Assembly: GCA_963790475.1 (NCBI GenBank)
Contig: CAWBOS010000013.1
Span: 192,001 to 256,000 of the forward strand
Direction of reading: 5' to 3'
DNA: 64,000 nt
From: an uncultured delta proteobacterium
GTDB taxonomy: Bacteria > Desulfobacterota > RBG-13-43-22
Part shown: positions 1-64,000 of the stretch, one piece after another
Layout: each line of letters begins with the position of its first letter
Position numbering within the stretch: position 1 is the stretch's first letter
Position numbers and translations under genes: made by a program
The notes under the pieces: model-generated
Databases searched by the model: none
What the model was told of the DNA's origin: nothing
Seen by the model: only the letters and a program-made list of their open reading frames with translations

Positions 1-71
1 AAATCGTAGCCAAAGGGTCGGTTCCGTCCAAGGCCCAACTGATTGAATGGTTTAAAAAGGTGGAAGGCTAA
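1..71 (+). CDS. 3' end of a small thioredoxin-like protein (MTH895/ArsE type), partial
   Basis: Frame from position 3 reads IVAKGSVPSKAQLIEWFKKVEG*, resembling the C-terminus of the 4966..5214 protein (VKSSGKVPKKEEIKDW). Confidence 0.55.
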   Translation, partial: IVAKGSVPSKAQLIEWFKKVEG

Positions 72-74
72 AAC

Positions 75-299
75 ATGGCCAAAGCGATTGTCTTAACCTT
101 TACCGAGGAAGAAATTCAGACCATTTTGCGCATCGATCTGGACAGTGATCAAACAGGGGCCTTACATTTTATTCGAGAGACAATCGGCAAAAAATTAAAG
201 GTCCTCAGCCGTCCCCATTGTGTACCGGTCTTTGAGGTCACTTACAGCCCCAGGCAAAAAGAGGCCTTTCAACCCACGGGAAAGAACGAAAATCTATGA
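75..299 (+). CDS. Hypothetical 74-aa protein in the ars operon
   Basis: Starts 3 nt after the previous stop; single Cys in PHCVPVFE; family not recognised. Confidence 0.6.
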   Translation: MAKAIVLTFTEEEIQTILRIDLDSDQTGALHFIRETIGKKLKVLSRPHCVPVFEVTYSPRQKEAFQPTGKNENL

Positions 300-320
300 A
301 AAAACATAAGGTAAAAACCC

Positions 321-644
321 ATGCTTAACATCCAACTTCTTCATACCCAAGGCTGACCGGCCAAAGACAAGGCGCTGGAAGCGATTCGAAAAGTACTTGA
401 AGAAAAACGGATCGGTGGCTCGATTGAAGAAATTTTAATTGCCACCGAAGAAGAAGCCCGGAGAAATAATTTTTTGGGTTCTCCAACCATCAAGATCAAT
501 GGGACGGACCTGGAGCCTTCAGCCAGGCATCTTTCCCAAACCGGCCTGGGCTGACGGTTTTATGTCTCTGAGGATGGTCGATTCTCAAAAATGCCGCCGG
601 AATCTTTAATAAGAGAACAAATTGACTTTTTTATGAATAGTTAA
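321..644 (+). CDS. Predicted selenoprotein with two Sec residues; thioredoxin fold, DUF2703-like
   Basis: ATG 321 to TAA 644 with in-frame TGA at 354-356 and 552-554: [28 protein letters not shown]...[24 protein letters not shown]...[28 protein letters not shown]. Both TGAs fall where this family has GCP and CRxY. The gene fills the gap between 299 and acr3. Confidence 0.85.
357..387 (+). promoter_or_regulatory. Candidate bacterial SECIS element 1
   Basis: Hairpin CGCT-GGA-AGCG (373-383); loop begins with G, 20 nt after the TGA; stem is short. Confidence 0.5.
555..596 (+). promoter_or_regulatory. Candidate bacterial SECIS element 2
   Basis: 7-bp upper stem TGAGGAT/ATTCTCA (569-587) with loop GGTCG starting 21 nt after the TGA; lower pairing CGG.TTTT/AAAA.CCG. 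Confidence 0.7.
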
Positions 645-660
645 AAAGGAGGATGGTCAA

Positions 661-1752
661 ATGACCGAAACGATTCCTAAGAAACTTTCTTTTCTGGACC
701 GTTTTCTAACCCTGTGGATCTTCCTGGCCATGCTGGTAGGCGTAGGATCCGGATATCTTTTTCCCCAGGTGGTCGGATTCTGGAATCTCTTTCAGGTGGA
801 CACCACCAATATCCCTATCGCCATCGGGCTGATCCTGATGATGTACCCTCCCCTGGCCAAGGTCAAATATGAAGAACTCGGGGAAGTCTTTAAAAATTAT
901 AAAGTACTGACACTTTCCCTGGTCCAGAACTGGGTCATCGGCCCGATCCTGATGTTTTTCCTGGCCATCCTCTTTCTGGCCGGATATCCGGAATACATGG
1001 TCGGTTTGATCATGATCGGTCTGGCCCGCTGCATCGCCATGGTCATCGTCTGGAACGAGCTGGCCTCCGGGGATACCGAATACTGTGCCGGCCTGGTAGC
1101 CTTCAATTCCATCTTCCAGGTCCTTTTCTTCTCTCTCTATGCCTATATCTTTATTACCATCCTGCCCGGCTGGTTCGGCTTGAAAGGCACGGTGGTCAAT
1201 ATCTCCATCGGTCAGATCGCCAAAAGCGTCTTTATCTATCTGGGGATTCCCTTTATCGCCGGGATCATTACCCGTTTCACCCTGATCAAGATCAAGGACA
1301 AAACCTGGTATCATGAAAAATTCATCCCCAAAATCAGCCCTATCACCCTCATTGCGCTGCTCTTTACCATCATCGTCATGTTTTCCCTCAAGGGGGAATA
1401 CATCGTTCAGCTGCCTCTGGATGTGATCCGTATCGCCATCCCGCTGACCATTTATTTCATCATTATGTTTTTTATCTCCTTTTATATGTCCATGAAAGTC
1501 AAGGCCACCTATGAACAGGCCACAACGTTAAGTTTCACCGCCGCCTCCAACAATTTCGAATTGGCCATTGCCGTAGCCGTGGCCGTCTTCGGCATCAACT
1601 CCGGCGCGGCTTTTGCCGCGGTCATCGGCCCCCTGGTGGAAGTCCCGGTCCTGATCAGTCTGGTCAGTGTGGCCCTGTGGTTTAGACGAAGATACTTTCC
1701 CTTTGCCTTGGAGACACCGACCGGTGTCTGTCATCTGACCTGCAAACCTTAA
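661..1752 (+). CDS. acr3: ACR3-family arsenite efflux transporter
   Basis: [46 protein letters not shown] and GPLVEVPV motifs; RBS AGGAGG. Confidence 0.96.
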
Positions 1753-1769
1753 GGAAGGAGTAATCTGGA

Positions 1770-2294
1770 ATGTTATTGGAAACCTACAGGCTGGAAATTT
1801 TTAATTCAAAGTGCAACCCTGGGGCCATGGCCGTCCATTGTTTCGCCCATCTGGATCAGGACGTAAGCCCGGCCATCCCCTATTTAAACGCGGTTTTGGG
1901 CGGATTCGGCTTCACCAAGGACCCTCCCTCGGTCACCTTCCGGTCTCAGGGCAAGCTCATCACCGTCCATGGAGACAAAATCGCTGTGAATGCCCTAAAG
2001 GATGAAGCTGAAGCCCGAAAAATCGTCGAATGGCTGAAGAGAGAAATCAATGAGGCTTGGGAAAAACGGGATGAAATCGAGCCTTCCTACGAAAGCCTGC
2101 CCCGGCCCCAAGTCATGCCGATTCTTAAACTGCTGCCAAAAACCAATTGCCGGGAATGTGGAGAGCCGACCTGCATGGTTTTCGCCGTATCCGTTACCGA
2201 AGGGATAAAAGGAGCGGAGGACTGCCCCTCCCTGTCCCAGGAAAACAAACATAAACTGGGAATATACTTAAGTCCTTTTAAACTGGACTTATAG
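1770..2294 (+). CDS. (Fe-S)-binding protein with a C-terminal putative Fe-S cluster domain
   Basis: LPKTNCRECGEPTCMVFA...CP motif; RBS AAGGAG. Confidence 0.8.
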   Translation: MLLETYRLEIFNSKCNPGAMAVHCFAHLDQDVSPAIPYLNAVLGGFGFTKDPPSVTFRSQGKLITVHGDKIAVNALKDEAEARKIVEWLKREINEAWEKRDEIEPSYESLPRPQVMPILKLLPKTNCRECGEPTCMVFAVSVTEGIKGAEDCPSLSQENKHKLGIYLSPFKLDL

Positions 2295-2400
2295 GCCGTC
2301 ATGGCAACGCTTTATAAAAATATTCTCTATTCTGACATCTTTTGGGTAATCGCCAACTAATCTATCATGGTATTGAATTACTTTTTATTTCTCTTTTTAC

Positions 2401-2440
2401 TTGACAAACAAGCCAGCAGAAACTATATTACCATATAGTT
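2401..2440 (+). promoter_or_regulatory. Sigma70 promoter with an overlapping palindromic ArsR-type operator
   Basis: TTGACA-N17-TATATT; perfect inverted repeat AACTATAT-TACC-ATATAGTT at 2421-2440. Confidence 0.75.
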
Positions 2441-2494
2441 ATTTAGGGAACAAAACAAGCGAGACTTAGGAACGGTTAGATTCGGAGCAAAGCC

Positions 2495-3571
2495 ATGAAT
2501 GATAAAGTATCCTGTGAATGTATGGAAACAACCATTACGGATTCAACTCAAATAAATCTAAGGAAAAAACTGGTTATCTTGCCGATAACCCTGGTGGTCT
2601 GGTGGATTATTTATCATCAATTACCGAAGGTTACCGGATGGTTGACCTTTGATCTATTCAGTTTGGGAAGAGGGACGCATTTAGGGGAGGCCATCGCCTT
2701 TTTTCTCTATGATGTTCCTAAGGTATTAATGCTTCTGGTCTTGGTCGTATTTGGCGTGGGACTCTTGCGCTCTTTCTTTACCCCGGAAAAAACGAGGGGT
2801 ATCTTAGCCGGTAAAAAAGAGTCCGTAGGCAATGTACTGGCCGCCGGGCTGGGGATTGCCACTCCTTTTTGTACCTGTTCAGCCATCCCGCTATTTATCG
2901 GCTTTGTCGAGGCCGGGGTTCCCCTGGGGGTGACCTTGTCCTTTTTGATCTCCGCCCCCATGATCAATGAAATCGCTCTGGTATTATTATTCGGCCTTTT
3001 CGGCTGGAAAGTGGCCGCCCTTTATCTGACCACCGGGTTGCTGATTGCCATTGTCAGCGGCTGGGTGATCGGCCGGCTGGGCATGGAAAGATATATCGAA
3101 GATTGGGTCCGGGAAATCAGGAGTAACGGTGTTCCGTTAATGATGGAAAAACTGACCTGGTCCGGCCGGATCGACTATGCCTGGCAAGCCGTTAAAGATA
3201 TAGTCGGTAAGGTCTGGATCTATGTCATGGCCGGTATTGCCGTAGGGGCGGCCATTCACGGCTATGTGCCGGTGGGTTTCATGGCCTCTTTCATGGGCCG
3301 GGAGGCCTGGTGGTCGGTTCCTCTGGCTGTGATCCTGGGGGTCCCTATGTATTCCAATGCCGCCGGGATCATCCCCATTGTCCAGGCCCTGCTGGAAAAA
3401 GGAGCCGCTCTGGGCACGGTGTTGGCCTTCATGATGGCGGTTATCGGTTTGTCTTTACCGGAAACGATCATTTTAAGAAAGGTATTGAAACCCCGGCTTA
3501 TCGCTGTTTTCATCGGGGTGGTAGCTACAGGGATTCTTCTGGTGGGTTTTCTCTTTAACGCCCTTTTGTAA
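2495..3571 (+). CDS. arsP: ArsP/DUF318 permease
   Basis: TPFCTCSAIP, FLISAPMINE, GVPMYSNAAG and LSLPE motifs; ars context. Confidence 0.85.
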   Translation: MNDKVSCECMETTITDSTQINLRKKLVILPITLVVWWIIYHQLPKVTGWLTFDLFSLGRGTHLGEAIAFFLYDVPKVLMLLVLVVFGVGLLRSFFTPEKTRGILAGKKESVGNVLAAGLGIATPFCTCSAIPLFIGFVEAGVPLGVTLSFLISAPMINEIALVLLFGLFGWKVAALYLTTGLLIAIVSGWVIGRLGMERYIEDWVREIRSNGVPLMMEKLTWSGRIDYAWQAVKDIVGKVWIYVMAGIAVGAAIHGYVPVGFMASFMGREAWWSVPLAVILGVPMYSNAAGIIPIVQALLEKGAALGTVLAFMMAVIGLSLPETIILRKVLKPRLIAVFIGVVATGILLVGFLFNALL

Positions 3572-3579
3572 ATTTTTAC

Positions 3580-3614
3580 TTGACTTTGATAAAAAACAAT
3601 ATAACCATATAGGC
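3580..3614 (+). promoter_or_regulatory. arsR promoter/operator (second operator copy)
   Basis: TTGACT at 3580; AACAATAT-AACC-ATATAGGC (3595-3614) matches the 2421 site at 16/20. Confidence 0.55.
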
Positions 3615-3618
3615 ACTT

Positions 3619-3954
3619 ATGAAAAAATCAGCAGAGATGAACCAAAAAATACTGGAAGGCCAGGCCTCTATACTCAAAGCCCTGGGGCAGCCCACCCGTT
3701 TGCAAATCTTGGAATTGCTAAATAACGGTGAGCGCTGCGTCTGTGAAATATTTCCGGCTATTCATCAGGAACAGGCCAATGTCTCCAAACACCTTTCGAT
3801 CTTGAAACAGGCCGGTATTTTAGAATCCCGGAAGGACGGTTTGCGTATCCTCTACCGGATAAAAACGCCTGAGATTCTGGACCTGCTGACCGGGGTTTCC
3901 AAACTCTTAAAAGCCCAGGCCAATGAACAGCATCGTTTAATGACCCGATTATAA
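3619..3954 (+). CDS. arsR: ArsR/SmtB-family metalloregulator
   Basis: LKALGQPTRLQIL, ERCVCEI and NVSKHLSILKQAG. Confidence 0.9.
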   Translation: MKKSAEMNQKILEGQASILKALGQPTRLQILELLNNGERCVCEIFPAIHQEQANVSKHLSILKQAGILESRKDGLRILYRIKTPEILDLLTGVSKLLKAQANEQHRLMTRL

Positions 3955-3973
3955 ATTTTTTTAGCCATTAAGT

Positions 3974-3993
3974 TACTAATTATTCATATAGTT
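3974..3993 (+). promoter_or_regulatory. Degenerate third operator copy upstream of the CDF gene
   Basis: TACTAATT-ATTC-ATATAGTT; right half-site identical to the 2421 site. Confidence 0.4.
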
Positions 3994-4005
3994 AATAAGT
4001 GTTTT

Positions 4006-4953
4006 ATGGAATCTCATCCCCATAATCATAATCCGGAGACCTCCTGGGGTAAACGCCTGTTCATCACCATGGTGATGAATCTGTTGATCCCGGCCGTTCA
4101 GATTATCGTCGGAATCATAGCCGGCAGCATGGCCCTGATCAGCGATGCCTTGCACAACCTGAGCGATTTTGCCTCCATTCTGATCAGCTACCTGGCCTTA
4201 AAAATCGGCCAACGAGGTCCTACCCTTTCCCAAAGCTTCGGCTACCGGCGAGTGGAGGTCATGGCCGCTGTCTTCAATGTGGCTCTCCTTTTTGGAGCCG
4301 GGCTTTACATCACCGTCGAAGGCTGGATCCGTTTGAAAAATCCGACGGTCATTCATGGGGATTGGGTCATCTGGGCCGCCCTTCTGGGTATTGTCGCCAA
4401 CGGGATCTCTACCTGGATGCTCTATTCCGGGTCTAAAGAAAACCTCAACATGCGTGGGGCCTTCGTGCACATGTTGACCGATACCCTGACTTCCTTCGGA
4501 GTTGCTTTGCTGGGGGTCCTCTGGTTGTTTCGTCCCTGGTACTGGTTGGACCCGATCGTCTCCTGGGCCATCGTGGTCTTGATTCTATACAGCGGCTGGG
4601 GTATTCTGAAAGAAGCCTTGCTCATCTTAATGAATGCCGTCCCGGCAGGTATAGACCTGGAGACTATACAAAAAGAGGTGGAATTGATTGATGGTGTGGA
4701 TGATCTGCATCACCTCCATGTCTGGAACCCTGCTTCCGGGTCGATTGCCCTGGCTGCTCATGTGATCGTACCGGACCAGATGTTGGGAGGGGTTGATGTT
4801 CTGGCCCAAAAGGTAAGGGCACTGCTCCTTTCCAAATTCAACATTGACCATCCCATTTTACAATTTGAGACCAAGGCCTATGCGGCAAAAGATTTATTAT
4901 GCAACCTTTGTCAAAATAATCCCAATACGATAAAAGGAAATAATTGTAGTTAA
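4006..4953 (+). CDS. Cation diffusion facilitator (CzcD/ZitB-like)
   Basis: SDALHNLSD, NLNMRGAFVHMLTD, HHLHVW and HPILQFE; His-rich N-terminus. Confidence 0.92.
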   Translation: MESHPHNHNPETSWGKRLFITMVMNLLIPAVQIIVGIIAGSMALISDALHNLSDFASILISYLALKIGQRGPTLSQSFGYRRVEVMAAVFNVALLFGAGLYITVEGWIRLKNPTVIHGDWVIWAALLGIVANGISTWMLYSGSKENLNMRGAFVHMLTDTLTSFGVALLGVLWLFRPWYWLDPIVSWAIVVLILYSGWGILKEALLILMNAVPAGIDLETIQKEVELIDGVDDLHHLHVWNPASGSIALAAHVIVPDQMLGGVDVLAQKVRALLLSKFNIDHPILQFETKAYAAKDLLCNLCQNNPNTIKGNNCS

Positions 4954-4965
4954 GGAGGTTTTATA

Positions 4966-5214
4966 ATGGAAATCAAAGTTCTGGGACCCGGATGTCCCAA
5001 ATGTCAGCAAACCGAAAAAATCGTCAAGGAAGCCGTGGCCGAAGCAGGAGTGGATGCCCAAGTGGAAAAAATTACCGATATTATGAAAATCATGACCTTT
5101 GGGGTCATAAGCACCCCGGCCGTTGTAGTGGACGGTCAAGTCAAATCGTCGGGGAAAGTCCCCAAAAAAGAGGAAATAAAAGATTGGATTAGACAAGCAA
5201 AAGTCGCCTCCTGA
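4966..5214 (+). CDS. MTH895/ArsE-family small thioredoxin
   Basis: MEIKVLGPGCPKC...TPAVVVDG; RBS AAGGAGG. Confidence 0.9.
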   Translation: MEIKVLGPGCPKCQQTEKIVKEAVAEAGVDAQVEKITDIMKIMTFGVISTPAVVVDGQVKSSGKVPKKEEIKDWIRQAKVAS

Positions 5215-5312
5215 TCCTGGTCTCCGGTCCGGATGCAGGAAGTTCTCCTGCCCCTAAAGGAAACCTTGATCGGTCGATCCTGCTGCGGGGAGCCGATCTA
5301 TGATGATTAGCA

Positions 5313-5889
5313 GGAGACAAGGTCATCTCCAAATATTTATCCGAGAAAATAAAAGACTGCCACTATCTCCGAGGAAGAATTGAAAATTTTATATAACCAA
5401 AACAAAGAGATGATAGGCAATGTCCCTTTTGAACAGGCTCAGCAGATTCGGGAGATATTGAAGGACTATCCGGTTGGGCAAAAGAGGGAAGCAGCCGTTA
5501 ACCAATACATCCTGACCCTTGGACGGCAAACACCTATTCAAGTAAATGAAGATTGGGTAAAAAAACAAAGCGTCTTAACTCTGGATAACCCAGTGGATCG
5601 GGCCAGACGGTCCGGCAAGCCAACCATGGTTGAATTCGGGGCCACCGGATGTGTCCCCTGCGATATGATGACCCCCATCCTGGCCGACCTTAGAAAGAAA
5701 TTTCCAGAGAAATTGAATGTCCTTTTCGTCCATGTAGGGCAGGAAAAAATATTGGGTGCCCGTTTTAAAATTCAGGGCATCCCGATCCAGGTCTTCTTCG
5801 ACAAAGACGGCCAGGAGGTTTTCCGACATACCGGTTTTTTCCCTCAATCGGAGCTTGAAAATAAAATGGGTCAACTGGGTTTGATATAG
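5313..5889 (+). pseudogene. N-terminally decayed periplasmic thioredoxin with a SurA-like N-terminal region
   Basis: C-terminal Trx domain (EFGATGCVPC, IPIQVFFD). Upstream DKVISKYLSEKIK joins TATISEEELK through a frameshift at the A-run near 5351. No start codon or signal peptide. Confidence 0.6.
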
Positions 5890-5918
5890 TTCGTACAGGA
5901 CATAGGATATCGAGAAAC

Positions 5919-6221
5919 AAGGAAGTCCCGGTCAAAGGCATGGTTAACCTGATCGACCTGGGGGCCGATTCCTGCCTGCCTTGTAAGATGATGGCCCCAA
6001 TTCTGGAAAAATTGGAAAAAATCTATCAAGGCAAGGCGGCCATCATTTTCATCGATGTCAGGAAGTTCCCGGATCAAGCCAAACGGTTTGGTATCCGGGC
6101 CATACCAACACAAATCTTTTTTGATAAAAAAGGCAAGGAAGTTTACCGCCATGAAGGGTTTATGAGCGAAAAACAAAATGTTGAAATTATTGCCCACATG
6201 CAATAGATAGGGGCCAACTGA
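5919..6221 (+). pseudogene. Thioredoxin with N-terminus missing and a probable premature TAG near the end
   Basis: KEVPVKGMVNLIDLGADSCLPCKMM...IPTQIFFD; no upstream in-frame start; ends MQ*IGAN*. May still be translated from ATG 5940. Confidence 0.6.
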
Positions 6222-6225
6222 AAAA

Positions 6226-6930
6226 ATGCTGGAAAATATTTTTATGACCGTCAATGAATGGCTTATCGGGGGCACCACCATCGCCTTTATCGGGGCTTTT
6301 TTCTGGGGTATGATCAGTGTGGCCTTCAGTCCTTGTCACTTGGCTTCCATCCCTTTGATTGTGGCTTATGTGGGGGGTCAGGAAAAGATGATACAGGCCC
6401 GGCAGGCCGTTTATTACTCCATTGCCTTTACCTCGGGTCTATTTGTCACCATTGCCATCATAGGGATAATCTGTGCCCTCCTGGGCCGGATGCTGGGGGA
6501 TGTGGGCAATTACTGGCAAATCCTTGTGGGGCTGGTTTTGGTCTGGGTGTCTTTGGGTATGCTGGGGGTCGAGAAATGCTCCATGTCGGGCAACCTTTTA
6601 TACCGTCTTAATCTAAAAGGGATTCGGGGGGCCCTGGTTCTTGGTCTGGCTTACGGGGTCCTCTCCGGTTCTTGTACCTTCGGATTTATTGCCCCCATAC
6701 TGGCCATCATCACCATTCAAAAAATGGTCCTCTATGGGATCATCATGATCCTCCTTTTCGCCCTGGGGCATTGCTTGCCTATTGTTGTGGCTGGAAGTTC
6801 CACGGCCGCTGTCCGTAAACTTATTGAAAATCAATCCTGGCAAACCGGAGGCCAGTGGTTCCGCCGCGGGGCCGGTGTGCTCATCGGGCTTCTGGGTCTC
6901 TATTTTATAGTTAATCCATTTATTACCTAA
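6226..6930 (+). CDS. ccdA: CcdA/DsbD-family thiol-disulfide transporter
   Basis: FSPCHLASIP and SGSCTFGF Cys motifs; about 6 TM segments. Confidence 0.88.
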   Translation: MLENIFMTVNEWLIGGTTIAFIGAFFWGMISVAFSPCHLASIPLIVAYVGGQEKMIQARQAVYYSIAFTSGLFVTIAIIGIICALLGRMLGDVGNYWQILVGLVLVWVSLGMLGVEKCSMSGNLLYRLNLKGIRGALVLGLAYGVLSGSCTFGFIAPILAIITIQKMVLYGIIMILLFALGHCLPIVVAGSSTAAVRKLIENQSWQTGGQWFRRGAGVLIGLLGLYFIVNPFIT

Positions 6931-7026
6931 CCCTTAAACCTTTGTAAGCAGCTGACTCTATAAGGAATTGATCGAACCGGAGAATTTTCAATATTTATAC
7001 TCTTTTGAAGAGGAAGGGGAATCGGC

Positions 7027-7236
7027 ATGACCCGACCGACCATTAACGAAACGGACAAGCAAAAGCCTCAGGAGATCATCACTTCTTCGCCGCAAAGGAA
7101 TGAAAATGACCTGATGCTTTGCGGACCCGGTTGCGATTGTGGCAAGCAGACCAAAACCAGCAAATTGAAAATCGTGATCATGCTGATCATCCTGGCGGCT
7201 GTGGCGATCGCTTTGATTTACAAGAGAACATTATGA
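7027..7236 (+). CDS. Small Cys-cluster membrane peptide
   Basis: CGPGCDC followed by a hydrophobic C-terminal helix; purine-rich RBS. Confidence 0.5.
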   Translation: MTRPTINETDKQKPQEIITSSPQRNENDLMLCGPGCDCGKQTKTSKLKIVIMLIILAAVAIALIYKRTL

Positions 7237-7440
7237 ATATAAACTAAGAGTTTTGTCCCACCCTCCCCCTCGTAAAAGCAGAAATCCTGGAATATTAGGA
7301 AGTTTTGGATCCTTACGCCTACCCCCGGACCAGATCCGGGGTTCGCTGGATTGGCAGATTTAGGACCTTCTGATAGGCAAAGGTTATCACGCTAAAACAA
7401 ACTTCCCTATCGTCCTTATTTTAAAAGCCCAATTTTTTTA

Positions 7441-7469
7441 TTGACACATATACTACAATGTGGTACAAA
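7441..7469 (+). promoter_or_regulatory. Promoter of the XRE regulator with a palindromic operator in the spacer
   Basis: TTGACA-N17-TACAAA with extended TG; ATACTACAATGTGGTAC at 7450-7466. Confidence 0.65.
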
Positions 7470-7511
7470 AAACCTAAACTAATTTGTGATCGGGGGTAAC
7501 CCGAGTTAATT

Positions 7512-7892
7512 ATGGAAAGTGCAGAATTCGTTCATTACCGAAAACAATTAGGATTGACCCAGAAGAAATTGGCCCAACTGCTGGCGATTTCGATCAAGAC
7601 CGTCCACAGCTACGAACAAGGATGGCGCAACATTCCAGAGAATATAGAAAAGCAATTCTTTTTTTTGATTTCAAGACAAAACCCACCTACCTTAAACTCC
7701 CAACTATGCTGGTTTATTAAAAAATGCCCTGCCGAGAGAAAAAAGCAGTGCCCGGCCTGGAAGTATAAAACCGGCCACCTATGCTGGTTTATCAACGGGA
7801 CTATCTGTGAAGGAAAAGTTCACAAAAATTGGAGCGACAAGATCGAAATCTGTAAGACCTGCCAAGTTTTTAAACCTATTCTGGACTTTTAA
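7512..7892 (+). CDS. XRE-family HTH regulator with a two-CW Cys-rich domain
   Basis: RKQLGLTQKKLAQLL...SYEQG HTH; then CW..KKC...CPAW...CWFINGTIC...CKTC. Confidence 0.85.
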   Translation: MESAEFVHYRKQLGLTQKKLAQLLAISIKTVHSYEQGWRNIPENIEKQFFFLISRQNPPTLNSQLCWFIKKCPAERKKQCPAWKYKTGHLCWFINGTICEGKVHKNWSDKIEICKTCQVFKPILDF

Positions 7893-7929
7893 TTGGCGGA
7901 TAAAACTTCCAAGTCGATGGAAGACCCTT

Positions 7930-8055
7930 ATGACAGACGAAGAACCATGCAGTTTTGACACCTTAGTCATCCGCTCCGGACAATCGCCGGAATCCCGGGA
8001 AGGGGCGTCCCTGTCTCCGATCTTCCAGACCGCCTCAAACCTTCATCCGACTGGA
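7930..8055 (+). pseudogene. N-terminal remnant of a trans-sulfuration PLP enzyme (MetB/MetC/MetY family)
   Basis: [29 protein letters not shown] resembles FxTxxIHAGQ...PIYQTS; the rest of the gene is absent. Confidence 0.6.
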
Positions 8056-8099
8056 GAAATGAGCATTACCCTGCATCGCATTTTAGAAAGGAGATCTTT

Positions 8100-9074
8100 A
8101 TGACTGAAAAACTTTCATCCAATCGATCCGATCCCAAGCCCCCGAAAGGATCTGCCCAGAGGAAAGGGGACCAAGATTCCAGGGAGCAACAGACAGAATC
8201 TAATGGGGAGGCGATGGGGGTCGACTGGGAACGCCGGGATTTTATTGGCCGTTCGCTGGCGGCTATCAGTAGCATGGGGCTCTTGGGGTCCCTGACAGCT
8301 AAGGCCGCCTCGGCTCTGGAAACCGCCCCTGAGGCCAAACCGCTGGACTATCCGGAAAGCTTTGCCGATGGCAGCTCCCTGGAGCGGATGCGGACAGAAC
8401 TTTTGAAGGCCATGAAAAAGCCCGTCCGGGACCGCAAATGGGTGATGGTGATTGATCAGCAGAAATGTATCGGCTGTAAGGCCTGTACCGTGTCCTGCTG
8501 CGTGGAGAACAATCTCCCGCCGGGTGTGGTCTACCGGGTTGTGCCCGAACAGGAGGTAGGCCAGTTCCCGAATGTGCGCAGGATCTTCACCCCCAGACCC
8601 TGCATGCAATGTGACAACCCCCCCTGTGTGCCGGTCTGCCCGGTCACGGCAACCTGGAAGGGGGAGGATGGGGTCGTGGTCATAGATTATGAGGTATGTA
8701 TTGGTTGCCGCAACTGCGTGGCGGCCTGTCCGTACAATGCACGCACCGCGGATTTCGGGGAATTTTATGGGGCCTCCACCCCGGCGATTATGAATTATGA
8801 AATACGGCCTAATTACGAGTACAGCAAAAAGTGGCGGCGAGATCCCCACCGGGAACGCTCCCCCATCGGAAACGCCCGGAAGTGCCATTTCTGTCTCCAT
8901 CGGCTTCGCGAGGGTATGCTCCCGGCCTGCGTCACGACCTGTGTCGGTGGGGCCACCTATTTCGGGGATTACCATGACCTTCACAGCCTGGTCCATGAGC
9001 TTATAGGCTCTTCACGGGTCACGCGGCTGAAAGAAGAACTGGGAACGAACCCTTCCGTTTATTACCTGGTTTAA
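8100..9074 (+). CDS. 4Fe-4S electron-transfer subunit (TtrB/SrdB-like) with a Tat-like signal
   Basis: RRDFI; [34 protein letters not shown] and KCHFC...PACVTTC. Confidence 0.9.
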
Positions 9075-9086
9075 AGGAGAAATCTT

Positions 9087-10238
9087 ATGACAACAACGCA
9101 AAAAAAAGTCATCGGTATTGCCTGGGTCGCCCTGATGATCTGGGGCCTTTTCGGCGTAATGCAACGGCTGGTATATGGTCATCTGCTCGCTGATTACGGC
9201 AGCTACGTACCCTGGGGACTTTGGGTGGCCGCAAAAATCTATTTTATCGGCCTGGCCGAGGGGGTTTCCTTTTTTGTCTGGGTTTGTTATGCCTTTCAAA
9301 TTGAGCGATTCCGTGGTCTGGTGCGTCCCGCCTTGTGGCTGTCCCTGGTCAATATGGTGGTTGGGCTTACAATCATCTCCTTCGACCTGGGGCATATGTG
9401 GCGACTGCAGGAGGTCTTTTTTCGGCCCAACTTTTCCTCCCTGTTGACCATCTCCAGTTGGCTTTCGATGGGCTACCTGGCCTATATCGCCGTGATCCTG
9501 GCCATGGAGGTAAAACCCTATCCCTTAGCAACCAAGACCTACCGCCTCCTCGGCTGGATCGGTATGGCCATAGCCATTATTTTCTCAGGCGGCAACGGCG
9601 CTGAATTCGCCACCCTGATATCCAGTCCCTATTGGCACACTGCCCTCGGCCCGATCCTCTCCATCGGCTATGCCTTGTCTTCCGGCCTGGCCCTGATCTT
9701 AGCAACCGCAGCCTTTTTCTACTTCACGGATTCTTCCAAAGAGCGCGATACCCTGGCCCTCTTGAGTCGGACGGTCGTAGGCCTGCTCTTCCTGGTAATT
9801 ATCCTGGAGTGGTCAGAATTTTCGGTGACCATGTGGTATGGAAGGGATAGATCCTATACGGTGCTCTGGTCCATCCTCTTCGGTCCCTACTGGTACGTCT
9901 TTTGGATCGTTCACCTTCTGGCCGGGGTCATTATTCCCTTAGTGATGCTGATACGGAAACCAGTAAACCGTCTGAATGCCGGCTGGGCCGGTCTGCTGAT
10001 TGTGGTGGCCCACTTCGCGGTTCGCCTGAACCACGTGATCCCGGGCCAGGTAACTCCGGCCATGAAGGGACTGCAGACGGCTTATATGGATAACCGGCTC
10101 AAGTTCGAATACTTCCCGTCAATCCACGAATGGTCGGTCTTTGCCTTTGCTGTGGCCTTATTTATAGCCCTCTTCTATCTGGGCATCCGGTTTCTGCCAA
10201 TCCTTTCAACAAAATCTGTGAATGAGGGAGGGAATTAA
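9087..10238 (+). CDS. NrfD/PsrC-family membrane anchor subunit
   Basis: VPWGLWVA, DLGHMWR, P-NFSS and YFPSIHEW; multiple TM segments. Confidence 0.9.
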   Translation: MTTTQKKVIGIAWVALMIWGLFGVMQRLVYGHLLADYGSYVPWGLWVAAKIYFIGLAEGVSFFVWVCYAFQIERFRGLVRPALWLSLVNMVVGLTIISFDLGHMWRLQEVFFRPNFSSLLTISSWLSMGYLAYIAVILAMEVKPYPLATKTYRLLGWIGMAIAIIFSGGNGAEFATLISSPYWHTALGPILSIGYALSSGLALILATAAFFYFTDSSKERDTLALLSRTVVGLLFLVIILEWSEFSVTMWYGRDRSYTVLWSILFGPYWYVFWIVHLLAGVIIPLVMLIRKPVNRLNAGWAGLLIVVAHFAVRLNHVIPGQVTPAMKGLQTAYMDNRLKFEYFPSIHEWSVFAFAVALFIALFYLGIRFLPILSTKSVNEGGN

Positions 10239-10241
10239 CCC

Positions 10242-13200
10242 ATGCGCGTCAAACAAGACCAACAATCCATAGAAAACAAGGCCAACGGGCAAAAAGGAAT
10301 TACCCGTCGCCAAGTGATAAAGTCAACAGCCTTTGTGGGGGGATGTGCCCTCCTGGCCGCTCAGGCAAACAAAATTTTTGGAGTCCTGACCGAGACGACG
10401 GCGGCAGACAGCCAAGGCCCATACGAACTGGCCCAGCCCCACAACCAGCTTTATACCACCTGCCTGCAATGCCATGTTTCCTGCCAGATCAAAGCCAAAA
10501 TCTGGGACGGGACCCTGGCCAAGTTGACGGGCAGTCCTTACAGCCCTCAGACTTTTCTCCCCCATATCCCTTATAAGACCCGTCCCCAGGATACGGCGAC
10601 GATAGACGGGAAGCTGTGTGCCAAGGGACAGGCCGGTATTCAAACTTATTACGATCCCTACCGGATTCGTAAGGTGCTTAAACGGGCCGGCGAACGAGGG
10701 TCCAATAAGTGGCGGACCGTCCCTTTTACCCAATTTATCGAAGAAGTCGTCCGGGGGGGCAAGCTGTTTGCCGAGGTGGGAGACAGCCGCCCCTACCCGG
10801 GATTTGACGAGGTAGTGGTCCTGAGGGATGCCGAGTTATCGAAAAAAATGGCCGAAGACGCTCAGAAATGCGGCAAGGGTGAAATGAATGTCGCTGAATT
10901 CAAGGAAAAGTATCAGCCGCACCTGGATAAGCTTATTGACCCAGAACATCCCGATCTCGGACCGAAGAATAACGGCTTTGTCTTCCTGGCCGGCCGCATT
11001 CAACCCGGCCGGGCCCAATGGATGAAATGGTTTACCGAACAATCCCTTGGATCGAAGAATAATTATGAACATACCACAATTTGTGAGCAGTCCCACCATA
11101 TCGCCTATGACCAGATGACCGGACATAAAACGAACCACCTGAAGCCGGACCTGGCCAACGCCGAGTTTGTTATCTTCTGGGGAACCGGGGCCTTCACGGC
11201 CAACTTCAGCCTGGTGACCATGGCCGAAAAGGTCACCACCGGAAAGCTCAACCGGGGCTTGAAGACCGCGGTGGTGGATGCACGGCTCTCCAATGATGCC
11301 GGTAAGGCCAACTGGTGGCTGCCGGTCCAACCCAATGGCCACGGGGCCCTGGCTATGGCCATGATTCGATGGATACTGGAAAATCAGCGCTATGACCAAC
11401 GGTACCTGGAGAACGCCAACAAGGCGGCGGCCAAGGCCGATAATGAACCGACCTGGACCAACGCCAGCCACTTGGTAAAGATCGTAGAAGGACACCCCCT
11501 GGCTTTGTTGAAGGCCGATGAAGCGGGCATCGGCACAGCGGAACAGAGGGTGGTCTCCCGCGGAGGCCGGCTGATTGCCGTGAGTCCGGACGATGAAAAT
11601 AAGCCGGTAGAAGGAGATCTCCTGGTCAAGACCCAGGTGAAAGGCCTGTCCGTGAAGAGCGCCTTTCAGCTTCTGGTCGAACAGGCCATGGCCCGCACTT
11701 TGGAAGAGTATGCCGAAGAAAGCGGGGTGGATCCCAAAACCATTATCGATGTGGCTAGGGAGTTCACCTCTCACGGAAAAAGGTCCGTGGTGGAGATGTA
11801 TCGGGGACCGGTGCAGCAGACCGACGGATATTATAACGGTTGCCTGGTCATTACCCTGAATGTCCTCATCGGTAACGCCGACTATAAGGGGGGCCTCAGT
11901 AAGGGTGGCGGCCATTGGCACGAATTGGGAGATAAACCAGACAGTATCTATCCCTTTGAAAAGATGCACCCCGGGGCACTTAAGGCTTTTGGGCCCAAAA
12001 TCACCCGTGAGAAGAGCCGGTATGAAGATTCCACCCTTTTCAAAGAACATGGCTACCCGGCCAAGCGGCCCTGGTATCCCTTTACCAGCAATATCTACCA
12101 GGAGGTCATCCCCTCTTTCACGGCCGGATATCCCTATGCCGGGAAAATTCTTTTCCTCCACATGGGCACCCCGGCCCTTTCTACCCCCGGTGGGACCCAG
12201 CATATCATTAACATGCTCAAGGACCCGGCCCGGGTACCGCTCTTCATCGCCAGTGATATTGTTATTGGCGAGACCTCCATGTACGCGGACTATATCGTCC
12301 CGGACCTGACCTATCTGGAACGGTGGGGAATGCCATACGACACGCCGGATGTGCCGACCAAGGTAGGCAAGGTGCGACAGCCAGTGGCCATACCCTTTAC
12401 CGAAGACGTGGAGGTGAACAGCGAACGGATGCCTATCTGTATCGAAACATTTTTGATCGCGGTGGCGACCCGGATGAAGCTCTCCGGATTCGGCCAGGAC
12501 GCCTTTGGTAAGGGGATACCATTAACCCGGCCGGAGGACTGGTACCTGAAAGAGGTGGCCAATATCGCCTTTGGAGATAAGGCCGGCGAAGATGTCCCGG
12601 AAGCCGATGCTGCTGAGATGGCCCTCTTTCGTAAGGCCAGACGGCACCTGCCCCCTTCTGTTTTCGATGAAAAGCGATGGAGCCAGGCCCTGCGATCAGA
12701 GAAGGAATGGCGGAAAGTCGTCTATGTCCTCAACCGCGGAGGCCGGTTTGCAGATTTCAGCCAGGCCTATGAGGGCGATAAAATGAAAAGTGCCCTGAAT
12801 AGCATGTTTCACCTCTTCGTGGAGGAAGTGGCCTCTCAAAAAAACAGTCTCAGCGGGGCCTATTTCAGCGGCGTTCCGATTATCGGCGGCGAAATTGATG
12901 CTGGTGGTAAACCCCTAAAGCGGAGTCAAGAATATCCGTTTAAAATCATCACTTATAAAGAGGCCTTCGGCGGTCATTCCCGGACCATCTCCAATTACTG
13001 GAGCAACATCGCCTTGAGAACGGAGAACAAGATCTTGATTCATCGGCAAGACGCCTTAAAGATCGGCCTGAAACAAGACCAACGGGTGCGGTTGGTATCG
13101 GCGGACAATCCCGGCGGGAAGTTAGAGTTGAAAGACGGGGGAAATCGGGTGGTGCCCATGATCGCCCGAGTGGAAATCACTGAGGGGATCCGTCCGGGTA

Positions 13201-13418
13201 CCCTGGCCGTGTCCTGGCACTACGGCCACTGGGCTTATGGATCCAATGATGTAGTGGTGGATGGCCATAAAATTTATGGGGACCGCCGTCGGGCTTCGGG
13301 GATCTGTGCCAACCATATCCTGGCCGTGGACCCGGTGCTGAAGGATGTTTGCCTGACCGACCCCATCGGCGGCAGTGCCTCTTTTTCCAATAGCCGGGTG
13401 AACGTGGTTCCTGTTTAA
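10242..13418 (+). CDS. Mo/W-bisPGD catalytic subunit, TtrA/SrdA-like clade
   Basis: Tat motif TRRQVIK; CLQCHVSC...GKLCAKG; HTTICEQSHH; ETSMYADYIVPDLTYLERWG; DPIGGSASF; 1058 aa; B-C-A gene order. Confidence 0.85.
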   Translation: MRVKQDQQSIENKANGQKGITRRQVIKSTAFVGGCALLAAQANKIFGVLTETTAADSQGPYELAQPHNQLYTTCLQCHVSCQIKAKIWDGTLAKLTGSPYSPQTFLPHIPYKTRPQDTATIDGKLCAKGQAGIQTYYDPYRIRKVLKRAGERGSNKWRTVPFTQFIEEVVRGGKLFAEVGDSRPYPGFDEVVVLRDAELSKKMAEDAQKCGKGEMNVAEFKEKYQPHLDKLIDPEHPDLGPKNNGFVFLAGRIQPGRAQWMKWFTEQSLGSKNNYEHTTICEQSHHIAYDQMTGHKTNHLKPDLANAEFVIFWGTGAFTANFSLVTMAEKVTTGKLNRGLKTAVVDARLSNDAGKANWWLPVQPNGHGALAMAMIRWILENQRYDQRYLENANKAAAKADNEPTWTNASHLVKIVEGHPLALLKADEAGIGTAEQRVVSRGGRLIAVSPDDENKPVEGDLLVKTQVKGLSVKSAFQLLVEQAMARTLEEYAEESGVDPKTIIDVAREFTSHGKRSVVEMYRGPVQQTDGYYNGCLVITLNVLIGNADYKGGLSKGGGHWHELGDKPDSIYPFEKMHPGALKAFGPKITREKSRYEDSTLFKEHGYPAKRPWYPFTSNIYQEVIPSFTAGYPYAGKILFLHMGTPALSTPGGTQHIINMLKDPARVPLFIASDIVIGETSMYADYIVPDLTYLERWGMPYDTPDVPTKVGKVRQPVAIPFTEDVEVNSERMPICIETFLIAVATRMKLSGFGQDAFGKGIPLTRPEDWYLKEVANIAFGDKAGEDVPEADAAEMALFRKARRHLPPSVFDEKRWSQALRSEKEWRKVVYVLNRGGRFADFSQAYEGDKMKSALNSMFHLFVEEVASQKNSLSGAYFSGVPIIGGEIDAGGKPLKRSQEYPFKIITYKEAFGGHSRTISNYWSNIALRTENKILIHRQDALKIGLKQDQRVRLVSADNPGGKLELKDGGNRVVPMIARVEITEGIRPGTLAVSWHYGHWAYGSNDVVVDGHKIYGDRRRASGICANHILAVDPVLKDVCLTDPIGGSASFSNSRVNVVPV

Positions 13419-13565
13419 CCGGGTCAGGGAGGGTCTCCAGCCAAGTGTGGCCCTTTTTCTTATGGCCGCGGCCATTATGTGTGGGGCCTACAGCGCTCAA
13501 ACCGTACTGATTCAACCTGGATTCCGCTCCTCGTTCAGATCGAGGATAGGCTTCGCGGGAAAGGC

Positions 13566-13602
13566 GGCATTAGGAACTTTGTAAAGCAGAGCTGGGGACA
13601 CT
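13566..13602 (+). repeat. 37-bp direct repeat, copy 1
   Basis: GGCATTAGGAACTTTGTAAAGCAGAGCTGGGGACACT; 34/37 identical to 15151-15187. Confidence 0.9.
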
Positions 13603-13715
13603 TGAGAATGGATAAAAGGATCTTCCGCTAATGCAATTTATATGTAAGCGATGCGGCAATTGCTGTCTCCACCTAACGGATGCTTATCAAATGGAAAGGA
13701 AGAAAGGGGAAAGCC

Positions 13716-14996
13716 ATGAATTGGAAAAAATGGAGTTGTAGTCTGATGGTTATTGGTTGCTTTTTGGTCTGGGGTAACCGAGCTCCCATTTGGGCCGGGG
13801 AGATGGATGTTATGCATCTTCTAAAGCTGCTTCAAAAAAAGGGGGTCATCACCCAACAGGAGGCCGATGATCTCATGAATGAAATGCGCTCCGACACCAA
13901 GAATGAAAAGACGGAAATCAAATCAGAAATCAAAGAAGACATGAAAGAAGCAGCCAAAAAAGGGGAATTTCTCCCCCCAGCTTTAAGGGGGTTTAAATTC
14001 GGAACTACCATCTTTGCCGAATGGAACGCCAAAAACATTACCAATGGGTCCAGTACCAATCAGTTTGCCTTAAATCGAGGGTATGTAACCTTGACCAAAG
14101 ATTTCAATAATTGGCTGGGGATGAACATCACCTCCGATCTGTTTACTTCCGTTGATCCCAACGACAAGGGCAATGGGTTGGAATTGCGTTTGAAATATGC
14201 CTTTGCGAATCTCAATCTCTTTGGTACAACCACCCAGCTTGGTATGGTTCCCACTCCTTCGGATGCCTATGATGTATCCATCTGGCCTTATCGCGTTCAG
14301 GGCAAGAACCTCCTGGATGATCTGGGAATTGAAGCCTCGTCCGATTTTGGTGTTTCCAATCAGGGGGTTTTCGGCGGCTATATGGATGATGATTACCTGC
14401 AATTCGCTTCCAAACAGTTTGCCGGGAAATGGGGCGGTTACTTTGTGGGGCTCTTTAACGGACCGGGCTATACCAATACGGAAGCCAACGGCAATAAGAT
14501 TGTTTCCGGGGTGGTCTATGTTCGTCCGGCCCCCATGGTTCCCGTGCTTAAGGGCCTTCAGTTGGCCTATGTCGGTACTTATGGATCGAGCAATTCCAAC
14601 TTCACCGCAGCCGGAAGGACTAATGATTTCCCGAATTTTCAGGTCAATATCGGACAGTTTTCATTGCAGCACCAGTATTTCACCTTAATGGGCCAATACT
14701 ATTGGGGACAAGCGACCTCGACCTCGACCGAAGAAAATAAACGCAGCGGATATTTAGTCTCCGGATTTGTCCGGATGCCGGGCATGGAGAACCTTCGGCT
14801 CTTTGGTAAGTGGTATAATTATGATCCCAATACCGATGTATCCAATGACAATTATGATACCTATATAGCCGGTGTGTCATACGATTTTTCCAAGGAGTTT
14901 ATGCCTTTTGCCGCCTGGGAACATCGGAGCTTTGCCTCCTCCAAGGCCGGCAGTGATTATGATAAATTCCAGGTCGGCTTTCAGTTGAAGTTTTAG
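13716..14996 (+). CDS. Outer-membrane beta-barrel/porin
   Basis: Signal peptide; LLQKKGVITQQEA coiled-coil N-terminus; NRGYVT and LRLKYAF; ends in GFQLKF. Confidence 0.8.
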   Translation: MNWKKWSCSLMVIGCFLVWGNRAPIWAGEMDVMHLLKLLQKKGVITQQEADDLMNEMRSDTKNEKTEIKSEIKEDMKEAAKKGEFLPPALRGFKFGTTIFAEWNAKNITNGSSTNQFALNRGYVTLTKDFNNWLGMNITSDLFTSVDPNDKGNGLELRLKYAFANLNLFGTTTQLGMVPTPSDAYDVSIWPYRVQGKNLLDDLGIEASSDFGVSNQGVFGGYMDDDYLQFASKQFAGKWGGYFVGLFNGPGYTNTEANGNKIVSGVVYVRPAPMVPVLKGLQLAYVGTYGSSNSNFTAAGRTNDFPNFQVNIGQFSLQHQYFTLMGQYYWGQATSTSTEENKRSGYLVSGFVRMPGMENLRLFGKWYNYDPNTDVSNDNYDTYIAGVSYDFSKEFMPFAAWEHRSFASSKAGSDYDKFQVGFQLKF

Positions 14997-15004
14997 GGGC
15001 TAAC

Positions 15005-15158
15005 ATTTTTCCAGGGATTCACCACCCGTCTCTATTGGAGCTTTCCAGATCCGTCCGGTTTTACTGGAACCCAGGAAGAAAAGCTGGAAAAAACGCGAGC
15101 GGTCAAAGAGGCCATCAGAGAGAAAATCGAAGTTTGGCTCATGGCGATGGGGCATTAG
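15005..15158 (+). pseudogene. arsC: C-terminal remnant of a thioredoxin-coupled arsenate reductase (LMW-PTP fold)
   Basis: (IFP)GFTTRLYWSFPDPSGFTGTQEEKLEKTRAVKEAIREKIEVW; catalytic N-terminus missing. Confidence 0.75.
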
Positions 15159-15187
15159 GAACTTTGTAAAACAGAGTTAGGGACACT
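15151..15187 (+). repeat. 37-bp direct repeat, copy 2
   Basis: GGCATTAGGAACTTTGTAAAACAGAGTTAGGGACACT; overlaps the stop codon of the arsC remnant. Confidence 0.9.
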
Positions 15188-15241
15188 ACACGAGGCTATG
15201 GGTATTTTAACCTAAATCATCAAAAAAGAGCGAAAACAGAT

Positions 15242-15922
15242 ATGGGAAAAACGATGGTTTGCGGGAAGTCGGTAGAAGACTTTGTAAAAGTCATTGAAAA
15301 ATTTCATGGTTGGGCCGCCCCAGGTGTGGTCATTGGCGGTTTTATGGTCGATTGGGCTCAAGAACTTTTGGGCGACCATGTGGAAGCCGACGCTATCGTA
15401 GAGACCCGTCACTGTCTCCCGGATGCCGTTCAACTGTTGACCCCCTGTACCTATGGAAACGGCTGGATGAAGATCCTGGATTGGGACAAGTTCGCCCTGA
15501 GTCTCTATGATAAAAAAAGTCTCTCCGGACACAGGGTTTGGATGGATCTTGAGAGGCTCTCCGTCTTTCCCAATATTTATAATTGGTATATGCGCCTGGT
15601 AAAGAAAAAAGATCTGCCCTTATCCGTCTTAAATCAAGATATCCTGTCAGCCGGAAGAAAAATGTTAAATGCCGCCCCCGTTCAGGTCACCCGATACTAT
15701 GGAAAAAACAAAAAGGGGGAGATACGGATCTGTCCGGTCTGCCGGGAAGCCTATCCAGTCAAACAGGGCTTACAATGCCGGGCTTGCCAAGGAGAAGGTT
15801 ATTATGAATTTGAATCACTTCCTTCCAACAATTTTCAGCCGGCCATAGCCCCATTTTCGATCGTCCATTCTAACTCCGTGCCAATTTTTCCAGACCGTAC
15901 CTCGAAGGGGTTTCCCACATAA
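15242..15922 (+). CDS. FmdE-family protein with a C-terminal zinc finger
   Basis: FHGWAAPG, ETRHCLPDAVQLLTPCTYGNG and CPVCRE...CRAC. Confidence 0.88.
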   Translation: MGKTMVCGKSVEDFVKVIEKFHGWAAPGVVIGGFMVDWAQELLGDHVEADAIVETRHCLPDAVQLLTPCTYGNGWMKILDWDKFALSLYDKKSLSGHRVWMDLERLSVFPNIYNWYMRLVKKKDLPLSVLNQDILSAGRKMLNAAPVQVTRYYGKNKKGEIRICPVCREAYPVKQGLQCRACQGEGYYEFESLPSNNFQPAIAPFSIVHSNSVPIFPDRTSKGFPT

Positions 15923-16168
15923 GACGGGAGCGGCAAGGCATCTGGCCCGGGTAGCGCGAAGTTCTAAATAGTGACCGGGTCTATAGGTGGGGGTAAGAGG
16001 GCTCGGACTTCTTTCTTCGCGCTGGTGCAGTTATGGGTTTTCATAATGGGCACCGAGCAAACCGAGTCTGCTCTCATGACTGAAATAGCGAGCTTGTACG
16101 TTAAAAAAAGGTATGATATATTCGCTTCTCATATTCATAATAAACCATTTCATCGGGGGTTTTCTGGT

Positions 16169-17335
16169 ATGAAACAGGTTCTTGCGGGATTCAGGGTGCT
16201 CGATTTTGGACACTACATTCCCGGTCCGTACACAGCTATGCTACTGGCCGAACAGGGGGCTGAGGTGATCAAGATCGAACCCCCTGCCGGCGATCCCCTG
16301 CGCTCGGAGAAAGGATTTGTGGTCCTGAACCGAAGCAAAAAAGGCATGGTTATTGATCTGAAAATGGATGAGGGTAAGAAAATTGCCCGGGACCTAATCC
16401 GGAAGGCCGACGTGGTTATCGAGAATTTCAAGCCGGGTAAGGCCGATCAACTGGGCATCGGATATGAAACAATAAAGAGGCTGAATCCTAAGACGGTTTA
16501 TTGCTCCATCTCCGGGTATGGCCAGTCCGGCCCCTACCGCAACCGACCCGGCTGGGATCCCATTGTGTCGTCTACCGCTACGGTCTATACCGAACAGGGC
16601 GGGGCCGGGATCGCCCCACCTGTCTTCCTGGTTCTGCCTCTGGCCAGTTATTATTCCGCTTTCATGGCCGCCTACAGTATCACCATCGCCCTGATTGCGC
16701 GGGAAAAAACCGGCCAGGGTCAGCAGGTTGACATCTCCCTGCTCAATAGCATTATGGCTGCGGGCTGCGGCGGCTTGGTGAATTTCGAAGCGCGTGAACG
16801 GGTACCCCGTTCCTACCAGCAGGGGGGATCTCCCGTCTATCGGTTGTATCAGGGAAGCGATGGGCGATGGTTCTTCCTGGCCTTGGGAAATCTGGCCTTT
16901 CTGGCCAAGTTCGCCATCGCCATGGGTCACGAAGAATGGTTGATTGATGAAAGATTCGAGGGAGCCCCTTTTATGATTCTGCCCCCCGTCAATGAAGAGC
17001 TGATTAAGATGTTTGAAAAAATATTTGCGGAAAAAACCAGGGACGAATGGCTCGAATTCCTTCGGGCTGAAGACATCCCCTGCGGCCCGGCCCTGCCCGT
17101 GGAGTCATTTTTGGATGATCCTCAGGTGATCGCCAATGACATGGTCAGAGAAATCGAGGAACCCGGACTGGGCCCGGTGCGCCAGATGGGGGTTCCGGTC
17201 CGGTTGAGCCGGGCTCCAGGGACCATAAAAGGCCCTTCACCTCAAAGGGGTGAGCACACCGAGGAGATACTGTCCGACCTACTCAATTACTCGGCCGAAG
17301 AAATCTTTTGGCTTAAACAAAAAAAGGTCATTTAG
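16169..17335 (+). CDS. CaiB/BaiF family III CoA-transferase
   Basis: LAGFRVLDF, GAEVIKIEPP, NRSKK, ENFKPG and GWD. Confidence 0.92.
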   Translation: MKQVLAGFRVLDFGHYIPGPYTAMLLAEQGAEVIKIEPPAGDPLRSEKGFVVLNRSKKGMVIDLKMDEGKKIARDLIRKADVVIENFKPGKADQLGIGYETIKRLNPKTVYCSISGYGQSGPYRNRPGWDPIVSSTATVYTEQGGAGIAPPVFLVLPLASYYSAFMAAYSITIALIAREKTGQGQQVDISLLNSIMAAGCGGLVNFEARERVPRSYQQGGSPVYRLYQGSDGRWFFLALGNLAFLAKFAIAMGHEEWLIDERFEGAPFMILPPVNEELIKMFEKIFAEKTRDEWLEFLRAEDIPCGPALPVESFLDDPQVIANDMVREIEEPGLGPVRQMGVPVRLSRAPGTIKGPSPQRGEHTEEILSDLLNYSAEEIFWLKQKKVI

Positions 17336-17353
17336 GGATCAAGGAGATAAGCG

Positions 17354-18541
17354 ATGCATCCTCTGGAAGGTATACGAGTGGTTGACCTGACCACCATGAT
17401 AAACGGACCGGTGGCTGCCATGCTCCTGTCTGATATGGGTGCCGAGGTCATCAAGATCGAACCCCCGGACGGCGATCCCTGGCGGCCCATGCTGGGCGGT
17501 TTCCTGGCTTATAACAGGGGAAAGAGGGCCATTGCCCTTAACCTGAAAAAGGAAGCTGGTAAGGCGATCGCTTATGAACTCATTGCCAGGGCGGATGTCC
17601 TGGTGGAAAATGCCCGTTGGGGCGTATGGCACCGTCTGGGCCTGGATTACGAATCAGTAGTCAAGATAAAACCGGATATTATTTACCTCACGGTTACCGG
17701 ACACGGTACGAGCGGGCCTTTTATCCATATGGCCGGCTACGATCCGCTCCTTCAGGCCCGCAGCGGACAGATGGTGGGCCAGGGAGGGAAAGACCAGCCG
17801 CCGGTCTTTCACGTGATCGCCATCAATGACGTCGCCTCTCCCATGTTGGGGGCCTACGGCGTGGCCCTGGCCTTGCTTCAGCGTCTGCGGACAGGCCAAG
17901 GACAGCACGTGGTCATGTCTTTGACCAATGCCTCGGTCTGTCTGCAGGCCCTGGAATTCATGGATTACCCGGTCATGAAGCCTATCAATAAAGGCGGGGA
18001 CCGTCTTATTGGATTAAACGCCACCACCCGCCACTATCAGACTTCAGATGAACGGTGGCTTATGCTCATCTGTCCCAAGGAACCTCACTGGCAGGGTTTG
18101 TGCCGTTCCCTGGGACGGGATGACCTGTTCTCTGACCCGCGGTTCGCGACCCCTGAAAAGCGAGCCGAAAACGATAAGGCCCTGGCTGAACTTCTGGTAA
18201 AGGCTTTTGGGCAAAAACCGGCGGAGTACTGGCTGGAGGTCCTTTCACAAGCGGATGTGCCGGTGTCCCTGGGCCAGGTCAACGAGGAGCTTCTCGAAGA
18301 CCCCCACTGCTTGGAAAACGGTTTCTTCGAGGAGGAGGATCATCCGCAACTCGGCTGGGTCAAACACCACGGGATCACTCCCCGATTTTCGGACATGACC
18401 GGTATCATACGTCGAACCGGCCCACTGCTTGGCCAGCATACGGCGGAAGTACTGGCCGAATTGGGGTATACCCGGGAAGAGATAGATCATCTCGTGGAAG
18501 ACAAGGTCGCCTTTTTAATGGAGGAGATCGAGAAAGAATAG
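17354..18541 (+). CDS. CaiB/BaiF family III CoA-transferase
   Basis: PLEGIRVVDL, GAEVIKIEPP, NRGKR and GYD. Confidence 0.92.
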   Translation: MHPLEGIRVVDLTTMINGPVAAMLLSDMGAEVIKIEPPDGDPWRPMLGGFLAYNRGKRAIALNLKKEAGKAIAYELIARADVLVENARWGVWHRLGLDYESVVKIKPDIIYLTVTGHGTSGPFIHMAGYDPLLQARSGQMVGQGGKDQPPVFHVIAINDVASPMLGAYGVALALLQRLRTGQGQHVVMSLTNASVCLQALEFMDYPVMKPINKGGDRLIGLNATTRHYQTSDERWLMLICPKEPHWQGLCRSLGRDDLFSDPRFATPEKRAENDKALAELLVKAFGQKPAEYWLEVLSQADVPVSLGQVNEELLEDPHCLENGFFEEEDHPQLGWVKHHGITPRFSDMTGIIRRTGPLLGQHTAEVLAELGYTREEIDHLVEDKVAFLMEEIEKE

Positions 18542-18648
18542 GAGACTTCTTTAGAAAACCGGACCTTATGATTCAGTATGACACTAAATTTCTGTATATT
18601 CTCAAAAACATCATGATATACCGCGAGAATAAGATCAAAACCGGCAGA

Positions 18649-20259
18649 TTATGGTCGGACACTCCGCTTCGGACCCGCATTTCTCTTCAGGTATGGCTGA
18701 GCCGCCTTGATGAATTTACAGATTATCGATCTGGTATCCCGGGGGTCGATGATATCGATTACATCGCCGGCCTCGGCAGCCCGGAAGGGGGAGCGAACCC
18801 CGATTAACCTATCCTCCAGTTCCCGACGCTTGGCTTCGGGATCGGGGGAAGATTCAATCTCCCTGCGGTAGGCGGCGGCAACCCCTCCCTCCACTGGAAT
18901 TGCTCCCCATTCCCCACTGGGCCAGCCAAAACGCAGGTGGAGGGACATCATGCCCCCGACACTGGAGAAGGCGTCTCCCCCCATGCCGTAGGATTTCCGC
19001 ACGGCAATATGGACCTTAGGAACGGTCGCTTCCTGCGCAGCCATGACGGCTGCCATACCATATCGCAAAGTACCTCCCCTTTCCGACTCTTCCCCGATCA
19101 TAAAACCAGGCACATCCACCAGAAGGATCACCGGAATGTTGAAACAGTTGCAGATATCAATAAAACGTTCCATTTTCTGAGAAGACTTTCCTTCCAGGGC
19201 TCCGGCCAATTTCATCGGATTGCTGGCCAGAATCCCCACCACATAACCGTCCATCCGGGCCAGGACTGTTATGAGCGAAGAGCCATAATGTTTGCGCAGC
19301 TCGAAAAATTCACCCCGGTCAACGAGTAGGCTTATGACCTTGTACATGTCATAGGCTTTTTTACGGTCGATGGGCACGATCCTCAACAATTCTTCCGCCC
19401 GACGGTTCGGATCATCCCCGGTCTCTTTCCGGGCCGGCACCTCATAGACATTATTAGGCATATAACTGAGGAACTCTCGGATTTAGCGAAAGCAGTCCTC
19501 TTCATCCGCGGCTTCGTTATCAATGACGCCGGATTCCCGGGTGTGAATCCTGGTGCCCCCCAGGTCGTCTTTTTCTATTTCTTTGCTCAGAGCCCTGGAA
19601 ACGACGGGAGGGCCGGCGGGAAATATCTGCCCGCTTCCTTTGACCATAATGGAAAAATGTGAAAGGACCGCCCGGGCCGCCACGTGGCCGGCGCAGGAGC
19701 CCATCACGGCCGATATCACCGGCGCTTTCTGCAGCAGTTGCACATCTCCCCACCATAAGGTTGTTCCCGGAGGCAGAAACATCCGCCCTCTATCTTCGTA
19801 GCTTGCGGCGCTGGCGCCCGCGCCGTCACAGAGTTGGATCAGCGGGATGCCGTACTGCTGGGACATGGGCTGGGTAAAAAAACGCGCATCCTTATGGATT
19901 CCCGCAGGACTGCCACCGCTGATCGTGAAGTCTTCCCCTCCCACGGTAACCAGCCGCCCGTCGATTTCGGCCAGCCCTAAAACGAAAGCGGCCGGAGTGA
20001 AGCCGGTCAGATTCCCCTCCCCGTCGTATTGTCCTTTGCCCATCAAGGATCCGACCTCCATGAAAGTGCCCTTGTCCACCAGCTTTTCAATACGTTCCCG
20101 TATGGTCAGTTTCCTCTGGCTGTGATGGCGGGCAATTCGTTCCTTTCCTCCCATTCGTTTGGCAACTTCTCGGCGCTTTTCCAACTCCTCAATCGCCACC
20201 TCCCATCCCATGCCCGGCTTCCAGGTGGCGATTTTTCTGAATTCATCATCTTTCTTCAT
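18649..20259 (-). pseudogene. Acyl-CoA carboxylase carboxyltransferase (PccB/MccB-like) split by one in-frame TAA
   Basis: Reads EDCFR*IREFLSYMPNN across 19483-19485; both halves are in the same frame. Confidence 0.85.
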
Positions 20260-20465
20260 TACGAATCCTCCATTTATTAAGTTTCAATTTACCTGATCGA
20301 TCCGGAATCGATTTTATCTTTAAAAAACCATTTTTTCATCAAATAAATTATGCTCCTCCCATTATCAAAAGAGTGAATCGAAAAATCGAAGGGTTGCATC
20401 TTTTATCTAAATTTTGTGATATTATGTCTAAACCTAAAAAATCTAAAAAGAGAAAGGAGATGTTC

Positions 20466-21257
20466 ATGGCCTTTTCAGGAAGCGAGGTTGTATTATATGA
20501 GAAACGAGACAGAAAAGCCTATATCACCTTAAACCGTCCGGAAGCAATGAACGCCCTGAATAGTGCGGTGAGACAGGGCTTGCAGGAAGCGATCCTTGAT
20601 CTTCGGGATGATGACAATATCCTCGTGGGTATCGTCACCGGGGCCGGCGGACGTGCCTTTTCAGCAGGGATGGATCTGAAACAGCGGGCGCAATCAAACC
20701 AAACCGCAGGCCCCTCCAGGGAAGTCCCAACGGCAGATAATCGATGGACGGAATTAGGGGTCTGGAAACCGATAATCGCAGCCATCGACGGATACTGCCT
20801 GGCAGGCGGTTTGGAGCTCTCACTGCAATGCGACATTCGCATAGCAACAAAGCAATCCCAATTCGGCCTTCCCGAGCCGCGCCGAAGCCTCCTGGCTGGA
20901 TATGGTCTGCATAACCTGTCCCGTATGATCCCCTTGGGTCACGCCCTTTATATCCAACTCACCGGCAGTCCTGTTACAGCAGAAACCGCCGAAAAATGGG
21001 GGATCATTCAGGAAATTGTACCTGACAGGGCTGCCCTCATGGAGCGGGTAGAGCAAATCGCAGATGATATCATGCAGTGCGCCCCTCTCGCCGTTCAGGC
21101 GATAAAGCAGATCGTTATGCAAGGACGGAACCTGCCGGTCGAATACAGCCTGAAACTGGCACAACCCATCAGCCAAAAGATCGCCAAGACTGAAGACCGA
21201 TTAGAGGGACCGAGGGCTTTTGCTGAAAAACGCAAACCTGTCTGGAAAATGCGCTGA
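20466..21257 (+). CDS. Enoyl-CoA hydratase/isomerase
   Basis: ITLNRPEAMNA, AFSAGMDL, KPIIAAIDGYCLAGGLE and FGLPE. Confidence 0.92.
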   Translation: MAFSGSEVVLYEKRDRKAYITLNRPEAMNALNSAVRQGLQEAILDLRDDDNILVGIVTGAGGRAFSAGMDLKQRAQSNQTAGPSREVPTADNRWTELGVWKPIIAAIDGYCLAGGLELSLQCDIRIATKQSQFGLPEPRRSLLAGYGLHNLSRMIPLGHALYIQLTGSPVTAETAEKWGIIQEIVPDRAALMERVEQIADDIMQCAPLAVQAIKQIVMQGRNLPVEYSLKLAQPISQKIAKTEDRLEGPRAFAEKRKPVWKMR

Positions 21258-21405
21258 GATCTCTCTCCCTCCGCACGGTGCAAACTGAGACTCAAGAGAA
21301 AGACCCAACGAACAAAAGGGCTGGAGTCAGGTCTATTTTCTTAACATTGTTTCTTTTATTCGCTTAATTCGACTTTGCATTGAAGCACCTCTGCGGTAAA
21401 AATCT

Positions 21406-21618
21406 TTGCCGGGGTGGGCCTGTTTTATTTCCGATGAAGTTTATAAAGATTTGATTTATGAGCGGGAAAATTACCTTCTGGAAGGAGAAAAAGTAATTAC
21501 GCTTAATTCTTTTTCTAAAACTTTTGCGATGTGCGGATTTCGGGTGGGCTATGTTTATGCCCGAGAGCAAGATTTAATTCAAAAAATAAGATCTTTTAAT
21601 TGCCAAAATTACTTATAG
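21406..21618 (+). pseudogene. Internal fragment of a class I/II aminotransferase
   Basis: ISDEVY and NSFSKTFAMCGFRVGY (PLP-Lys motif); both ends missing. Confidence 0.75.
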
Positions 21619-21621
21619 AAC

Positions 21622-22209
21622 ATGTGTAACATTCGAGAGGCGACAGATCAGGACACAGCAGCCATTGCATTGCTGATCACCCAACTCGGCTATGAAACAA
21701 CCGAAGACAAGATGCGGAATCGGATGCAGTGCATAGGCGCCGACACTCGGTATGTAAGCCTTGTGGCATCGAACGAGAAAAGCGTCATGGGCTTTCTCGG
21801 CCTAGCCTTCGGATTGTACTACGAATACAACGGGATTTACGCCCGGATAGTTGCTTTGTCGGTTGCGCCAGAGTCGCAGGGTGAAGGCGTCGGAAGAAAA
21901 TTGATTGCGGCGGCAGAAGAGATCGCGAAGGCCAGAGGCGCGATTACATTCATTGTCAATTCAGGTTTGCAGCGAGCCGAAGCGCATAAATTCTATGAAG
22001 GACTCGGATTCCTATGGAAGGGGAAGGCATTCTACGAAGCACTTGGGACTGCCGAACCAATAAGGATTGAGACGATCGCGCGGACAGACCGCGCTCCGGC
22101 TGAATGGCGGCATTATGCTCACCTTCAACCAGTAATCATCTTTTTTCTGTTCATTCCCTGTTCAACAGTTGTAGGTCAAGTCCCAATCAGGCTTATGGGA
22201 CACTCCTGA
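21622..22209 (+). CDS. GNAT acetyltransferase; domain ends near 22045 and the tail reads through an attC-like site
   Basis: QGEGVGRKL and NSGLQRAEAHKFYEGLGF. Confidence 0.85.
   Translation: MCNIREATDQDTAAIALLITQLGYETTEDKMRNRMQCIGADTRYVSLVASNEKSVMGFLGLAFGLYYEYNGIYARIVALSVAPESQGEGVGRKLIAAAEEIAKARGAITFIVNSGLQRAEAHKFYEGLGFLWKGKAFYEALGTAEPIRIETIARTDRAPAEWRHYAHLQPVIIFFLFIPCSTVVGQVPIRLMGHS
22051..22118 (+). other. Degenerate integron attC-like site
   Basis: GCCGAAC...ATTGAGACG-ATCGCGCGG-ACAGA-CCGCGC-TC-CGGCTGAAT...ATTATGC: R''/L''/hairpin/L'/R' layout with mismatches. Confidence 0.4.
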
Positions 22210-22245
22210 AACGGTAAAGGCAGAAATTGGATCTGAGAACAAGAG

Positions 22246-24224
22246 GTAGAGTAGAGAGCTGGAACCTGACTGGTGCCACTTTTGGTCTTTCCGATGCACG
22301 CATCTACTACGAGCTATAGTGGTCAGCCGGGGCCAGCCCTCCCTCATCAAACCGTGCATGCGGTTTTCCCGCACACGGCTTTCCGATGTCCTTCACCGCA
22401 GGGCATGCGCTTTGTCCAGCCCGCCGAAGTCGGCACCTTGTAGAGACCGTACTTCTCGTATAGCGCCCTTCGTTTGAACCTGAGATACCCCATCTTTCTA
22501 TCTCTGACCTTGTGCCGCTTTCGCAGGTGTGTGATCAACCGCTCTTCCACATGCCCCCGTATCCGAGCCAGTGTGGTACTGCAATTGCGGTAATGAAAGT
22601 AGCCGACCCATCCCCGCACGGTGGCGTTAACTTCATTCACCACCCACTCGATAGGCATAATGGTTCGGGATCGATCCGTAATTGCCGTCACTCGGTCTTT
22701 GATAGATTGTATGGCTTTCTTTGAAGGTTGGACGTGAGGGTAGTACTTCCCCGTTCTATTGCTCCGTCCCATCCGGATCGTATATCCAAGGAAGTTGTAA
22801 CTCCCTTTGTAGGCATTGACGGTCTTCGTCTTGGCCTCGTTCAGGGTAAGCCCCAGTTTCGCCAGTATCCGTCGCAGCATCTGCATCGGGCGTTCGGTTC
22901 CGCACCGGCAGAGGACAACAATATCGTCCGCATAGCGCACGATCCGTGCCCCGAGTTTCTTCTCCAACTGATGCCGTTCCCATATCCTGTCCATTAGATG
23001 CAGGTACAGGTTCGCCAATATTGGTGAGATTACCCCCCCTTGCGGGGTGCCTTGACGGTTTTCCTTGCCACCGCCGATGTTCTTTTTCTTTCCATCCTGG
23101 TCCACTTCCATGACCGGGGCTTTGAGCCACATCTTGATGATGCGCAATATCTCACCATCACTGATCCGCTCGGCAACTACAGCCAGGAGGTTGGCGTGGG
23201 GAATGGTATCGAAGTATTTGCTCAGATCGGCGTCGATGATCTCCGTGTACCCTCTATGCATGGCCGAGGCTACATCATCAACGGCGTCGTGGGCTGACTT
23301 CCTGGGCCTAAACCCGTATGAGCTGTCGCAAAAGTCTGCTTCAAAGATCGGTTCGATGACCAGCTTTACGGCCATCTGGGCTACCCGGTCCCGTATCGTC
23401 GGTATACCCAATGGCCTTTTGTCACCGTTGGCCTTGGGTATCATCACCCGCTTTACCGGGTCCGGTCGATAAGTCTTGCTCTTCAGTGCTTCTTCCAACT
23501 CCGCCATAAAGGCGGTTATCCCTTCTTCCGTCTCGATAGCCTCAAAGGTAACTCCGTCTATTCCGGCGCTCCCTTTATTGGCCCGGACAAGACTGTAGGC
23601 ATGACTGAGAATGTCCGCCCGGTACACCTTGTCATATAAGGCGTAGAAACGATAGGCTTTCTCCTGCTTGGCCTTCCGGTAGAGCTTCCTCTGTAGTGTC
23701 CTGATACTTTCCGGGGTTGTTAGCATCGCTGCAATCCCCTCTCCCTCCACTCTTCGGTTACTTGAACAAAGCAGGGTCCCTTCCCTCGGGCCGGGTTTTG
23801 TTGTCCCTTGCCCTCAAGCGGTACTATGAACCCCTCCGACTCCCGATACGGCCCAATACGATTTCGTCTCCTTATACGTATCGGTTGATGTTCCTCTTCC
23901 ATCACCTCATCGGGTCTCCAGCACTGGACTGTTTATCTTCCACCGCATGCCGTCCTTGCTACCCCGGAAGATCTCAAAGGCTGCTTCCGTTTTCCAAGCC
24001 CTTAACATCGGCCTTCCCCATATGTCCACTGGGTCGGCATCTTCACTTTATATTTACGAGGCTACCTATTGGTTCATTTCCATTACGGCCTGTGGCTTTG
24101 CCAATTGGGAACTTACGACCCCCGGTTACCCGAACGCCGCTCCCTTGATCTACCGGGGTGAACGGACAACTCCCCGGACGGGACTTTAACCCGTAAGTGT
24201 AAACAGTTGTTACTGCGTACGGAC
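22246..24224 (-). mobile_element. Group II intron
   Basis: Domain V GAAAGCCGTGTGCGGGAAAACCGCATGCACGGTTTG; 3' end CTACTCTAC at 22246; 5' end GTCCG/GTACG at 24224 or 24220 (approximate). Confidence 0.9.
22347..23726 (-). CDS. ltrA: Group II intron reverse transcriptase/maturase, no endonuclease domain
   Basis: RPLGIPTIRDR, SYGFRP, GTPQGGVISP, YADD and GWVGYF. Confidence 0.95.
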   Translation of the reverse strand: MLTTPESIRTLQRKLYRKAKQEKAYRFYALYDKVYRADILSHAYSLVRANKGSAGIDGVTFEAIETEEGITAFMAELEEALKSKTYRPDPVKRVMIPKANGDKRPLGIPTIRDRVAQMAVKLVIEPIFEADFCDSSYGFRPRKSAHDAVDDVASAMHRGYTEIIDADLSKYFDTIPHANLLAVVAERISDGEILRIIKMWLKAPVMEVDQDGKKKNIGGGKENRQGTPQGGVISPILANLYLHLMDRIWERHQLEKKLGARIVRYADDIVVLCRCGTERPMQMLRRILAKLGLTLNEAKTKTVNAYKGSYNFLGYTIRMGRSNRTGKYYPHVQPSKKAIQSIKDRVTAITDRSRTIMPIEWVVNEVNATVRGWVGYFHYRNCSTTLARIRGHVEERLITHLRKRHKVRDRKMGYLRFKRRALYEKYGLYKVPTSAGWTKRMPCGEGHRKAVCGKTACTV

Positions 24225-24368
24225 AGCATATTTATTAATGAAATGGAAATGAAAAAGATTACTGAATCCCGTAAACAACGCCCCTCACTTTCGCGGGACC
24301 TTTTGGGAAAATCAGACTGAAGATGGAAAAGCCGGAAGAGGCGAGGCCACGCCCTGATCGCGAAGAGC

Positions 24369-24815
24369 CTATCGTACGCCGCACACGGCATTATATGTGA
24401 ACATCAATAGAGAATTATCAGCGATGGGGATCCACTCTTTCACGGTGGAATTATCCTGAGACGTTAAGAGGTTATCCAGATCGTCATAGGTATTCTCCGA
24501 GAGGAAATTAACTCTTTTCGACGAACAGTTTATCTCTATGCGGCTGATGAAATACCGGAGTTCATTCCATCCCGCAGCAGACAATCCCGCGTCGCGTCTT
24601 TCCTTGATAAATTTTTGCTTTACGGCATCGTATTCAAAAAAGGTTTTCGTGTCCACTTTGATCTTTCCATTATAATCGGAGGTGATGCTGTCTCTGTCAT
24701 AGTAATAGTCCACACCGCCCTGGGAATAGACTGATATCCAGTCTGCAGCGATGGCACTTGAAAAGGTCCCACAAATCACAAAAAAGGTGACCGACATCAG
24801 GGTAATGAACTTCAT
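24369..24815 (-). CDS. Secreted surface-adhesin-E-like protein
   Basis: Signal peptide, ADW, YYDRDSI, EINC, W.PI...AVC; RBS AGGGGG. Confidence 0.7.
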   Translation of the reverse strand: MKFITLMSVTFFVICGTFSSAIAADWISVYSQGGVDYYYDRDSITSDYNGKIKVDTKTFFEYDAVKQKFIKERRDAGLSAAGWNELRYFISRIEINCSSKRVNFLSENTYDDLDNLLTSQDNSTVKEWIPIADNSLLMFTYNAVCGVR

Positions 24816-25159
24816 TTCCCGATCCCCCCTTGAACATGGATAGCGAGCGCATTCTGTTCAGGCTAAATGCCTGACTTAAAAATTAGCGAGCGAACCTACA
24901 AAGAATTACCCCTCCATTGAGGAAAAGTATATTCTTAATTATTGTAATCCAAATTATCTTCATAAATCAAGGGCTATTTCCCCGCCCGTTTCATCCAAAA
25001 GGGAAATCGGTTTCGATCTCAAAAAAAAGCAGGCCCGATATGGCAGAAAAGGGTCCGTCCTCATGGATGGAAAAGAGATTAATCAGCATCTTTAAGGAAA
25101 CAATCGAGGAAATTCCAAGACAAGGGTATTAAAGGCGAACCGGCGCAGAAGGGCAGCAG

Positions 25160-25384
25160 AGGATAAATTTGTTCGAGGAGATAGGAGACCAAGCTTTTTC
25201 CAGCAGGGGTTATTTATGGTTAGGTGAGGTCTATGCTGAGTCGGGGCGTAAGGAAGAGGCGCTGGAAAATCTTAAAAAGACCGAGACCATGTTCCGGAAG
25301 ACGGGCATGGATAACTGGCCGGCCAAGGCGCATAAGGCGCGGCGATTTTGTAAAGAAGAGGACCAATGGCCGGATCAGAAGTAG
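25160..25384 (+). pseudogene. C-terminal TPR remnant of an adenylate cyclase-AAA-TPR type gene
   Basis: GYLWLGEVYAESGRKEEALENLKKTETMFRKTGMDNW. Confidence 0.6.
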
Positions 25385-25565
25385 CCTGGCCTTTTTTTGC
25401 ACATTTCGAATGGTAATTAATAAAGATTCTTCAAAGAATCGGGGCAGCCCGATTTTTTTTGACGAATTCCCCGGGAGACGTTATTATAGAGACCATAGTA
25501 TCGGACCATTGGTTCTCTCTGGTCGGGGATAGGAGAGCATTTATAAATGAAAGGAGAACCTGTCT

Positions 25566-26924
25566 GTGAATTCCTTTAAATCCAGGGCATCTCAAAAAAA
25601 GAAAAAAACTTTCTTTCTCGTGACCCTCGGTCTTGGCCTTTTAATCATTTCCGATTTTTCCTTCGCTAAGGATGCCACGTTGCTCTTTCAACAAGGGCAA
25701 TCTTTAGCAAAACAGGGGAAATATAAAGAGGCCCTGGCTGCTTTCGACCAGGCCATCGAATTAAACCCGGAGAATCCATATCCCTATATCATTGCCAGGG
25801 GGAATATTAAATTTCAGCAGGGCGACTTGAAGGGAGCCCTGGATGATTTTAACCAGGCCATCGAATTAGACCCCAAAAATCCATATCCCTATATTTTCAA
25901 AGGGAATATTAAATTTCAGCAAAGGGACCTGGGGGGGGCCCTGGTTGCTTTAGACCAGGCCATCGAATTAGATCCCAAGAATCCCTATCCCTATATTGTC
26001 GAGGGGGATATTAAATTTCAACTGGGGGCCCTGAATGGAGCCCTGGTTGCTTTCGACCAGGCCATTCAATTAGACCCCAGGAATCCCTATCCCTATGCTA
26101 TGGGAGGGCATATTAAATTTAAGCAAGGGGACCTGAAAGGAGCCCTGGCTGACTTTAACCAATCCATAAAACTAAACCCCAAGAATCCGTTTCCCTATGC
26201 CAACAGGGGGCATATTAAGTCTCAGCAGGGGGACCTGAAAGGAGCCCTGAATGATTATAACCGGGCCATCGATTTAAACCCCAATGATTCGGTTTCCCAT
26301 CATGCCAGAGGGGTTATTAAATTTCAGCAGGAAGACCTGAAGGGAGCCCTGGTAGATTTTAATCGGGCCATCGATTTAAACCCAAATAATTCGATTTCCT
26401 ATTTCAACAGGGGGGGTGTTAAAGTTAAGGAGGGGGACCTGAAGGGAGCCCTGACCGATTTTAACCGGGCCATCGATTTAGACCCAAACGATCCGGTCTC
26501 CCGTCATGCCCGAGGGGTTATTAAATTTCAGCAGGAGGATCTGGAGGGAGCTCTGGCTGATTTTAACCGATCCACCGATTTAAGCCCAAATAATCCCGCT
26601 CTCTATTTCTTAAAGGGGGCTGTTAAAGAACAGCAGGGAGATCTGAAGGGAGCCCTGGCTGACTTCCAAGAAAGTCGCGAATTAAAACCAGATGATCCTG
26701 AAGTCCTTAAGCAGATCGAGGCCCTCAAAAAAGAGATGGCCGAAGGTCCCAAAGGCCGTCAACAGATCGAGGACATTGATGACCAGGAAGAGGTGGCCGA
26801 AGGTCCCAAAGCCCGTCAAGAAAAAACAGCCGCAAGAAAAACCCTGAAACCGAAGAGAAAAGCGCCTTTTTCATTGGAGCTTGCCGATCTGATGAAATAT
26901 TTTCCCGCTTTTGGGCCTAGATAA
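25566..26924 (+). CDS. Secreted TPR protein with about 10 tandem repeats
   Basis: 34-aa/102-bp period (GDLKGAL.DFN.AI.L.P); signal-like N-terminus. Confidence 0.9.
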   Translation: MNSFKSRASQKKKKTFFLVTLGLGLLIISDFSFAKDATLLFQQGQSLAKQGKYKEALAAFDQAIELNPENPYPYIIARGNIKFQQGDLKGALDDFNQAIELDPKNPYPYIFKGNIKFQQRDLGGALVALDQAIELDPKNPYPYIVEGDIKFQLGALNGALVAFDQAIQLDPRNPYPYAMGGHIKFKQGDLKGALADFNQSIKLNPKNPFPYANRGHIKSQQGDLKGALNDYNRAIDLNPNDSVSHHARGVIKFQQEDLKGALVDFNRAIDLNPNNSISYFNRGGVKVKEGDLKGALTDFNRAIDLDPNDPVSRHARGVIKFQQEDLEGALADFNRSTDLSPNNPALYFLKGAVKEQQGDLKGALADFQESRELKPDDPEVLKQIEALKKEMAEGPKGRQQIEDIDDQEEVAEGPKARQEKTAARKTLKPKRKAPFSLELADLMKYFPAFGPR

Positions 26925-27119
26925 TTCCGGCAAAAAGCCGGTTTCTTCAGACCAAGGCACGACCTATAGGCCCTCGAGTTACCCGTTAAAAAGCAACTTT
27001 TGCTTTCCTTTGGTGATTCATGCAAGAATCTCGTTGTTAAAGGATGGAAGCGGCGGAGATTTTTCTATAAGGATTAACAAAATCTACCCTGCTGAATACC
27101 AAAAGATAGGGAGAAAAAC

Positions 27120-28754
27120 ATGGCCTTGAAAACCCCTCAAACGATCGAAACCGATGTCCTGATTCTTGGCAGTGGGGCCGCAGGACTAAGAGCAGCCATA
27201 GAGGCCAGAAAACTCGGGGTCGAGGTTTTGCTGGTCTCTAAATCCAAGATCGGGCTGGGCAACAATACGGCCATATCCGGCAGCGGTATTGCCGCGGGCA
27301 CGGGCTGGAGGGACCCTGCAGATTCTCCGGCTCAACATTTCAAAGATACCATTATCGGCGGAAGATACATGAGTAACCAGCGTTTGGTAGAGGTAATGAC
27401 CCGAGAGATCGGACAGGAGGTACTGGAACTGGAAAGCTTAGGGGTTCGATTCAGAAAGCAGGGAGAAACCTTTCATATGGCACTCATGGCCGGACATACC
27501 CATCCCAGAAACGTTTTTGGTGATACGGCGGCCGGCACCGATCTGACTTTACCCTTGCGGAATTACGCAATCGACAAAGGTATTGCCCATAGATCAGGGG
27601 TGCTGATTACCGGGCTCCTGGTCACAGGAAAGGAAGCGATCGGGGCTGTCGGTCTGGATGAGGCCGGCGGTATTTATATTTTCAAGGCCCGGTCGATCGT
27701 TTTGGCCTCTGGCGGAGCGGGGCAAATTTATCTCCGAACCAGCAATGCAGCGGGCTCCACCGGCGATGGATATGTGCTGGCCCTTGATGCCGGGGTCCCT
27801 ATGGTGGATATGGAGTTTGTCCAGTTTTCTATTTCCGGCCCCAACACGGAAATGTTTTGCGCCAGGGAGGGGGCGGTCATTCGAAATGCCCTGGGGGAGA
27901 ATATTCTGGAAAAGTACGACCTAAGCGATCCGCTCAGGATGACCCGGGATGCCGTCTCCAGGGCTATTATGCTGGAAATTCAGGCCGGTCGTTCCGATGA
28001 TGGAGAAACCCTCACCCTGGACACCACGACCATTGATGCCGGGCGGTTTGAGAAATTACGCGTTCTATTGCCCAAAAACACCCCGGCGGACAAAAGGCAT
28101 TTTCCTATCGGCCTTTTTTCCCATTTCTCTATGGGTGGGGCGAAAATCAATGAACGGACGGAAACCGGGATAGATCGTCTTTACGCGGCCGGAGAAGTCT
28201 GTGCCGGTGTCAATGGTGCAAACCGGCTGGGAGGCAATGCCCTGGCCGAGACTTTTGTTTTTGGGAAAATAGCCGGTCAGATGGCGGCTCAAAGGGCCCG
28301 AGTAGAAAAAAAAGCGCCTGAGGGGCGCAAAGAAGCCGTCCAAGAGGTGGACCGACTCAGGGCCATGGCCTCCTTGGACGGAGGGGAAGAGGTCAAAGAA
28401 ATGAGGGGTCTTCTGAAAACCACCCTATGGAACAAAGCAGGAATTATAAGAAATGAAGAAGGACTTCAGGCCGCTCTGGGTGAAATCACCGATCTGAAAG
28501 CACGTTTTAAAAAGATATCCCTTAACCGTGACCAGGATCTTTCCGAGGCCCTCAAACTGGAGAACATGTTAAAGGTCTCGGACATGGTGGTGCAATCCGC
28601 CCTTCTCAGGACCGAGAGCAGAGGCGCCCATTACCGGTCTGATTTTCCGAAGGAGGACAACAACCTCTGGCTCAAAAACATCGAAATTTCAAAAAGAGAT
28701 GGACCCCTTTCGCTCCGAACAGTCCCTGCAGATCTTTCCAGAATGGCCCCTTAA
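27120..28754 (+). CDS. SdhA/FrdA/NadB-superfamily flavoprotein, stand-alone
   Basis: GSGAAG, STGDG, MEFVQF, HFSMGG, GANRLGGNAL and ESRGAHYR. Confidence 0.9.
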   Translation: MALKTPQTIETDVLILGSGAAGLRAAIEARKLGVEVLLVSKSKIGLGNNTAISGSGIAAGTGWRDPADSPAQHFKDTIIGGRYMSNQRLVEVMTREIGQEVLELESLGVRFRKQGETFHMALMAGHTHPRNVFGDTAAGTDLTLPLRNYAIDKGIAHRSGVLITGLLVTGKEAIGAVGLDEAGGIYIFKARSIVLASGGAGQIYLRTSNAAGSTGDGYVLALDAGVPMVDMEFVQFSISGPNTEMFCAREGAVIRNALGENILEKYDLSDPLRMTRDAVSRAIMLEIQAGRSDDGETLTLDTTTIDAGRFEKLRVLLPKNTPADKRHFPIGLFSHFSMGGAKINERTETGIDRLYAAGEVCAGVNGANRLGGNALAETFVFGKIAGQMAAQRARVEKKAPEGRKEAVQEVDRLRAMASLDGGEEVKEMRGLLKTTLWNKAGIIRNEEGLQAALGEITDLKARFKKISLNRDQDLSEALKLENMLKVSDMVVQSALLRTESRGAHYRSDFPKEDNNLWLKNIEISKRDGPLSLRTVPADLSRMAP

Positions 28755-28835
28755 CCTTCCAACATCTTTTCCGATAGTAAGGCTTAAGGACCTCGACCAA
28801 GGAAAACATCCCTAATAAAAGAGAGGAGCTCGAAT

Positions 28836-30032
28836 ATGTCAAAGGTCATTTTACCGCTTTCCCGTTTTAAGGTCATTGATTTGACGGCGGCCCGGGCCGG
28901 TCCCACGGCCGTTCGAGTTCTGGCGGACTGGGGTGCGGAGGTAATCAAGATTGAACCCCCGCTGATCCGGGGATCCAATGCCAAGAGTGTTGAAACCCGA
29001 CGCCATGGTCCGGACTTTCAGAACCTGCATCGCAATAAGCGCAGTCTCACCCTGGATCTGAAAGCGGACCAGGGGAAAAGGATCTTTTTCAAGCTGTGCG
29101 AAAACACGGATGTCATTGTGGAAAACTTTCGCTCTGAGGTGAAATATCGACTGGCCATAGATTATGAGGCGGTTAAAAAAATCAATCCTCGTATCGTCTA
29201 TGGAAGTATTTCCGGTTTTGGTCAGGATGGTCCCTACCGCAAGCGGCCGGGTGTTGATCAAATAACACAGGGCATGAGCGGCTTGATGTCCATCACCGGC
29301 GAGCCGGGACGGGGACCCATACGCGTGGGGATCGCCATAAGTGATTCATCCGCCGGAATCTTGCTGGCCAACGGGATACTGATTGCCCTCCTGGACCGGG
29401 AAGTAACGGGCCAGGGGCGCTGGGTCCATACCTCCCTGTTGGAATCCATGATCAACATGATGGATTTTCAGGCAGCCCGTTGGACCGTAGCCAAAGATGT
29501 CCCCCGACAGGCCGGCAACGATCATCCAACCATGTCTCCCATGGGCGTTTTTGAGGCAGCCGATGGAAAGGTGAATATCGCCGCCGGTTCTCCGAAGATG
29601 TTCCGCAATTTTTGTGAGGTGCTGAACGCCCCTCATCTGCTAAAAAATCCCAACTATTCCAGTAACCATCAGCGTGTTCTCCATCGCCAGGAACTGAGCC
29701 GGGAGATCAATGAAATCACGGGAAAGATACCTATGGAGGTCCTGGTGGAAAAGCTGAATGGAGTAGGTTGCCCCTGCGGGCCTATTAATAGTATTGATCA
29801 AGCCTTTGCCGATCCCCAGGTTCGGCATCTGGAAATATCGAAACCGCTTGATCATCCAAGGCTTGGTCCGATGGGTTTGATACGCACCCCAATCAATATG
29901 CCTGATGTCCCCGGTGCCTCCGAGATCAGACAGCCGGCACCCGAATTGGGTCAGCACAGTGATGAGGTGCTGGCAGAGCTTGGCTATAACGAATCCGAAA
30001 TATCCGGCTTTCGAGAAGCAGGAATCATTTAA
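28836..30032 (+). CDS. CaiB/BaiF CoA-transferase
   Basis: ARAGPT, NLHRNKRS, GFGQDGPY and GVDQI. Confidence 0.93.
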   Translation: MSKVILPLSRFKVIDLTAARAGPTAVRVLADWGAEVIKIEPPLIRGSNAKSVETRRHGPDFQNLHRNKRSLTLDLKADQGKRIFFKLCENTDVIVENFRSEVKYRLAIDYEAVKKINPRIVYGSISGFGQDGPYRKRPGVDQITQGMSGLMSITGEPGRGPIRVGIAISDSSAGILLANGILIALLDREVTGQGRWVHTSLLESMINMMDFQAARWTVAKDVPRQAGNDHPTMSPMGVFEAADGKVNIAAGSPKMFRNFCEVLNAPHLLKNPNYSSNHQRVLHRQELSREINEITGKIPMEVLVEKLNGVGCPCGPINSIDQAFADPQVRHLEISKPLDHPRLGPMGLIRTPINMPDVPGASEIRQPAPELGQHSDEVLAELGYNESEISGFREAGII

Positions 30033-30081
30033 AAAACCTCTGAGAACTCTGTGGGCTCTGTGAGAGACGAATGGAGAAAAA

Positions 30082-30876
30082 ATGCAACTAAATACCGACA
30101 AAATGCTTGCCGAAAAAGAAGGCCCTATCGGCTGGATTACCTTTAACAATCCGTTGAGGAGGAATGCCGTCTCACTGGAGATGTGGCAGGCTCTGGGTGT
30201 TATACTCACCAACTTTCAACAGGATGGGGATGTACGTGTGGTGATACTGAAAGGGGCCGGGGATAAGTCCTTTGTATCCGGGGCGGATATTTCGGAATTC
30301 GAAACGAAGCGTAATTCGGCCGCCGCCAGTGAAGCCTATGCAAAACAATCGGCCAAGGCCTACTCCATGCTGTACAAACTGGACAAACCCCTAATGGCCA
30401 TGATTCAGGGCTATTGTATCGGCGGTGGTCTGGCGGTCGCCCTGAATGCGGATCTCCGTTTTGCAACCCCTGATTCGACGTTCGGCATTCCGGCGGCAAA
30501 ATTGGGACTCGGATACGGCTTCGGAGCCGTGAAAGCCCTGGCCGACCTGGTAGGACCGTCCTGTACCAAGGATATCCTGTTCTCGGCCCGCTTTCTGGAC
30601 GCGGAGGAGGCCTTACGAATCGGTCTTATCAACAAAATCGTATCGAAAGATGAACTGGAAGCGACCGTACGTGATTACGCGAAGATGATTGGAGACAACG
30701 CGCCCTTAACCATAAAAGCGGTCAAGGCATCGGTAAGGGAATTGTTAAGGGACCCCGAAAAGCGCGATCTTGAAAAACTCAATAGACTGATTAATCAGTG
30801 CTTCGATAGTAAAGACTATGCCGAAGGCCGCCGGGCCTTCATGGAGAAACGCAAACCGGTTTTTACAGGCGAATAA
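30082..30876 (+). CDS. Enoyl-CoA hydratase family protein
   Basis: FVSGADISEF, GYCIGGG and FGIPAAKLGLGY. Confidence 0.92.
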   Translation: MQLNTDKMLAEKEGPIGWITFNNPLRRNAVSLEMWQALGVILTNFQQDGDVRVVILKGAGDKSFVSGADISEFETKRNSAAASEAYAKQSAKAYSMLYKLDKPLMAMIQGYCIGGGLAVALNADLRFATPDSTFGIPAAKLGLGYGFGAVKALADLVGPSCTKDILFSARFLDAEEALRIGLINKIVSKDELEATVRDYAKMIGDNAPLTIKAVKASVRELLRDPEKRDLEKLNRLINQCFDSKDYAEGRRAFMEKRKPVFTGE

Positions 30877-31127
30877 TTAAAGGTTCGGAACCTTTTCAAT
30901 CCTGTCCCTGTTCTCAACCATTTCCCCCGATGATAGATATTTTTACTCTTCCTATTTATAAAAAAACGGAGGTTTGAGGATTACAAAAATTTTAAGTTTT
31001 TCAATAGGTTAATAGCTTATTTATTCCAGGTGGATATATAGGACACTTGATTTGGTAAAATAATGTCTTAACTTTAATAGATAGAACTGCGTCTATTGTT
31101 TTAGTAGAAAAGTCCCAAAGGGAAAAA

Positions 31128-31784
31128 ATGAAATCATTGAAGCTATTCATAATGATATCACTGGCATTTTTGGCGGTTTTTACTGCCTGGAATGTCGAGG
31201 GGGGTGTGTTAGTTCCCCCGACCTGGCTTCCGGAGAAAAGTCCTTTTTCCGATGCGTTTTCCCAACCATCCGCCATCTTAGGGCTGGATTATGAGGCAGT
31301 CCTCCTCGGAGTGAGCCCCCTGTCCCATCCCTTCCTCAAGATAATCATGGAGGAAACCGCCCAGCAAATAGTACCGACAGTGCCTCTACCGACAGGCTTC
31401 AAGGCCAATAAAATGAAGGATGGCGGTGACAGCCTCTTTGCCGTTAAGAGGTCCTTTTATGGCTATTTCTGGGATACCTCCGGAAGGATCAATGATACCA
31501 ATGGTAAACATGAAATCGCCGATGTCGCCTACACTTTCGGTCGGGCTACCCCTCATATCTATTTAGGCCATGAAAACACCAAAAACAGCGATGACTGGAA
31601 AGTTGCCAACGAAGACATTACCCGGATGATGTACGGTGTCAGCCTCGATTACAAGGTGACCAACGCTTTTTATGTAATTCCGGTATTTACTTATTATGAT
31701 TGGAGTGGACAATCGGAGGTTTCCTCTAAACCGGGGCTTAACAAAGAATGGATTGGCGGACTTCAATTTCGGTTCATATTCTAA
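31128..31784 (+). CDS. Short porin-like protein, possibly internally deleted
   Basis: Signal peptide; C-terminal beta strands ending GLQFRFIF; only 218 aa. Confidence 0.55.
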   Translation: MKSLKLFIMISLAFLAVFTAWNVEGGVLVPPTWLPEKSPFSDAFSQPSAILGLDYEAVLLGVSPLSHPFLKIIMEETAQQIVPTVPLPTGFKANKMKDGGDSLFAVKRSFYGYFWDTSGRINDTNGKHEIADVAYTFGRATPHIYLGHENTKNSDDWKVANEDITRMMYGVSLDYKVTNAFYVIPVFTYYDWSGQSEVSSKPGLNKEWIGGLQFRFIF

Positions 31785-31859
31785 TATACTTTAAAATATT
31801 CTCCTCTTTTCTTCTCCTGCGGTAGAAGCCCTTAACCTTGACGACCGAGAGGCGCGATC

Positions 31860-32366
31860 TTAGAGTCCCTCTTCTTTGTACTCTGCGGCTAATTTGACCA
31901 TACCTTCCGGTGCTTCCTGCAGCCATTTCTGCATCTGCTGCTGGGAAACGTGTCTTTTGATTTCTCCCGGAACCCCGACCACAAATGAGTTATCCGGGAC
32001 TTTCATCCCCTGGCTGACCAGGCAATTGGCGCCAATCACACAGTAGTTCCCTATCTCCGCGTCATGGAGAAGGGTGGCATTCATACCGATGAGGACATTA
32101 CTTCCTATGCTGCTACAATTAATCACCGCACAGTGCCCGATATGCACATTGTCGCCAATCGTCAGGCCGGTACCATGAATGACCGCATTATCCTGGACAT
32201 TGGTATTCCGGCCTATTTTTGCATAGCCTTTGTCAGCACGAATTACCGCCCCCGGCCATACACTTGAGTTCTCCCCAATTTCTATATCACCAACAACATA
32301 AGCCGCTTCGCTGATAAAAGCTGACTCAGCTATTTTCGGGTCCTGGCCATTGAAACTTCTGATCAT
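31860..32366 (-). CDS. Gamma carbonic anhydrase family protein
   Basis: Hexapeptide repeats; VIRAD, NVQDNAVIH and IGH. Confidence 0.9.
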   Translation of the reverse strand: MIRSFNGQDPKIAESAFISEAAYVVGDIEIGENSSVWPGAVIRADKGYAKIGRNTNVQDNAVIHGTGLTIGDNVHIGHCAVINCSSIGSNVLIGMNATLLHDAEIGNYCVIGANCLVSQGMKVPDNSFVVGVPGEIKRHVSQQQMQKWLQEAPEGMVKLAAEYKEEGL

Positions 32367-32428
32367 TCCTGTCTCCTTATTTCTTATCTTGATTTAGGGA
32401 TGAGCTGATTTCTTCTTGGATTGGTGGT

Positions 32429-32893
32429 CTAGAAGGTCTGCGCCATTTCAGGGGTCAGAATCCAACGAATCGCCCATTGCTTATTCTCTTTTTGCTCCAG
32501 GCAATTTATGGCCCCGAAACGAAAGAGTACGGGACGGATATTCTCATCTCCGGTGATCAAATGGGAAGTCAGTTTTTCCAAATGGGGGAGATGTCCGACA
32601 AGCATCAGTTCCTTTTCACTTTGATTTATTTTATCAGCCCAGAGTTGTATGTCATCCAGGGGGGCCATACCCTGGGCTGTTTCAATCGATTTGTCCAAGG
32701 CCCCTCCCACGATCGCCGCCGTCTGTTCGGCCCTTAGCTTTCCACTATGATAAATTTTGGAAGGATTTAAGGTCATTTTTTGGGCTATGTTAGCCACACT
32801 TTTAACTTCATTTTCCCCCTTTGGCGTCAAACTCCGCTGGGGATCTTCGGCCTCTGTTTTGGCTTGGCCATGCTGAACCAGATAAAGTCTCAT
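32429..32893 (-). CDS. sixA: Phosphohistidine phosphatase SixA
   Basis: LYLVQHG, HSGKLRAEQTA and LVGHLP. Confidence 0.9.
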   Translation of the reverse strand: MRLYLVQHGQAKTEAEDPQRSLTPKGENEVKSVANIAQKMTLNPSKIYHSGKLRAEQTAAIVGGALDKSIETAQGMAPLDDIQLWADKINQSEKELMLVGHLPHLEKLTSHLITGDENIRPVLFRFGAINCLEQKENKQWAIRWILTPEMAQTF

Positions 32894-33028
32894 GTCCCCT
32901 CCCGTTAATTATCTTAGTGAACTTCTCCAATGAAATCCCCGTCCAGTTAAACAATTCCTCCGGTCAAATTCTTCGGTATAACAAATCAGCAGGGACTTAA
33001 TTGTTTTTTCGTTTATCCCGATATTTTA

Positions 33029-33274
33029 CTATTTCTTTCTAAATTTAGGGTCACTTAAAAGTAAGGCAACCCCTGCGATTGCTGTAATTGAAATGATTTC
33101 TAATATTACTCTTTGAAAATCAACCACGGCCGGGGATAAAGGAGACCAAATCAAGGTATAATAATTAATCGAAAACTCTTTCCCCTCGGTTATAAATCTC
33201 CAAGGCACATAAATAGAAACGATAGCCACAAGTAGGCAGTAAACGATTAAGATAATTTTCCTGGTATTATTCAT
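33029..33274 (-). CDS. Small two-TM membrane protein, AT-rich
   Basis: RBS AAGGAG; two hydrophobic helices; YVPW. Confidence 0.6.
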   Translation of the reverse strand: MNNTRKIILIVYCLLVAIVSIYVPWRFITEGKEFSINYYTLIWSPLSPAVVDFQRVILEIISITAIAGVALLLSDPKFRKK

Positions 33275-33328
33275 TTTCTTTTCTCCTTTTAGGTCCTGAC
33301 CTGATAGGTTATTTTTCCACCAATAAAA

Positions 33329-33508
33329 TTAACGCTCGACTTTTACAATCCCCACCTTGTTGACCCCGCTACAGGCGATGTAAAGAGTTCCTTCCGAGGT
33401 AGATACCCGCTTCACCCTTAAATCCCTTGATCGGGGATCCAACCGACCCACGGAGTTACCTCTTTCAGCCGTAAACCAAATAATACCCTTATGATCAAAG
33501 ACCAGGCT
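33329..33508 (-). pseudogene. Vgb-family lyase (beta-propeller) remnant
   Basis: SLVFDHKGIIWFTAERGNSVGRLDP joined to EGTLYIACSGVNKVGIVKVER*. Confidence 0.65.
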
Positions 33509-33593
33509 GTTTCACCAAAAGCGCTTCAAGAAACAGTCCATTCCCTAAAAGGCTTTGGCGACAGTAGCTTATGGATTTTCCCCTATTTCGCAC

Positions 33594-34637
33594 TTAGACG
33601 ATAAGAACGGGGATCGCGTGCTCCAGCACCCCGTTGTTGCCGTATCCCAAAACATTCCACTGCGCGTTATAAGGCTGCTGACGGCCCTCGGTATCCGTTG
33701 CCCGAGACATCAGGGTGTACTCGCCCTTTTTTCCCACTTCCCACAAGTACTGCCATTGTCGCCAAGCGAACGGCTCGTGAGGACCGATAAAGGCCGCCCG
33801 GTTCCATGTTTGTCCGCCGTCCACCGAAACATCAACCCCTTCCACATTGATCGGACCGGCGTAGGCCGCTCCCAGGATTGTCACCATGCCCACAGAAAGT
33901 TTCTCTTCTTTGACCGGTTGGGTGATGATGGACTTTAATTTCAGACGGGTTACCACCTCACCGGATTTGGGATCTTCTTCCTTTTGAAACACGCGATAAA
34001 CCTGGTCCATGAAAAAACCTTCAAAGGGCTTGTCCAAGACCTTGATTTTGCAAAGCCACTTCACACAGTTGGCGCCTGTCCAGCCCAAGGCCAAGGCCCT
34101 TAAAGGAAACCCATGTTTTGGCGGCAGAGGTTCGCCGTTCATCTCGTAGGCCAGGAAGGTTGATGACCTGGCCTTCTCAATCGGGATGCTGCGGATAAAT
34201 TGCACCGGTTTGGCGCCCAGAGGTTTATCCAACCCTTCAAAAGCAACATGCCGCGCGCTTTTTTTCAAGCCAGTTTTGTTCAACAGATCCCTCAGCCAGA
34301 CTCCACCCCAAACGGCATTTCCAACACCGCCGATGGTCCAGGGATTTCCCGAGGCCTTTTCTTGCAGAAGGGAACGGCTGTTCCCTGAACATTCAAGGGT
34401 GTTCACAATGGTTTCCTTGGGCATCCGGTAGATCTGGTCGAAATTGAATCTTAGAGGCTCTTCCACTTCCCCCTCGATGATGAGCTCCCACTCGGAGAGG
34501 GCTATCGGTTTCTCAGGGATTTCACCCTGATTGCGATCGAAAAAGATTGAATTGGCCGTAATCCACGACCGGAGATATTGAATCGGACTTTCCGCGTTTA
34601 ACGGTTTTTCGCTCATCACACGCATTTTCTCTTCCAC
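33594..34637 (-). CDS. Sulfite oxidase-family molybdoenzyme, no signal peptide
   Basis: PLNAES, LECSGN, AYEMNGEPL..HGFPLR, VKWL, SRATD and GYGNN; GTG start after AGGAGG. Confidence 0.9.
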   Translation of the reverse strand: MEEKMRVMSEKPLNAESPIQYLRSWITANSIFFDRNQGEIPEKPIALSEWELIIEGEVEEPLRFNFDQIYRMPKETIVNTLECSGNSRSLLQEKASGNPWTIGGVGNAVWGGVWLRDLLNKTGLKKSARHVAFEGLDKPLGAKPVQFIRSIPIEKARSSTFLAYEMNGEPLPPKHGFPLRALALGWTGANCVKWLCKIKVLDKPFEGFFMDQVYRVFQKEEDPKSGEVVTRLKLKSIITQPVKEEKLSVGMVTILGAAYAGPINVEGVDVSVDGGQTWNRAAFIGPHEPFAWRQWQYLWEVGKKGEYTLMSRATDTEGRQQPYNAQWNVLGYGNNGVLEHAIPVLIV

Positions 34638-34910
34638 GCCTGTTCCCTCCTTTCCATAGACCCTTGACCGCATCAAGGGGTTAGACGATTCATGCGTTTC
34701 TCATAAACGGCCTGATGCCCAAACTGCCCCGCAAGAATCATTGCCGGGCGATGAGGCCTTCCCCATACCGAATCTGTCAAAGGATCACCCCCGTTAAATT
34801 GATTGACAAGAAGTTATTTTTGGATGGGTAGAGTATAAAATAAGAAAATGACCGGGTCAAAGGAAAAAGGCATAAAAAACAAGATTGGGTTGGTGTTTCC
34901 AAATGGTTTT

Positions 34911-35338
34911 TTAAAATTCTGCATATCCCGTACCCAGGTAGGCCTCGATGACAGCCTGGTTGCTGCCTACTTCCATCCGCGGCCCCTCGGCGATTTTCTG
35001 CCCATAGTTGAGTACGACCACCCGATCGGAGATATTCATGACGACCTTCATTTTATGTTCAATCAAAAGAATACTGATTCCCTGTTTTCGCACATTTTGA
35101 ATAAGGGTCATCATACTGCTGTTCTCTTCTTCGGAAAGGCCCCCCATGGGCTCGTCCAGGAGCAGTAGTTTGGGTTGGGTGGCCAAAGCCATACCAACGG
35201 CCAAACGTTTCTGAGACTCATGGGGAATGTTGTTGGCCAGATCCGAGGCCCGCCCCTGAAGGCCGATGAATTCCAGCATCTCTTCAGCCTTCTGGCGGCA
35301 GCGGCATTCATCCTCTCGGCAGCGGCGAGTTTGGATTT
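34911..35338 (-). pseudogene. C-terminal half of a LivG-type ABC ATPase
   Basis: LLLLDEP, LLIEH, VVVLNYG and VIEAYLG; Walker A absent. Confidence 0.8.
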
Positions 35339-35707
35339 AAACAACATAACGGATACATTGAAGCGGAGAGTAAACCCGGCAAAGGGACCACCTTTAATAT
35401 CTATCTTCCGAAAACGGAAACAATAGAGAAGGATATCGGAGAAGCCAGTGAAGACCTCGCCCGGGGATCAGAGACCATCTTGGTGACCGAGGATAGTCAG
35501 GAGGTTAGAAGATTCATCAGGGAGATACTGACTAAGAAAGGCTATGCCGTCATAGAGGCCTTTGACGGGGAACAGGCGGTCCAGAAATACAGGGAATATC
35601 AAAAAGACATCGACCTTCTCCTCCTGGATGTGGTCATGCCCAAAAAGAACGGTCAGGAAGTTTATGAAGAGATAAGGACAATTCACTCCTGTGCCGCGTC
35701 GCATTAA
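35339..35707 (+). pseudogene. Hybrid histidine kinase fragment (end of HATPase plus partial receiver)
   Basis: KQHNGYIEAESKPGKGTTFNIYLP...GSETILVTED...LLDVVMPKKNG; truncated at both ends. Confidence 0.8.
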
Positions 35708-35991
35708 GAGACAACAGCATCGACCCAACGAGTTTTACTGCAATCCGACTTGTCTCCGGAGCGGTAATGCTTTGGCTGGTCGCGCGAAGGGGTCGCCCCC
35801 CCTGCCCTTCATCTTATCTTTCTGCTTGATCCTGTTCTTTCCTTGTCTTATACTCTTCCCATGAAAAGGTAGCTTTTTGTCAATTAGTGATTCGGGCTTG
35901 CTTGGCCTTTGGCAAATCGAGCGATAATATTTTTCTTATATTTATCTCCAGAAAAATGATCATTTTTGATCAGTGTTAAGGAGGGACCAAT

Positions 35992-37470
35992 ATGGATAAT
36001 CCTGATAAAGGCATGGAAAAGCTTTTAGCTATTGAAAAAAGCCTGAATGGAATGATTGATCTTCATCGGCTGGTTAATGAATTAAAGGAAATGGAAATCA
36101 ATCAACAAAGAATTATCGAGGAACTTCAGGGCAATGTCAACAAATACAAAACCTTCCTCCAAAATATCCCCCTGAGATTCTTTATCAAGAACACGGATTT
36201 ATCCTATAGATACTGCAGCCGGAGCTATGCGGATGACCTGAAAAAACTACCCGAAGAAATTATCGGGAAGACGGATCGAGATTTCTTCCCGTCCGACTTG
36301 GCTGAAAAATTCATGGGAGACGATAAAAAAGTTCTCGAAACCGGTGAGCTGGAAATTATCGAAGACCAATATATCGTTGACGGTCAGGAGTCTATCGTTA
36401 ATATGGTCAAAGCTCCCCTCAGGGATGAGAATAGAAACATTGTTGGCTTGATAGGCATATTCTGGGATATCACCAAAAGGAAAAATAGAGAAGAAGAAGC
36501 ATTGAGATACCGTGCCCAGATCGAAGGCCTTTTGTCCAGCCGAACGGATGAACTGGAAAAAACAAGCCAGCTGCTTCAACAGGAGAGTTCAGAGCGCCGG
36601 CAAGTGGAGGAGAGACTAAGGCAGACGGAGGAAATCCGTCAGACCATTTTTGAAGGGACTGAGGCAGCCTTCGCCGTGCTCAGTGAAGAGGACATGATTA
36701 TAATGCAGGCCAACAGAAAATTTGAGGAAGTCCTGGGAATCCATCGGGAAGAGATGGAAAACAAGAAATCCTTGTTGGAATTCATCGCCGGCGGTGATTT
36801 AGAGAGAATAAAGGAACAGTGTCTGACCATCAGATCAGGTTCGGATAGCCTGCCGGCGGGGGTGCCGGCGGGTCGAGAATATCAGTTCGTTGACCAGCAA
36901 GGGAACCGGAAAGACATCTTGGTGACCATGGCCCTGATTCCGGGAAACAGGAGGATTACGGCCTCTTTCCTCGATGTCACCGAACGCAACCATTTGGAGA
37001 AGGCTCTCCAGTGGTCGGAAGAAAGGCATCGAGGGTTGATTGAAAAGGCTCCTGTGGCCATCGGTGTGATTCAGAAGGGAGTATTTAAATTCATCAACCC
37101 CAGGGTCATTGAGATATTTGGATATTCAGAGGAGGAGCTCACTTCACGGCCGGTATTGGAATTCATTCATACCGATGATCGGAAGATCGACAAACTCCTC
37201 TTCAAAGAATCGAACGATGGAGAACTCCATCACCTCTTTTTCTTCAAAATCGTCCACAAGGATGGAACCATCCGCTGGGTCGAAGATAGGGTGGACTTGA
37301 TTGATTGGGAAGGAAGCCCGGCGACCATAAATTTTTTCACTGATATCACTTTACGAAAGCAGGCCGAAGACGAATTGCTCAACTCCATCCGGCCCTTTCG
37401 CGACCTAATTGAAAAGGCACAAAGGGTCATGACCACGGAACAGGGCCAGGTCGGCGAAAAGCCAGAGTGA
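35992..37470 (+). CDS. Multi-PAS protein with no output domain
   Basis: Three PAS/PAC repeats ending WDIT, LDVT and TDIT; RBS AAGGAGG. Confidence 0.85.
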   Translation: MDNPDKGMEKLLAIEKSLNGMIDLHRLVNELKEMEINQQRIIEELQGNVNKYKTFLQNIPLRFFIKNTDLSYRYCSRSYADDLKKLPEEIIGKTDRDFFPSDLAEKFMGDDKKVLETGELEIIEDQYIVDGQESIVNMVKAPLRDENRNIVGLIGIFWDITKRKNREEEALRYRAQIEGLLSSRTDELEKTSQLLQQESSERRQVEERLRQTEEIRQTIFEGTEAAFAVLSEEDMIIMQANRKFEEVLGIHREEMENKKSLLEFIAGGDLERIKEQCLTIRSGSDSLPAGVPAGREYQFVDQQGNRKDILVTMALIPGNRRITASFLDVTERNHLEKALQWSEERHRGLIEKAPVAIGVIQKGVFKFINPRVIEIFGYSEEELTSRPVLEFIHTDDRKIDKLLFKESNDGELHHLFFFKIVHKDGTIRWVEDRVDLIDWEGSPATINFFTDITLRKQAEDELLNSIRPFRDLIEKAQRVMTTEQGQVGEKPE

Positions 37471-38045
37471 AACGAAATGATTCTGTAAAAAGAACTGTAA
37501 TGCGATTATAGAAGGCAAGAAGGCCCTTTTTCACAGGGGTGAGCCGGCGAAGGTATCTGTGACCTTTTAATCGGGGACCCTTTCATTCCTTTTCCGCCTG
37601 ATAAGGTCGGAATCAAACCCGCTTCAGGTCTGCGGTCCTGCAATTATAAATAGGTGTCGCGTCAATTGACCCTTGGCCGATTGCCTGGCGGATGGTATTT
37701 GGATCTCCATAGAGAGTTGCAGGACGTGGTTTATTAGATCCGACCATCGGGCTAACCGTCTGCCAGAGGACCGGGTCAACGGATTTGCCGTTTTCCCGGA
37801 CCCAGTCAGGAATGGGTTTCCCCGCTTCCTCCCCATTTTTCCATCAACCGGAAATCAATAAATCCACTAACATGACAAAGCGGAGGAAATTTCTTTAGAC
37901 TTCTCCGAAACTATTTGGATTGGCTCCTTTATTAAATAATACTCTATTTCCCCAGCAAAAATACAGCCTTCACCCTATTCACCCTTTTAATGACTGCTGG
38001 TAGGTTAATAAAATATTGATAACCCTATTTACAAGGAGGTTTGTG

Positions 38046-38585
38046 ATGGCCAAAGCAAAGAGCAAAAAAGGCAATATGGACATGGAAGCAGTGATGAAAA
38101 TCTATAGGAAAGTGGGAATTCCGGGTGCGGCTCACCAGCGGCTGGCAAGAATGGAGGGAAGTTGGATCACCAAGATCACGGCTTCGATGGGCCCCGATAA
38201 CCCCCCCATGGAATCCAAAGGCACCTGCAAACAGAAAATGATCCTTGACGGGCGATTCCTGCAGCAAGAGTATACCGGTGATATGATGGGGACTACATTC
38301 AAAGGTATCAACCTCATCGGGTATGACAACCATACCAAGAAGTATGTGTCGATTTGGATCGATTCGATGAGTACCGCCCTTTATTATTTTGAAGGGACTG
38401 CCAGCCGAAATGGGAAGACCATTACCCAGGTAAGCCTCTACGACGACCCGGCCCGGGGTCCCATGACCTGGCGCAGTGTGACCAGGATCGTAAATGATAA
38501 TACCGTGGTCTATGAAATGTATAACAAACCCAAAGGGGGCAGGGAAGAGAAGGAGATGGAGATGACCTTAACCCGGAAAAAATGA
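38046..38585 (+). CDS. DUF1579-family protein
   Basis: PG.AH..L, GRFLQQEY and GYDNHTKKYVSIWIDSMST. Confidence 0.85.
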   Translation: MAKAKSKKGNMDMEAVMKIYRKVGIPGAAHQRLARMEGSWITKITASMGPDNPPMESKGTCKQKMILDGRFLQQEYTGDMMGTTFKGINLIGYDNHTKKYVSIWIDSMSTALYYFEGTASRNGKTITQVSLYDDPARGPMTWRSVTRIVNDNTVVYEMYNKPKGGREEKEMEMTLTRKK

Positions 38586-38626
38586 CGCCCTCTCGGTCGG
38601 ATGAGGCAGGAAGAAGGGGACAGGGA

Positions 38627-39105
38627 ATGAATACCGGAGGATTATCCAGGACGAGGCTCGGCCACATGCACGATGTCATGGCCGGCCATGTCGCGAGGCC
38701 AATATCGACCGGCCGGCCACCTGCTACCAGCCCGATCCCACGACCGGCAGGCTCGCCTTATTCGACGACGCCCGTGGCGGACTGTTTTCCCGCCCTCCCC
38801 TTTTCGAATCCGGCGCCGGCGGGCTGGTCTCAACGGTCGATGATTATCAGGCCTTTTGCCGGATGATGCTCAATTGGGGAAAACACGGCCGCAAGCGCAT
38901 CCTGTCCATGATAACCCGGCGCGACGATCTGGCGGGAGTCCCCGGACGGTTCGGGTGGGACGGCGGCTATGGAACCTCCGGATATTCCGACCCCAGGGAG
39001 GATCTGGTCGCGATCCTGTTGACTCAGGTCCTCTGGCGATCCCCCATCCCTCCGGCTGTCCAACTCGATTTCTGGACCTCGGTCTACCAGGCGATCGACG
39101 ACTAA
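38627..39105 (+). pseudogene. Serine hydrolase (beta-lactamase family) with two internal deletions
   Basis: MNTGGLSRTRL.HMHDVMAGHV / FESGAGGLVSTVDDY / GRFGWDGGYGTS...DFWTSVYQAIDD; SxxK region missing. Confidence 0.8.
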
Positions 39106-39325
39106 GGCGGCTCATGGCGAGGGACTCGCGCATTCAGCTCCCCGGATACCGGGTATTGTTACTATTATTTTTCGAAGCTCACCGATCGAATGGAAACAAA
39201 AGACGATAATGAACTTGGGTAGGGATCGCAGCCCCATCAGGCCAACGGTGTGAAGGTATGGGGGATGAGCGAGTGTCTCAAAAACCACGAACATTTCAGG
39301 CGAACCTCATCGATAGGGCTTTAAA

Positions 39326-39468
39326 GAGACCTTTGAAAAATGATCAATTTTGTCCAAGGTCAAGGAAGACTAAAATTTCAACCACAGGAATACATTTTAG
39401 TATTTCGAGGATTAAAATTTGAGTCTGACGCAGAGATTGGGCAAAAGGGGGCCTTTTTCATAGGTCTC
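39326..39468. mobile_element. MITE, 143 bp
   Basis: Terminal inverted repeats GAGACCTTTGAAAAA / TTTTTCATAGGTCTC; no ORF. Confidence 0.8.
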
Positions 39469-39485
39469 TCTTATGGAGTTTGACT

Positions 39486-40232
39486 ATGAAAGTATATATT
39501 GGGACAAGCGGGTTTGGATACAAAGAGTGGAAAGGAATTTTCTATCCGGAAAAGATTTCACCCAGGGAAATGCTCCATTATTATTCGGAACGCCTCAACA
39601 CGGTAGAGATCAACAACACCTTTTATCACCTGCCCACCGAGGGCCTCCTAACCTCCTGGGCGAAACAGGTCCCCGACGGTTTTGTCTTCGCCCTCAAGGC
39701 CCCCCAGATCATCACCCACCTGAAGCGGTTGAGAAATGTTGAGGAGGAGACCGAGTACCTCTTCAGGACTCTGTCCCTTCTGGACAGGAAACTGGGGCCG
39801 GTTCTTTTCCAGTTTCCCAAGAGTTTTCAGGCCGATCGCCCGCTGCTGGAAGCTTTTCTCGATCTGATCCCGCCCAACAGCTCCTGTGCCTTTGATTTCC
39901 GCAGTCCCTCCTGGCAGGGGATTGAAATACTGGACCTCCTTCATCAAAGGAGATGCAGCCTGTGCATCGAGGATACCGATGATAGTCCGATCCAGGAAAT
40001 CACCGGTACGGCATCATGGGGCTATCTGCGCCTGCGCCGTTACGATTATACCGACGGCGAACTGTCACAATGGATGGAAAGAATCTTTTCTCAAAAATGG
40101 GAGAAGGCTTTCGTCTTTTTCAAACACGAAGAAGAGGCCCTGGGGCCCCAAAGGGCCATACGTTTTCAAGAGCTTACCGATTCAAGGGCCAAGAAGTTTA
40201 AAAAAGGAAAGAAGAGCGCCGCAAGAACCTGA
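39486..40232 (+). CDS. DUF72-family protein
   Basis: YIGTSGF, VEINNTFY, LFQFP and YLRLR. Confidence 0.9.
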   Translation: MKVYIGTSGFGYKEWKGIFYPEKISPREMLHYYSERLNTVEINNTFYHLPTEGLLTSWAKQVPDGFVFALKAPQIITHLKRLRNVEEETEYLFRTLSLLDRKLGPVLFQFPKSFQADRPLLEAFLDLIPPNSSCAFDFRSPSWQGIEILDLLHQRRCSLCIEDTDDSPIQEITGTASWGYLRLRRYDYTDGELSQWMERIFSQKWEKAFVFFKHEEEALGPQRAIRFQELTDSRAKKFKKGKKSAART

Positions 40233-40246
40233 AAGGGTAGGCCCCC

Positions 40247-42571
40247 ATGCCCAGGACATCTCAAATAACCCGGGTCGGCAAGCGGAAGATTGAGCTTTCC
40301 AATCTGGAGAAAGTTTTCTACCCCGACGACCATATCCTGAAGGCGGAGCTGATCGAGTATTATCTCAAAGTCGCTCCTACGATCCTTGCCCATGCGAAGG
40401 GACGCCCGCTTTCTCTCGTTCGTTATCCGGACGGCATTGACGGCGAACGATTCTTCCAGAAGAACAGGCCCGAATGGGCACCGGAATGGATAGAGCATGT
40501 CGTCCTGGGGGAATCCGAAAAGGTCGATTATGTGATCGCCAGCGAAGAAGCTTCGCTTGTTTGGCTGGCCAACCTGGCCTGTATAGAGCTTCATCAGATG
40601 CATTGCCGTTCGCCGCACTTCGACAAGCCCGATTACTTCGTGTTTGATCTGGACCCGCCGGAGAACTACCGGTTTGAAAATCTGATTGAAATCGCCCTTG
40701 AACTGAAAGGACACCTGGAGAACTTCGGTTACCGCCCCTTTATCAAAACGACCGGGAGCAAGGGTTTTCACATCCTGGTCCCTATCGAACCGAAGTGGAC
40801 CTTCGATAAAGTCTTTGAGGCCGCGCAGGAGGTGGCCAAACCGTTCGTTGAATCACATCCCCATTCGACCACCTTGAATATCAAAAAGGAGGCCCGTCAA
40901 GGAAGGGTGTTGGTGGACATTTATCGCAACCGGACCTATCAGACCATTGTCTCGGCCTACAGCCTGCGCGGACTTCCGGGGGCCCCCGTTTCGATGCCCC
41001 TGCGATGGGATCAGGTGGCGGGTCTCCGCAGTGCCGCTGACTTTAAACTGCCTGTTGTGTCCGGTCAGATAGTCGGTGAAGGTGACGCCTGGGAGGGGAT
41101 GGCCGCCTATGCCGCCGGCCTGCATACGATGCGGAAAAAGGCGGCAGCCAAAAAGGATCCTCAACCCTCTCCGAAAGACCAGCCTCCCCGGATGCTTAAG
41201 GAATACGCCGGAAAACGAAGCTTTGAGAAAACCCCGGAGCCGCCGCCGGCCATGGCGGCCGGGGAAGGCGAAGACTTTGTCTTGCACCGGCACCACGCCA
41301 CTCGTCTGCATTATGATCTCCGTCTTGAGCAAGGGGGGGTGTTAAAATCCTGGGCTGTCCCCAAGGGACTTCCTCCCCGGCCGGGCATTCTGCGTTTGGC
41401 CATCTCGACCGAAGACCATCCTCTGGAATACAAAAACTTCGAGGGGACCATACCCAAGGGACAATACGGCGGCGGTCAGGTATGGATCTTCGCCCGGGGG
41501 AAATACGAAATCACCAAAGAGAAGAAGGACGGGTTCTATTTTCGGCTCCAGAGCAGTGAGGTGAGCGCCGAGTACCGGATGCATCGCACCAAGGGGAATG
41601 AATGGCTGCTCGAACGCCTGGACCAGCCGCAGGTTGATTGGCTGCGTGATCCCATCGAACCGATGCTGGCCCAATCAGCGGGAAAGCCCCCGGAGGGAGA
41701 AGACTACCTCTACGAAATAAAATGGGACGGTCTGCGGGCCCTGATTGCCCTGGACGAAGGCCAAATCAGCATCCGCAGCCGTAATCAGCAGGACATCACC
41801 GGAAAGTTTCCGGAACTCTTGACCGCCGACCAGGCCTTCAGAGCGGTTTCGGCCCTATTCGACGCGGAGATCGTCTGTCTGGATGACGGGGGGAAGCCCG
41901 TGTTCAAGAATGTTGTACACAGGATGCAGCAAAGTGGCGAAGGGGCCATCCAACGGGCCCGGGCCAAATATCCGGCCGTGTGCTACGTCTTCGATTGCCT
42001 CTATCTCGACGGCCGCCCGATTGTCAATGAGCCGTTAATCCGCCGTCGGGACTGGATGAAGGACGCCATTAAGCAGGAGTCGCCCTATCGGGTCAGTGAG
42101 GTAGTTACCGAAGGGGCCGAGCTGTTCAAGGCCGTGGTGAAAATGGGGCTTGAGGGTATTATGGCCAAAGTAAAAGACAGTCGCTACCGGGCCGGGACAC
42201 GCAGCGGACAGTGGTTGAAAATAAAAAAACGGCAAGCCATGGAGTGTGTGATCATCGGCTATACCGAAGGGAAAGGGGATCGCCGGGGCTTGTTCGGTGC
42301 CTTGCAGTTGGCCCGGCGCGAAGGCAACCTCCTCCGATATGTGGGAAAAGTGGGAACGGGATTTGATGCCAAGTCGATGAAAGAGACCTTCACCTATTTA
42401 GAGAAATTCAAACAGGTAAAGAGACCGATCCAGGAAAAGCCGCTGGACGACAAACAAACCGTCTGGATCGAACCCAAGGCGATTTGCGAAGTGCAGTTCG
42501 CTTCGCTGACCAAAGATGGGATGCTCCGCGAACCGGTGTTTCTCCGGCTCCGCCCGGATTTGGTTGAATGA
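40247..42571 (+). CDS. ligD: NHEJ DNA ligase D (polymerase-phosphoesterase-ligase)
   Basis: RYPDG, FDLDP, KTTGSKG.H; HHATRLHYDLRLE, SWAVPKG; EIKWDGLR, EGIMAK and LREPVF. Confidence 0.95.
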   Translation: MPRTSQITRVGKRKIELSNLEKVFYPDDHILKAELIEYYLKVAPTILAHAKGRPLSLVRYPDGIDGERFFQKNRPEWAPEWIEHVVLGESEKVDYVIASEEASLVWLANLACIELHQMHCRSPHFDKPDYFVFDLDPPENYRFENLIEIALELKGHLENFGYRPFIKTTGSKGFHILVPIEPKWTFDKVFEAAQEVAKPFVESHPHSTTLNIKKEARQGRVLVDIYRNRTYQTIVSAYSLRGLPGAPVSMPLRWDQVAGLRSAADFKLPVVSGQIVGEGDAWEGMAAYAAGLHTMRKKAAAKKDPQPSPKDQPPRMLKEYAGKRSFEKTPEPPPAMAAGEGEDFVLHRHHATRLHYDLRLEQGGVLKSWAVPKGLPPRPGILRLAISTEDHPLEYKNFEGTIPKGQYGGGQVWIFARGKYEITKEKKDGFYFRLQSSEVSAEYRMHRTKGNEWLLERLDQPQVDWLRDPIEPMLAQSAGKPPEGEDYLYEIKWDGLRALIALDEGQISIRSRNQQDITGKFPELLTADQAFRAVSALFDAEIVCLDDGGKPVFKNVVHRMQQSGEGAIQRARAKYPAVCYVFDCLYLDGRPIVNEPLIRRRDWMKDAIKQESPYRVSEVVTEGAELFKAVVKMGLEGIMAKVKDSRYRAGTRSGQWLKIKKRQAMECVIIGYTEGKGDRRGLFGALQLARREGNLLRYVGKVGTGFDAKSMKETFTYLEKFKQVKRPIQEKPLDDKQTVWIEPKAICEVQFASLTKDGMLREPVFLRLRPDLVE

Positions 42572-42623
42572 TCGGATCACTTTGGATCGGGAGGGACCAC
42601 GGGGATTATTAAAGGACTCAATT

Positions 42624-42756
42624 GATGAATTCGCAAAAAGTCTCCCAGGCCGTCACCCCGGCGAAAGCCGGGGTCCAGAACAATTTGAAAAGACTGGATT
42701 CCGGTTTTCACCGGAATGACGAAATTCGGATTCCGGGGACTTTTTACGAGACCATC
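42624..42756. mobile_element. MITE-like element carrying an internal palindromic repeat
   Basis: Ends GATGAATTCGCAAAAAGTC / GACTTTTTACGAGACCATC; internal CGTCACCCCGGCGAAAGCCGGGGTCCAG...CTGGATTCCGG...CCGGAATGACG. Confidence 0.75.
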
Positions 42757-42829
42757 TTATAAGACTATTAATAAAGGTCGTTTCATCTGTCTCAGAAAAG
42801 CAAGCATTTCTCGGTTAAGGAGGTAAAAC

Positions 42830-43675
42830 ATGAGATCCATTTGGAAAGGTCACATTCGTTTCTCGCTGGTGACGATCCCGATTCAGGTGTACAACGCCGT
42901 GGATACGGCACAGACCATCAGCTTTCATCTTCTTCACAAGGACGACCACGGGACTATAGCCTACGACAAGCGATGTAAGAAGTGCAATAAGATCGTATCC
43001 AACGAGGAGATTGTCAAAGGTTATCAATATGAGCCCGAAGGGTACGTGATTGTCGAGAAAGAAGACTTCGAGAAAGTAAATCTCAAAAGCACCAAGATAA
43101 TCGAGATCCAGGGGTTCATTAATGCCGGAGAAGTGCACCCCACCTTGTATGAGACCCCCTATTATGCGGGCCCTGACGGGCCGGTCGCGGTGCAGGCCTA
43201 CTCCCTTTTATCCGCCGCCCTGAGGGAGACCGGAAAAGTGGGAATCGGCAAAGTGGTCTTGCATGATCGTGAAGACGTGGTGATGATTGCCCCTTATGAG
43301 AAGGCCATCGTGCTTTACAGACTCAGGTCACCCAAGGAACTCAGAAACATTAATGAGATCCCCCAGCTTGATGGAAAGTCTATCGACCAGGAGGGGCTTA
43401 AGCTGGCCCGCAGCCTGGTCGATTCCATGGCCACCACGCTGGATAAGATTGATCTGACCGATAAATATCATGACGCGCTTAGGGCGATCATTGAGGCCAA
43501 GATTGCCGGAAAAGAGATCGTTACCGTGGAAGAGGAAGAGAAGCCGGTAATGGACATCATGACCGCTCTGAAGCGGAGTATCGAGCAGGCCAAATCGCAG
43601 AAGAAGCCGATGGAAAAGGCCAAGGGGAAGAAAAAAACCGTTGTCTCCAAGGCGGCTAAAGTTAGGTCGACCTAA
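42830..43675 (+). CDS. ku: NHEJ Ku protein
   Basis: RSIWKGHIRFSLVTIP, IVKGYQY and DIMTALKRS; basic tail. Confidence 0.95.
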   Translation: MRSIWKGHIRFSLVTIPIQVYNAVDTAQTISFHLLHKDDHGTIAYDKRCKKCNKIVSNEEIVKGYQYEPEGYVIVEKEDFEKVNLKSTKIIEIQGFINAGEVHPTLYETPYYAGPDGPVAVQAYSLLSAALRETGKVGIGKVVLHDREDVVMIAPYEKAIVLYRLRSPKELRNINEIPQLDGKSIDQEGLKLARSLVDSMATTLDKIDLTDKYHDALRAIIEAKIAGKEIVTVEEEEKPVMDIMTALKRSIEQAKSQKKPMEKAKGKKKTVVSKAAKVRST

Positions 43676-43732
43676 ACCCTCATGCCCTCGTGCCCCGGCA
43701 TCGACGAATCATGAAAATTGGGCTTAATTTTA

Positions 43733-43791
43733 TGTGGGACAGGCGCCCTCGCCTGTCATTTATAATCACAGCCGGGGGCGGCTGTGCTACA
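43733..43791. repeat. Inverted REP doublet (REPIN-like)
   Basis: GTGGGACAGGCGCCCTCGCCTGTC facing (minus strand) GTAGCACAGCCGCCCCCGGCTGTG. Confidence 0.7.
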
Positions 43792-43933
43792 ACTTCAAAG
43801 CCTAAAAATTTATTTTCAAACTAAACCGCCATGACCCGCCTTTTGGGGCGTGGCACCACGAATCATGAAAATAGACAGGATTAACGAGATACCAAGAAAC
43901 CTATTTCCCTATTAAAGATGAGACCCTGATCTC

Positions 43934-44515
43934 ATGAATAACATTTTAAAGTTCCCTGCAAAACGACCCTCAAAGTTCGGTTTCGAACGGGTTAAGAAAC
44001 TCAAAAAAGACCAATCCTCTCCCGGCCCGGGACGGATTCTGCAACTTCCAACCCATCTCAGCCCTTTTGAGGAAGCTTTGTTATTAGATGAGCGTGAGGA
44101 CCGTCAAGCCGAGGATTCATACCGGAGAGCAATCTCGGAAGGCGACTGCATAGCGGATGCCTATTGCAACCTGGGCATCATCGAATCCAAAGCCGGGAGA
44201 ATGGCCAAGGCCTTCGACTGTTTTACAAAATCACTGGAGCACGACCCGAGGCATTTCGAATCGCATTATAATCTGGGGAACCTTTATTTTGAAGAAGATA
44301 ACCTGCGTCTGGCGAGGATGCACTATGAGCTGGCCACTGAAATCAACCCCGCCTCCCCGAACTTGTATTTTAATCTGGGCCTCGTCTTCGCCCTTCTGGA
44401 TGAAAAAAAAACCGCCGTCGACACTTTCCTCAACTATCAACGCTTGGCCCCTCCGGAAGAACGAAAAAATGCCGATGATTTGATTGCCGGGCTTAAGAGA
44501 TCATTGAATCCTTGA
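43934..44515 (+). CDS. TPR protein in the NHEJ cluster
   Basis: AYCNLG, SHYNLG and YFNLG repeats. Confidence 0.85.
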   Translation: MNNILKFPAKRPSKFGFERVKKLKKDQSSPGPGRILQLPTHLSPFEEALLLDEREDRQAEDSYRRAISEGDCIADAYCNLGIIESKAGRMAKAFDCFTKSLEHDPRHFESHYNLGNLYFEEDNLRLARMHYELATEINPASPNLYFNLGLVFALLDEKKTAVDTFLNYQRLAPPEERKNADDLIAGLKRSLNP

Positions 44516-44630
44516 ACCCTTGGCCCTTTTCTCCCTGGAAGAAGAACCATATTTTATTTTCTGATTAAGCCCTCAGGCCCGTACAGGGCGCCACGAAGGA
44601 TGAAAGTATCGCTTAAACAAGAAGTTAGGT

Positions 44631-44709
44631 CGTCATTCCGGCGGAAGCCGGAATCCAGACTAATGCAAGCAATTAAATTCCTGGATGCCGGATCGAGTCC
44701 GGCATGACG
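44631..44709. repeat. Palindromic repeat of the same family as the core of 42624-42756
   Basis: CGTCATTCCGGCGGAAGCCGGAATCCAG...CTGGATGCCGGATCGAGTCCGGCATGACG. Confidence 0.8.
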
Positions 44710-44743
44710 AAGAACAGACCACCCTGGAGAGTTTAATCAAAGG

Positions 44744-45586
44744 CTATTTTCGGCTAAAATGCATATACCAGGGATAGCGGGTAAATTCCCGGAAACCGAG
44801 GCGAAGGTAAATCGGCTCCCCGAACCGACTGGCCTGGAGAATAACCAGGGAAGCCCCCCTGCGAAAGGCCTCATTGGTGACCATGACTGTACAAGCCTCG
44901 CCCAGTCCTCTTTTTCGGGCCGACTCAACAGTACCCACCCAGTAAATGCCGGCAATGGAGTGAGAAAAAATTATCATGGCCGCTGAAACAGGCTTTTCAT
45001 CAAGATAGGCGACAACCAGATGGTTGTGGGGCCGCAGGATCCTCTCCGGTGTTTCAAAAATTATTTTCCCTGTGTCTTGGGGCATTCCCAGACTTTGATA
45101 GCTGTCAATGACCACCGTAGCAAAATCAACCGCCCCGGATTGGTTTTCTATCGGCCCGACGGTAATCTCAGCCGGCAGGTTCTTCATTCGGATTGGTGCT
45201 TGGATTGCCATTCCCGGAGATTCAGAAATTTGGGCCATTTTTTCCGACCGACAGCGATCTTCAAGATCGGAATCGAGATGCCGGCGTATGTGCACACTGC
45301 AGCCGAAATTCCTGTTGCCGAAATACCCCTTGATCCTGTTCATCACTTCCTCGGCCGGAGGATAGGGCCGGTCTCCAACCCGAATAACCGAATTAGTTAT
45401 CGGAGTTGAGTCCCCCCCGGAGACCAACAAAAGATCATCTTGCTCGATGATCTCGCTGGTAACTCTCCAGCGTGCGATTTCCCGCAGGGATTCCGCTAAG
45501 TTTAAATCAGCCAGATAGATCAGATCGCTATCGTTCACCTTGGCTCCTAAATAAAATACGAAACTATCGTAGTATTTTCCTGACAA
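44744..45586 (-). CDS. GNAT-family acetyltransferase
   Basis: AGIYWVGT..SARKRGLG and LQAS..GEPIY.RLGF; start uncertain. Confidence 0.85.
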   Translation of the reverse strand: MSGKYYDSFVFYLGAKVNDSDLIYLADLNLAESLREIARWRVTSEIIEQDDLLLVSGGDSTPITNSVIRVGDRPYPPAEEVMNRIKGYFGNRNFGCSVHIRRHLDSDLEDRCRSEKMAQISESPGMAIQAPIRMKNLPAEITVGPIENQSGAVDFATVVIDSYQSLGMPQDTGKIIFETPERILRPHNHLVVAYLDEKPVSAAMIIFSHSIAGIYWVGTVESARKRGLGEACTVMVTNEAFRRGASLVILQASRFGEPIYLRLGFREFTRYPWYMHFSRK

Positions 45587-45860
45587 TCACCGCGGCCATT
45601 TCTTCCTCGGGCACCATTTCCAGGTCAATCATCGGCCCGGAGATCAGGACCCATTCCTTGGCCAGGCCCTTTACTTCCGGCCTGTTGGCACAGGCCACCG
45701 GACATCCGCAAACCAGAAGGGCCATCTCCCAGGGATCGGCCTGCCGCTTCGTTACCAGCTTCCACCCCGGCGGCAGCAATCTTACAATCTCCTGAACCAG
45801 GGCTGCTCGATCGATAAGGGGATTACACCCCCCGCAATATTTAAGACCGATCAAGCCCAT
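45564..45860 (-). CDS. Small Cys-motif hypothetical protein
   Basis: KYCGGCNP and VCGCPVACA. Confidence 0.75.
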   Translation of the reverse strand: MGLIGLKYCGGCNPLIDRAALVQEIVRLLPPGWKLVTKRQADPWEMALLVCGCPVACANRPEVKGLAKEWVLISGPMIDLEMVPEEEMAAVIVRKILR

Positions 45861-45869
45861 ACAGAAGGA

Positions 45870-47321
45870 TCAGTTCTTAACCCCGGCTATCTTTTTGGCC
45901 AGCTTTTTCTTGTATTCCAGGTTACCCTGACGGGCGATCATAACCCGCTGGGCTTGCGGCGACCCGGCCCCGTGCATGGATTCGGTCCGGTAGCCCACCG
46001 CCGCCGTTCCCAGAGTGAGGTTCTCCACCAGCCTTAAGATGCGGCAGCGCTCCTCGGTCGAAATCGAGGCCACCCCCTTAAAATATTTTTCCACCACCTT
46101 GCCGATTTCCGGATTACACAGGTCCTTCTCCGAGGCCAGGGTGACCATAAGGCCGCCGGTGATATCCTCGGCCAGGCGGGCGATCTCGTAAGGGAAACGG
46201 GTGACATTTTGTTTGCAGACGTTGGCCAGCAGCAGGTTGATCAAATAGGTGCCGGAGGCAGTCGGGTGCCCTTCCGCCGAACAGGCGATGCCGCAGGCGT
46301 ACAGGGTCTCATTCAGATGCATCATCTCAATCAGTTTGTCTTTGATATGAGAGGCCTTGGCCACCCCGTTGAAATCGGCGGCCACAGCCGCCGCTCCGAT
46401 GAGCACATCCCCCACACCGGCCTTGCACCCGCCGTAGCTCTGACGATGATATCCGGCGAACCGTTCCACTAAAAGACCGCTGTATTCGTATTCGCCGCAC
46501 ATCAAAACCTGTTCCCAGGGGACGAAAAGATCGTCGAATACCATAAGGGCTTCATGACCGCCGAAGCGGGGGTTGCCCACATCGATTTCACTGCCCTCCA
46601 GTTTGCGCGTGTCGCAGGACTGGCGGCCATAGATGTAGGTAATGCCTTTGGCATCCGCCGGGGCCACGAAGGAAACGGCATAGTCGGCATCCTCTTTTCT
46701 CATGGCTACGGTCGGCATAACCAATATCCAATGGGAATTGACGGCACCGGTCTGGTGGGCTTTGGCCCCACGGACCACGATGCCCTGGTCGTTTTTCTCG
46801 ACGATATGCACATAAAGGTCCGGGTCGGCCTGCTGGCTGGGCAACAGGCCACGATCCCCCTTGGGATCGGTCATGGCCCCGTCCACGGTCAGATCCTCTT
46901 CCTGCATCATCCGCAAGAACTTGATAAAACGTTCATGATAGGAGGTGCCCAGTTTCTGATCCATTTCAAAGGTAACGCTGTCAGCGGCGTTGATGGCGTC
47001 CATTCCGACACAGCGCTGAAAGCAGGAACCGGTCTGCTGTCCCAGCAAACGCTGCATCTTCACTTTCTTGACCAGGTCTTCGCTGCTCTGGTGCAGGTGG
47101 CAGAAGCGGTTGATTTTCTCCCCCGTCAAATGGGAGGTTGCGGTCATCAGGTCCTCGTGCTGCGGGTCCTGGGCCAGGGCATAGGTCATCTTCACCGAAT
47201 TCATCGAGGGCCGGATTATAGGGTGATCCACCGGATTTTTCACCTGCTCTCCCATCAGGTAAATTTTGAAATTGAGCTTTCGCAAACTGGCTTCATATTC
47301 TTCAGGTGTTTTCAGGGCCAT
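45870..47321 (-). CDS. abfD: 4-hydroxybutyryl-CoA dehydratase
   Basis: CFQRC and HRQSYGGCK Fe-S ligands; TDPKGDR; TESMHGAGS; RBS AAGGAG. Confidence 0.9.
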   Translation of the reverse strand: MALKTPEEYEASLRKLNFKIYLMGEQVKNPVDHPIIRPSMNSVKMTYALAQDPQHEDLMTATSHLTGEKINRFCHLHQSSEDLVKKVKMQRLLGQQTGSCFQRCVGMDAINAADSVTFEMDQKLGTSYHERFIKFLRMMQEEDLTVDGAMTDPKGDRGLLPSQQADPDLYVHIVEKNDQGIVVRGAKAHQTGAVNSHWILVMPTVAMRKEDADYAVSFVAPADAKGITYIYGRQSCDTRKLEGSEIDVGNPRFGGHEALMVFDDLFVPWEQVLMCGEYEYSGLLVERFAGYHRQSYGGCKAGVGDVLIGAAAVAADFNGVAKASHIKDKLIEMMHLNETLYACGIACSAEGHPTASGTYLINLLLANVCKQNVTRFPYEIARLAEDITGGLMVTLASEKDLCNPEIGKVVEKYFKGVASISTEERCRILRLVENLTLGTAAVGYRTESMHGAGSPQAQRVMIARQGNLEYKKKLAKKIAGVKN

Positions 47322-47394
47322 TTTTATCTCCTTAAAAGGATTCTCTATTTCCGAATGACGCAGCCCCCCCGAAAGGAGCATCCGTATCAAGAAA

Positions 47395-47484
47395 AGGGCT
47401 ATAGGCTATGGGCCATGGGCTATGGGCGGGATGGTTTCTCTGATCCTGGTTGGCCTATTGCCTCGTGCCTATCGCCCATAGCCT
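47395..47484. repeat. Heptamer-repeat inverted array
   Basis: (GGCTATG)n-like arm facing a (CCTATCG/CCCATAG)n arm. Confidence 0.7.
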
Positions 47485-47488
47485 GTTA

Positions 47489-48670
47489 TTAAATCGATTC
47501 GATAATAAAGGCATGGGCCGGACCGCCGCTGGCACAAAGGGCGGCACACCCATATCTAACCCCGCGCCGCTTCATTTCGTTGCTCATGGTTAGAATCAGT
47601 CTGGCCCCGGTGGCGCCGACCGGATGTCCCAAGGCGATCCCCGAACCCAGGGCATTCAAGCGGTCCAGGGGGACCTTTAATTCCCGGTTGACCCCTAAAA
47701 CCTGGGCGGCGAAGGCCTCATTGAATTCGAAATAATCGATATCGTCCTGTTTGAGACCGGCGAATCGCAGAGCATTCCGAACCGCCGGAACGACGCCCAT
47801 GCCCATAATCCTGGGCTCCACCGATCCGGGGGCCGAAGCGACAACCCTGGCTAAAGGTTTAAGCCCCATTTTTTTGGCCGTGTCCGCATCCATCATAATC
47901 AGGGCTGAACCTCCGTCATTGAGACCGGAGGCATTGCCGGCCGTTACCGTTCCGTCTTTCTTGAAGGCCGGTCTTAATTTGGCCAAGGCCTCCAGGCTGG
48001 TATCGGGCAAGGGATGCTCATCGGTATCAAAAACTACTGTTCCCTTTCTGGTCTTGACCTCGACGGGTACGATTTCATCCTTAAACCAGCCCTCCTTTAT
48101 GGCCCAGCAGGCCCGCTGGTGGCTCATCAAAGCGAATTCATCCTGCTCTTCCCGGTTGATGCCATATTGCTCGGCAATATTGTCGGCGGTGATGCCCATA
48201 TGATAACCGACGAAGTCACAGATGAGACCGCCTTTCATCAGACTGTCGGTGACGGATTCGGCATTGCCTAAACGGTACCCTTTCCGGGCGCCAAAAAGAA
48301 GATAGGGGGCATTGGTCATACTTTCAACACCGACGGCAGCCCCGACGTCGATTTTCCCCAGCATGATTTCCTGGGACAAAAGCTCGGCCGCCCGCATAGA
48401 AGAAGCGCATTGCTGGTGGACGGTGAAGGCTGCCGACTCAACAGAACAACCCGATTTCAGGGCGACATATCTGCTGGTGTTTCCAGGCGATCCGGCCTGA
48501 TTGCATTGACCGCCGATCACCTCCTGAATCAATTCCGCACCGATACCCGCCTTTTCTAAGGCGCCTTTCAAGGCAATGACCCCTAAATCGACGGCACTGA
48601 AACTTTCCAAGGAACCCTGGTAATTCCCTATGGCGGTTCTTGCCCCGCTGACGATAACCACTTCTCTCAT
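47489..48670 (-). CDS. Thiolase (acetyl-CoA C-acyltransferase)
   Basis: QCASS, VTAGNASGLNDG, NEAFA and GHPVGATG. Confidence 0.93.
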   Translation of the reverse strand: MREVVIVSGARTAIGNYQGSLESFSAVDLGVIALKGALEKAGIGAELIQEVIGGQCNQAGSPGNTSRYVALKSGCSVESAAFTVHQQCASSMRAAELLSQEIMLGKIDVGAAVGVESMTNAPYLLFGARKGYRLGNAESVTDSLMKGGLICDFVGYHMGITADNIAEQYGINREEQDEFALMSHQRACWAIKEGWFKDEIVPVEVKTRKGTVVFDTDEHPLPDTSLEALAKLRPAFKKDGTVTAGNASGLNDGGSALIMMDADTAKKMGLKPLARVVASAPGSVEPRIMGMGVVPAVRNALRFAGLKQDDIDYFEFNEAFAAQVLGVNRELKVPLDRLNALGSGIALGHPVGATGARLILTMSNEMKRRGVRYGCAALCASGGPAHAFIIESI

Positions 48671-48751
48671 ATTCGTTCCCTTCTAAAATTATTCTTTTGC
48701 ATTCAGATTTATAGGCGCTGTTCTCAAAGGATTTACTCTAACATAACCACT

Positions 48752-48821
48752 GTAGCGGGTTGCGGGTTGCGGGTTTTGAACTCGCAACTCCCTGCCCACC
48801 CGCAGGCCCGTAACTCGCAAC
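48752..48821. repeat. Heptamer-repeat inverted array
   Basis: (GCGGGTT)3 facing (AACTCGC/ACCCGC)n. Confidence 0.7.
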
Positions 48822-48882
48822 AGAAAAATTTCAATCATCTTTGTAAACCTTTAAAAACATTATCCCCTGAAAAAATGATTTA

Positions 48883-50728
48883 TTATTCCCCCTTGTTCAC
48901 GGCTTGTTTAAACCGCTCTTCCTGGGCCTGATAATAGGCCCGGTTGGACGGGTTTTTGGCCAGCACCAGCCGGGCAATCCGGAGGGATATGTCCGGTCGA
49001 CCGTTGGCCATAAAGGCCTCGGCCAGGGTATCCAGAATCATAGGATCGGGATGTAAGGCCGCCGCCTTCTTAGCCAGGGCCAGGGCTTTGGCCGGCTGAA
49101 AAATCCCTGGATCTCTATTGGTGGCCAACAACCAGGCCAGGTTATTTAAGGCCAGATAATGGTTTGGCTCTTTCTGCAAAATCTTTTCGTAAGTCTCCTT
49201 GGCCTGCTGAAAACGTTTCCCTTCATGATAGATCATGGCCAGGGCCATCAAGGTTTTGGTATCTCCCGGATGGGAGCGAAGCTCCCTGTTCAACAGGGAT
49301 TCTAAAACTTGAGGATTCATGGTCGGACCGGTTGAAACCCAGATCCTTTCCTTAACCCCATAAACACTTAACCCGACCAGCAGGAAAAAAAACAGGCCCA
49401 CCGCCCAATAAATTTTTCTATCCTGCCGGCGGACCAGGTCGGGAAAACGGCCGGCCTTTTCCAGGAAGTTCACTCGCTGGGCGATACTGAAATGATGCCA
49501 GCTGGGAAGATCCCGACTTTGACCTGAAGAAAAACCGATTTTTTCCAAAGATCGGATCAAGGGCCCCGGAGACCCCAGGACCTTCAGGGCGTAAAGGTCG
49601 GCCTGTCGTTCAAAATTACGCATAAAAAATCCGAAGAGAAATCGAAAATAGAGGATCAATCCCAAGGCCATGGGCAGGACCATCAAGACGGAAGACAGAT
49701 CCTCCGAAAAGTGTCTCCAGGAATAGAGCAAATTAAGAAAAGCCGGATACTGAAAAAGACGGCTGGAAAGCCACTGCGATATAAAGACCGTCAGTAAGAC
49801 ATAGCCGACGAAAAACCCAAGATAAAAAATGAGATGCTTTTTCCTGATGTGGCCGATTTCATGGGCCACGACTCCCTTTAATTCCTCCGCTTCCAGTAGG
49901 TCCAGCAATGCCGGGGTGATCAGCAGATAGCGAAAACGCCTGATCAGACCCATGACCCCCGCGGTCAGCATGCTCCCTCCGAAAGCCGGCCAGAGAAACA
50001 TCTGTTGAAAGGGAGAACCCATCTCCAGGCAGAATTTCGAAAGCATTTCCTTCTGGGGTCCTTCCGGAATGGGCCGGCATTGCCACCAGGTTTTGATCAG
50101 AAAAGGGAAAAAGATCGACAGGACCGTTAAAAAAATCAGGACATAGGTCATTTCACCGATGGGTTGATTCAGAAAGGAACGCAGACCCGGAAGGGAAACC
50201 AATCCAATAAGGTCCGATATTAAGGTAATTAACAGCCAGGGGAATAATACCGGCAAATTAAACTGGAGTTGGGATCGAAGATAAGGTCCCCTGGCCTGAG
50301 AGGATCGGAAGATCGATTCCTGGGCTGGATAACCAAAAATCCAGATCAAAACCACATGGAGCAAATAAAGGGTGATGCCGATTAGCCCTTCCAGGGAAGA
50401 AAACCGGCCGGTACCCGGGATCAAGGACACCAGGGACTTGAAGTTCAGAAGATAAATTTCAGAAGCAAAAAAGATCAGGGCCAGGATCATCAGGTATTGG
50501 GTGGTCTGCTGAAATCCCCTCTGTAAGGAAAAAGAATCCCTGTCGGTTATGGAGGGATAAAAGATACAGCCGATGATATCGTCTCCAGGTTTCCAATCCA
50601 AAAACGGCCAGAAAAAGGAAAATAGTACCGGCATTCACCCAGAGATCGACCACCGTCAGTCTCGGACCCAGGGAGCGAGTATGATAAATCAACAGGGCTA
50701 AAATAAAAAAGATAATATTAGTGAACAT
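48883..50728 (-). pseudogene. M48-family metallopeptidase with TPR, single frameshift
   Basis: HEIGH, FERQAD and HFSIAQR. The N-terminal frame (MFTNII...) and the main frame join if one base is removed from the A5 run at 50529-50533. Confidence 0.8.
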
Positions 50729-50739
50729 AAGTAGCAGCA

Positions 50740-50819
50740 AGATTACAGATAATTGGAAAAGATGTCAAGAAAAGGTGCAGGAAAGAAATCTTGACAAATT
50801 GGCAACGACTGTTTATCTT
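50740..50819. promoter_or_regulatory. Divergent sigma70 promoters
   Basis: Minus strand TTGACA(50768)-N17-TAATCT; plus strand TTGACA(50791)-N17-TATCTT. Confidence 0.7.
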
Positions 50820-50863
50820 AATTCATCAAAAAGGTTAAAAAATTCGACACCCTATTAACGATC

Positions 50864-51103
50864 ATGATGAATCCAACTTATCGAGTACCGACACAAAAAA
50901 ACAAAAGGCCTTCCCAGTACGATCAATTTGAGGCTACCGAGCTTTATTGTCCAAGATGCCGCCAGTCCATGCCGGTCCGCAAAAGGCTTCTATTGGTTTT
51001 ACCGGAAGGGGACAAATACGAATATCTTTGTGCCGCCTGTCTGACCGCTGTGGGCGACAAGATCGAAAAAAACACCGAAGGCATTACCCTGGTTCGACCC
51101 TGA
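50864..51103 (+). CDS. Small zinc-ribbon protein
   Basis: LYCPRC...YLCAAC. Confidence 0.7.
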   Translation: MMNPTYRVPTQKNKRPSQYDQFEATELYCPRCRQSMPVRKRLLLVLPEGDKYEYLCAACLTAVGDKIEKNTEGITLVRP

Positions 51104-51174
51104 TAGGACTTTGGACTACTAGGCAATTGGGGTCCAGGAGTTTGATATCTGAGTCTTTTGTAATTCAAATCAAT

Positions 51175-51233
51175 AGTTCGGAGTTAGGAGTTCGGAGTAA
51201 CCGATTTTTACTCCGAACTCCTAACTCCGAACT
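51175..51233. repeat. Perfect 26-bp heptamer-based hairpin
   Basis: AGTTCGGAGTTAGGAGTTCGGAGTAA-N7-exact reverse complement. Confidence 0.9.
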
Positions 51234-51319
51234 TATCCGGCTCTTGACTAATGATTCATACTCCTTTTTGAATTCTTTTTCAGTCTGCGAAGCGCCCCCA
51301 GAGGTCATGGTTATTTTTT

Positions 51320-54319
51320 ATGACGGCCATCCGTCCTAAGTTGATTTCCATCCATAAGGCCCCACTTTTGGCGGCCTTTTTTATTCTTCTTGGCCTTTCT
51401 GCTTGTAATCCTTCCTGGGTAACCGACCCCCTTACCAAATATCTCAAGAAAAAAACCGGAATCGATATCAAGATGGAAAGAATTTCCGCCGGACTCCATC
51501 CTCTTCTGGTGGAAGCCAGGGGGATTCAACTGAATTATAAAAAAGACCCTTTCTCTTGTGAGGTGAAGATACCCGACCTGCGGGTTGCCCTTGACTGGAG
51601 CCTTTCCTGGGAGGGACTCCCCTGGCCCGAAATTCACCTTGAAAAAATCACCATCAACCGGCCTTCGGTCTCGATTCGAATGCCGAAACCCCGGAAAGAG
51701 GGCGATTGGACGGTCTGGCTGAAAAAAATTCCTGCCCTCAAGGAAATTGAAGTGAATGACCTGAAAGGCCGGCTGGAGGTCGGGAAAATGGATTTTAAAC
51801 TGGCCCCGGGGACCAGGGTCGTGGCCTCCTTCTTTCCCGACCAGGGAGGAAAGATCGAATATAAGATCAAAGAACTGCAAGGGGGGTGGACTTCAAAAGG
51901 CGTCAAATTTAAGACCGGCGCCCAAGGTTCCATTGAATTGTTCGACCTTCCCGATCGGCCCAAATGGAAAGGCTCCCTCAGCCTTTCCGCCGGCAGCCTC
52001 CTTTCCGGGGAAGGCAAGCTTGTTGAGGTTTCCGGAACCTTCGGTTTTCTTCATCAAGACCAGCTTCTGGAAATATCCGCCTCTCCGGCTCGGGTTCAGG
52101 AAGTCGGTTGGAGGAAAAAGAACATCTCCTTTGCCGGAAAGGGAAACCTGGCCTGCTCGGGGACCGTTCAGCTTAAAGGCGGCTCCCAAAAGGTCTGGGT
52201 AATATCCGGTATTCATTTGAAGCTTGATGATTTGGATTTTGATTTCCAACATGGAAATCAATTGATCAAAGGCCGGGCCGAGGGTCAAGCCCAACTCCAG
52301 GGCCCTTTATTAACCCCGGTTATCAAGGCCAGACTTTCAACCCGGCAAACGGAAATGGACCTGCCCCCGGTATTTACCAGGGAAATGGAAACAGAAATAG
52401 AGGTTCAAGGAAAACCCCCCGTTTTCTTCTTCCCTACGGTCCGGGGCAGGGCCGCCCAGACCGACTGGCATCTGGCCGCCGGCCCTCTTTCAGTTATCAA
52501 TCCGGAAACCCGCTTCTCTGCCAACATGAGAATGAACAGCCGGCAGATTTATTTAGAGGATATAGACCTGAAAACCGAGAATTGGGGTCCCTTATCCGGC
52601 AGTCTTTTGTTCGACCTGACCAAAGGGCCGGCGCCGCAGGGCAAGGTCCGATCCGAAAATTTTCCATTATTGACCTTCTTGAAACATTTTTTCCCAAAAG
52701 TCGTTCAACCGTTCCCCGAAGAGATTCCCTGCCAGGGAACCCTGGAGTGGTCGCGGGAAACGGCCGGTTCTCCCTTTGACTTTCTGGTTTCAATGGTCCC
52801 GAGGAACCCCTTTATCTTTCAAATTCCGGACACTGATTGGGAAGGAGAAGATCTGAAGGCCCGAATAGAGGCCGGGGGAAAATGGTTTTTTAAAGACAAA
52901 AAGGTTCAGGTGAATTTAAATACCTTTCTTTCAGAAGGAAGTCTTTCCCTGCCCCCGTGGATTTTCACCTTTGACGGAAATCCTCTGCTGGGCCGATTTG
53001 AAGGAACAGTCGAATGGAGAAAACCAAGCGGTTCCGTCATCGGATCTCTTGGGTTCCGGCACGATCCCCTGGGCGAGATAAAAGTTTCCGGGGAATGGCC
53101 TTTCGGCTCCTCCCCCCGGTCTTTTTCGAGTTTCATAGAAATAAAAGATCTCCCTCTTCAGAAGGGATTCCCTCTGTTGGTGGGAATGCCTTTCGCGGAG
53201 GATCATCCATTTTGGGAAAAGGTTTCCCTCCAAGGACTATTGAACGCCCGGCTTTCCATTTTAAAAAAAGAAGCCAGCTACGATTTAAGGGGACGGATTA
53301 TCGGGTCCGGTATTGATCTAAATACTCAAGATTCCGCCTTCTCTTTTCAAAAAGCAGACCTTGATCTCCCGTTTCATCTTTCTTCGCCGGACATCGATCC
53401 CGGGAAAAGTTTATTTTCCGAATCAGGATTCATTCAGGTTGAAAATTTGCATGGACCCCGAATGGACCTTAACAAACTTCACTTTTCTATCCTGGCCGGG
53501 ACCAACCAGTTTGAGATCCCGGATGAGATGGAGGTCCCTCTCTGGGGCGGGGAGGTAAAAGTAAATTCTTTTAAGCTTTCCAATCCCCTGAGAGATGTAA
53601 AGATGGACCTGGCCGTTTCCTTAAAGAATCTGGACCTGGTCCAAATGTTCCCAGGCCAAGGGATCGGCGGCACCATGCAAGGCGATCTGGGGCCCATCCG
53701 GATCGATAAAGAAAAAGCCCGGATCGGAGGGACGTTGAAGGCTGCCGTCTTTGAAGGCACAGTGGAAGGGAAAAATTGGGTCGTTAGGCAACCTTTCTCT
53801 CCGGAAAGGGGTTTCCAGGGTGAACTTTTTTTCAGCCATCTGAATTTGGAACCTATTACCCGGCGCTTTTCATTCGGAAAAATTACCGGCTTTGTTCAGG
53901 GCCGGGTAACGGATCTGGTGGTCCGCGATAACCTGCCGGAGCGATTTGATCTGCGGGTCAATACCCAGGAAATCCCCGGAGTCTCCAAGACCATCAATAT
54001 AAAAGCCATTGAAAATATCGGGATTTTTGGAACGGGTTGGGGAGAATTGGATGTCCTGCGCCAGGGGATCAATCGCTTTATCAGTGAATACACCTATCGG
54101 GAGATAGGCCTGTCCTGCACTTTGCAGGAAGACCTGTTCCATCTTAATGGGACGATTATCGAAGATGGAATAGAATATCTGGTGCGAAAACCGAATTGGT
54201 TCGGTATAGATATCATCAATAAAAATCCTGACAACGAAATTCTTTTTTCTGATATACTGGACCGCATTCGAAGCATAGGGAAAAAACCTCAAGGGGGGAC
54301 CGGAAGTGAAATTAAATAA
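51320..54319 (+). CDS. AsmA-like/YdbH-type repeating beta-groove protein
   Basis: N-terminal anchor; 999 aa beta-rich; C-terminal FSFGKITG...YREIGLSCTL..D.F.L.G; overlaps the DUF1318 gene. Confidence 0.75.
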   Translation: MTAIRPKLISIHKAPLLAAFFILLGLSACNPSWVTDPLTKYLKKKTGIDIKMERISAGLHPLLVEARGIQLNYKKDPFSCEVKIPDLRVALDWSLSWEGLPWPEIHLEKITINRPSVSIRMPKPRKEGDWTVWLKKIPALKEIEVNDLKGRLEVGKMDFKLAPGTRVVASFFPDQGGKIEYKIKELQGGWTSKGVKFKTGAQGSIELFDLPDRPKWKGSLSLSAGSLLSGEGKLVEVSGTFGFLHQDQLLEISASPARVQEVGWRKKNISFAGKGNLACSGTVQLKGGSQKVWVISGIHLKLDDLDFDFQHGNQLIKGRAEGQAQLQGPLLTPVIKARLSTRQTEMDLPPVFTREMETEIEVQGKPPVFFFPTVRGRAAQTDWHLAAGPLSVINPETRFSANMRMNSRQIYLEDIDLKTENWGPLSGSLLFDLTKGPAPQGKVRSENFPLLTFLKHFFPKVVQPFPEEIPCQGTLEWSRETAGSPFDFLVSMVPRNPFIFQIPDTDWEGEDLKARIEAGGKWFFKDKKVQVNLNTFLSEGSLSLPPWIFTFDGNPLLGRFEGTVEWRKPSGSVIGSLGFRHDPLGEIKVSGEWPFGSSPRSFSSFIEIKDLPLQKGFPLLVGMPFAEDHPFWEKVSLQGLLNARLSILKKEASYDLRGRIIGSGIDLNTQDSAFSFQKADLDLPFHLSSPDIDPGKSLFSESGFIQVENLHGPRMDLNKLHFSILAGTNQFEIPDEMEVPLWGGEVKVNSFKLSNPLRDVKMDLAVSLKNLDLVQMFPGQGIGGTMQGDLGPIRIDKEKARIGGTLKAAVFEGTVEGKNWVVRQPFSPERGFQGELFFSHLNLEPITRRFSFGKITGFVQGRVTDLVVRDNLPERFDLRVNTQEIPGVSKTINIKAIENIGIFGTGWGELDVLRQGINRFISEYTYREIGLSCTLQEDLFHLNGTIIEDGIEYLVRKPNWFGIDIINKNPDNEILFSDILDRIRSIGKKPQGGTGSEIK

Positions 54320-54896
54320 AGCTCGCCTGATTATCCCTTTATGGATCTTAAGTATTTTCATGGCCTGTGTGACGGTCAATGTCTATTTCCCGGCCAAGGA
54401 AGTGGAAAAAAAGGCCGGAGATATTGTCGACGATATTCGAAAAACAGAACCTTCTCCCCCGCCTCCCCCTTCCCGTCCTAAAAGTTCCATCGATCAGCTT
54501 TATGAATTTATGGTCTCTAACCGCCTGGCCTATGCCCAAAAAGGAGATGAGGTCTCCCCTCCTGCGATCCAGAGCCTAAAACAACGTATCAGAGATCGGT
54601 TTCCGCGACTGGTCCCCTTTTTCCTAAAAGGGGCCATTGGCGAAGGAAAAACGGGATTTGTTGAGATGCTCGAGAACAAAGGGGGGATGACTGCGGCAGA
54701 AAAAAACGATATGAAATCTTTGGTGGATGCCGAAAATCGGGACCGCCGGGCCTTATATCAGGAGGTGGCCAAGTCTATGAATATTTCTTCCGACCAGATC
54801 GGCAAAGTACAACGCATATTTGCCCAAAAATGGCAGCGTTCCGCGGAGCGTGGCTGGTGGATCCAGAAGGAAGACCTGCAGTGGATCCAAAAGTGA
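54306..54896 (+). CDS. YdbL/DUF1318 lipoprotein with a YnbE-like N-terminus
   Basis: Lipobox FMAC-VTVNVYFP; GAIGE, AENRDRRALY and GWWIQ. Confidence 0.85.
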   Translation: MKLNKARLIIPLWILSIFMACVTVNVYFPAKEVEKKAGDIVDDIRKTEPSPPPPPSRPKSSIDQLYEFMVSNRLAYAQKGDEVSPPAIQSLKQRIRDRFPRLVPFFLKGAIGEGKTGFVEMLENKGGMTAAEKNDMKSLVDAENRDRRALYQEVAKSMNISSDQIGKVQRIFAQKWQRSAERGWWIQKEDLQWIQK

Positions 54897-54980
54897 ACAG
54901 GGAAGAAGCAGGAGGTCAGGGACGCGAGGGAAGAGGCGATAGAGGAAGGGACCCTTTTAAGTAGGGCCCCTCCCCACTTT

Positions 54981-55313
54981 TCAGGCTTTTAAATCAAGGT
55001 CCTGAATGAGCGAGTGGGCAAAGGTTAAAAGATAGGTCTCCTGGGACGGGGTGGCATACTGAACGCAATCGCAGCGAAGCCGTTTTCGGCAGCGGACCAG
55101 AAACTCAAATTTTACAAAGTCCTGACCTGTTTCCACAGCGAGGTAATGGGGGCCGCAACTCTTATGTTCCTCTTGAATCGGCGAAAGCAGCCCATCCGGG
55201 ATTTCCAACCAAAATATTTCTTCCATGACGGAAGAAACGGCCTTTTCCTTTAAATAAACTTCAATTTCCTCCATTTTACGACGAGGAATTTCATCGACCA
55301 AAAATTGCCGCAT
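54981..55313 (-). CDS. Hypothetical protein
   Basis: MRQFLVDEI...QEEHKSCGPHY...RLRCDCVQYAT; family not recognised. Confidence 0.75.
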   Translation of the reverse strand: MRQFLVDEIPRRKMEEIEVYLKEKAVSSVMEEIFWLEIPDGLLSPIQEEHKSCGPHYLAVETGQDFVKFEFLVRCRKRLRCDCVQYATPSQETYLLTFAHSLIQDLDLKA

Positions 55314-55337
55314 CAGGATGAAGCCTTGCCCTTCTTC

Positions 55338-55373
55338 GAGGCCTCTGAAAAATGTACGTTTTTCAAAGGTCTC
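55338..55373. mobile_element. Collapsed MITE: two terminal repeats 2 nt apart
   Basis: GAGGCCTCTGAAAAATG-TA-CGTTTTTCAAAGGTCTC; same ends as 39326-39468. Confidence 0.75.
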
Positions 55374-55701
55374 TCTTTCTGGCCACGGAAAAAGCATCCC
55401 AGACCCCGTAAACCCAGACCCCGGTCAAAAGCAATATCAAAACAATCAATAGCCCGTTATCCTGGTGGGATAAAGTTTGAGCCGCTGAGGACAAAGGTTG
55501 GGAATTTTTTTCATAGGCCTCCGGGGGGAGAGACAAAAAAAACTTATTGAGGTCATAGAGGACCTTAAAAAAAAGGGCCAGGAACAACAACGATACGGCA
55601 GCTATCAATAACCCCGCTTTTCGGAACTGCCCGTTCACCACTTGACCCAACCCGGGCAGAATGAAAGCCGAAAGCAAAGGGGCCAGGATAATTTTTTTCA
55701 T
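55363..55701 (-). CDS. Membrane protein
   Basis: LSAFILPGLGQ...WVYGVWDA; about 3 TM segments. Confidence 0.75.
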   Translation of the reverse strand: MKKIILAPLLSAFILPGLGQVVNGQFRKAGLLIAAVSLLFLALFFKVLYDLNKFFLSLPPEAYEKNSQPLSSAAQTLSHQDNGLLIVLILLLTGVWVYGVWDAFSVARKRDL

Positions 55702-55736
55702 GACGGCATTATAAATTCAAAAGGCCCGAAAAGCAA
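55702..55736 (-). promoter_or_regulatory. Promoter predicting a leaderless mRNA
   Basis: TTGCTT-N17-TATAAT-N6-ATG; no Shine-Dalgarno sequence. Confidence 0.65.
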
Positions 55737-56061
55737 GAATCGATTCTTTTTGCCTTTCAGATATTGAACGGATTTTCAACCGGCCTCGGGTCAGGACCAA
55801 AAATCGGGGAATCCGGTACTAATGGCCGGGTAATTCCCCGGACCCGATTTTATAGTTCCGATGAAGAACAAAGCCGGAGGAATCAAGGCTGAAATCAACC
55901 CTAGCCCCAGATCCCTATTTTTTGCTTAGTTCAACTCCCAATATCACCTATAACCTCTAACTCGATTCTATATTCTAAAACATCAATTTCCAAAATGGTT
56001 GGTATTCTACCTGAAACAGATCTTCTCTGCAATCGGTCTTGCGCTTCTTATGCTTCATTCC

Positions 56062-56090
56062 TTGACAGTGACTTTAAAGCCTTTTAATAT
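56062..56090 (+). promoter_or_regulatory. Sigma70 promoter
   Basis: TTGACA-N17-TAATAT. Confidence 0.65.
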
Positions 56091-56126
56091 GGTTTTTAAA
56101 AGAATAAAAATAATTAAAAGGCACCT

Positions 56127-56468
56127 ATGGGGACTTTACGTCAATCCATTATTTTTGTCTTAAAAGAGCAAACAGTCACGGCTAAAGAGATCTCCCAGGC
56201 CGTCGGTATCCGGGAAAAAGAGGTCTATGAGCACCTGGCCCATATTGCTCAATCCCGTTCTTTGGGTGGAAAATTCACGCTTATCCCTTCGACCTGCAAA
56301 GACTGTGGGTTTATCTTTCGCAAAAGGGACCGGCTCACGCCGCCGGGAAGATGTTTTTTGTGCCGAAGTGAAGCCATCACCCCACCCCGGTTCTTGATCC
56401 GAACCGGTCCTTCAAAAACCGCCCGGGCCGACGAATCAGAAGAAGAAACAGAACCGGAATACCTCTAA
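56127..56468 (+). CDS. HTH plus zinc-ribbon transcriptional regulator
   Basis: EKEVYEHLAHI, CKDCGFIF and CFLCRS. Confidence 0.8.
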   Translation: MGTLRQSIIFVLKEQTVTAKEISQAVGIREKEVYEHLAHIAQSRSLGGKFTLIPSTCKDCGFIFRKRDRLTPPGRCFLCRSEAITPPRFLIRTGPSKTARADESEEETEPEYL

Positions 56469-56551
56469 CTTAATATTTTGGTTGAGAATTTAGTAACAAT
56501 TTGTCATTATCCTATTGATCGAGACCGAAATTCTCATGAGGAGTATTGAAC

Positions 56552-58246
56552 ATGTCCCAAACCGGTTTTACCTCACCCTCCCATTTTATCAAAGAAATTA
56601 TCCTGGAAGATTTGAACACTGGAAAAAATGAAGGCCGGGTTCACACCCGTTTCCCGCCCGAGCCCAACGGATATCTCCATATCGGCCACGCCAAATCCAT
56701 CTGTCTCAACTTCGGACTGGCGGCCGAATTCCAGGGCCTTTGCAACCTTCGTTTTGACGATACCAACCCCACCAAAGAAGAGGTGGAATATGTCGAATCC
56801 ATAAAGGAGGATGTGCACTGGCTGGGGTTTGATTGGGAAGACCGCCTGTTTTATGCCTCAGACTATTTTGAACAAATATATGACTGCGCCGTCCTATTGA
56901 TCAAAAAAGGCCGGGCCTATGTCTGTGATTTAACCGCTGAGGAAATCCGTGCCTATAGAGGCACCCTGACCGAACCGGGCCGGGACAGCCCTTATCGCAC
57001 CCGCTCCCTGGAAGACAACCTGAATCTCTTCGCGCGTATGCGGGCGGGAGAGTTTGAGGACGGCTCCAGGACCTTACGGGCCAAAATCGATATGGCCTCG
57101 CCTAACCTGAATATGCGCGACCCGGTGATGTACCGTATCCTCCATGCCGACCACCACCGGACCAAAGACCAGTGGTGTATCTATCCCATGTATGATTTCA
57201 CCCACGGCCTTTGCGATTCCATAGAAAGGATCACCCATTCCATCTGCACCCTCGAATTTGAAGACCACCGGCCCCTTTACGACTGGTTTCTGGAAGAAGC
57301 CGCGGTCTATCATCCCCAGCAGATCGAGTTCGCCCGGCTGAACCTGACCTACACGGTGATGAGTAAACGAAAACTTTTGAGACTGGTCCGGGATGGCTAT
57401 GTGAGCGGATGGGATGACCCGAGAATGCCGACGATTTCCGGTTTACGCCGGCGGGGTTACACCCCTGAGTCTATCCGAACTTTTTGCGACCGGATCGGGG
57501 TCTCCAAAAGCAACAGTGTAGTGGATATCGCCCTGTTGGAGCATTGCCTGAGAGACGATTTGAATAAAAGGGCTCGGCGGGTCATGGCCGTGTTGAATCC
57601 CCTGAAGGTGATCATAGACAATTATAAGGATGATCAGGTGGAGGAACTGGAGGCGATCAATAATCCGGAAGATCCGGGCATGGGAACGCGTAAAGTCCCT
57701 TTTTCCAAAGTCCTTTATATCGAGCAGGATGATTTCCGGGAAAATCCCCCCAAAAAGTTCTTTCGGCTGGCACCGGGCCGGGAGGTCCGGTTGAGGTACG
57801 GCTATTTTATCACCTGTGTGGATGTCGTTAAAGATGAACAGACCGGGGAAGTCCTTGAGCTGCACTGTACTTATGACCCCCGCACCCGAGGGGGGGATTC
57901 CCCCGATGGCCGCAAGGTCAAGGCCACTTTGCACTGGGTTTCGGCAGCCCAGGCGGTTGAGGCCGAGGTTCGGTTATACGAGCACTTATTTTTGAAACCC
58001 GATCCTGAAGATGTCGAAGAGGGAGATTTCACCAAGACACTGAATCCCGACTCTCTGACGATTATGACGGCCTGCAAACTGGAACCCGGTCTGGCCGATG
58101 CTCAACCCGGGATGCTCTTTCAATTTGAAAGGCAGGGTTATTTCTGTCTGGATCCCGTGGATTCGAGCAGAGGAAAACGCATCTTCAACCGTACCGTGGC
58201 CTTAAAGGACTCCTGGGCCAAAATTGAGAAAGGAAAAACCAAATGA
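56552..58246 (+). CDS. glnS: Glutamine--tRNA ligase
   Basis: [25 protein letters not shown] and FQFERQGYF. Confidence 0.97.
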
Positions 58247-59154
58247 GCTTTGATGAACAGGTAACCCATGGTTATGCTGAAAATGGTGAAGTGAAGATCC
58301 ATTACGCCAGCCTTGGAAAAGGCCCTTTGCTGATCATGATCCACGGATTTCCCGATTACTGGTACACCTGGCGGCATCAGATGGAGGTCTTGTCTGAAGA
58401 TTATCAATGCGTGGCTATTGATAACCGGGGTTACAATCTGAGTGACAAGCCCCAGGGTGTGGACAATTATTCCATGCACTTGCTAATCGGCGACGTGGCT
58501 GCCGTCATCAAGCACTTCGGAAAGGAAAAGGCCGTTATCATCGGTCACGATTGGGGAGGAGCCATATCCTGGGCACTGGCCATGTTGAGACCCGAATTGC
58601 TGGAGAGGCTTATTATCCTCAATGTGGCCCATCCTTCAGCCCTGAGGAGGGAGATCATCAACAATCCGTCTCAGAGCAGGAGCAGTCAATATGCCAGGGA
58701 TTTTCAGGAGCCTGACGCTCACCGGAAATTGGCCAAAATCTTTCAGGACAATAACCTGTTGATGGAATACCATCCCGAAGGAGGATCTCTCGCCCGGATG
58801 AGTGATGCCGAACTCCTTTCCCTGTGGGTCAAGGATCCGCAGGCCAGAAAAAAATACATCGAAGCCTTTGAAAAATCGGATATTGAGGCCATGCTTAATT
58901 ATTATAAGCGGAACTATCCGAAAAAAGACTCCCTGGAGGGTAAAGAGATTCGACCGCTCCCCAAGATTAAGGTGCCGGTCCTGATCATTTTCGGACTCAA
59001 GGATATGGCCATCCTGCCCTCCGCTTTGAATAACACCTGGGAATATTGTGAGCAGGACATGACCCTGGTCACGATTCCCGATTCAGGCCATTTCGTCCAG
59101 CAGGACGCTGCCGATCTGGTGACACGAACCATAAAAATGTGGCTGGGGCGTTAA
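58243..59154 (+). CDS. Alpha/beta hydrolase, epoxide hydrolase-like
   Basis: HGFPD, GHDWGG and GHFVQ. Confidence 0.9.
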
Positions 59155-59233
59155 GCGTTTGGCCTATCCGGCCGGAAAGGTACCCTTCCGGCCGGATATT
59201 GTTAGAGGACAAGGGGGCAAAAGGAGGAGAAAG

Positions 59234-59431
59234 ATGAATAAAAGAAAGCTGCTCTGTGTGGACTGCTATGACGTGCTGGAAAGGAAGGTCCTGAAAGACT
59301 TGCCTGTTTTTTATTGTAACAATATGAAATGCAGGAGGTTTGGCGTATTAACCCTTGGGGGTCTTTTCGGAGAAAAATGCGAGAAATGCTTAATCATAGA
59401 AGACGAAGAAAATAGAGGGAGAGAGGGATAG
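59234..59431 (+). CDS. 65-aa Cys-rich protein
   Basis: Strong RBS AGGAGG; CVDC, CNNMKC and CEKC. Confidence 0.55.
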   Translation: MNKRKLLCVDCYDVLERKVLKDLPVFYCNNMKCRRFGVLTLGGLFGEKCEKCLIIEDEENRGREG

Positions 59432-59704
59432 ATTTATCAAGGAATAAAAATAAGAGTTTCTCCCTTTGTACTCTTCAAAATTCCATTTTTGAAAAAAGAC
59501 AATAGTACAAACGGTAATCAACGAAAAGGAACTTGAAATTTATTGACTTTTTATCAATTTAAGGATAAGTAAAAACTTGTAAATTAAAGAAATTTTTCTT
59601 TTGGCAACCTTTAATCAAGGAATGTCGATGAAAGAAGAGTGAACCTCGCTTTTCAAAAGAATAGCGGGGTTTTTTGTTTTAAAGAGAACGGGAGGGTTAT
59701 TCCT

Positions 59705-59832
59705 ATGAAATGCCCGAAATGCCAGACTGAAAATCCGAAGACAAGGAAGTTCTGTAAGGAATGTGGGGCAAAACTCATATTGGTCTGCCCCAATTGTCAT
59801 TTTGAAAACCTTCCTTGGGATAAATTCTGTAG
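59705..59832 (+). pseudogene. Double zinc-ribbon N-terminal remnant (adenylate cyclase type)
   Basis: MKCPKCQTEN...FCKECG...CPNC...FC; RBS GGAGG. Confidence 0.75.
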
Positions 59833-60330
59833 GGAAGTCCCCCGTGGACAACTTTCCCGGCAGATTTATTCATTACTGAGACTTGGTATGGTGTTGAATA
59901 CCCATGGGCAGTACCTTTAGTTAACCATGATGGTTTCAGTGCTGGGACTATGTATGCAGTTGATACCTTCCACGTTTCGGATTATTATGATCCTTTTGGA
60001 GGTGCTGGATATATATATAATCATAACATGGCCGTAACTATTGCTACGCTAGGGAATAATTATGGATGGTCAAGTTTTCCTGGTGGATCTGTTACATGGA
60101 ACTCACTAGGTCTCCCGGGTAATCCCAATTATAGAATAGATGTAGATATTCCTATATATGAAGATGACCCAAATGGGATATTTGCTCTTAATTGGGGGAC
60201 AGCCACTTGTGCTAATGATGTTGTATCAGGTCAGGTTCCTAATTCTGTTCCAGAACCAACAACCTTGTTGCTGCTTGGTTGTGGAATTGTTGGATTAGCC
60301 GGTTTTGAAAGACGCCGCTTTAAAAAATAA
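59833..60330 (+). pseudogene. C-terminal part of a PEP-CTERM protein
   Basis: AT-rich frame open from 59833 with no start; ends VPEPTTLLLLGCGIVGLAGFERRRFKK. Confidence 0.8.
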
Positions 60331-60558
60331 TCCACCTTTAACAACTTCAAAACACAAATGCAGGGTCGGAAATGTCCTTGCATTTTTTTTGCACAGTTCG
60401 AATGATAATCGTAAAAAGGTGGGGGGGGGATTTAAGCTCCCGCAGGATTTCGCCCAAGCTGAATTCACCTTAACATCTCAGATCTACACCCTACAAAAGA
60501 TTCTTTGCACAACCTCACTTTCCTATTGACATAGACAAATATTCGGCTCAAAGTAAAA

Positions 60559-60577
60559 AGTACCACAATGTGGTACT
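60559..60577. promoter_or_regulatory. Perfect palindromic operator
   Basis: AGTACCACA-A-TGTGGTACT; near-identical to 7450-7466; TTGACA at 60526. Confidence 0.7.
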
Positions 60578-60764
60578 GTCACAGGAGAGGGGAATTAATT
60601 CAATTAGAGATCCCAATGATCCAGAAATGTGGAGGAGGCGTACATAGGAAGAGAGAGATGTGATGAGTAAAGGTGGTTGAAAAAGCCTTTGTTAACAAGA
60701 GATTTTTAGGGAGCACAGTACCTAAAGACAATGAAAACAATGCAATTTCCAAAAGGAGGAGAAT

Positions 60765-61256
60765 ATGAAACGGTTACTATCGGTAGCACTAATGGTCTTG
60801 GTGAGCGTGGTCGGGATATCGATGATCAATCCTGTCATTGCTCAGCAATCTCCACCGACGTCCGAGAAAGCAAAACAGATCGAAATGCTGGTCAACAAAG
60901 CCGCGGCACTGATCGAGAGTACAGGGAAGGCAGCCTTCCTTGAGTTCAGAAAGAAGGATACCGAATGGTTCAGGGGCGACACATACTTGTTCGTCTACGA
61001 TTTGAAGTCGAACGTATTGCTCAATGCCGCTTTTCCAGCGCGTGAAGGGACCAACACCACCGGTCAGAAAGATGCTAATGGCAAGTTGTTTCACCACGAA
61101 TTTATTCAAATGGCTGAATCCAAGGGATCGGGATGGGTCGACTACATGTTCCCGAAACCAGGGCAAACCCAAGCATCGCAGAAATGGGCCTATGTGAAGG
61201 CGGTTAAGGTGGAAGGAGTTCCGAGCTTAGTCGCTTCGGGCTTCTACCCCGAGTAG
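60765..61256 (+). CDS. Stand-alone periplasmic single-Cache domain protein
   Basis: Signal peptide; YLFVYD, KDANGK and GSGWVDYMFPKP. Confidence 0.88.
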   Translation: MKRLLSVALMVLVSVVGISMINPVIAQQSPPTSEKAKQIEMLVNKAAALIESTGKAAFLEFRKKDTEWFRGDTYLFVYDLKSNVLLNAAFPAREGTNTTGQKDANGKLFHHEFIQMAESKGSGWVDYMFPKPGQTQASQKWAYVKAVKVEGVPSLVASGFYPE

Positions 61257-61345
61257 CCCCTGGAGATCAGCCAGGGTGTTGCAGCCGATATCAGAATTTG
61301 GGTCTATAAACAAGCAATAAATTAGAAATCAGCAAGGGAGTTAGG

Positions 61346-64000
61346 ATGATTTGTCCCAAGTGTCAAACCGACCTTCCTGACTTAGCCAAATTCTGCAAAA
61401 AGTGCGGCCAAAGGATAGAGATGGTTTGTCCTGAATGCGGTAAAAGCATACCTCCTGACAGCATATTTTGTCTCGAATGCGGACACCTATTATCCGACAC
61501 CTCCAAGCCTGCCCTAAAAGACCTGACCTTCGACGAGAAACTGACTAAGATCCAGAAGTATCTCCCCGGCAATATCACAGAAAAGATCCTTTCCCAGCGA
61601 GATCGGATCGAGGGGGAACGGAAACAGGTCTCCGTGCTGTTTACCGACATGTCAGGCTATACTACCATGTCGGAGAAACTCGATGCCGAGGAGGTTTACT
61701 CCCTCATGGATCAGGTCTATGAGATCCTCATCCACAAGGTCACGGAGTACGGAGGGACGGTGAATGAGTTTACCGGTGACGGGATCATGGCCCTCTTCGG
61801 TGCCCCCATCGCCCTGGAGGATGCCCCCCAGCGAGCGATCCGGGCCAGTTCAGCCATCCACCGGGAGATCGTCCAGTTCAATGAGAGGATGAGGAGGGAG
61901 AAACCCGGGCATATTGCTCTCCGGATGAGGGCGGGTATCCATACTGGTCCTGTGGTGGTTGGTACAGTGGGTAACGACCTCCGGGTCACTTTCACGGCTA
62001 TAGGTGACACAGTGAACCTTGCCTCCCGGATGGAATCCCTGGCCGAACCGGGAAGCACCTGTGTAAGTGAGGATACTTTTAAATTGACGGAAGGACTGTT
62101 CCGCTTTGAGGGATTGGGTGAAAAAGAAATCAAGGGTAAGGAGAAGTCTGTCTATGTCTACCGGGTAATAGCCCCCAGTACCAGCCGTACCCGCTTTGAT
62201 GTCAGTGCTGAGCGGGGATTGACGCCCTTCGTCGGGAGAGATCGGGAACGAGAACTTTTACTTGATGGCTTTGAGCGTGCCCGTTCCGGCAGAGGCCAGG
62301 CGGTCTCCATCGTTTCCGAAGCGGGGATGGGGAAATCTCGTCTGCTATATGAATTCCGCAAGGCCATACTCAACGAAGACATCACATTCCTGGAAGGCAA
62401 ATGCCTCTCCTTTGGCCGGAGTGTGGCTTACCAACCCATCACCGACATCCTGAAATCAAACTTCGACATCCGGGAGGGCGATTGGGACCCCGTTATACGC
62501 AAGAAGGTTACCCAGGGCCTTCAAACCATCTCCGTGGAAGAAGGTCCTGCCATGCCTTATATCCTGGAGCTTCTCTCCGTCAAGGACAGCGGCATTGAGA
62601 AGATCACCATGTCACCCGAAGGGAAGAAGGACAAGACTATAGAGACCCTGAAAAGGATCATTCTGAAGGGTTCTGAGATACGGCCCCTGGTCATAGCTAT
62701 TGAAGATTTACACTGGATTGATAAGACCTCAGAAGATGTTCTCAAGTATCTCCTGGAAAGCATCGCCGGTGCCAGGATGCTGTTGATCTTTACCTACCGC
62801 CCGGAGTTCATCCCAACTTGGGGCGCCCGCTCGTACCACAACCAGCTTCTGCTCAACCGCCTTTCCAACCGGGAGAGTCTATTAATGGCCACCCATATAC
62901 TGGATACGGAGGATCTGGAAACCGCCCTGGAAGAGGTCATCCTGGAGAAGACCGAAGGGATCCCTTTCTTTGTAGAAGAGTTCATCAAGTCAATGAAGGA
63001 TTTGGGCTTCATCGAAAGAAAGGACGCCACCTACCGCATCTCTAAAGAGCTCCAAACGATCCGCATTCCCTCCACCATTCAAGACATCATCATGGCCCGA
63101 GTGGACGCCCTGCCCGAGGGGGCCAAGGAACTGCTCCAGGTAGGCTCCCTCATCGAGCGTGAGTTTTCTTATAAACTCATCAAGGCGGCCATGCATCTCC
63201 CGGAAGAAGAACTGCTCCGACGCCTCTCCTTCCTCAAGGATGCAGAGCTGCTCTACGAGCGAGGCTTATTTCCCGATTCCACCTTCATCTTCAAACACGC
63301 CCTGACCCGTGAGGTGGTCTATGACACCCTCCTGGAGAGGAAGAAAAAAGAGATCCACATAAACATCGGGAAAGCCATCGAGGAGGTGTACAAAGACAAT
63401 CTTGAGGAGATGGTTAGCGCTCTGGCGGAACACTTCGAAGAGGGCGGTGATTACGAGAAGGCGGCGACATACTTCCATTTGGCTCAAAGGCGTGCCCGGA
63501 GCACGTCGGCGATCCTTGATTCCATAGCTTTCTCCAGGAAAGAAGTCTCCTGCCTGGAAAAACTCCCCAGCAGCGTTGAAATGCAAAAACGGGTCATCGA
63601 CGCCAGGGTCATCTTGGCCTACAACTGCAATTCTTTTAACCATTATGTTGAGGCCAGGGATGCTGTCACTCCTATCTTCGATCTCGTTCACCAGTTCGAA
63701 TACCGGAAAAGACTTCCCGCAATCTATAGCATTATGGCGACTTATCTCATTATGGTTGAAGAAAGACACAACGAAGCAGAAACTCGTCAGTACCTATTGG
63801 ATGCGCAGAGGCTCGCCTTGGAAGCGAGAGATTACCAATCTCTATGGACAGCGTATAACTACGAGGGTTTTGCATATGGATGTGACTGTGAGTTTGCCGA
63901 GGGAGAATCCCGCTTACTTCGCGTCATAGAGATTTCTGAAGAAATAGCCAAAGTGACAGGGAGCGTGGTGGGGCTGGTATGGGCGAAGTGCAACATCGCG
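61346..64000 (+). CDS. Double zinc ribbon-class III adenylate/guanylate cyclase-AAA ATPase-TPR protein, partial
   Basis: MICPKC; GERKQVSVLFTD; FTGDGIMALFG; GDTVNLASR; EAGMGKSRL; IEDLHWID; same frame at the window end. Confidence 0.92.
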   Translation, partial: MICPKCQTDLPDLAKFCKKCGQRIEMVCPECGKSIPPDSIFCLECGHLLSDTSKPALKDLTFDEKLTKIQKYLPGNITEKILSQRDRIEGERKQVSVLFTDMSGYTTMSEKLDAEEVYSLMDQVYEILIHKVTEYGGTVNEFTGDGIMALFGAPIALEDAPQRAIRASSAIHREIVQFNERMRREKPGHIALRMRAGIHTGPVVVGTVGNDLRVTFTAIGDTVNLASRMESLAEPGSTCVSEDTFKLTEGLFRFEGLGEKEIKGKEKSVYVYRVIAPSTSRTRFDVSAERGLTPFVGRDRERELLLDGFERARSGRGQAVSIVSEAGMGKSRLLYEFRKAILNEDITFLEGKCLSFGRSVAYQPITDILKSNFDIREGDWDPVIRKKVTQGLQTISVEEGPAMPYILELLSVKDSGIEKITMSPEGKKDKTIETLKRIILKGSEIRPLVIAIEDLHWIDKTSEDVLKYLLESIAGARMLLIFTYRPEFIPTWGARSYHNQLLLNRLSNRESLLMATHILDTEDLETALEEVILEKTEGIPFFVEEFIKSMKDLGFIERKDATYRISKELQTIRIPSTIQDIIMARVDALPEGAKELLQVGSLIEREFSYKLIKAAMHLPEEELLRRLSFLKDAELLYERGLFPDSTFIFKHALTREVVYDTLLERKKKEIHINIGKAIEEVYKDNLEEMVSALAEHFEEGGDYEKAATYFHLAQRRARSTSAILDSIAFSRKEVSCLEKLPSSVEMQKRVIDARVILAYNCNSFNHYVEARDAVTPIFDLVHQFEYRKRLPAIYSIMATYLIMVEERHNEAETRQYLLDAQRLALEARDYQSLWTAYNYEGFAYGCDCEFAEGESRLLRVIEISEEIAKVTGSVVGLVWAKCNIA

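What the first reader, a model, noticed from the sequence alone, without database searches (positions are those of the whole stretch)
321..644. Hidden double-selenocysteine thioredoxin-fold gene directly upstream of acr3
Seen: the apparent intergenic gap is one 108-codon frame broken only by TGA at codons 12 and 78. Each TGA is followed by a hairpin whose G-initiated loop starts 20 or 21 nt downstream, and the product has no Cys. Known: small DUF2703-like thioredoxin-fold proteins have GCP near the N-terminus, FxGSPTIxIxG centrally and CRxY later. The TGAs occupy exactly the two Cys positions, and bacterial SECIS elements lie just 3' of UGA. Inference: a 107-aa protein with two distant Sec residues, perhaps forming a diselenide or binding As(III). 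Gene callers miss it. I cannot exclude that a (seleno)protein HMM already covers the family, but I know of no characterised role in arsenic handling.
Basis: partly seen in the sequence, partly recalled or inferred. Interest (0 to 1): 0.92.

Follow-up and report, generated by a model that had tools for sequence, protein, structure and literature searches.

The report
Double-selenocysteine DF-family gene before acr3
A small gene that gene finders break at two TGA codons encodes a thioredoxin-like protein with two selenocysteines: a two-selenium variant of a catalogued but uncharacterised selenoprotein family, sitting in an arsenic-resistance operon.

Summary
Window 321-644 (+) is one 108-codon frame (ATG to TAA) broken only by TGA at codons 12 and 78, with no Cys codon. 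It scores 104 bits (cut-off 70) on NCBIfam NF049942, 'DF family (seleno)protein'. The family is therefore already catalogued (deep-Sep 2025; a 2026 review lists one Sec, no motif, no function).

The new part is the form. Both near-invariant Cys positions of the family (Cys in 149/150 and 145/150 homologues) are TGA here. The same holds in eight more loci of one clade: 7 of 21 genomes of the family-rank group. Elsewhere in the phylum sample, members have no TGA or one TGA. The 14 single-TGA loci read in full all carry it at site 2.

The genome has selA, selB, selD and tRNA-Sec. Codons before, between and after the TGAs show equal purifying selection. The hairpin after TGA-78 is a well-supported SECIS. 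The hairpin after TGA-12 is at chance level in this genus.

The gene ends 16 nt before acr3. Cys homologues are fused or adjacent to MerT, MerP, MerB, ArsC and ArsM-like genes. The product is most likely a cytosolic selenol pair that binds As(III) for Acr3, or one that cycles as a diselenide. Verdict: new variant of a known kind.

The parts
321..644 (+). DF-family (NF049942) / DUF2703-like thioredoxin-fold selenoprotein gene, 107 aa, Sec at 12 and 78
   Evidence: frame. (NF049942, 104.2 bits against cut-off 70). (PF10865, 27.8 bits against 23.6). (88.5 bits on raw DNA, 2 TGA). (AF2 pLDDT 95.8, beta-alpha-beta-alpha-beta-beta-alpha).
308..311 (+). AAGG, Shine-Dalgarno-like, 9 nt before the ATG
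   Evidence: Read directly. The start codon ATG or GTG is at the same codon in 8 of 9 loci.
354..356 (+). TGA codon 12, aligned with the family's first invariant Cys (the position of the first Cys of a thioredoxin CXXC)
   Evidence: Cys 149/150. TGA in 9/9 loci of the clade. No other letter in contigs of runs X1, X2, X3.
373..383 (+). Weak candidate SECIS 1: CGCU-GGA-AGCG, loop 20 nt after TGA-12
   Evidence: -2.0 kcal/mol, at chance level. It is homologous in place to a 9-bp hairpin (-11.4 kcal/mol) in L032. It fails the published energy criterion.
552..554 (+). TGA codon 78, aligned with the family's second conserved Cys and with the single Sec of one-TGA family members
569..587 (+). SECIS 2: UGAGGAU-GGUCG-AUUCUCA, loop 21 nt after TGA-78
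   Evidence: 23 of 24 Sec sites in the family have a >=6-bp hairpin with a G-led loop at 16-22 nt, in 16 distinct stem-loops. This compares with 0/10 and 14/72 Cys forms and 166/2952 control codons.
75..299 (+). Upstream 74-aa ORF of no known family, same strand, 21 nt before the DF gene
   Evidence: no Pfam or NCBIfam hit. Conserved next to the thioredoxin-like gene in relatives.
661..1752 (+). acr3 arsenite efflux gene, starting 16 nt after the DF stop, with its own AGGAGG
   Evidence: TIGR00832, 463 bits against cut-off 283. Follows the DF gene in all 9 loci of the genus and in L110-L116.
1770..2294 (+). 174-aa protein with a C-terminal PF04060 Fe-S domain, conserved after acr3
2495..3571 (+). 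ArsP-type permease
   Evidence: PF03773, 251 bits.
3619..3954 (+). ArsR/SmtB regulator
4966..5214 (+). MTH895/ArsE-family CxxC thioredoxin-like protein. A second one (166 aa) lies just before the window, at L026:742-1242.

Best explanation
Window 321-644 is a real, translated gene. It lies in an ars operon with this order: CxxC thioredoxin-like gene, 74-aa ORF, this gene, acr3, Fe-S protein, then arsP, arsR, a CDF gene and a second thioredoxin-like gene. It encodes a cytosolic 107-aa thioredoxin-fold protein of the DF/DUF2703 family. The family's two conserved cysteines are both replaced by selenocysteine. One sits at the start of helix 1, where thioredoxins carry the first Cys of CXXC. The other is a distal Cys in a C-R-x-Y motif. 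These points are shown or strongly supported: the frame, family membership, the Sec/Cys pairs, the Sec machinery, selection on all three segments, and a covarying SECIS at the second UGA. The next step is inferred. The two selenols form the family's soft-metal(loid) site. In this operon they would bind As(III) in the cytosol and pass it by ligand exchange to Acr3, much as ArsD serves ArsA and as NmerA/MerP-type Cys pairs serve the mer system. Selenium would give tighter and faster As(III) capture at neutral pH. My odds are about 0.85 for 'real gene with Sec at both sites' and about 0.45 for the As(III)-transfer mechanism itself.
For: Gene and Sec. NF049942 scores 104.2 bits against cut-off 70. 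Cys occupies position 12 in 149/150 and position 78 in 145/150 homologues. The genome holds selB at 391 bits, selA at 630 bits, selD at 394 bits with its own in-frame TGA, and tRNA-Sec at 74 bits with anticodon TCA. Nine loci in 7 genomes carry both TGAs at identical spacing and form one clade with 98/98 support. pN/pS is 0.23, 0.31 and 0.31 for codons 1-11, 13-77 and 79-107, and third positions vary most in each segment. Codons 1-11 encode the beta-1 strand of a confidently predicted thioredoxin fold (pLDDT 95.8; Foldseek hits are all thioredoxin-fold). Contigs of three other metagenome runs show no other letter at either TGA where they cover it.

SECIS 2. 23/24 Sec sites have the hairpin, in 16 distinct stem-loops, against 0/10 Cys forms of the phylum. 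There is one clean double change, U-A to G-C, between the window and L032.

Role. The gene ends 16 nt before acr3 in all 9 loci of the genus. Cys homologues are fused to MerT, MerT+HMA, MerB and AhpC/TSA and to an LMW-PTP ArsC-type domain. Single-Sec members lie beside ArsM-like methyltransferases, and a weak member lies beside MerT/MerP. Of 73 distant loci, 12 have MerT, 8 an HMA protein, 3 MerB and 4 an ArsM-like gene within 5 kb, often immediately downstream. The mer contexts need metal hand-over, not disulfide reduction (recalled knowledge of mer systems). G000 has no intact ArsC by TIGR02691, TIGR00014 or tblastn, so the protein here cannot depend on ArsC. Two ordinary CxxC thioredoxin-like proteins in the same operon already cover a reductant role.
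Against: There is no experimental or structural evidence of As(III) binding or of contact with Acr3. The complex prediction could not be run. I had no model coordinates, so the closeness of residues 12 and 78 is not verified.

The hairpin after UGA-12 fails the published bSECIS energy criterion in all 8 loci of the genus. It is the outlier among four UGA sites examined in this genome. How UGA-12 is decoded is therefore open.

The protein is not required by Acr3. In four relatives (L039, L041, L049, L052) the same operon goes from the 74-aa ORF or the thioredoxin-like gene through a different small ORF to acr3, with no DF gene. Ten of 21 genomes of the family-rank group lack a DF match. The double-Sec copy of genus g4 (L032) is not beside acr3 but beside URO-D-type and B12-binding genes, and it has no canonical start codon before UGA-12.

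Fusions to ArsC-type and AhpC/TSA domains fit a redox role as well. The neighbourhood census used single tblastn queries and no matched background control. Five of 150 homologues lack Cys at position 78 (P, W, L, Y and one truncation).
Confidence: 0.55

Rival explanations
1. Same gene and same two selenocysteines, but the pair works as a redox couple (selenol/diselenide or selenenyl intermediates). It would be a thioredoxin-like reductant that recycles a Trx-coupled LMW-PTP ArsC or a peroxiredoxin. Alternatively it is itself an As(V) or organoarsenical reductase, with Sec-12 as nucleophile and Sec-78 as resolving residue, re-reduced by the operon's CxxC thioredoxin-like proteins.
For: Predicted thioredoxin fold with Sec-12 at the canonical active-site position. 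Cys homologues are fused to an LMW-PTP ArsC-type domain in genus g2 and to AhpC/TSA. Intact Trx-coupled-type ArsC genes lie divergently upstream of the operon in L111, L112, L114 and L116. A DUF2703 protein was proposed as the ArsC reductant in Rhodococcus (PMC6514093, passages). Most known selenoproteins are redox proteins (PMC13188914, passages).
Against: G000 keeps the gene but has no intact ArsC. The copy in L110 has an internal stop. There is no second Cys/Sec at +3 (U-P-A-K), so it is not a CXXC thioredoxin. Two CxxC thioredoxin-like genes already sit in the operon. The commonest recognisable partners of Cys homologues are MerT, HMA and MerB, where no disulfide has to be reduced (recalled). 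A diselenide is hard to re-reduce (recalled).
Confidence: 0.25
2. Only UGA-78 is read as selenocysteine. UGA-12, which lacks a convincing SECIS in this genus, either terminates most ribosomes or is read through by a near-cognate tRNA (Trp or Cys). The functional product would then carry one Sec, or the protein would be made at very low level.
For: Hairpin 1 is 4 bp at -2.0 kcal/mol, and 32% of control codons do as well. The best extended helix is -5 to +4 kcal/mol in the 8 loci of the genus. RNAalifold finds no compensatory pair. The other three UGA sites looked at in this genome have 6-7-bp hairpins. Every one of the 14 single-TGA family members read in full has its Sec at site 2 only.
Against: TGA-12 is kept in 9/9 loci despite pS of about 0.5 around it. 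It is never TGC, TGT or TGG. The apical CGCU-GGA-(A/G)GCG is at the same 20-nt spacing as the strong 9-bp hairpin of L032. A UGGA loop also occurs in the site-2 SECIS of L076. Published reviews state that a subset of bacterial SECIS elements do not fit the consensus model (PMC13188914, section 5).
Confidence: 0.1
3. Not a functional gene: a decaying pseudogene, or intergenic DNA that merely resembles DUF2703.
For: Table 11 shows no ORF here. One public record annotates only a 59-aa fragment.
Against: Both interruptions are TGA, exactly at the two Cys columns, in 9 loci. There are no frameshifts or other stops. pN/pS is 0.23-0.31 in all segments. The site-2 SECIS covaries.
Confidence: 0.02

Closest known systems
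'Hypothetical protein DF' / NCBIfam NF049942 'DF family (seleno)protein' (Xiao & Zhang 2025, deep-Sep, PMC12013277; listed in Zhang et al. 2026, PMC13188914)
   Same: Same family by the curated HMM (104 bits against 70). Sec at the C-R-x-Y site, as in the single-TGA members I read. Cys-containing homologues are widespread.
   Different: The published entry is one Sec per protein, no motif, 'no conserved domains', one organism, no TGA-containing homologues elsewhere and no function (passages). Here both conserved Cys are Sec. I also found 23 single-TGA rows in 401 genomes of the phylum, and a consistent As/Hg gene context. I could not see the HMM's own description or the paper's supplements.
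Pfam DUF2703 (PF10865), thioredoxin-like clan; DUF2703 gene in the Rhodococcus aetherivorans BCP1 ars cluster (PMC6514093; PMC3091736)
   Same: Weak but above-threshold Pfam match (27.8 against 23.6). Thioredoxin fold. Found in ars clusters. Fusions with ArsD are reported.
   Different: The Rhodococcus protein has a CXXC motif and Cys only, and was proposed as a Trx-type reductant. The window protein has no CXXC, and both reactive residues are Sec.
ArsD arsenic metallochaperone (PF06953)
   Same: Small cytosolic thioredoxin-fold protein, encoded immediately upstream of the efflux component it serves. It binds As(III) with vicinal thiols and hands it over. This is what I propose the window protein works like.
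   Different: Not a member: no PF06953 hit at E<=0.01. ArsD uses three Cys and serves the ArsA ATPase. No chaperone for Acr3 came up in my searches.
MerP / NmerA (HMA-fold Cys pairs of mer operons)
   Same: A two-thiol site that relays a soft metal next to MerT or MerB. Cys homologues of the DF family are fused or adjacent to MerT, HMA and MerB.
   Different: Different fold (ferredoxin-like HMA against thioredoxin-like). The Cys pair is CXXC rather than two distant residues.
SaoT and MTH895/ArsE-family thioredoxin-like (seleno)proteins (NF040730, TIGR00412; Haft & Gwadz preprint 10.1101/2022.07.06.499078)
   Same: Small thioredoxin-like proteins, some with Sec, in heavy-metal/organometal gene clusters. 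TIGR00412 members sit in this same operon.
   Different: Those carry U/C within a CXXC-type motif. P0001 does not reach either model (one search lists only NF049942).

Membership tests
NCBIfam NF049942 DF family (seleno)protein | Score over the curated cut-off (70 bits) across the whole 96-position model | tested here: met
   104.2 bits, residues 4-99 on model 1-95. 88.5 bits on raw DNA with 2 TGA read through.
NCBIfam NF049942 DF family (seleno)protein | Sec or Cys at the C/U-R-x-Y site | tested here: met
   TGA-78 aligns with the TGA of all 14 single-TGA members read in full and with Cys in 145/150 homologues.
NCBIfam NF049942 DF family (seleno)protein | One Sec per protein, as listed in the 2026 review table | tested here: not met
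   Two TGAs. This makes it a variant of the family and does not exclude membership.
Pfam PF10865 DUF2703 | Gathering score 23.6 | tested here: met
   27.8 bits, residues 16-98 on profile 26-117/120. The N-terminal Sec region is not covered.
Bacterial selenoprotein gene | In-frame UGA aligned with Cys in homologues | tested here: met
   Both sites.
Bacterial selenoprotein gene | selA, selB, selD and tRNA-Sec in the genome | tested here: met
   All four over their cut-offs. ARAGORN finds tRNA-SeC with anticodon tca.
Bacterial selenoprotein gene | [quoted passage not shown] 2 legend) | tested here: met
   7 bp, loop GGUCG, spacing 21. RNAfold gives -10.9 kcal/mol for +4..+50. Family-wide support. 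bSECISearch itself was not available.
Bacterial selenoprotein gene | The same bSECIS model after UGA-12 | tested here: not met
   4 bp, loop GGA, spacing 20, but -2.0 kcal/mol for the stem and -6.6 for +4..+50. Met only in L032 (-15.4).
Thioredoxin-fold superfamily | beta-alpha-beta-alpha-beta-beta-alpha core with a cis-Pro loop | tested here: met
   AF2 model: pLDDT 95.8, E2-8 H15-28 E33-39 H43-48 E56-59 ... H94-106, with G-S-P at 53-55. All Foldseek PDB hits listed are thioredoxin-fold, but weak (best E 5e-3, TM 0.53).
Thioredoxin/glutaredoxin proper | CXXC (or UXXC) active-site motif | tested here: not met
   U-P-A-K. Position 15 is H, Y or A in homologues.
ArsD (PF06953) | Match to the family model | tested here: not met
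   No hit at E<=0.01. The claim is 'works like', not membership.

The most novel reading that the evidence does not exclude
A selenium-based metalloid chaperone. Two distant selenocysteines on a thioredoxin scaffold would form a diselenol As(III) site that feeds the Acr3 pump. This would be the first dedicated partner described for Acr3 and the first selenoprotein metallochaperone. The first of its two UGAs would be decoded with only a 4-bp mini-hairpin, outside the current bacterial SECIS model.
Probability: 0.3. Interest if true: 0.75.

Novelty: new variant of a known kind. Interest (0 to 1): 0.55.

Why it matters
The DF family is listed among prokaryotic selenoproteins as a hypothetical protein with one Sec and no function.

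This locus and its relatives give three things. First, a natural form in which both reactive residues are selenium. Such forms are rare in bacteria: the review says only 'a small subset' of 119 families have 2-3 Sec. Second, a concrete and testable role, through tight linkage to acr3 and repeated fusion or adjacency of Cys homologues to mer and ars genes. Third, a test case for Sec insertion at a UGA without a model-conforming SECIS.

It also shows that ars operons of anaerobic sediment bacteria are under-annotated. The gene is absent or truncated in public calls.

Tried and rejected
Genome-wide TGA reassignment (code 4 or 25) is rejected. The neighbouring genes are full-length table-11 ORFs matching their family models end to end, and the 74-aa ORF ends in TGA.

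Sequencing error is rejected: 9 loci and contigs of runs X1-X3 keep the TGAs. The RNA run X20 covered only a conserved part of acr3 (places 675-750) and says nothing about expression of this gene.

Rfam gave no match at E<=1 in window 1-3000.

A PDB sequence search gave only a chance hit (E 0.17, designed TIM barrel).

A covariance model of SECIS 2 (R1) was too sequence-specific. It recovered only the 12 close copies plus noise, so I did not use its alignment A8 for pair counts. I counted hairpins by script instead. That count selects the best hairpin per site, so 'paired' is partly by construction. The controls are the Cys forms and the control codons.

In one search one control row (L077, site 1) was mislocated by my regular expression and should be ignored.

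RNAalifold on 60 and 96 nt around UGA-12 gave only weak consensus helices with 0 compensatory pairs.

The search for homologous proteins found only 3 proteins; the exhaustive search was needed.

Literature. 'DF family'+selenoprotein gave 0 papers. DUF2703 gave 2 papers. Five-term searches gave 38 and 43 papers, with 15 and 12 listed. 'UXX-star' is. In these listings and the passages I read, I found no description of a double-Sec DF protein or of a selenoprotein partner of Acr3. Haft & Tolstoy 2025 is not held; I saw it only through the review's table. I did not measure the 12-78 distance because model coordinates are not exposed.
Full report
OBSERVATION. Window 321-644 on the + strand is a single frame of 108 codons, from ATG (321) to TAA (642-644). 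It is interrupted only by TGA at 354-356 (codon 12) and 552-554 (codon 78). Read with TGA=U it gives a 107-residue product without cysteine. Table 11 sees only 52-56-residue ORFs here. The stretch therefore looks like a gap between a 74-aa ORF (75-299) and acr3 (661-1752; TIGR00832, 463 bits against a cut-off of 283). An AAGG lies 9 nt before the ATG.

WHAT IT IS. The read-through product scores 104.2 bits (cut-off 70) over the whole of NCBIfam NF049942, 'DF family (seleno)protein'. It scores 27.8 bits (cut-off 23.6) on Pfam DUF2703. An exhaustive HMMER search found 1889 homologues at E<=0.001 and none at E<=1e-30. Among the best 150, position 12 is Cys in 149 (the other is N-terminally truncated). 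P13 occurs in 143, and G53-S54-P55 in 150/149/149. Position 78 is Cys in 145; the rest are P, W, L, Y and one protein that ends exactly there. R79 occurs in 149 and Y81 in 146. The two TGAs thus fall exactly on the family's two conserved cysteines. AlphaFold2 with 116 aligned sequences gives a confident thioredoxin-type fold (pLDDT 95.8). Residue 12 sits between strand 1 and helix 1, and G-S-P sits before strand 3. Foldseek against the PDB returns only thioredoxin-fold proteins and only weakly (best E 5e-3, TM 0.53). No solved relative is found by sequence. There is no CXXC motif: the motif reads U-P-A-K.

IS IT TRANSLATED, AND AS SELENOCYSTEINE? The genome (G000, 6.3 Mb, 20 contigs, completeness 100, contamination 9.7) has all four components of the Sec machinery. 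selB scores 391 bits and selA 630 bits. selD scores 394 bits and has an in-frame TGA of its own. tRNA-Sec scores 74 bits, and ARAGORN gives anticodon tca.

Scanning raw DNA of the 21 genomes of the same family-rank group found the two-TGA form in 9 loci of 7 genomes. These are genus g1 (G000, G004, G009 twice, G010, G011, G013 twice) and genus g4 (G016). G012 has a tenth copy whose 5' part is masked. All nine have the same spacing: 66 codons between the TGAs and 30 after. In a maximum-likelihood tree of 33 family members the nine form one clade (98/98).

Among the eight copies of the genus, pN/pS is 0.23 for codons 1-11, 0.31 for 13-77 and 0.31 for 79-107. Variable sites by codon position are 6/3/10, 26/15/41 and 11/6/21. 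The eleven codons alone would not be significant. They do encode the first strand of the fold and match the family consensus. Both TGAs are kept in all nine copies although synonymous divergence is about 0.4-0.6.

Contigs of three other metagenome runs that cover 354-356 (X1, X2, X3) or 552-554 (X3) show no other letter there. The RNA run did not cover the gene.

THE TWO HAIRPINS. I applied the published bacterial SECIS model (loop 3-9 nt with G in its first two positions, stem 4-16 bp, 16-37 nt from UGA, MFE <= -7.5; PMC13188914, section 5 read whole).

After UGA-78 the window has UGAGGAU-GGUCG-AUUCUCA (569-587), 21 nt downstream. RNAfold gives -10.9 kcal/mol for +4..+50. Across the family, 23 of 24 UGA sites at this position have a hairpin of at least 6 bp with a G-led loop 16-22 nt downstream, in 16 different stem-loop sequences. 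Examples are GGAAAAC/GUUUUCC, CGAGGC/GCCUCG, GGGGCAUC/GGUGCCCC and GGGAUC/GAUCCC. The controls are 0 of 10 Cys forms from the same phylum, 14 of 72 Cys forms from distant (often GC-rich) phyla, and 166 of 2952 control codons in the window. This is a bona fide SECIS.

After UGA-12 the window has only CGCU-GGA-AGCG (373-383), 20 nt downstream, at -2.0 kcal/mol. 32% of control codons do as well. The extended helix has two mismatches and scores -5 to +4 kcal/mol in the eight copies of the genus. RNAalifold finds no compensatory pair. Only the g4 copy (L032) has a strong 9-bp hairpin at the same place (-11.4). In this genome selD, a small G-U-N-U ORF and DF site 2 all have 6-7-bp hairpins, so site 1 is the outlier. 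Part of the conservation of GCGCUGGA is explained by the conserved peptide A-L-E, which Cys forms also encode. How UGA-12 is decoded is therefore the weakest link.

WHAT IS KNOWN. 'Hypothetical protein DF' was reported in 2025 by the deep-Sep method. It was named after Desulfosediminicola flagellatus, described as having no conserved domain, with Cys homologues but no TGA-containing homologues in other organisms (PMC12013277, passages). A 2026 review lists it with NF049942, one Sec, no motif and no function (PMC13188914, passages).

In my sample of 401 genomes of the phylum, 40 have a match at E<=1e-8, giving 42 rows. Fourteen rows have no stop, 23 have one TGA and 5 have two TGA. All two-TGA rows come from the window's own family-rank group. 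All 14 single-TGA loci that I read have the TGA at site 2 and Cys at site 1; 8 further single-TGA rows were not fetched. The double-Sec form is thus a lineage-restricted variant of a catalogued family.

DUF2703 was assigned to the thioredoxin clan in 2010 and noted in fusions with ArsD (PMC3091736, passages). A CXXC-type DUF2703 gene in a Rhodococcus ars cluster was proposed as an ArsC reductant (PMC6514093, passages).

CONTEXT AND MECHANISM. The operon reads as follows. It starts with a promoter-like site (11/12 matches, just outside the window). Then come a 166-aa MTH895/ArsE-family CxxC protein, the 74-aa ORF, the DF gene, acr3, a 174-aa Fe-S-domain protein, arsP, arsR, a CDF transporter and an 82-aa MTH895/ArsE-family protein. 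After these come a thioredoxin-like gene and a DsbD-like gene.

acr3 follows the DF gene in all nine loci of the genus (only 95 residues matched in L031). The same holds in the seven named close records L110-L116.

Cys homologues are fused to MerT, MerT+HMA, MerB, AhpC/TSA, CoaE and a SnoaL-like domain (10 long proteins scanned). In genus g2 they are fused to an LMW-PTP ArsC-type domain. Single-Sec members L075 and L077 lie beside ArsM-like methyltransferases, and L074 lies beside MerP and MerT. Of 73 distant loci, 12 have MerT, 8 an HMA protein, 3 MerB and 4 an ArsM-like gene within 5 kb. In all, 23 of 73 have at least one such neighbour (single-query tblastn, no matched background).

G000 has no intact ArsC. 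TIGR02691 gives only a 44-residue fragment, TIGR00014 gives nothing, and tblastn gives nothing. Relatives L111, L112, L114 and L116 have an intact Trx-coupled-type ArsC divergently upstream, and L110 has one with an internal stop.

I conclude that the family is a two-thiol, soft-metal(loid)-handling thioredoxin-fold module. In this operon the diselenol most likely captures As(III) and relays it to Acr3 (about 0.45). The main rival is a redox (diselenide) role (about 0.25).

Several facts count against any obligatory link. Four relatives have the operon without the DF gene. Ten of 21 genomes lack it. The g4 copy sits beside URO-D-type and B12-binding genes.

VERDICT. The gene is real and the double selenocysteine is well supported. 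The family is already known, so this is a new variant of a known kind. The function is inferred.

Noticed in passing
L039:1967-2239, L029:1173-1442, L044:1165-1443, L049:1993-2262, L052:1726-1995, L196, L197, L204 and others; in G000 at C12:1396478-1396714(-) (L201/L109); not in the window: A family of ~90-aa ORFs in the same ars operons of relatives, between the 74-aa ORF and acr3 or the DF gene. Each has a signal-peptide-like N-terminus, a Pro-rich middle and an end ...Q-E/P-x-x-x-x-G/D-TGA-(Ser/Asn codon)-TGA. A covarying 6-7-bp hairpin (CCAUCC/GGAUGG, GUCUCC/GGAGAC, CCCUCC/GGAGGG) has a G-led loop 18 nt after the first TGA. This may be a secreted selenopeptide with a C-terminal G-U-x-(U or stop). 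No NCBIfam hit at E<=1 for 4 members read with TGA=C, apart from chance-level matches. No Cys-form was seen in the 21 genomes searched.
   Followed up: partly
window 75-299 (+): A 74-aa ORF with one Cys (…R-P-H-C-V-P…) and no Pfam or NCBIfam family. It is conserved (67-89% identity) right after the 166-aa thioredoxin-like gene in relatives, and it ends in TGA.
   Followed up: partly
window 1722-1749 (C-terminus of acr3): Acr3 here ends in [14 protein letters not shown]-x3-C tail of this kind is present in 20 of 30 Acr3 proteins sampled from the phylum. It could be a cytosolic As(III) hand-over site.
   Followed up: partly
window 1770-2294 (+): A 174-aa protein whose C-terminal 32 residues match the PF04060 Fe-S domain (as at the N-terminus of corrinoid Fe-S proteins and RnfB). 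It is conserved directly after acr3 in 6 of 7 close records. Its role in an ars operon is unknown.
   Followed up: no
G000:C12:1422434-1423259 (L078): A scarred second ars locus. It holds the first 45 residues of an Acr3, the last 137 residues of an ArsP and the last ~44 residues of an LMW-PTP ArsC, and no intact gene.
   Followed up: partly
G000:C13:443305-444664 (outside the window): A second selA copy on the window's contig is split into at least four pieces in different frames, one of them with a TAA. The intact selA is on C20.
   Followed up: no
L032:1490-1520 (G016): The g4 double-Sec copy has a TAG eight codons before UGA-12, and no ATG, GTG or TTG between them. Its start is either non-canonical or affected by an assembly error.
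   Followed up: no
P0081 (representative library): A homologue has Trp at position 78 in G-L-G-W-R-V-Y…E-A-G-R-F, the sequence context typical of the Sec forms. It may be a TGA translated as Trp by a pipeline. No DNA was available to check.
   Followed up: no
window 5380-6930: A thioredoxin-like (TlpA/ResA-type) gene and a DsbD-like membrane protein follow the ars genes. They have weak matches to parts of the rhodanese/DsbD-fusion selenoprotein TsoB model.
   Followed up: no
L160 (named Desulforhopalus sp. MAG record): Another single-TGA DF member (…F-G-U-R-V-Y-Q-D-E-A-G-S-F-S-K), without a simple uninterrupted hairpin by my script.
   Followed up: no
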